Shown here: positions 1 through 20,346 of the stretch, in pieces
How positions within the stretch are numbered: the stretch's first letter is position 1
How the letters are laid out: every line of letters starts with the position of its first letter
Origin: an uncultured Methanosarcinales archaeon
Lineage (GTDB): Archaea; Nanobdellota; Nanobdellia; Woesearchaeales; CAZYIM01
Direction of reading: 5' to 3'
Assembly: GCA_964647565.1 (NCBI GenBank)
Contig: CAZYIM010000041.1
Coordinates: 1-20,346 of the forward strand
Length of the DNA: 20,346 bases
Translations under genes and position numbers: made by a program
Notes under the pieces: generated by a model
Told to the model about the DNA's origin: nothing
Databases searched by the model: none
Seen by the model: the letters and a program-made list of their open reading frames with translations, nothing else

Positions 1-748
1 CGAATACTGGCGTATATTTTTGGATGGTGAATTTTGTTTCAAGAATTATGTCACCTATATCTATTCCTCTGTGTACCCAGTCTTTATCTGCATGATTATC
101 TTTTGACCAATATAATTCTCCTCCATCAAATGTTCCTCTAATTGTTCTTTTAATGTTTTGATTATCATTATTTTCAAGAAGAGTTTTTTCTTTTTCAGGG
201 GAATAATCTTTTGCATCTATTTCGATAATATTTCCAACATCTATCTTGAGATCAGGTACAAGATCGTAAAGATTAACAACATAATTAAAATCTCTCGGAA
301 ACCAAAGATTTACATATTTTTCATTCTCATCAGATTTATCATTTATAAAAAATTTAAGTGCATAATCAGGACTAGGAAGTGTAATGTGATTTTTCCTCAT
401 TTTTTTCAATATATTCACAATTTCCATATTATTTTCAATTTGTATAAAATCATTCAGGTATGTCATTCCTAAGTACTTAGATTTGATTAAAGCAAGGTTG
501 GTATAATCATTAACCTGCGTTTCTTTCCAACCAGGTGTTTTCTCTTTGATTGTTTTCCTGAGGTCATTTGCTTTTTCAGAGTTGGGTCTGTTCGTCAGGA
601 TTTCACTGCCATCCTCCATTTCAGTATATTCATCTACATCCCATAATGAGATATAGTAGAAATTTCTTTTCATCTTTTTGAACTCTTTATTTCCTGTGAT
701 TCGCTCACTATTAAGAAATTTTTTTATTGTCTTCTGCCAATTCGTCAT
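1..748 (-). CDS. Array A paralog 6 (partial, runs off left edge), hypothetical protein
   Basis: Not in the ORF track; translated by hand. ATG at 748 overlaps the upstream TGA (ATGA). Open to the window edge: MTNWQKTIKKFLNSERI...RPNSEKA...VNDYTNLALIK...FDGG...KYTPVF, the same motifs as the other array A members. Confidence 0.9.
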   Translation of the reverse strand, partial: MTNWQKTIKKFLNSERITGNKEFKKMKRNFYYISLWDVDEYTEMEDGSEILTNRPNSEKANDLRKTIKEKTPGWKETQVNDYTNLALIKSKYLGMTYLNDFIQIENNMEIVNILKKMRKNHITLPSPDYALKFFINDKSDENEKYVNLWFPRDFNYVVNLYDLVPDLKIDVGNIIEIDAKDYSPEKEKTLLENNDNQNIKRTIRGTFDGGELYWSKDNHADKDWVHRGIDIGDIILETKFTIQKYTPVF

Positions 749-1503
749 TTTGCTTCCTCTTTGAAATCAATCTTCAGCTTGTCAAGAACCTGCTCGAGCT
801 GAGGTGTGTGTTTGTAGGCTATTATCTGTGTATTCATTTCCATCTTAGCATATTTATTCTGATGTACTTTGCCGCCGTCAAAATCACCAAGAACCCTCCT
901 GAACACCTTGTCTGCTATATTCTGGCTAAATTCATTTTCAATGGTCTGCCAGTCATATTCAGTGGCAAGCATGGTCTTATTGGCAGAATATACACACTCG
1001 ACCTTAAGTTCAGGAACCAGCTCTTTAAGCAATAAAACCTCATCAAATGTCTTGTTTACACAGATCTCTACATATTTTCTATCATCTTCTCCCATGGGAT
1101 CTACATTGAATTCAATCGTATAATCATCAGTCTCTTTGAATGCATGATGCTGTCCCCATGATCCTTGCGTCCATTGCTTATCGCCTTTTTTTGGCAGTTC
1201 ACGATTTTCAAAACTTAAATGTTCAAACTTTAGGAATGCCAGGTTGACATAGTCATCCACCTTGTCTAATTTTAAATCCCAACGATGGATGTCAGTCTCT
1301 AATTTGTTTCTTATCTCTTCCATCACTTTCTTGGATTCATATGAATTAGGTTTCCTGACTAGCTGCTTGGCCAAGTCAGTATGCATCTCTGCTCTTGATA
1401 ATACGACCTTCAAGAAATCTTGCTTTCTCTTCCTAAAAGCAAACCAGTTCTCCATCCTTTCTCCGTCTAAAAACTTCTTGATATATAGCTTCCAATCAGT
1501 CAT
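745..1503 (-). CDS. Array A paralog 5, hypothetical protein (252 aa)
   Basis: ORF with family motifs DWxxxIKKFL, FRKRK, KPNS, VNL, FDGG and HTP. A GGTGA RBS lies inside the end of the upstream gene. Confidence 0.9.
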   Translation of the reverse strand: MTDWKLYIKKFLDGERMENWFAFRKRKQDFLKVVLSRAEMHTDLAKQLVRKPNSYESKKVMEEIRNKLETDIHRWDLKLDKVDDYVNLAFLKFEHLSFENRELPKKGDKQWTQGSWGQHHAFKETDDYTIEFNVDPMGEDDRKYVEICVNKTFDEVLLLKELVPELKVECVYSANKTMLATEYDWQTIENEFSQNIADKVFRRVLGDFDGGKVHQNKYAKMEMNTQIIAYKHTPQLEQVLDKLKIDFKEEAK

Positions 1504-2236
1504 CTTGTTTCACCGTCTGTACCAGGTTTATATCGAGTTTATTTACAATTGTATCGAGAAAGGGGTGGTATTTGGTTATAATCATGTTGAAACTGAACCT
1601 GTTGGATTCTGTTGTAGGATATTGCTTGAAAGATATTCCATCACACTCATATTTAAGCTGCCTTTCTATCTGTCCGGGGACTGCATCTGAAATCACCTTG
1701 TTTACTGCCGCAGGATCATATCCTTGTGCGTCTGATGCATCGTTATAGCTGAAATGGGAAAGGATTTTCATCTTTGGGAAAAAGTCTTTGTTTTCAAAAA
1801 CCTTCTCAAAGGTGGTCTTGGCACTTATCTCAACCTTTCTTGGATTATCTTCGTGGTTGATATAGAAGCTGACCACAAAGTCCTCAACAGTGCTATAGAA
1901 ATGTGTTTGAAATGTTTGTGCACAATCATAACGCTTGTTTCCCATAAGTTCATGATCCATATAGTCCATGTTGGCAAATCCAGTTAAATCTTTGAATGCA
2001 TGTTTTCTTTGTTGGTCGGTCCTGCCCTGCAGATTCAAATTATGTGTTGCCATCAGATTCTGGGAGTTGGCCTTGTTTGGCTTAGTGACCAGCATCTTAG
2101 CATTCTTCGGATCCATACCTACATACTTCAAGGTTTCTTCAACAAGCATTATTTTCCTTTTCCTGAAAGCAAAATAGCCTTCCATACGTTCATTCTTCAA
2201 GAATTTCTTTATTATCGGATACCAGTCTATTTCCAT
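1496..2236 (-). CDS. Array A paralog 4, hypothetical protein (~246 aa)
   Basis: Family motifs DWYPIIKKFL, FRKRK, KPN, NMDY and KYHP. Start moved from GTG 2245 to ATG 2236 because AGGTGA at the upstream stop is the RBS. Confidence 0.9.
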   Translation of the reverse strand: MEIDWYPIIKKFLKNERMEGYFAFRKRKIMLVEETLKYVGMDPKNAKMLVTKPNKANSQNLMATHNLNLQGRTDQQRKHAFKDLTGFANMDYMDHELMGNKRYDCAQTFQTHFYSTVEDFVVSFYINHEDNPRKVEISAKTTFEKVFENKDFFPKMKILSHFSYNDASDAQGYDPAAVNKVISDAVPGQIERQLKYECDGISFKQYPTTESNRFSFNMIITKYHPFLDTIVNKLDINLVQTVKQDD

Positions 2237-2241
2237 ATTAA

Positions 2242-3000
2242 TCACCTTAGCTCCCTAAGATCTATTTCTAATCTTGAAAACATCTCATCTATCCTTGGCG
2301 TATACTTAGTAAGATTTATTTCGAGATTATGCATAACATCTGGTTCATAATCCAAAGTATCATCATCAGAACTATTTATAACTGGAATTGAGACATTGCT
2401 ATAGTCGATTGAACCGCCCTCGAAATTATAGTCAATAGTTTCTGCACCAAGATGTTCTACAACATTCACTTTACCATCGAGAATTGCTTGCCTATCATAT
2501 CCCTCTAATGAGAATTTTTCTTTAAAGGACATTGCCATCTCGACTTGTATATCTGGGAAAGCATCTGCAAGCTTTTTCATCTGATCAAATGTTCTTGTGG
2601 TCTTTAGCTCAATTTGATGCCTGTTCACTCCCTTAAAATTATATACTGAGAAGGTCATGATATATTCATCATTTGCAAACTCGACCTCATTTCCAATGTG
2701 TTCTACTTCTCCATCCTGAAACTCCCTATAGAGATAATCTATATTGGTCAGTGCATTTATTGAGTCAAAAGCGTTTGTGAAATACGAGGGTTTAGCCCCT
2801 GTTTTTTCCTTGAATTTCTCAATTAATCCAACTGATTTGGCTGATCGCGGAGAATAAGCTAAAATAAATGAATGTTTCTTATCCATTTCAACTTCCTCAA
2901 GCAGATATTCGACAACCTGCTTTCGTCTCTTCATATGAGAAAACCAGCTTTCAATCTTCTTATCATTTAAAAAAATCTTAATTATATCATCCCATTCCAT
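2242..3000 (-). CDS. Array A paralog 3, hypothetical protein (252 aa)
   Basis: Motifs WDDIIKIFL, KRRK, TNIDY, FEGG and KYTP. G-rich RBS upstream. Confidence 0.9.
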   Translation of the reverse strand: MEWDDIIKIFLNDKKIESWFSHMKRRKQVVEYLLEEVEMDKKHSFILAYSPRSAKSVGLIEKFKEKTGAKPSYFTNAFDSINALTNIDYLYREFQDGEVEHIGNEVEFANDEYIMTFSVYNFKGVNRHQIELKTTRTFDQMKKLADAFPDIQVEMAMSFKEKFSLEGYDRQAILDGKVNVVEHLGAETIDYNFEGGSIDYSNVSIPVINSSDDDTLDYEPDVMHNLEINLTKYTPRIDEMFSRLEIDLRELR

Positions 3001-3014
3001 TGATTACCCCCCTT

Positions 3015-3740
3015 CTATAATTCGATTCTTTTCAAGATCTCCTCTACAACAGGAGTATATTCTCTAAAATGTAAACTAAGTTCATTATTACCTTTTTGAT
3101 GATTATTATATACTAATGAAAAACCTTCCCCCTCATGATTAATAGATCCTAAAGTCCTCTCATCAAGATCAGCCTTAATTAGTTTTCGAACAACCTCAGG
3201 ATCATACCCTTTGGCATCATATGTATCATCGTGATTATATATTACTCTGACCTTCATATTAGGTATAAATTCAGCCAACTGTGTTGCTTCCTCCATTGTC
3301 CTATTGATATTCAGATTGACATATTTACCAAGGAGCTTATCAAATACTGCCAGGCCCAAATCAAGTTGATAATTATTCGTTTCTTTTTCAGTTGCCCAAA
3401 TAGTTTCATCAAAAACAGTATTATTTTGCTTTGATTCGTATCCAAACATCTCATGATGCATATAGTCGATGTTAACCAGTGCGGTTATATTATCTATGGC
3501 TTGTATATCTCTTGTTTGAAATCCTGAGTCCCAATTACTTAGATATTGATCAAACACTTTTTTTGCCTTAGCAAAATTAGAAAGGAAAGTTGCATTGAAC
3601 AGATCCTGTTTTGTATAATCTACGCCTGCACCATCCAACAAAATTCTTACAACCTTCTGTTTTCTCTTCTGGAAGTCTGCCCATCCATCAATCTTTTTAT
3701 CCTCTAGAAAATTCTTTATAGCTTTCTTTAAATCAGTCAT
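3015..3740 (-). CDS. Array A paralog 2, hypothetical protein (241 aa)
   Basis: Motifs IKNFLEDKK, FQKRK, VNIDY and EYTP. ATGA overlap with the upstream paralog. Confidence 0.9.
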   Translation of the reverse strand: MTDLKKAIKNFLEDKKIDGWADFQKRKQKVVRILLDGAGVDYTKQDLFNATFLSNFAKAKKVFDQYLSNWDSGFQTRDIQAIDNITALVNIDYMHHEMFGYESKQNNTVFDETIWATEKETNNYQLDLGLAVFDKLLGKYVNLNINRTMEEATQLAEFIPNMKVRVIYNHDDTYDAKGYDPEVVRKLIKADLDERTLGSINHEGEGFSLVYNNHQKGNNELSLHFREYTPVVEEILKRIEL

Positions 3741-4459
3741 TTATTAGCACCTTGTAAATTAATTCCCAGCTGAGTAATCACTTGTTCAGCTTCGGGAGTG
3801 AACCTGTGGAGAGTTAGAAATAAATCTTGTCCCTGTGTATGGAAGTTATCATACTCAACTTTGCCTCCATCGAATTGTAGATCGAATTTATACGAAATCT
3901 TTCCAGGTATAGAATTTTTCATAGTTTCTGTTGCACCTTCAAGATCTGTTTTGGCAGGATTCCATTCAATTTCATTCTTAAAATAAGATGTGATTTTGAT
4001 ATCATCATATATCTCGCCCAGCATTACAGCATCTTCTATCTTGCAAGGCATTCGTAAATATACGCGTTTGGGGAAATCATCACATACCAAGGCAAATTCA
4101 AGAGATATTATGTCATTAATTCTTCCTTTTGTACCATCCACGTAGGTCGGGTCTTTTCCTTGTTCTGTAACGAGCAGGGCCTGTATATAATCGATATTGG
4201 TAGCGCTGTTAAGATTATCCACTCTTGGGATTAATTTATGGTCTGGTTTCTTCCTGACTTTCTCTTTTATATTCTCTCTTAACTTCTCAGTTATTCTGCT
4301 GTTGGAAAAGTATGTCAATTTCAATACGCCTTCTTTTGGCATATCCAGAGTCTCAAACAAGTTATTAATAACTTTCTTCTTCCTTTTATAGAAATCTTTC
4401 CTTGACTCTAGCTTCTCATCTAAGAGAAATTTTTCAATAATATCCGACCAGTCCCGCAT
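3737..4459 (-). CDS. Array A paralog 1, hypothetical protein (240 aa)
   Basis: Motifs DWSDIIEKFL, FYKRK, TNIDY, FDGG and RFTP. First gene of the operon, with a TATA box ~25 nt upstream. Confidence 0.9.
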   Translation of the reverse strand: MRDWSDIIEKFLLDEKLESRKDFYKRKKKVINNLFETLDMPKEGVLKLTYFSNSRITEKLRENIKEKVRKKPDHKLIPRVDNLNSATNIDYIQALLVTEQGKDPTYVDGTKGRINDIISLEFALVCDDFPKRVYLRMPCKIEDAVMLGEIYDDIKITSYFKNEIEWNPAKTDLEGATETMKNSIPGKISYKFDLQFDGGKVEYDNFHTQGQDLFLTLHRFTPEAEQVITQLGINLQGANK

Positions 4460-4483
4460 TTTCTAGTCGTAAATCGAACTAAC

Positions 4484-4498
4484 TTTATATACTTTTTC
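4484..4498 (-). promoter_or_regulatory. Archaeal BRE/TATA promoter of the array A operon
   Basis: Minus strand reads GAAAAAG-TATATAAA, ending ~25 nt before ATG 4459. Confidence 0.6.
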
Positions 4499-4515
4499 AT
4501 TGAAAAGTAGTAATA

Positions 4516-4523
4516 TTTAAATA
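4516..4523 (+). promoter_or_regulatory. TATA box for 4546..5760
   Basis: TTTAAATA ending ~23 nt before ATG 4546; divergent from the array A promoter. Confidence 0.5.
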
Positions 4524-4545
4524 ATTGTTTGGAATTTCATAAGTC

Positions 4546-5760
4546 ATGAATATAAATAAGAAAACAAAGATATTATTAACGTCTTTAATAGTTCTTGGCA
4601 TAGGTATATACAGAACATATGATGTTAATTTTGTCAAGCCTTTAAATCAAATCGAACAGAAAGTCAACACAGTATTTACAGATTTAGATGTTTCTTATAT
4701 AGGGCGCTATAAATTTACAGGAGACACACTCAAATTTCATCCAAATCGTTATATAAGTAAGCCAATTAATGAAATATACAGAGAGGGAATATCTGAAATA
4801 AATGATGTTAAAATGCCATTGTTTACAGATGATAGTCTTAAACGAATTCAGCTTAAAGATGATTTGTTTGAAAACCTTGCTAAATATCTAGAAAATAAAG
4901 CTCTAGATCCCTTTTTCCAAGAGAGAATTAATGACAACGACATCCGAAGAATAGGGGCTATTTTAGATACATTCTCAACAAAATTTGCAGTTGATTCTAG
5001 GAAAATTTACAATTTGAAGGTAAAACTGCTTGAAAAAGAAATCCGATACATTCGTCCTGGTTCTGATGCTTACAGGTCTTCTGAATTCACTCGATTTACT
5101 AATATTTATTCGCGACCCCATTTTGAGAAAAGAATAGGATCTATCTTAGAAAATTTCAATAAGCTTAGATCCATTGATAATTATTCGTTACCTAACACCC
5201 TTGATTCGCTTGCGATAGAACAGAGTTCTAAATTGCTTACAAAAGTGATAAAAAATAATCTAATGCATTTCAACTCAAATTACAGGATGTTGGATAGATA
5301 TGCAACTGGCATTGAGAAAATACTACAAAGAGAGAGTCCTCCGGGTCTTCCTTTTTCATTGCATTTGATAAGTGATGCTAAATACCTACAAAAATACCTG
5401 TATGGTCGGAGAACTGCTTTAGCTAAAATAGAGATTGCTTTTGCATATTCTGAGTTTATGGGTGCGCCTTTGGACACAAGTTTGACATTGGAAGATCCTC
5501 TTTTTAAAACAATTTTCAAAAAATCCACGAGCATGGATTTAAGAGAGCGTATTGATAACGCACATACTGCATGGCATAGTTCTGAACTATTTCTTTATCC
5601 ATTTACTTATATCCTTGGAGAAAGACCAGGATTTCAAGAATATTTTGATATTTTGCCATATGATGAACAGATTTTTAGGAATAATATAGACTCAATCAAA
5701 ATTCAACTCAAACAGCAATTTAGCAAACAACAATTTGTTAAAAAGACTGAAATTGAATGA
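4546..5760 (+). CDS. Hypothetical membrane-anchored or secreted protein (404 aa)
   Basis: Long ORF with a basic N-terminus followed by hydrophobic ILLTSLIVLGIGIY. No catalytic motif recognised. Confidence 0.8.
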   Translation: MNINKKTKILLTSLIVLGIGIYRTYDVNFVKPLNQIEQKVNTVFTDLDVSYIGRYKFTGDTLKFHPNRYISKPINEIYREGISEINDVKMPLFTDDSLKRIQLKDDLFENLAKYLENKALDPFFQERINDNDIRRIGAILDTFSTKFAVDSRKIYNLKVKLLEKEIRYIRPGSDAYRSSEFTRFTNIYSRPHFEKRIGSILENFNKLRSIDNYSLPNTLDSLAIEQSSKLLTKVIKNNLMHFNSNYRMLDRYATGIEKILQRESPPGLPFSLHLISDAKYLQKYLYGRRTALAKIEIAFAYSEFMGAPLDTSLTLEDPLFKTIFKKSTSMDLRERIDNAHTAWHSSELFLYPFTYILGERPGFQEYFDILPYDEQIFRNNIDSIKIQLKQQFSKQQFVKKTEIE

Positions 5761-5848
5761 TTTCTTAAACAAACTGTTTATCAGAGTTGAAAAAGAAATC
5801 TATGATTATAACGGTCATCTATTAGGTTCTGGCGGATAATACTTAAGA

Positions 5849-5862
5849 GAAAACTTTTTATA
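5849..5862 (+). promoter_or_regulatory. BRE/TATA promoter of gltX
   Basis: GAAAAC-TTTTTATA ending ~24 nt before ATG 5886. Confidence 0.55.
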
Positions 5863-5885
5863 TGTTCTATTCAATCAATCTTATT

Positions 5886-7580
5886 ATGTCAATTGAAAAA
5901 ACAATAGAGAAACTAGCACTTAAAAACGCTGTCAAGTATGATGGCAAGGCCAATCCTAATGCAATCATAGGCGGGGTCCTTGGAGCGCATCCTGAGGCCA
6001 GGAAGGATGTAGACAAGATCAGGCCTTTAATCCAGAAAATTGTGGACAAGATCAACAAGCTTTCCCTTAAAGATCAAGAAACTCTCTTAAACAAGATAGA
6101 GCCTAGAAAGGAAAACATTGTCAAGTCCAAGGAAAAGCTGCTCAAAGACATGGATAATGCCAAAAAAGGGAAAGTTATCATGAGATTTGAGCCAAGCCCA
6201 AGCGGACCCATGCATATAGGCCATTCTTACTCATTATCATTAAATTTAGAACTTGCAAAGAAATACGCTGGAAAACTTATCTTGCGAATCTCAGATACCA
6301 ATCCAGAGAATATCTATCCGCCTGCATATGAACAATTGCCTAAGGATGCAGACTGGCTAACCAATAACAGCATTTCAGAGGTGATGGTCCAATCAGATCG
6401 CTTGGAGCTTTACTATAGCTATGCAGAAACCCTCTTAAAAAAGGGCAATGCATACATCTGCAACTGCGATCCAGAATCATATAAAGCTTTAATAACCAAA
6501 TGCAAGCCATGTCCCTGCAGAAACCTTTCTCCTGATGAGCAATTAGGAAGATGGCAGCATATGCTTTCAGACTGGAAAGCTGGCGATGCAGTGATGCGCA
6601 TAAAGACAGATATCACACATAAGAATCCTGCTATGAGGGACTGGCCTGCGATGCGAATCAATACATCTAAACATCCAAGGCAAGGCACCAAGTACAGAGT
6701 CTGGCCATTGATGAACTTTTCAGTCAGCGTAGATGACATGGAATCAGGAATGACCCATATTTTAAGAGCTAAAGACCATGCTGACAATGCATTGAGGCAG
6801 GAATGGATGTATAAATACTTCAATAAACCAATTCCAGAAACCTTGTTTGTTGGACTTATCAACTTTTTAGGCCTAAGACTAAGCACATCCGAGACAAGAA
6901 AGAGAATTGATGCAAAGGAGTTCAATGGCTGGGAAGATATAAGGCTTCCTTACCTTCAAGCCCTGAGAAGGAGAGGCTACAAGCCAGATGCATTCATTAA
7001 ATATGCTTTATCAGTGGGCGTTACAAAAAACGATAAAAGCGTAGATATCAAAGAGTTCTTCAAACAGATCAATGCTTTTAACAAGGATGTAATAGAGCCA
7101 ATATCCAACAGGTACTTTTTTGTTGAAAATCCTGTGAAGATAACCATTAAAGGAGCACCTAAACTAAAGGTAAAAATGGAACTTCATCCAGATTTCCCTA
7201 AAAGGGGAAAAAGACTCTTCCATACAGATGCAGAGTTCTATGTAGCAAAGCAGGATTATGAATCATTTAAGGATTGTGAGATGATAAGATTAATGGACTG
7301 CCTGAATTTCAAGAAAGAAAAAGACAAATTCATATTCATTAGCACAGACTACGAGGAATATAAGCAAAAGGGCAAGAAAATCATTCATTGGCTGCCTAAG
7401 AACAGCAACCTAATAAAAGTTAAGCTCTTAATGCCTGACAACAAGAGAGTAGAAGGTCTCGGTGAAGAAAAGATCAAAGAACTCTCTTTTGATGCTGTAG
7501 TACAACTGGAACGGGTGGGCTTTTGTAGATTGGATTCATTGGATGAGAACAGCGTCACATTCTGGTACGGCCATAAATAG
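5886..7580 (+). CDS. gltX: Glutamate--tRNA ligase, archaeal type (~564 aa)
   Basis: RFEPSPSGPMHIGH (HIGH motif), LRISDTNP, THILRAKDH, LSTS (KMSKS equivalent), archaeal N-terminal ALKNAVKYDGKA and C-terminal VQLERVGFCR. Start placed at ATG 5886 because ATG 5862 overlaps the TATA box. Confidence 0.97.
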   Translation: MSIEKTIEKLALKNAVKYDGKANPNAIIGGVLGAHPEARKDVDKIRPLIQKIVDKINKLSLKDQETLLNKIEPRKENIVKSKEKLLKDMDNAKKGKVIMRFEPSPSGPMHIGHSYSLSLNLELAKKYAGKLILRISDTNPENIYPPAYEQLPKDADWLTNNSISEVMVQSDRLELYYSYAETLLKKGNAYICNCDPESYKALITKCKPCPCRNLSPDEQLGRWQHMLSDWKAGDAVMRIKTDITHKNPAMRDWPAMRINTSKHPRQGTKYRVWPLMNFSVSVDDMESGMTHILRAKDHADNALRQEWMYKYFNKPIPETLFVGLINFLGLRLSTSETRKRIDAKEFNGWEDIRLPYLQALRRRGYKPDAFIKYALSVGVTKNDKSVDIKEFFKQINAFNKDVIEPISNRYFFVENPVKITIKGAPKLKVKMELHPDFPKRGKRLFHTDAEFYVAKQDYESFKDCEMIRLMDCLNFKKEKDKFIFISTDYEEYKQKGKKIIHWLPKNSNLIKVKLLMPDNKRVEGLGEEKIKELSFDAVVQLERVGFCRLDSLDENSVTFWYGHK

Positions 7581-7916
7581 CTACCAAGGCTCAACTGCAA
7601 GCGCTTCTAGACCTGATTTCAATCCTTTATAGAGATCATTGTCCTTAAAACCAGTCAGTTCGATCTCAGCCATGAACGGGCCTGAAGGAATCAAGTAATA
7701 TTTGTAACTAATTGTGCCTTCACCCTCTATTTCATATTTCGCTCCCCTGGCTCCAAGCACACCACCCATCATGCTCTTTAGGTTGCCATGTTCCACAATA
7801 TGATCAATAAACTTAGCTTTATTTGTCTTTAAAACAGCTTTTATCTGTCGTTCATATTCCTCTGCAGCAAAAACATTGTCTGGATCATTTTCCTTCTTAA
7901 AATATAACTTTTCCAT
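7581..7916 (-). CDS. Hypothetical protein (~111 aa)
   Basis: ATG 7916 lies 25 nt after GAAAGG-TTTTTAT (7953-7941). Its stop abuts the gltX stop. Confidence 0.75.
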   Translation of the reverse strand: MEKLYFKKENDPDNVFAAEEYERQIKAVLKTNKAKFIDHIVEHGNLKSMMGGVLGARGAKYEIEGEGTISYKYYLIPSGPFMAEIELTGFKDNDLYKGLKSGLEALAVEPW

Positions 7917-7972
7917 AAGAATAAGGTAATTTTCCAAAACATAAAAACCTTTCTAAAAAAATTACCGCAATA

Positions 7973-8008
7973 TTTATAAAATAAGGACTAGATAAGATTA
8001 AAAGGTGA
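7973..8008 (+). promoter_or_regulatory. TATA box and Shine-Dalgarno of the histone gene
   Basis: TTTATAAA at 7973-7980 and AGGTGA at 8003-8008, before ATG 8013. Confidence 0.65.
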
Positions 8009-8012
8009 TATT

Positions 8013-8189
8013 ATGTCTTTAATAGTAAAGTCAAAAGTGAAGGAAATAGTGAAGGAGATTGCAGGAGAATTCAATGTGGCTGAAAAATTCGGGGATGCGC
8101 TGGATGCAAAAGCAAGAATTTTAGTATCTGATGCAATCAAGAGAGCCCAAGCCAATGGTAGAAAGACTCTGATGCCAAGGGATCTATAA
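8013..8189 (+). CDS. Small histone-fold protein, DUF1931-like / truncated-alpha3 type (58 aa)
   Basis: Below the ORF-track cutoff. Translation MSLIVKSKVKEIVKEIAGEFNVAEKFGDALDAKARILVSDAIKRAQANGRKTLMPRDL* carries the histone L2 motif RA-x-A-N-G-R-K-T-xxx-R-D-L and ends right after RDL. It has its own TATA box and SD. Confidence 0.9.
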   Translation: MSLIVKSKVKEIVKEIAGEFNVAEKFGDALDAKARILVSDAIKRAQANGRKTLMPRDL

Positions 8190-8504
8190 TTACTTTTTCA
8201 GCTTCCTTTTTTTAACAACCATCTTTTTCTTTGTTACCCTCTTTCGGGGTGTTATCTTCTGAAGATAGTTCTCATCCAGATGTTGTTTTAGGGCCTGTAG
8301 CTTGGCAACAATAATCTCTTCTTGTTCCTCGCCTATCTCTTTCTTCTTGACTAAATCTTCATAGACATTTTCAAGGTGAGTAAGTTCAGATTCCATGACT
8401 TTGACCTTAGATCTTACTTGTGTATGTCTTATTGGTTCTCTTGCCTTATCCCTGCAACTTATACAACAGGCAATATAGAAATCCTTAAGCAGGGAAAGCC
8501 TCAT
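8190..8504 (-). CDS. Hypothetical coiled-coil protein with Lys/Arg-rich tail (104 aa)
   Basis: ATGA overlap with the upstream gene; helical middle section; tail RKRVTKKKMVVKKRKLKK. Confidence 0.7.
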   Translation of the reverse strand: MRLSLLKDFYIACCISCRDKAREPIRHTQVRSKVKVMESELTHLENVYEDLVKKKEIGEEQEEIIVAKLQALKQHLDENYLQKITPRKRVTKKKMVVKKRKLKK

Positions 8505-9364
8505 TTTTGGAAGACAGATTGACCTTTTTTAGTTGGCGGAGGAGGAATATTAGGCAGTGGCCCAGGATCCCCCCCTAATGGAGGGACCTGGTCACTGGTT
8601 TCAGGTGGTTGTTCTTCTAGAATATTTGTAACATCAGGTGGCAAACCCGCATTTGAAGGCATTGGTGCATTAGCTGGATTGAATGCCTGTTGCGGCGCAG
8701 CTTGTTGTGGTGTTGGTTGCGCCTGCGGCGGATTGCTCAGAAAACTAGGATTTAAAGATGAATCTGATGGTTGTGGATTAAGGAATGGATTACCCATATC
8801 AGGAGGTGCTGCTTCTTGTGCTATTTGCTGTGTAGCTGGAGGCTGTTTTTCTGCTTCTTCTTCATCTGCCTTTTGTTTAGCTTTTAATGCTTTCTTAGCC
8901 TTGGGTGTAAATTTCTTGGCAAAATCATCAAGTTCTGACGCAAGCTCTTCCTTGGTATATTCTTCCATATCCTGGACAGCTTCCCTTGTATCTTTTTCAA
9001 CAGATTCAAAGTCAGCTTCTTGTTTCTCTCCAAGATCTTCGAGCTCTCTGAAGAAAACCTTTTCTTGTTTTTTGATAAGATTAGCCAAGGCCACCATACC
9101 CTGTGCAAGTTTTTTATTCTGATCAGAGATCTGTCTTAATAGAATTGACGGTTTATTGTTGAAATATTCATCAACAATTTGTTTCTCAGCAGCGTGAAAA
9201 ACATCCATGAGCTTCCCAATGTTTTCATTGAGCCTGTCGACGGCAACTAATAGGCTCTTGCCTTCTTCTTTATCGCCAAAAGGATTTCTCTTTATCTCTT
9301 CTATCTCCTTGCGCATTTTATCAAGCGCCTGATGAGAAACTAGCTCGTAATCTTCAGCATCCAT
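8501..9364 (-). CDS. Hypothetical protein: coiled-coil N-half and Pro/Gln-rich disordered C-tail (~287 aa)
   Basis: Start moved to ATG 9364 (MDAEDYE), which follows GAGGTG at 9379-9374. TATA box TTTATATA at 9413-9406. Confidence 0.85.
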   Translation of the reverse strand: MDAEDYELVSHQALDKMRKEIEEIKRNPFGDKEEGKSLLVAVDRLNENIGKLMDVFHAAEKQIVDEYFNNKPSILLRQISDQNKKLAQGMVALANLIKKQEKVFFRELEDLGEKQEADFESVEKDTREAVQDMEEYTKEELASELDDFAKKFTPKAKKALKAKQKADEEEAEKQPPATQQIAQEAAPPDMGNPFLNPQPSDSSLNPSFLSNPPQAQPTPQQAAPQQAFNPANAPMPSNAGLPPDVTNILEEQPPETSDQVPPLGGDPGPLPNIPPPPTKKGQSVFQK

Positions 9365-9444
9365 AACACAACACACCTCTTTTAAAGGCTTTAAATAACT
9401 CATGATATATAAATTTTCCGAAAATAGTCACCGATAGGGGAACA

Positions 9445-9452
9445 TTTAAGTA
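9445..9452 (+). promoter_or_regulatory. TATA box for dus
   Basis: TTTAAGTA ending ~23 nt before ATG 9475. Confidence 0.45.
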
Positions 9453-9474
9453 TTAAATCCTTTAACACTCCTCT

Positions 9475-10431
9475 ATGAATATCAGAAATCTGACTTTCAA
9501 AGGCAGACTTGCACTCGCTCCCATGGCAGGTGTAAATTGCAAGGCATTTAGAGTGTTATGCAAGGAAAATGGTGCTGATCTCATCTATAGCCAGATGATT
9601 GATGTGGATGAATTTCTAAAAGCTTATGAACACGATAACAGAGCTGCTTTTGAACGATTCCTGGATATATCTGCAAATGAAAAACCTATTGCTGTTCAGA
9701 TAGTCGGCTCAAAGCCAGAGCAGATGGCAAAGGTGGCAAATATCATCTCAAATGTCGCTGATATAATTGATATAAACTTAGGCTGTTGTGAAGGCCCGAT
9801 TTTGGGTAAGAAAGCAGGGGCTTACCTTATCAAGCACCCGAACTTGCTTAAACCGATCCTAGATGCTGTTGTAGAGGCTTCTAGAGTTCCTGTAACAGCC
9901 AAGATACGCTCTGGCTGGGATAATGACTCAATAAATGCTCTAGAAGTAGCTAAAATCATAGAAAATTGCGGCTGTTCAGCTATAGCAGTCCATCCAAGGA
10001 CCAAAGCTCAAGGATATAGTGACAAGGCTGACTGGAATATAATAAAACAGGTTAAGGAAGCAGTTTCCATACCAGTTATAGGAAGCGGAGACATAGCCAA
10101 GCCAGGCAATGCCAAATCAATGCTGGAACAGACCAAATGTGACATGGTGATGATTGGTCGTGCTGCTAGAGGCAATCCCCTGATATTCAAAAGAACAAAA
10201 TACTTGTTGGAGAATGGCAAGAACTTACCAGAACCAAACAATGATGAACAAAGAGATGCATTTACTAGGTTCTTACAGCTCTATGAACAACAATTGAGAC
10301 AATCTGCTTCTGAGATCAGGGATCATGCATTGTGGTGTGTCAGGGGAAGCAAAAATGCTGCAGTATTGAAACAGAAATTGATTAAAGCAAAAACAATTGA
10401 AGAGATAAGGAAGATTGTTGCTTCTTTATGA
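9475..10431 (+). CDS. dusB: tRNA-dihydrouridine synthase, DusB/NifR3-like (318 aa)
   Basis: Motifs LAPMAG, QIVG, IDINLGC, PVTAKIRSGW, AVHPRT, IPVIGSGDI and VMIGRAARGNP. The Dus family call is firm; the DusB subtype is less certain. Confidence 0.9.
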   Translation: MNIRNLTFKGRLALAPMAGVNCKAFRVLCKENGADLIYSQMIDVDEFLKAYEHDNRAAFERFLDISANEKPIAVQIVGSKPEQMAKVANIISNVADIIDINLGCCEGPILGKKAGAYLIKHPNLLKPILDAVVEASRVPVTAKIRSGWDNDSINALEVAKIIENCGCSAIAVHPRTKAQGYSDKADWNIIKQVKEAVSIPVIGSGDIAKPGNAKSMLEQTKCDMVMIGRAARGNPLIFKRTKYLLENGKNLPEPNNDEQRDAFTRFLQLYEQQLRQSASEIRDHALWCVRGSKNAAVLKQKLIKAKTIEEIRKIVASL

Positions 10432-10434
10432 TAC

Positions 10435-10442
10435 TTTTTTTT
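10435..10442 (+). terminator. Possible oligo-T archaeal terminator after dus
   Basis: T8 run 3 nt after the dus stop codon. Confidence 0.35.
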
Positions 10443-10839
10443 ATAGCTTCTTAAAATCATTCAGTTTTTGAATGAATTCATCAATTTTCATATGATACTG
10501 TTTGTCAGGCAATAAGCAGTCATCCCTGAATTCTTGCAGATCTTTAGCAATAGTATCGAGGGTCTCGTATCGCTTTTCTTCCTTAGCATCAAATCGTTCT
10601 GCGGATTCAACAAAGTTATCATATTTCTTGAAATCCTTTATGGCTTCATCCTCTCTGCCTTCTGGGGTATTATAGAAATAAAAATTGTCCATCCAGGGAC
10701 TTTGTAAGGAATATCCTATTGTGTTTCCAAATTCGGCAGCAAAATCATCATTTACATCCATTTCCTTATCCTGGTCAAGTCTGACTTTTAATCGTACCAG
10801 AATGATTCCCTTTGCATACACAGGTTCGTATTTGTCCAT
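10441..10839 (-). CDS. Hypothetical protein with a subtilase-propeptide (fervidolysin-N / I9-like) pattern (132 aa)
   Basis: YAKGIILVRLK...YFYNTPEGREDEAIKDFKKYDNFVESAE resembles the S8 prodomain pattern YxPGExxVKFK...VPxGxExEAxxxL...VEYAE. The domain call is tentative. Confidence 0.7.
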   Translation of the reverse strand: MDKYEPVYAKGIILVRLKVRLDQDKEMDVNDDFAAEFGNTIGYSLQSPWMDNFYFYNTPEGREDEAIKDFKKYDNFVESAERFDAKEEKRYETLDTIAKDLQEFRDDCLLPDKQYHMKIDEFIQKLNDFKKL

Positions 10840-10864
10840 AAAAAGAGGGAAGTTGGTATAGTAT

Positions 10865-11128
10865 TTAATGGTTTCCAGAATTTCGATTACCGATATGCCA
10901 ACCTATATGTTTTGAGATCTTTGAATCTAGTTTATTTATGGATTCTTTAATGTAAAAGGAATAGCCTAGGTTGGCAATCAATAAACCTATAACCAGGGTC
11001 TCGAATGAAAGGCTTCCTCCGGTCAATTTTCTCAAAAGCTCAAATATGATATAAATCATTAGCATTAAAAATAACCAAATTGCGATTTGTTTCAATAAAT
11101 CCAGTCTTTTCTTAATAATCTTAACCAC
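10865..11128 (-). CDS. Small two-TM membrane protein (~87 aa, start uncertain)
   Basis: Two hydrophobic segments (IAIWLFLMLMIYIIF; LVIGLLIANLGYSFYI) and a short helical tail. Only a GTG start is available before the first segment. Confidence 0.65.
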   Translation of the reverse strand: MVKIIKKRLDLLKQIAIWLFLMLMIYIIFELLRKLTGGSLSFETLVIGLLIANLGYSFYIKESINKLDSKISKHIGWHIGNRNSGNH

Positions 11129-11147
11129 CCGAAACTTTTATTTAAAA

Positions 11148-11216
11148 CTAAATAATAAGTAAAACAAAAATAATGATCATGGCTATTGTCACAAAATCAA
11201 ACTTCTTGATTTTCAT
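11148..11216 (-). CDS. Putative 22-aa single-TM microprotein
   Basis: MKIKKFDFVTIAMIIIFVLLII*. An AT-rich TATA-like box at 11245-11238 lies ~22 nt upstream, as for other leaderless genes here. Confidence 0.4.
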   Translation of the reverse strand: MKIKKFDFVTIAMIIIFVLLII

Positions 11217-11280
11217 ACGATATTTCAGGCAATCTCATTTTAAATATTTTATGATTTTATCGTCGGAAGATTTCCGATAA

Positions 11281-11733
11281 TCAACCACAAACATCAATCT
11301 TGTATTTGCCTTGCTCCAGCTGTCCCATGACCTTCTCTATGTTGCAGATCTTATTTTTAAGGAACCTTTTTCTATCGATGTGGTAATTCACTTCTGCAGC
11401 ATTCATGGTCTCCATTGTGCTCCACCATTTGACCTGCGGTCTTATAGGATTATCTTCAAGCCTCAACAGATCTCTTAGGCAAAGATGTCTTATATCATAT
11501 AGGTCTCCGATTACATCACCTAACTGTTTAGGCTTTAATCTCATCATTTCGTATGTCTTCAAGTGCTCTTCGTCTTGCAAGGCCTCGAGTATGCCCAGGT
11601 TCTCTGCATTCTCAACCTCTATCAAGAGGTATTGCCTGTCCCTACTATCCTCGATAAGCTTTTTTAGCTTCTCGGATTTCCCTATCCATTCTGCTGCGCT
11701 ATTGCATAGCTCGTATAATTGTTTTTGTTTCAT
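11281..11733 (-). CDS. Hypothetical protein (~150 aa)
   Basis: Start moved to ATG 11733 (MKQKQLYELC), which follows the GGAGGG RBS at 11743-11738. Confidence 0.8.
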   Translation of the reverse strand: MKQKQLYELCNSAAEWIGKSEKLKKLIEDSRDRQYLLIEVENAENLGILEALQDEEHLKTYEMMRLKPKQLGDVIGDLYDIRHLCLRDLLRLEDNPIRPQVKWWSTMETMNAAEVNYHIDRKRFLKNKICNIEKVMGQLEQGKYKIDVCG

Positions 11734-11753
11734 TCTGCCCTCCTCTTTTGTTT

Positions 11754-12158
11754 TTATCTCATTATGTAGTCTATTCCTGCATTCTTCATCTTTTCTGCAA
11801 CTATCTTGATGACATCGTATCTCTTGCATTTGTTCAGCTTGTCGATGTGGTTGCTTAGTATCCTGTCTCTATCTTTCATGTTGTCCATCACTTTCAGTGC
11901 GACTTCGTAACATGCCACTTCGAGTAAGATTTCTCCCACTTCTTCCCTTAGCTTACCGGGCAGTTGCCTGTAGAGGCCGTTGCAGCCCGCTATTAACTCG
12001 TTCAACTTGACTCTATCATCGTTCTTTACCGCATTTATCTGGTCTTTAAGCTGATCTATGTTTGCTTTCAATATCAGCTGATCGATGCTTACCTTCTTGG
12101 GTTTGTTGAAGTAGTCTGGGTTGCCTATTAGTATTGGTTTTGGTTTTTGGTTGTTCAT
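11754..12158 (-). CDS. Hypothetical helical protein (134 aa)
   Basis: ORF preceded by a GAGGTGA RBS, co-oriented within the operon. Confidence 0.8.
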   Translation of the reverse strand: MNNQKPKPILIGNPDYFNKPKKVSIDQLILKANIDQLKDQINAVKNDDRVKLNELIAGCNGLYRQLPGKLREEVGEILLEVACYEVALKVMDNMKDRDRILSNHIDKLNKCKRYDVIKIVAEKMKNAGIDYIMR

Positions 12159-12181
12159 TTTGTTTCACCTCTTTCTTTTTT

Positions 12182-12901
12182 TTATAGTTTCCAGTATGCT
12201 TTTCGTATTGCTTTTGCAAGTTGTTTTGCTATGTATTCTCCGTTGTTTACAAACCTTAAGGTCTTGTTTATCTCAACCTGTATTGCGTGGTTATCTGTTT
12301 TAGCGTGGTGCTGTATCCCGTTATTCTTGTCCCAGGCGGGTTTGTAGCTTCCTATCAGCGCCCTTAGGCCCATGTTGGTTTTTAGTTTTGCATCCAGCAT
12401 CCTTCGCATTGTTTTTGTCATCTCGAAGTTAGCTTGTACTTTTCCTGTGTTGGTTCCTGCCTTTGGATGGTATTCTGCTCCCTGGTACTTTTGCTTCTGG
12501 GGGTTCCATTTTACACCTATTCCTATGTCTACTCCAAGGTCGTCCCTGTCTGCCATTCCATGTACGTAGACTATCAGAGTTCGTTTCTTTCCTTTGTGCA
12601 GCCCTTTTGCGTGTTGTTTTGCCTCTTCTGCGAGTTTGTCTATGCAGTTGTAGAACTCTTTCATCGGTTTTTTTCCGTTCTCATCTTGTTTTTCCATCTG
12701 TCGCAGGTCGTTGAAGTTGTGCTTTCTCTTATGGTGTATGTAGTTTATTACCAGGTATGCGCCCAGGTTTCTTGCCAGTTCTTCAGCGACTTGTCCTGTG
12801 TTCATGTCTGGCCCTGCTGCGTGTGGCGCTACTACAACAATGTTGGTGTGGCCTTTCCTGACTGTGCCGAAGAGTCTTTGTATTTCGTTCTCCAGTGGCA
12901 T
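12182..12901 (-). CDS. Zn-dependent hydrolase, N-formylglutamate amidohydrolase / poly-gamma-glutamate hydrolase-like (239 aa)
   Basis: Motifs VVVAPH...D-x-x-T, VYVHGM, DIGIG and HAIQVEINKTLR match the Zn-exopeptidase-fold pattern. SD GGAGGTG at 12914-12908. Substrate unknown. Confidence 0.75.
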   Translation of the reverse strand: MPLENEIQRLFGTVRKGHTNIVVVAPHAAGPDMNTGQVAEELARNLGAYLVINYIHHKRKHNFNDLRQMEKQDENGKKPMKEFYNCIDKLAEEAKQHAKGLHKGKKRTLIVYVHGMADRDDLGVDIGIGVKWNPQKQKYQGAEYHPKAGTNTGKVQANFEMTKTMRRMLDAKLKTNMGLRALIGSYKPAWDKNNGIQHHAKTDNHAIQVEINKTLRFVNNGEYIAKQLAKAIRKAYWKL

Positions 12902-12907
12902 TCAATT

Positions 12908-12973
12908 CACCTCCGAGTGTTTTTACACGAGGGGTGCCAGCAACTTGTTGCTCAGCACCTCCTTGTTTTTTTT
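12908..12973 (-). promoter_or_regulatory. Candidate translational attenuator: two alternative hairpins plus A8 slippery run
   Basis: Two GGAGGTG copies (12962-12956 and the SD at 12914-12908) compete for one CACCCC (12936-12931). A8 run at 12973-12966. Confidence 0.5.
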
Positions 12974-13032
12974 CTAAGCTCTGCCAGCTCTATGGCCAGC
13001 TCGTACAGTTTGATTCTTTGGTTGTCGTCCAT
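12952..13032 (-). CDS. Leader peptide / uORF (26 aa; 36 aa if -1 shifted, ending at 12923)
   Basis: MDDNQRIKLYELAIELAELRKKTRRC*. TATA box TTTATATA (13064-13057) lies 25 nt upstream. Confidence 0.6.
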   Translation of the reverse strand: MDDNQRIKLYELAIELAELRKKTRRC

Positions 13033-13056
13033 TTTACTACTTATAAGTAATTATAA

Positions 13057-13064
13057 TATATAAA
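13057..13064 (-). promoter_or_regulatory. TATA box of the 13032-11281 operon
   Basis: TTTATATA preceded by CAAACG, 25 nt before the uORF ATG. Confidence 0.55.
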
Positions 13065-13130
13065 CGTTTGTTGTTGAAGTTTCTACAACAATCTAATCAA
13101 GCACAAATCTACTTTTTTATCGTAATAATC

Positions 13131-13138
13131 TTTAAATA
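13131..13138 (+). promoter_or_regulatory. TATA box for the methyltransferase
   Basis: TTTAAATA ending ~24 nt before ATG 13162. Confidence 0.5.
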
Positions 13139-13161
13139 GAGCTATTCATTCTCACTAACCA

Positions 13162-13926
13162 ATGAAAATCAAAGAATACCTCGAACAGGAGAAAATTGAG
13201 GACCTGACAACTTCGGATATTGGGGATTTGATCCAGAACGCCTTAACAGAAGAACAATATGAAATCTACGACAAGATGCACAATACCTTCTGTGATGACA
13301 ATAATCAACCGAACATTATAGAATTCTATGAGCTAGTTGCAGAATTTGAATTGATGAATATTATGCAGAGTTCATTATATAATAGAACTGAGACTATATC
13401 CTCTCTCATTAATGAACATATTAAGGATTCAAAAAAGGTGTTGGATATTGGATCTGGAAATGGACTGAAATCAGTATTCTATGCCTTAAACCATCCAGAG
13501 ACACAATTTACATGCCTAGATTTATCAGAAGCAATGTTAAAATTAGTACAAAAGCGTGCAAAGAAAAATAAGTGTAAGAACATAGAGACTCAAGTTGCAG
13601 ATATGACTAATATGAACCTTGAACAAAAATATGATTGCGTCATAGCAGAACACAGCTTACATGAAACTGCAGAATATGTGATGAATCCAAGCACATATGG
13701 ATTTGAAAGTAATCCCCTATTCTGGGTTAAGTTTGACCAGATATATAATGTGATGGACAAAGGTAAAATAATTATAACCCTGACGCCTAATCATCCTGAA
13801 TTTCTTAGGGATGAAATAAAGTTTGAGATGGAAAATGCAGGATTTATCCACAAAGAAACCCAAACACTCTACCACCATAATAATGGTCAAGAAATATTAG
13901 ATCTATTATTTGTGGGTGAAAAATAA
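13162..13926 (+). CDS. Class I SAM-dependent methyltransferase (254 aa)
   Basis: Motif I VLDIGSGNG, post-I CLDLSEAML, then ADM and YDCVIAEHSLHE. Confidence 0.9.
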   Translation: MKIKEYLEQEKIEDLTTSDIGDLIQNALTEEQYEIYDKMHNTFCDDNNQPNIIEFYELVAEFELMNIMQSSLYNRTETISSLINEHIKDSKKVLDIGSGNGLKSVFYALNHPETQFTCLDLSEAMLKLVQKRAKKNKCKNIETQVADMTNMNLEQKYDCVIAEHSLHETAEYVMNPSTYGFESNPLFWVKFDQIYNVMDKGKIIITLTPNHPEFLRDEIKFEMENAGFIHKETQTLYHHNNGQEILDLLFVGEK

Positions 13927-13975
13927 AAATCTGACAACAATATTGAAAAAATATTCGGGTGTGGGCTATAGACAT

Positions 13976-14410
13976 CTAAAGATTATTTTTGCTGATTGCT
14001 TTAGTCAAATATTTAGGAACTGACAATCCAAAAATATTCTTGAATATCTTATTAAAAGAATCTTTCTTTCTGTAGCTACATTTGAATAAAGCTTCATTTT
14101 TATATTTAATGTTCTGCCTTAAAAAAGAGTAACTTGCTCTCAGCTCTATAAATAATTCATCCTGGTCATTAATTACACCATAGTTTAGCTTGGCCTTAAC
14201 AATATCAGGCCCGTTTTTCACGAAATCATCTAATGAGATTATCTTGTGGATTGGATCACTCCAAATTTTTTCAGGTTCAAGGCAATCCCTATGAACCAGT
14301 TTGCGAGCGTCCTGAATCTTGGAATCCCAAAGTACTCCTAACAATGTATACATTTTATCAGAAGGCTCCCTATAGCCAAGTTCAAAAGAAATAGGTTTAA
14401 CTTTAGACAT
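13976..14410 (-). CDS. Hypothetical protein (~144 aa; start could be 14443)
   Basis: ATG 14410 is preceded by SD-like AGGCGGGT. No recognised motif. Confidence 0.65.
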   Translation of the reverse strand: MSKVKPISFELGYREPSDKMYTLLGVLWDSKIQDARKLVHRDCLEPEKIWSDPIHKIISLDDFVKNGPDIVKAKLNYGVINDQDELFIELRASYSFLRQNIKYKNEALFKCSYRKKDSFNKIFKNIFGLSVPKYLTKAISKNNL

Positions 14411-14489
14411 CCTTGTAACCCGCCTTGTTTTCCGTGAAGTCATGATATGAATCGGTAATAAACTTTGTTTTTTTTGCAAGGATCATATT

Positions 14490-15785
14490 TTAATTGTTAA
14501 AATCATAAAAATGGTCAACACCTTCTCTGTGAATGGTGTTGGGCATATCTATCCTGTTTTCAATAGGTTTGGGAGACCATACATCTCTTACCTGTTCAAT
14601 TTTTAACTTCTTTCTTCGGAGTTCACCAATAACCTCAACATACCTAAAATAGGTCCTGCCATCAATTACACGCCTTTCCATCTCATGTGCATTTGCATAA
14701 TCCAACATCAAGGCAACATTATCAGCCATATCTCCTGTGCTGTTTCTCTCTAATATTATTGTATTGTTCTCAAAATCCTCAAGAAAAGCTTTGATGCCGT
14801 TATCATTGTAATTCACACCCTTTATTGAACCTACCATCTTAATCTCTGGATAGTTATCCAATATCCTGGCTTCCTCTGCAGTCAGATAAGCATTCTTGAA
14901 ATTTGCAGTATCATAATCTTTATCAAAACTGATCTCATGCTGTGCACTTTTTATTCTCCTTGAATCAGAAATTGAGTTAAGATTTAAAATACCTCCAAAA
15001 GAACCAGAGTAATCTCCGATAACTCTTGCAACAGTTGGTCGTTGGTTAAGCATGTCAATAATTGCAAGTCCTCTTGAGAATGCATCTCTTTCCCTGCTGC
15101 TTTGGCTGTTGGGCTGTTTTCTATAAACCAGCACATCATTACCCATGCCATCACCTAATACAAACGCCAAACCATTACCTTCCATAAAGCCAAAGATATT
15201 TCCTTTGACAGCTATATTGCCTATCAGGGTATCACCCTTAACAGCCATTTTTTTTAGCTGTGCTAGGCTGTATTCTCGGGCTTTTGGCCTGACCTCCATG
15301 CCCTCGAATAGATTGCTTAAATCCATGTTTTCATCAAGAATGATATTATTATAATTCAATCTCATGACATCGATATTTCCTTCATCAATGCTGCCTGTTA
15401 CAGTCACATCTCGAGGTATCCTAAGAATTTCATTCATATCAAATAGTGCACCAGCCAATGTGGCTATCTTGGAATTGTCCATCAGTTTGCAATATGCCCT
15501 TTCGTTGGAGGTGTTTTCGATAAAGAATTTCAAACCTCCCTTGTAGACCTTGCCATGGGGCGTGCCTTGTATCCTTATAAGATGATCTAAGGAATCAGTA
15601 GCCGCAGTAGTGTCGTTTTGGACAAAAGTGGGAACCTCTGAGATCGGGATATCAAATATCCTGTAATTCTCTTGTGTTGCAGGGATCTCAGGAAGCTTGT
15701 TGCCAGAATTACATGCAACCCAGGTTGCTATAGAACCCGCTGCAAATAATGTTGATAATGCTAATCGTTTAAACCATGTTTTCAT
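14490..15785 (-). CDS. Predicted lipoprotein with three OB-fold-like repeats (~431 aa)
   Basis: Signal MKTWFKRLALSTLFAAGSIATWVAC resembles the array B signals. Three internal repeats follow the pattern IxxxGxxxG...G.xF.L.D..N...V.V.G. The start follows AGGTGA. Confidence 0.85.
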   Translation of the reverse strand: MKTWFKRLALSTLFAAGSIATWVACNSGNKLPEIPATQENYRIFDIPISEVPTFVQNDTTAATDSLDHLIRIQGTPHGKVYKGGLKFFIENTSNERAYCKLMDNSKIATLAGALFDMNEILRIPRDVTVTGSIDEGNIDVMRLNYNNIILDENMDLSNLFEGMEVRPKAREYSLAQLKKMAVKGDTLIGNIAVKGNIFGFMEGNGLAFVLGDGMGNDVLVYRKQPNSQSSRERDAFSRGLAIIDMLNQRPTVARVIGDYSGSFGGILNLNSISDSRRIKSAQHEISFDKDYDTANFKNAYLTAEEARILDNYPEIKMVGSIKGVNYNDNGIKAFLEDFENNTIILERNSTGDMADNVALMLDYANAHEMERRVIDGRTYFRYVEVIGELRRKKLKIEQVRDVWSPKPIENRIDMPNTIHREGVDHFYDFNN

Positions 15786-15790
15786 TTTGT

Positions 15791-16300
15791 TCACCTTAAG
15801 TTATCTTGTGTACGTTCGATCATTTTGATCATACCATTCAGATTTTGATCGATTACCCTATTACTCAATTCATCCACTTTATTATTGTTATATCTGATAA
15901 ATCTATCTAAAAATTGCTTAACTGTGAAAGGGTCTGTAGGATTGAAGGTTTCATACATCAGAGAGTATCGTCTGTTCAAGACAAGTTCTCGTGGAAAAGG
16001 TAATAAAAGCGAAATCTCTCCTGTCGGCACTTCAAAAGTTGAAGTATAATATATATGTGTAAAACCTTCACCTCCATAATCAAAGTTTATCGACCCCGAA
16101 TTTAATGATATCAATTTCGAATTTGGTTCTGTAATGTGGGAACTTCTCCAGGTTGTATCAACAACTGCTGTTGCTTGTGATTGTTTTTCAGTTTGATAAT
16201 ATGGTTGTTCAGGTTCATCATTACCGCATGCAAGCCATCCTCCAACAGATCCTAGCAAAACCAAACTGGGTAATACAATTTTCTTTAATTTTTTGTTCAA
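15791..16300 (-). CDS. Array B lipoprotein paralog (~169 aa, TTG start)
   Basis: TTG 16300, after AGGTGA, gives (M)NKKL as in sibling genes. Lipobox WLAC; core STF...LLLPFP...RY...YE...NLNGM. Confidence 0.85.
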   Translation of the reverse strand: MNKKLKKIVLPSLVLLGSVGGWLACGNDEPEQPYYQTEKQSQATAVVDTTWRSSHITEPNSKLISLNSGSINFDYGGEGFTHIYYTSTFEVPTGEISLLLPFPRELVLNRRYSLMYETFNPTDPFTVKQFLDRFIRYNNNKVDELSNRVIDQNLNGMIKMIERTQDNLR

Positions 16301-16305
16301 TATAT

Positions 16306-16818
16306 TCACCTTAGATCAGTCTGAGATTGTCCAATTTGCCTTATCATACCATCAAGATTGCTGTCAATAGGCCGATCATTCAATGCTTCAACTATATAAG
16401 TTCTATACCTGATGAATCTATCTGTAAAATTCTTAACTGTAAAAGGTGCTGCAGGATTAAATGTTTCATATTTGACATCATATCTTCTGTTTAATATAAT
16501 CTCTTTTGGGAATGGCAATAAAAGGCTAAACTCTTTATTGGGCATCTTGAATGTTGCAGTGTAATATGTATGTGTAAATCCTTCATCACCATAAGCAAAA
16601 TTGATTGTGCCATGATTCAACGAAATCAGCTTAGCACCAGGTTCATTTATGGTCTCCTTCTGCCATAATGAGTCAGGCACGACACTAGAGTGGGATTCGG
16701 TTTCCACATATGGCTTTTCAGCAGGTGGTGGTTCATCTTCATCACATGCCATCATTACAGCTGCTGAGCCTGTTAAAAACAATCCTGTTAGTAAAAGACT
16801 TTTTAGTGTTTTTTTCAT
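16306..16818 (-). CDS. Array B lipoprotein paralog (170 aa)
   Basis: Lipobox MMAC; its core is closest to 15791..16300. Confidence 0.9.
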   Translation of the reverse strand: MKKTLKSLLLTGLFLTGSAAVMMACDEDEPPPAEKPYVETESHSSVVPDSLWQKETINEPGAKLISLNHGTINFAYGDEGFTHTYYTATFKMPNKEFSLLLPFPKEIILNRRYDVKYETFNPAAPFTVKNFTDRFIRYRTYIVEALNDRPIDSNLDGMIRQIGQSQTDLR

Positions 16819-16822
16819 TTTA

Positions 16823-17308
16823 TTACCTTAATGATTCATATGGAGTTATATCCAATAAGATACCGTCGAGATTCTTGTCTAACACAAAATTAGGTGCAAG
16901 CTCAGGATTGCCGCAATTCTTTTTCTTTAAGAAGCGGTTTGCAAAATCCTGCGCTGTGTATGGTTTGTTCTTGTCCAGGACTTCATATTCCAATCTATGC
17001 CTTGTGTTAGGCATAAGTTGTTTTGGGAACGGAATGACAAGATTGATGCTCTCGTTTGGAAGTTCGAATGTTGCCATCTGGAACTCATGTGTATGTGCTC
17101 CGCTTCCGTACGAGTAGTTGATATTTCCTGTGTTCAGATAGGTGAACTTGGCATTCTCAATCTTCTCAATGTTTAATTTTGCCGCTGCAGCTGCTGCAGC
17201 CTCTGCTTCTTTTCTTTTTTTCTCAGGACAATCGCATGCCATCCATACGCCGGCAGATCCTAGCAGGAATAGACCGGTTAATACAGTGTGTTGTAGTTTT
17301 TTGTTCAT
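16823..17308 (-). CDS. Array B lipoprotein paralog (161 aa)
   Basis: Lipobox WMAC, poly-Ala linker, HEFQMATFELPN and NLDGI. Confidence 0.9.
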   Translation of the reverse strand: MNKKLQHTVLTGLFLLGSAGVWMACDCPEKKRKEAEAAAAAAAKLNIEKIENAKFTYLNTGNINYSYGSGAHTHEFQMATFELPNESINLVIPFPKQLMPNTRHRLEYEVLDKNKPYTAQDFANRFLKKKNCGNPELAPNFVLDKNLDGILLDITPYESLR

Positions 17309-17580
17309 TTTTTACCTCAGTTCTTCATGTGCTTTATGAGTTTTCAAAATCCCGTCAAGAGAGGGATCTAATTCAAAATCAGGAAAGACTTCAGGAACAC
17401 TGACATCTTTATATCCTAAAAAACGAGAAGCAAATTCCTGTGCAGTGTATGCTTTTGCTGGATCGAGAGTCTCATATTCGATACTATATCTACGATTAGG
17501 CATTAGATGTCTGGAAAATGGAACAAGCAGATCAACTTCTCCATTAGGAAGTTCGAATGTTGCCATCTGGAACTCATGTG
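17058..17580. repeat. Exact 34-nt direct repeat (17058-17091 and 17547-17580)
   Basis: GGAAGTTCGAATGTTGCCATCTGGAACTCATGTG appears in two adjacent paralogs and encodes HEFQMATFELP. Confidence 0.9.
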
Positions 17581-17821
17581 AAGATCCCCGTCTGTAATGA
17601 CCATAATTAATTGTGCCAGTGTTCAAGTATAAAAATTTTGCATTATCTGCCTTTTCAACTTTACTGACAAACTTCATGGATACATATCCTAATGAGTCTG
17701 CTGCTGCAGCTTCTTGCCGCACAGGCTCTTCTTCAGGAGCTTTTGAGCATGCCATCCATGTTGCTGCAGAACCTGCAAGGAACAATGTTGGAATGATTAT
17801 ATTTCTTAGTATTTTGTTCAT
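17312..17821 (-). CDS. Array B lipoprotein paralog (~169 aa)
   Basis: Start moved to ATG 17821 (MNKILRNIIIPTLFLAGSAATWMAC); motifs QMATF, LLVP and SLDGI. Confidence 0.9.
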   Translation of the reverse strand: MNKILRNIIIPTLFLAGSAATWMACSKAPEEEPVRQEAAAADSLGYVSMKFVSKVEKADNAKFLYLNTGTINYGHYRRGSSHEFQMATFELPNGEVDLLVPFSRHLMPNRRYSIEYETLDPAKAYTAQEFASRFLGYKDVSVPEVFPDFELDPSLDGILKTHKAHEELR

Positions 17822-18414
17822 TTTTATCATCTTATTTTTTTTGTAAAACTTCCAGGTCAATGAGTATGCCATCAAGATTCTTATCAAATTCATAATTATC
17901 CTGGTCTACTGAGTAAGATTCCTTTACAAATCGTTTTAGATAATCTTCTGCAGTAAAAACCTGGTTTGATTGGAAAGGTTCGTAAATAACTTTGTATCTT
18001 TGGTTGGGAACCAAGACCTTGGGATGAGGTATTAAAAGCTCGATATTCTCTTCAGGCATTTGAAATGTTGCCATCTGATACATCTTGGATCTAGCACCTG
18101 AGTACCAACCATAACTCATGAGGCCATCATTATAATAAACAAGCTTCACATTTTCTAATGTTATATTCTCGATTTCTTCTACAGCTGTTGAGTCTTCAGG
18201 TATCGCGCTTTCAGTTGAAGTATTGTTTCTAACTTCATCTGAAGGATCTGGTATGCCTTTCTCGCATGCCATCCATGTTGCTGCTGAACCTGCTAGGAAC
18301 AATGTTGGAATGATTATGTTTCTAAGTTTTTTGTTCATTTTTATCGTCTTATTTTTTTTGTAAAATTTCCAGGTCCATGACTATGCCGTCCAGATTTTGA
18401 TCCAGTTCATAGTT
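17747..18414. repeat. ~151-nt imperfect junction repeat (17747-17897 and 18264-18414)
   Basis: Hand alignment gives about 16 mismatches and no gaps. It covers the upstream C-terminus, the intergenic spacer and the downstream signal peptide up to the lipobox Cys. Confidence 0.9.
17832..18338 (-). CDS. Array B lipoprotein paralog (168 aa)
   Basis: Lipobox WMAC; motifs YQMATF, LLIPHP and NLDGI. Confidence 0.9.
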   Translation of the reverse strand: MNKKLRNIIIPTLFLAGSAATWMACEKGIPDPSDEVRNNTSTESAIPEDSTAVEEIENITLENVKLVYYNDGLMSYGWYSGARSKMYQMATFQMPEENIELLIPHPKVLVPNQRYKVIYEPFQSNQVFTAEDYLKRFVKESYSVDQDNYEFDKNLDGILIDLEVLQKK

Positions 18415-18873
18415 TGGAATTGCTCTTAATTCTGAGAGTATAAACCTGTTTGCGAAATCTTGGGCAAGATAAGTGGACTTAGGATCTAATGGTTCATATT
18501 CCAGTTTATACCTTGTCTGGTGTGCCAGGTTTTTTGGATATGGAATCAACAAATCAATATGTCCCTTTGGTGTTTCAAAAGTGGCCATCTGATATGTATG
18601 ACTCAATCCTACATTGCCTGAATAAGAGATTATACTCGCAGTGGTATAGCTGATAAGTTTAACATTATCTAATTGGATATTCTTGTTTTTCTTAACAACT
18701 GCTGTATCATGTGGAACTATTGCTGAATCTTCTTGTGCAGTGCTTTCAGTTGTATAGATGTCAGAGGTCTCTTTTGCAGGATCCTCAGTGGCCTCGGCAC
18801 ATGCCAGCCATACAGCTGCTGAACTTACAACAAACAGACTTTGATATAATAGTCTTTTTAGTTTTTTGTTCAT
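18349..18873 (-). CDS. Array B lipoprotein paralog (174 aa)
   Basis: Lipobox WLAC; motifs YQMATF, LLIPYP and NLDGI. Confidence 0.9.
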   Translation of the reverse strand: MNKKLKRLLYQSLFVVSSAAVWLACAEATEDPAKETSDIYTTESTAQEDSAIVPHDTAVVKKNKNIQLDNVKLISYTTASIISYSGNVGLSHTYQMATFETPKGHIDLLIPYPKNLAHQTRYKLEYEPLDPKSTYLAQDFANRFILSELRAIPNYELDQNLDGIVMDLEILQKK

Positions 18874-18876
18874 TTT

Positions 18877-19368
18877 TTACCTCAGTTCTTTGATAGGTTT
18901 GATTTGATGTACAATGCCATCCAGGTTTCCAGATAGTCTATAATCAGGTAATGCTGAAATCTCTTTTTTAAAGAATCTTGCAAAGAATTTATGCGCGGTC
19001 AAACCGTGGATAACTGGCAAGGGTTCATATTTCAGTTCGTAAGATTTGTTAGGTACTAGAGACTCAGGAATCGGGATCAACAAATCCATCTCATTATTAG
19101 GAAACTTGAAAGTGGCCATCTGATATTGATGTGTTACGCCGATTTCATTAAAATAGCCACTGACAACGCCTGTACTGAAATACAGGAGTTTTGCACTAGG
19201 CACATCTACTAATTTAAGTCTTGATTCCCATTGAGCAGCCCTTGCTGAGTCTGCTGCCGCTCCCATCTTCCTGTTTTCTTCAGCAACGTCTTTTATTGTC
19301 TGGCAGCCTCCATACAATAATAGCGCTCCCGCAGTAATAAACGGCAGTGCATATTTTCTTAGTTTCAT
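18877..19368 (-). CDS. Array B lipoprotein paralog (163 aa)
   Basis: Lipobox YGGC; motifs YQMATF, LLIP and NLDGI. Confidence 0.9.
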   Translation of the reverse strand: MKLRKYALPFITAGALLLYGGCQTIKDVAEENRKMGAAADSARAAQWESRLKLVDVPSAKLLYFSTGVVSGYFNEIGVTHQYQMATFKFPNNEMDLLIPIPESLVPNKSYELKYEPLPVIHGLTAHKFFARFFKKEISALPDYRLSGNLDGIVHQIKPIKELR

Positions 19369-19946
19369 TTTAATTGTTTATATTCTTTAATGCTTGTAAG
19401 GACAGCATCCAGGTTTCTATCCAGTCTAATATTGTCCATAGTTGAATATGATTCGCTAACAAATGTATGTACGAATTTTTCAGCATTGAAGGCTACATCT
19501 TTGTTTATCATCTGGTATGAGATGTCATATTTGGTTTGCGTCATGAGAATCTTTGCTTGAGGTATCAAGACCTTGAGCTGTTCGGTCTGACTTATCTGGA
19601 AGGTTGCATATTGGATATGTCTTGAATCACTTCTGCTGTGCTTTGAATCGAATGAACCATATGATTTGCAAAAGTTCACATGACTGTCATTGTAACCTAA
19701 TAATTTAGCACCATAAGCTTGATTAACCTTTTCTTGAAGCAATGATCCCTCCATTGCTTTATCGCTTTTGCTTTTTACAGCTTCAGTCCATGTGTCTACA
19801 GGTTTTTCTGGCTCTGATTCTGTGCTCTCAACAGAGAAAATAGGCTCTGCTGGTTTTTCCTGCGACTTATTAATTAACATGGAACCTGCTAAACCTAGTA
19901 TGCTCAAAATTGCTGTTATTGTTAATACTTTTATTCTTCTTGCCAT
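19365..19946 (-). CDS. Array B paralog with N-terminal TM/signal but no lipobox Cys (~193 aa)
   Basis: N-terminus MARRIKVLTITAILSILGLAGSMLIN; core IQYATF, VLIP and NLDAV. Confidence 0.85.
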   Translation of the reverse strand: MARRIKVLTITAILSILGLAGSMLINKSQEKPAEPIFSVESTESEPEKPVDTWTEAVKSKSDKAMEGSLLQEKVNQAYGAKLLGYNDSHVNFCKSYGSFDSKHSRSDSRHIQYATFQISQTEQLKVLIPQAKILMTQTKYDISYQMINKDVAFNAEKFVHTFVSESYSTMDNIRLDRNLDAVLTSIKEYKQLK

Positions 19947-19951
19947 TTTTA

Positions 19952-20346
19952 TCACATTATTGGTTTTATATTATCGATTATGCCGACGAGTTTATTGCTT
20001 AGCTCATAATTGTCTAGAGTGTCAAAGGATCGGTCGACATAGACACGAACAAATTTTTCGACTGTAAGCTTAGAGTTAGGCAATAATTTCCTGTAATCTA
20101 ACTCGTAGATTGAGTTAGGTACAAGTGGCTCTGCCTTGGGTATCAAAAGCGAGACTTTTTCCTTGCCGATTAGGAAAGTTGGCATCTGGTAATGTCTGAA
20201 TGGGCTGAAACTGTATGTTGCATCTTCACCTTCTTCATGTGCAAATGTGTAGCGAGCGTTTCCATCTGTTACACTAAGCTGTTTTGCTCTTGGAATTTTA
20301 AGATGTTCATCAATGGCTATAGTGCTGTTACTTGCTTTTCCCTTTT
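19952..20346 (-). CDS. Array B paralog (partial, start beyond right edge)
   Basis: The frame is open from the edge: KGKASNSTIAIDEHLKIPRAKQLSVTDG...HYQMPTF...LLIP...LVGI. The track's 77-aa call is truncated. Confidence 0.85.
   Translation of the reverse strand, partial: KGKASNSTIAIDEHLKIPRAKQLSVTDGNARYTFAHEEGEDATYSFSPFRHYQMPTFLIGKEKVSLLIPKAEPLVPNSIYELDYRKLLPNSKLTVEKFVRVYVDRSFDTLDNYELSNKLVGIIDNIKPIM

Follow-up and report, generated by a model that had tools for sequence, protein, structure and literature searches.

A dispersed archaeal leader RNA that may gate access to the Shine-Dalgarno sequence

The hydrolase gene and its leader

The window (the whole stretch of DNA analysed here, 20,346 nucleotides) is one entire contig of an archaeal genome from a metagenome assembly. 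Its minus strand carries a gene for a predicted 239-residue hydrolase, preceded by a leader with a short uORF, a run of eight A residues (A8) and two occurrences of GGAGGTG, of which the second is the true Shine-Dalgarno (SD) sequence (Table 1). All of the sequence features listed in an earlier note on this DNA were found, and on this strand.

Table 1 Features of the hydrolase locus in window coordinates
Feature	Position	Strand	Sequence or remark
Candidate TATA-box-like promoter element	13057..13064	-	TTTATATA; sequence read; centre about 28 nt 5' of the uORF ATG
Second TATA-like stretch	about 13047-13040	-	CTTATAAG; sequence read
uORF, 26 codons plus stop	12952..13032	-	MDDNQRIKLYELAIELAELRKKTRRC; ATG 13032, TGA 12954-12952
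A8 run	12966..12973	-	frame 0 AGA AAA AAA ACA; sequence read
Full leader-motif copy	12893..12967	-	covariance-model match
Hairpin 1	12963-12930	-	A paired with A'
Segment A	12954..12963	-	A GG A GGUGCU; SD-like 5' arm of hairpin 1
First GGAGGTG	12962-12956	-	inside segment A
P1b, inner stem-loop	12939..12952	-	AGCAA[CAAG]UUGCU; bulged G12953 separates it from the outer stem
Segment A'	12930..12938	-	GGCACCCCU; anti-SD-like 3' arm; partner is A (hairpin 1) or the true SD (hairpin 2)
Hairpin 2	12936-12908	-	A' paired with A''
-1 frame stop	12925-12923	-	TAA; edge of the hairpin 2 loop
P2b, small spacer hairpin	12917..12928	-	GUGU[AAAA]ACAC; in both states; inner part of hairpin 2
Segment A'', true SD	12908..12914	-	GGAGGUG; 6 nt 5' of the start codon
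Hydrolase start	12901-12899	-	ATG
Hydrolase gene, 239 aa	12182..12901	-	predicted FGase / poly-gamma-glutamate-hydrolase-like zinc amidohydrolase fold

The structure of the hydrolase was predicted with high confidence (pLDDT 96.2), and its fold matched 2odf, 3a9l and 2q7s (TM 0.49-0.59). PF05908 was matched by 8 of 30 family members (best E = 2.6e-4), with the window protein not above the cut-off, and H27, H114 and E210 were invariant across the 30 sequences. An exhaustive HMMER search recovered 62 relatives, where a word-indexed protein search gave the query alone. Starting from eight closer sequences, we retrieved 29 hydrolase-homologue loci and scanned 28 of them with the motif model described below. 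A hydrolase-specific attenuator is not supported by these loci: the element stood in front of the gene at 0 of the 28, and the model gave just two matches, both weak (E = 0.094 and 0.51) and both elsewhere than just 5' of it. Nor was the uORF kept in hydrolase leaders, as no similar uORF was present in any of the 13 archaeal loci read.

Under the archaeal rule for spacing between TATA box and start, the position of the first TATA-like element would give the uORF no leader, or almost none; the transcription start is uncertain because a second such stretch is present. The uORF ends within the element itself: its UGA sits in the conserved CUGAG of the hairpin 1 junction, and its final codons and stop (AGG UGC UGA; RRC-stop) derive from the repeated sequence. 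Further downstream, the true SD is complementary to the 3' end of the 16S rRNA (...GGAUCACCUCCU, contig C15), while segment A, on its sequence, would be a decoy SD that acts as an anti-anti-SD.

Copies of the motif across one archaeal order

The first related copies, in C56, C38 and C8, were reached through a blastn hit on C56 (81% over 57 nt). Of two covariance models, the first, R1, scored the window copy, which is one of its seeds, at 82.6 bits (E = 8.6e-21) and detected 14 copies in the same genome at E < 1e-5. The second, R2, scored the window copy at 73.5 bits and gave 21 matches in that genome (about 20 copies), and, of 151 genomes sampled from the same order, 47 had one match or more (E <= 1e-3). 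Copy numbers were patchy, with 21, 15, 8 and 7 in four genomes and 0-5 in most others, and the motif was kept across many families of the one order. Six metagenome contigs carried one exact variant in identical layout. Same-strand GGAGGTG pairs spaced 30-70 nt apart occurred just three times in 2.68 Mb. Together, these matches show window positions 12967-12893 (minus strand) to be one copy of a lineage-specific, multi-copy leader motif, which by its sequence would act in cis as RNA.

The motif spans about 70 nt and runs, in order, through an SD-like 5' arm, a stem-loop, an anti-SD 3' arm, a spacer, the true SD and the AUG. Every copy analysed was in sense orientation, with its SD-like core 4-16 nt 5' of the ATG. 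Across 71 copies the consensus of segment A was G-GAGGU-N-CU, its two G's conserved at 0.99 and 0.96, and P1b, its CAA..G loop and the bulged-G junction were also conserved in sequence. The spacer often carries a small hairpin of its own, and stems equivalent to P2b, differing in sequence, were found in many copies. Upstream of the motif the consensus is A-rich. TATA-like boxes, identified by eye in some flanks, lay about 25-50 nt from the motif at no fixed distance, which argues, given archaeal promoter geometry, that the hairpin is not a fixed 5'-terminal cap.

Downstream genes encode EF-2, an acidic ribosomal protein, histone, Rpb6, FtsZ, peroxiredoxin, S12, S2 and L24e, among others. No coherent regulon or pathway, as a metabolite riboswitch would have, emerged among them, and their Pfam families are mutually unrelated. 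Searches of Rfam 15 gave seven matches to the window copy at E <= 10, all far under the gathering threshold, and none to 20 other copies at E <= 1. Several other candidates (K-turn, T-box-like UGGN, integron attC and IS200/IS605 ends) were rejected on sequence grounds: the element is without tandem G-A pairs, its variable N is paired in a helix and its AAC/GTT is central, not terminal.

The earlier note had treated the uORF and the A8 run as working parts, and neither proved to be conserved. An upstream ORF of at least 20 codons is missing in 20 of 58 copies; 30 copies come after ordinary genes of at least 60 codons, and the few short uORFs are mutually unrelated in sequence. In 20 of the 58, hairpin 1 has the upstream stop directly at its 5' base. 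At the window locus the heptamer A_AAA_AAA (12973-12967) lies in frame 0, with the hairpin base 3 nt and the core stem 7 nt further on, which is the heptamer and spacing of a programmed -1 frameshift site. No other copy has the A8 site or this arrangement, as a conserved signal would, and the -1 frame merely reads through the repeat for 14 codons. Runs of at least eight A or T number 784 in the genome. The proposed A8/A9 heterogeneity was not seen either: Logan contigs of DNA runs (4 of 4 runs from two studies) read A8 with no mismatch or indel, at a depth of 2-4x and in contigs, from which rare variants are lost; no RNA run was among those listed as carrying the sequence. Searches of the genome itself and the listed loci found no relatives of the 0-frame or the -1-frame uORF product. 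The A8 run and the uORF therefore look, as far as sequence comparison goes, like local context and not parts of a device, and a frameshift or A8/A9-length attenuator is not supported as a general mechanism.

Pairing in hairpins 1 and 2

When the 175-nt leader was folded, the MFE structure and the centroid alike contained hairpin 1, and hairpin 2 lay outside the MFE, which contained just its inner GUGU/ACAC stem; folded alone, the two hairpins gave -18.0 and -11.7 kcal/mol. As a single sequence the leader fold is unremarkable (z = -1.89; 10 of 200 shuffles fold equally well). The MFE of the window copy was -23.6 kcal/mol, compared with -15.4 kcal/mol when segment A was blocked, and hairpin 2 became the MFE structure when the 5' arm was blocked or when the RNA was blocked through +9 to +15 nt past the uORF stop. 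Without constraints, four of the five SD bases of the window copy pair weakly with coding sequence.

These folds, together with the related copies, bear out the earlier claim of two mutually exclusive pairings that compete for a common anti-SD segment, the second of which hides the real SD. Its prediction that termination at the uORF stop hides the SD also held in silico, in that RNA blocked as by a ribosome at that stop gave hairpin 2. Two further parts of the claim fell. Hairpin 2 is not competitive at equilibrium, with a gap of 8.2 kcal/mol in the window copy and a mean of 7.9 kcal/mol over copies, and the supposed ermC-like logic is reversed, a ribosome on the first segment hiding the SD in these folds.

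Covariation of hairpin 1 is strong in the aligned copies. Over 71 copies, 93.6% of cells were paired, compared with 79.5 ± 0.8% in shuffles, and changes on both sides occurred in 97 cells as against 23 ± 4, counts that are inflated by alignments fitted to the model. Compensatory changes were seen in 9 of 11 pairs, including AU/GC/CG exchanges in the inner stem P1b, and slid registers paired at just 44-67%. Hairpin 1 was present in the MFE of nearly all copies. Its U-G wobble is conserved in 47 of 71 copies, which indicates that the pairing would act in the sense-strand RNA.

Comparative support for hairpin 2 appears weaker but real, and we regard this helix as moderately supported by the sequences. 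Two exclusive helices sharing one anti-SD, each with comparative support, strong for the first and moderate for the second, are what an SD switch should display. The stretch from A' to A'' folds by itself as an SD-pairing hairpin in most of 58 copies. With segment A blocked, at least four of the five SD-core bases were paired in 50 of 58 copies (86%), compared with 20 of 58 in the unconstrained MFE and with 47% in controls in which the A'-spacer was shuffled. A structure-free alignment contained changes on both sides in 64 cells versus 35 ± 4.5 (reached by 0 of 500 shuffles), and 67% of cells were paired versus 35-53% in slid registers, although the structure counted was chosen after inspection of the sequences. 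The A':A'' duplex was also more stable within copies (-9.60) than between them (-7.35 ± 0.24; 0 of 5,000 permutations). In some copies A' fits a variant true SD better than it fits A, as in C38 (CACCUUU/AAAGGUG) and L134 (ACCCCU/AGGGGU).

Several observations weigh on the other side. A large share of the hairpin 2 signal is due to P2b, a spacer stem that can form alongside hairpin 1, and any A' able to pair with an SD-like A is automatically complementary to the SD. For the A'..A'' alignment, RNAalifold gave no consensus pairing. In a rigid-register test, three-way complementarity outside the SD core mostly did not differ from that in permutations, so that the extended X / X' / X pattern seen in L153, L151, L148 and C29 is a feature of a subset and not general; read by eye, the alignment shows no correspondence between the base following GGAGGU in the true SD and the variable A' base. 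The SD is also not always free in the default fold, its mean unpaired probability in the unconstrained MFE being 0.49. On folding energies, hairpin 2, about 8 kcal/mol weaker than hairpin 1, may never form in cells.

Readings of the element and relation to known systems

We tentatively read the element as a new dispersed leader RNA that gates the SD, ON by default and OFF when its 5' arm is occupied, an interpretation of the sequences to which we would give a little less than an even chance. Pairing of A' with A would form the long hairpin 1, leaving the SD largely free and allowing translation; pairing of A' with A'' would form hairpin 2, bury the SD and block initiation. Hairpin 1 comes first in transcription and exceeds hairpin 2 in stability by about 8 kcal/mol. 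The default would be ON, and the OFF state would last just as long as segment A is unavailable. A ribosome finishing an upstream ORF would be the obvious occupant of A, here and at about half of copies; at the window locus this would be the ribosome on the 26-codon uORF, whose UGA lies inside hairpin 1. Hairpin 2 is, however, equally strong in copies with an upstream ORF (-7.4 kcal/mol, n = 30) and without one (-7.8 kcal/mol, n = 20), which makes a trans-acting factor the more likely general trigger. Such a factor, whether a protein or the 30S subunit, would recognise the conserved P1b and junction or the SD-like arm.

A constitutive structural leader, with hairpin 1 and the small spacer hairpin as the sole functional fold, is somewhat unlikely. 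It could serve as an insulator, as a stabiliser against 5' decay or as a standby platform that presents a single-stranded SD after a stable helix, and it could bring an upstream stop codon near the downstream start; hairpin 2 would then never form, its complementarity being a by-product of an anti-SD arm that adjoins an SD. The dominance of hairpin 1 in the MFE of nearly all copies, its stability, its precedence in transcription, its far greater covariation and the lack of a hairpin 2 consensus from RNAalifold all agree with this reading, as do the many downstream genes that are housekeeping and typically highly expressed and the upstream stops at the 5' base of hairpin 1. A plain stabiliser, however, needs no anti-SD sequence, and the variable distance of the TATA-like boxes does not suit a fixed 5'-terminal cap. 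The A' tails that suit a variant true SD better than A, the spacer stem that stacks directly on the A':SD pairing and covaries, and the excess of SD pairing over shuffled controls once A is blocked likewise speak against this reading.

That the element is a selfish or neutral dispersed repeat, copying into ribosome-binding sites and duplicating the SD without host function, seems improbable. Its multi-copy, patchy distribution before unrelated genes would fit, and so would empty sites at orthologues and paralogues, the presence/absence pattern of a MITE- or REP-like repeat: the L24e site reads TAGAGGTGTTCATGATG in G000 but TAGAGGT + 48 nt + GGAGGTGTAAAATG in G005, and a neighbouring C56 paralogue junction is without the element. 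SD-like direct repeats flank the element (at least 10 nt in 6 of 59 copies versus 36 of 3,422 cross-copy pairs), and in the L133 copy the loop itself contains a second, partial core. Such repeats should also include near-identical recent copies and a cognate transposase, yet neither was found. Maximum pairwise identity was 79% among the 37 copies compared (alignment A2), and identity within genomes (0.612) was close to that between genomes (0.590), which argues for old copies whose consensus is held by selection. There are no terminal inverted repeats besides the hairpin itself; no Y1 transposase (PF01797) occurred in G000, which is just 87% complete, G002 or G133, and the TnpB-type domain PF07282 occurred in G005 only. 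A search of viral contigs for one common variant gave 0 exact matches, a weak result from a narrow pattern. Four metagenome contigs share the upstream gene end as well as the element, suggesting vertical retention, and the conserved, sense-strand-specific wobble pairs favour a function as RNA.

A more far-reaching form of the SD-gating reading is more doubtful still, namely that the translation apparatus itself reads the element as a translational gate acting across the genome. It starts from a resemblance between P1b plus A' and the 16S end, a hairpin followed by ..UGG-CACCUCCU as compared with the genome's own ..GAUGGAUCACCUCCU. On this view hairpin 1 would imitate the SD/anti-SD helix in cis; a free 30S subunit, or a protein whose normal role is to bind or process the 16S 3' end, would attach to the SD-like arm or to the mimic and either cut the leader or switch it to the fold in which the SD is hidden. 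If true, this would couple dozens of unrelated, often highly expressed genes to ribosome availability, and DPANN archaea would have their first described class of multi-gene riboregulator.

Very unlikely is the locus-specific attenuator of the earlier note, in which translation of a leaderless uORF, with -1 slippage or A8/A9 variation, sets exposure of the hydrolase SD: the TATA-like box about 28 nt 5' of the uORF ATG, the A_AAA_AAA 3-7 nt ahead of a stable hairpin, the uORF stop within hairpin 1, where a blocked footprint gives hairpin 2, and the -1 frame that terminates in the hairpin 2 loop would all suit it, but the uORF and A run are missing from other copies and from hydrolase homologues, the RRC-stop is element sequence, long A runs are common, the low-depth contigs of all four runs read A8 and neither uORF product has relatives in the genome itself or the listed loci.

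As an SD gate, the element most resembles the expression platforms of translational riboswitches, of which the thiM TPP riboswitch, with its anti-anti-SD, anti-SD and SD, is an example. In both, the middle of three segments pairs with either neighbour, the first is SD-like and the output is access to the SD. Unlike such platforms, the element is without a recognisable aptamer, having just a 5-7 bp stem-loop with a bulged G; its genes are unrelated, it reaches up to about 20 copies per genome, and it is archaeal and not in Rfam 15. In ermC and cat, translational attenuation works through a leader peptide, and in ermC the leader ribosome frees the SD. The likeness lies in a translated leader beside alternative hairpins that include the downstream SD, here with a uORF that ends in the first hairpin at one locus. 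The polarity is opposite, however, since the SD is hidden when the first segment is occupied (in silico, in the window copy and 50 of 58 copies), and the leader peptide is unconserved and absent from 20 of 58 copies, with no stalling motif and no antibiotic link. A leader-peptide attenuator would have both a conserved leader ORF and a paused ribosome that frees the SD; the copies have neither.

RNA thermometers and the lambda cIII leader (RF01804) also have two alternative folds that expose or occlude a ribosome site, but in the element the occluding fold is the less stable one, and the RF01804 match at 12926-12965 was at chance level (15.7 bits versus a gathering threshold of 50, E = 1.1). 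REP/BIME, Correia, ERIC and archaeal MITEs are small dispersed hairpin repeats, and like them the element is short, multi-copy, intergenic and variably present at orthologous sites, with covarying stems. It differs in being strictly sense-oriented at a fixed distance to the start codon and in carrying a functional SD; its copies are at most 79% identical, have no consistently associated transposase and are kept across the families of the order. STAB-SD, the 5' stabiliser of Bacillus thuringiensis cryIIIA mRNA, is likewise an SD-like leader sequence unused for initiation, whereas that of the element is paired as part of a hairpin, and half of the copies are internal to operons, not at a 5' end. 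Finally, -1 frameshifting reportedly has an archaeal precedent in a Sulfolobus fucosidase gene. The window locus shares with such signals an A_AAA_AAA shortly before a stable hairpin, but the heptamer is unconserved, there is no functional -1 product and the hairpin is independent of the upstream ORF.

To our knowledge, few cis-regulatory RNAs have been described in archaea, and a limited literature search, together with Rfam, revealed none for DPANN lineages. The element is a compact, easily recognised module before core genes (EF-2, FtsZ, histone, ribosomal proteins), and if the two-state fold is true it would show how reduced archaea set or coordinate translation; at about 70 nt it is small enough for direct in vitro testing. 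For genome annotation, it explains apparent decoy SDs, spurious uORFs of short length and the odd C-terminal extensions that some upstream genes seem to have.

The window leader as one copy of a repeated element

The sequence features described in the earlier note (a uORF, an A8 run, two GGAGGTG motifs and the start of a 'hydrolase' ORF) were all confirmed on the minus strand where it had placed them, and its interpretation was partly supported. By the usual archaeal promoter spacing, TTTATATA would make the uORF leaderless or near-leaderless; the transcription start is uncertain because another TATA-like stretch lies close by. Folding of the 175-nt leader placed hairpin 1 in both the MFE and the centroid structure, while hairpin 2 was absent from the MFE except for its inner GUGU/ACAC stem. 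Folded in isolation, the window hairpins reach -18.0 and -11.7 kcal/mol, respectively, and the whole leader fold is ordinary for its composition (z = -1.89; 10 of 200 shuffles as stable).

Features of the window leader, its surroundings and other loci named in the text (G000, the window's own genome; G070, another genome)
Feature	Position	Strand	Remark
TATA-like TTTATATA	13064-13057	minus	~28 nt upstream of uORF ATG
uORF	ATG 13032 to TGA 12954-12952	minus	26 codons, read from sequence
A8 run	12973-12966	minus	frame 0, AGA AAA AAA ACA
GGAGGTG, two occurrences	12962-12956 and 12914-12908	minus	sequence; decoy and true SD
Hairpin 1	12963-12930	minus	5' arm with anti-SD arm; encloses inner stem-loop P1b
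Hairpin 2	12936-12908	minus	anti-SD arm with true SD
239-codon ORF ('hydrolase') start	12901	minus	sequence
Compositional island	11281-13050		
Tandem arrays	2-4459 and 15791-20344	minus	diverged paralogues
L006 short ORF and element	G000:C8, 636-790		
L002/L098 tandem paralogues	G000:C56, 742-3052 of L002		
L133 element copy	G070:C95, 119-223		105 nt
L007 palindrome	G000:C48, ~14440-14560		

A DNA search of the window's own genome with the leader returned a match on contig C56 (81% over 57 nt) spanning exactly hairpin 1 to the SD, and short-word blastn with inspection gave further copies on C38 and C8. Across the four, compensating pairs turn the outer stem from GGUGCU/GGCACC into GGUUCU/GGAACC, and the element is read in varying frames or untranslated, so its conservation lies at the nucleic-acid level. 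A covariance model built from the four copies (R1) matched 14 places in the genome (E < 1e-5), and a model rebuilt from 38 matches (R2) matched 21. At E <= 1e-3, 47 of the 151 genomes sampled from the order had at least one R2 match and 104 had none, with 15, 8, 7 and 5 copies in four genomes and 1-4 in most others with a match. Sampling across the phylum gave matches at E <= 1e-4 in 25 of 151 genomes, every listed one belonging to the same order. One exact variant occurs with the same layout on 6 metagenome contigs and, in this single-variant search, on no viral contig. Rfam has no family for the window copy or 20 others, and a literature search, judged by titles, found no such motif described. 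One alignment row (L128) is from G131, a genome marked unpublished, and none of the conclusions rests on it.

The consensus of 71 copies reads as an A-rich flank, G-GAGGU-N-CU, a bulged G, AGAAA, a CAA(A)G loop, UUUCU and GG-N'-ACC-UC(C), then UCGUAAA or an AU-rich spacer, ACUCGGAGGUG, 5-8 nt and AUG. Genes downstream of the copies are mutually unrelated. They include those for ribosomal proteins S12, S2, L24e and an acidic ribosomal protein, EF-2, SBDS, Rpb6 and histone; FtsZ, peroxiredoxin, Band 7, cysteine desulfurase and UDP-glucose dehydrogenase; and small DNA-binding proteins, secreted or membrane proteins and many unknowns. Thus, the hairpins first noticed in the window are real, but they are one copy of a repeated element before many unrelated genes rather than a hydrolase-specific device.

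Comparative support for two alternative pairings

Hairpin 1 is very well supported by sequence comparison. In alignments fitted to the model, which favour the structure, 93.6% of cells were paired (79.5 +/- 0.8 in shuffles), 97 cells were changed on both sides (23 +/- 4 in shuffles) and 9 of 11 pairs showed compensatory changes; slid registers gave just 44-67% pairing. The compensating changes are still plain in the raw sequences, and a 38-row version was also run. In P1b, its loop and the bulged-G junction, sequence is conserved in the 71-copy consensus beyond the needs of pairing.

Support for hairpin 2 is moderate and likewise comparative. Taken alone, the stretch from the anti-SD arm to the SD forms an SD-pairing hairpin in most of 58 copies. 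With pairing of the 5' arm disallowed, 4 or more of the 5 SD-core bases were paired in 50 of 58 copies, compared with 20 of 58 in the unconstrained MFE and 47% in controls with the stretch from anti-SD arm to spacer shuffled. Spacer stems of very different sequence stack on the anti-SD/SD pairing in many copies (for example, CAAAAU/AUUUUG, CUGAGAU/AUCUCAG, CCAAUU/AAUUGG and UCUUUUUG/CAAAAAGA). For the hairpin 2 pairs that we specified on a MAFFT alignment, which is not structure-fitted, 64 cells were changed on both sides versus 35 +/- 4.5 (0 of 500 shuffles), and pairing was 67% versus 35-53% in slid registers. Duplex energies were also better within than between copies: -11.47 within copies versus -8.18 +/- 0.32 between copies for the 5' arm with the anti-SD, and -9.60 versus -7.35 +/- 0.24 for the anti-SD with the true SD, values that none of 5,000 permutations reached in either case. 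In some copies, such as those on contig C38 (CACCUUU with AAAGGUG) and at locus L134 (ACCCCU with AGGGGU), the anti-SD tail suits a variant true SD better than the decoy.

Against hairpin 2, just two thirds of its cells are paired, and part of the signal is the spacer stem, which is compatible with hairpin 1. RNAalifold on the MAFFT alignment predicted zero consensus pairs for hairpin 2, a rigid-register test found little copy-specific pairing outside the SD core, and the variable base of the anti-SD arm, as read from the alignment, is not tracked by the base that follows GGAGGU in the true SD. Compared with hairpin 1, the hairpin 2 state is energetically poorer by 7.9 kcal/mol on average and by 8.2 kcal/mol in the window copy. 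Of the mutually exclusive hairpins proposed earlier, burial of the SD by the second has moderate comparative support, but this hairpin does not compete energetically at equilibrium. Hairpin 2 could be a by-product of a constitutive structural leader, an account that these figures would suit and that we consider less likely than a working switch, though a serious rival.

The element has three segments, of which the middle one can pair with the segment on either side, and in every copy analysed it has a fixed position at the start codon. We tentatively read it as a two-state SD gate, and put the chance of this somewhat short of even. Hairpin 1 would form first without closing off much of the SD; when the ensemble is left unconstrained, the SD-core bases are unpaired with a mean probability of 0.49. 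Hairpin 2 would form solely upon occupation or removal of the 5' arm. The 16S 3' end (contig C15) is ...CUGCGGAUGGAUCACCUCCU, and GGAGGUGA is therefore a full-strength SD in the host. At the window copy, a ribosome terminating at the uORF UGA would occupy the 5' arm and bring about hairpin 2. The earlier idea that termination hides the SD is thus reasonable there, where folding with a blocked footprint agrees, and at copies behind ordinary genes. Copies without an upstream ORF share the architecture and the conserved P1b and junction, from which we think that a trans-acting binder, either a protein or the 30S subunit via the SD-like arm, may be the more general trigger.

Under the two-state reading, the most fitting description of the element is a new class of SD-gating leader RNA, rich in members, that belongs to one archaeal order and uses a known regulatory principle. 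It shares the logic of riboswitch and attenuator expression platforms (anti-anti-SD, anti-SD, SD) but, unlike for riboswitches, we could demonstrate no aptamer, no metabolite regulon and no Rfam membership. The element was also compared with ermC, STAB-SD, REP and MITE elements and with frameshifting known from archaea.

Spread of copies and upstream context

Several patterns are signs of copy-and-paste spread. Genes bearing the element in two other genomes (G005 and G002) mostly lack it in the window's genome, one exception being a homologous gene pair that carries it on both sides of the comparison. Empty sites consist of stop, SD and start, and filled sites have SD-like sequence flanking ~45-50 extra bases. 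Flanking direct repeats of at least 10 nt occur at 6 of 59 copies versus 36 of 3,422 cross-copy pairs. Signs against recent mobility are a highest pairwise identity of 79% among 37 copies compared, identities hardly higher within than between genomes (0.612 versus 0.590), no Y1 transposase in three of five genomes checked (the window's among them), and an upstream gene end shared with the element by four metagenome contigs. On these contigs (L161, L163, L164 and L165) the gene end ..GTTGGTGCCAAAGATAT.. precedes the element, and downstream gene starts differ in two. Like REP- and MITE-like repeats, the element is numerous and patchy, which would agree with a functionless dispersed repeat; unlike them, it has no recent identical copies or transposase and is fixed relative to start codons, and we consider such a repeat improbable. 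We read the element as old and held to its consensus by selection.

In L133, a second partial core (GUGCUUAGAAAU..AUUUCUGGCACC) and a small GC hairpin lie inside the P1b loop, an element within an element that hints at copy-and-paste behaviour. At L007, in AT-rich intergenic sequence, the palindrome AGCAACAAGTTGCT is also present, flanked on each side by a direct copy of ATGGGCCTGCGGAGAC; no SD or start codon follows it, and its R1 score is just 15.6 bits.

Upstream of 58 copies, a same-strand ORF of 60 or more codons stops just before or at the 5' arm in 20, at the conserved CUGA/CUUAG in 2 and elsewhere in the element in 3, and reads through to the next start in 5; 8 copies have only a 20-59-codon ORF, and 20 have none of 20 or more codons. 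The short ORFs show no kinship with the window uORF, and their shared R-C-stop ending is the element's own AGG UGC UGA. Hairpin 2 is no weaker without an upstream ORF (-7.8 kcal/mol, n = 20) than with one (-7.4, n = 30). Across 28 loci that carry relatives of the hydrolase, the model gave two weak matches, neither before the gene; the sources of these relatives include Woese-, Micr-, Nano- and Aenigmarchaeota, Thermoplasmatota and Patescibacteria. None of 13 archaeal leaders read had a similar uORF, so an attenuator conserved in homologue leaders was not borne out. The likeness to ermC/cat-type attenuation also fails, since the leader peptide lacks conservation and the polarity runs the other way.

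The A8 run is one of 784 A/T runs of at least 8 in the genome, and the motif's upstream flank is generally A-rich; with 20 of 58 copies lacking an upstream ORF, this speaks against the A8 and uORF as working parts. Contigs crossing the run from four of four sequencing runs (two studies) uniformly carry A8, with no differing letter or indel, which rules out a simple assembly error and lends nothing to the suggested A8/A9 heterogeneity, though at 2-4x depth, with rare variants dropped from contigs, low-level length variation is still compatible. Slippery-site geometry is found at the window copy only, and a locus-specific attenuator acting through uORF frameshifting or A8/A9 length change is very improbable.

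At L006, a 33-codon ORF ends through the element before a 344-aa pyruvate-kinase-barrel-like gene and duplicates its first 12 residues (MKVIATVPPYAP), with six codons differing, all synonymously, and the SD repeated too; it may be what is left of a tandem paralogue after deletion, or a leader peptide under selection. On contig C56, at least three tandem paralogues of ~265-273 aa start M-K-x-I-x-A-G-S-G-K-(K)n, the first ending in 15 additional C-terminal residues that come simply from in-frame reading of the element.

Downstream protein and genomic surroundings

The window is the complete contig C41 of a 2.68-Mb assembly (86 contigs, 87% complete); related genomes of the order span 0.6-2.1 Mb. 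It encodes an archaeal-type glutamate-tRNA ligase, and runs containing its sequence are marine or seawater metagenomes. Its tandem arrays consist of six ORFs of 240-252 aa (20-33% identity) in one and eight or nine of 161-196 aa (22-55%) in the other; none matches a Pfam family above cut-off, and a single ORF weakly matches DUF7922. The compositional island (GC 0.43-0.47 versus ~0.33-0.38 in the flanks; AT skew -0.39 to -0.54) covers both the uORF and the hydrolase. It also includes a pair of orphan ORFs of 134 and 182 aa, which share an overlap of 76 nt and have no further copy in the genome.

The 239-aa downstream protein has no match of its own in Pfam, NCBIfam or PHROG. Its family of 62 detectable relatives weakly resembles poly-gamma-glutamate hydrolase (PF05908 in 8 of 30 members; PDB sequence match, E = 0.11), and its confidently predicted structure (pLDDT 96.2) is like FGase, PghP and zinc-carboxypeptidase-type amidohydrolases (TM 0.49-0.59). 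Together, the weak PF05908 matches and the likeness of the predicted fold make 'hydrolase', the name used earlier, a fair label. The family has a scattered distribution that takes in DPANN archaea, Thermoplasmatota, Patescibacteria and gammaproteobacterial MAGs, a pattern suggestive of horizontal transfer.
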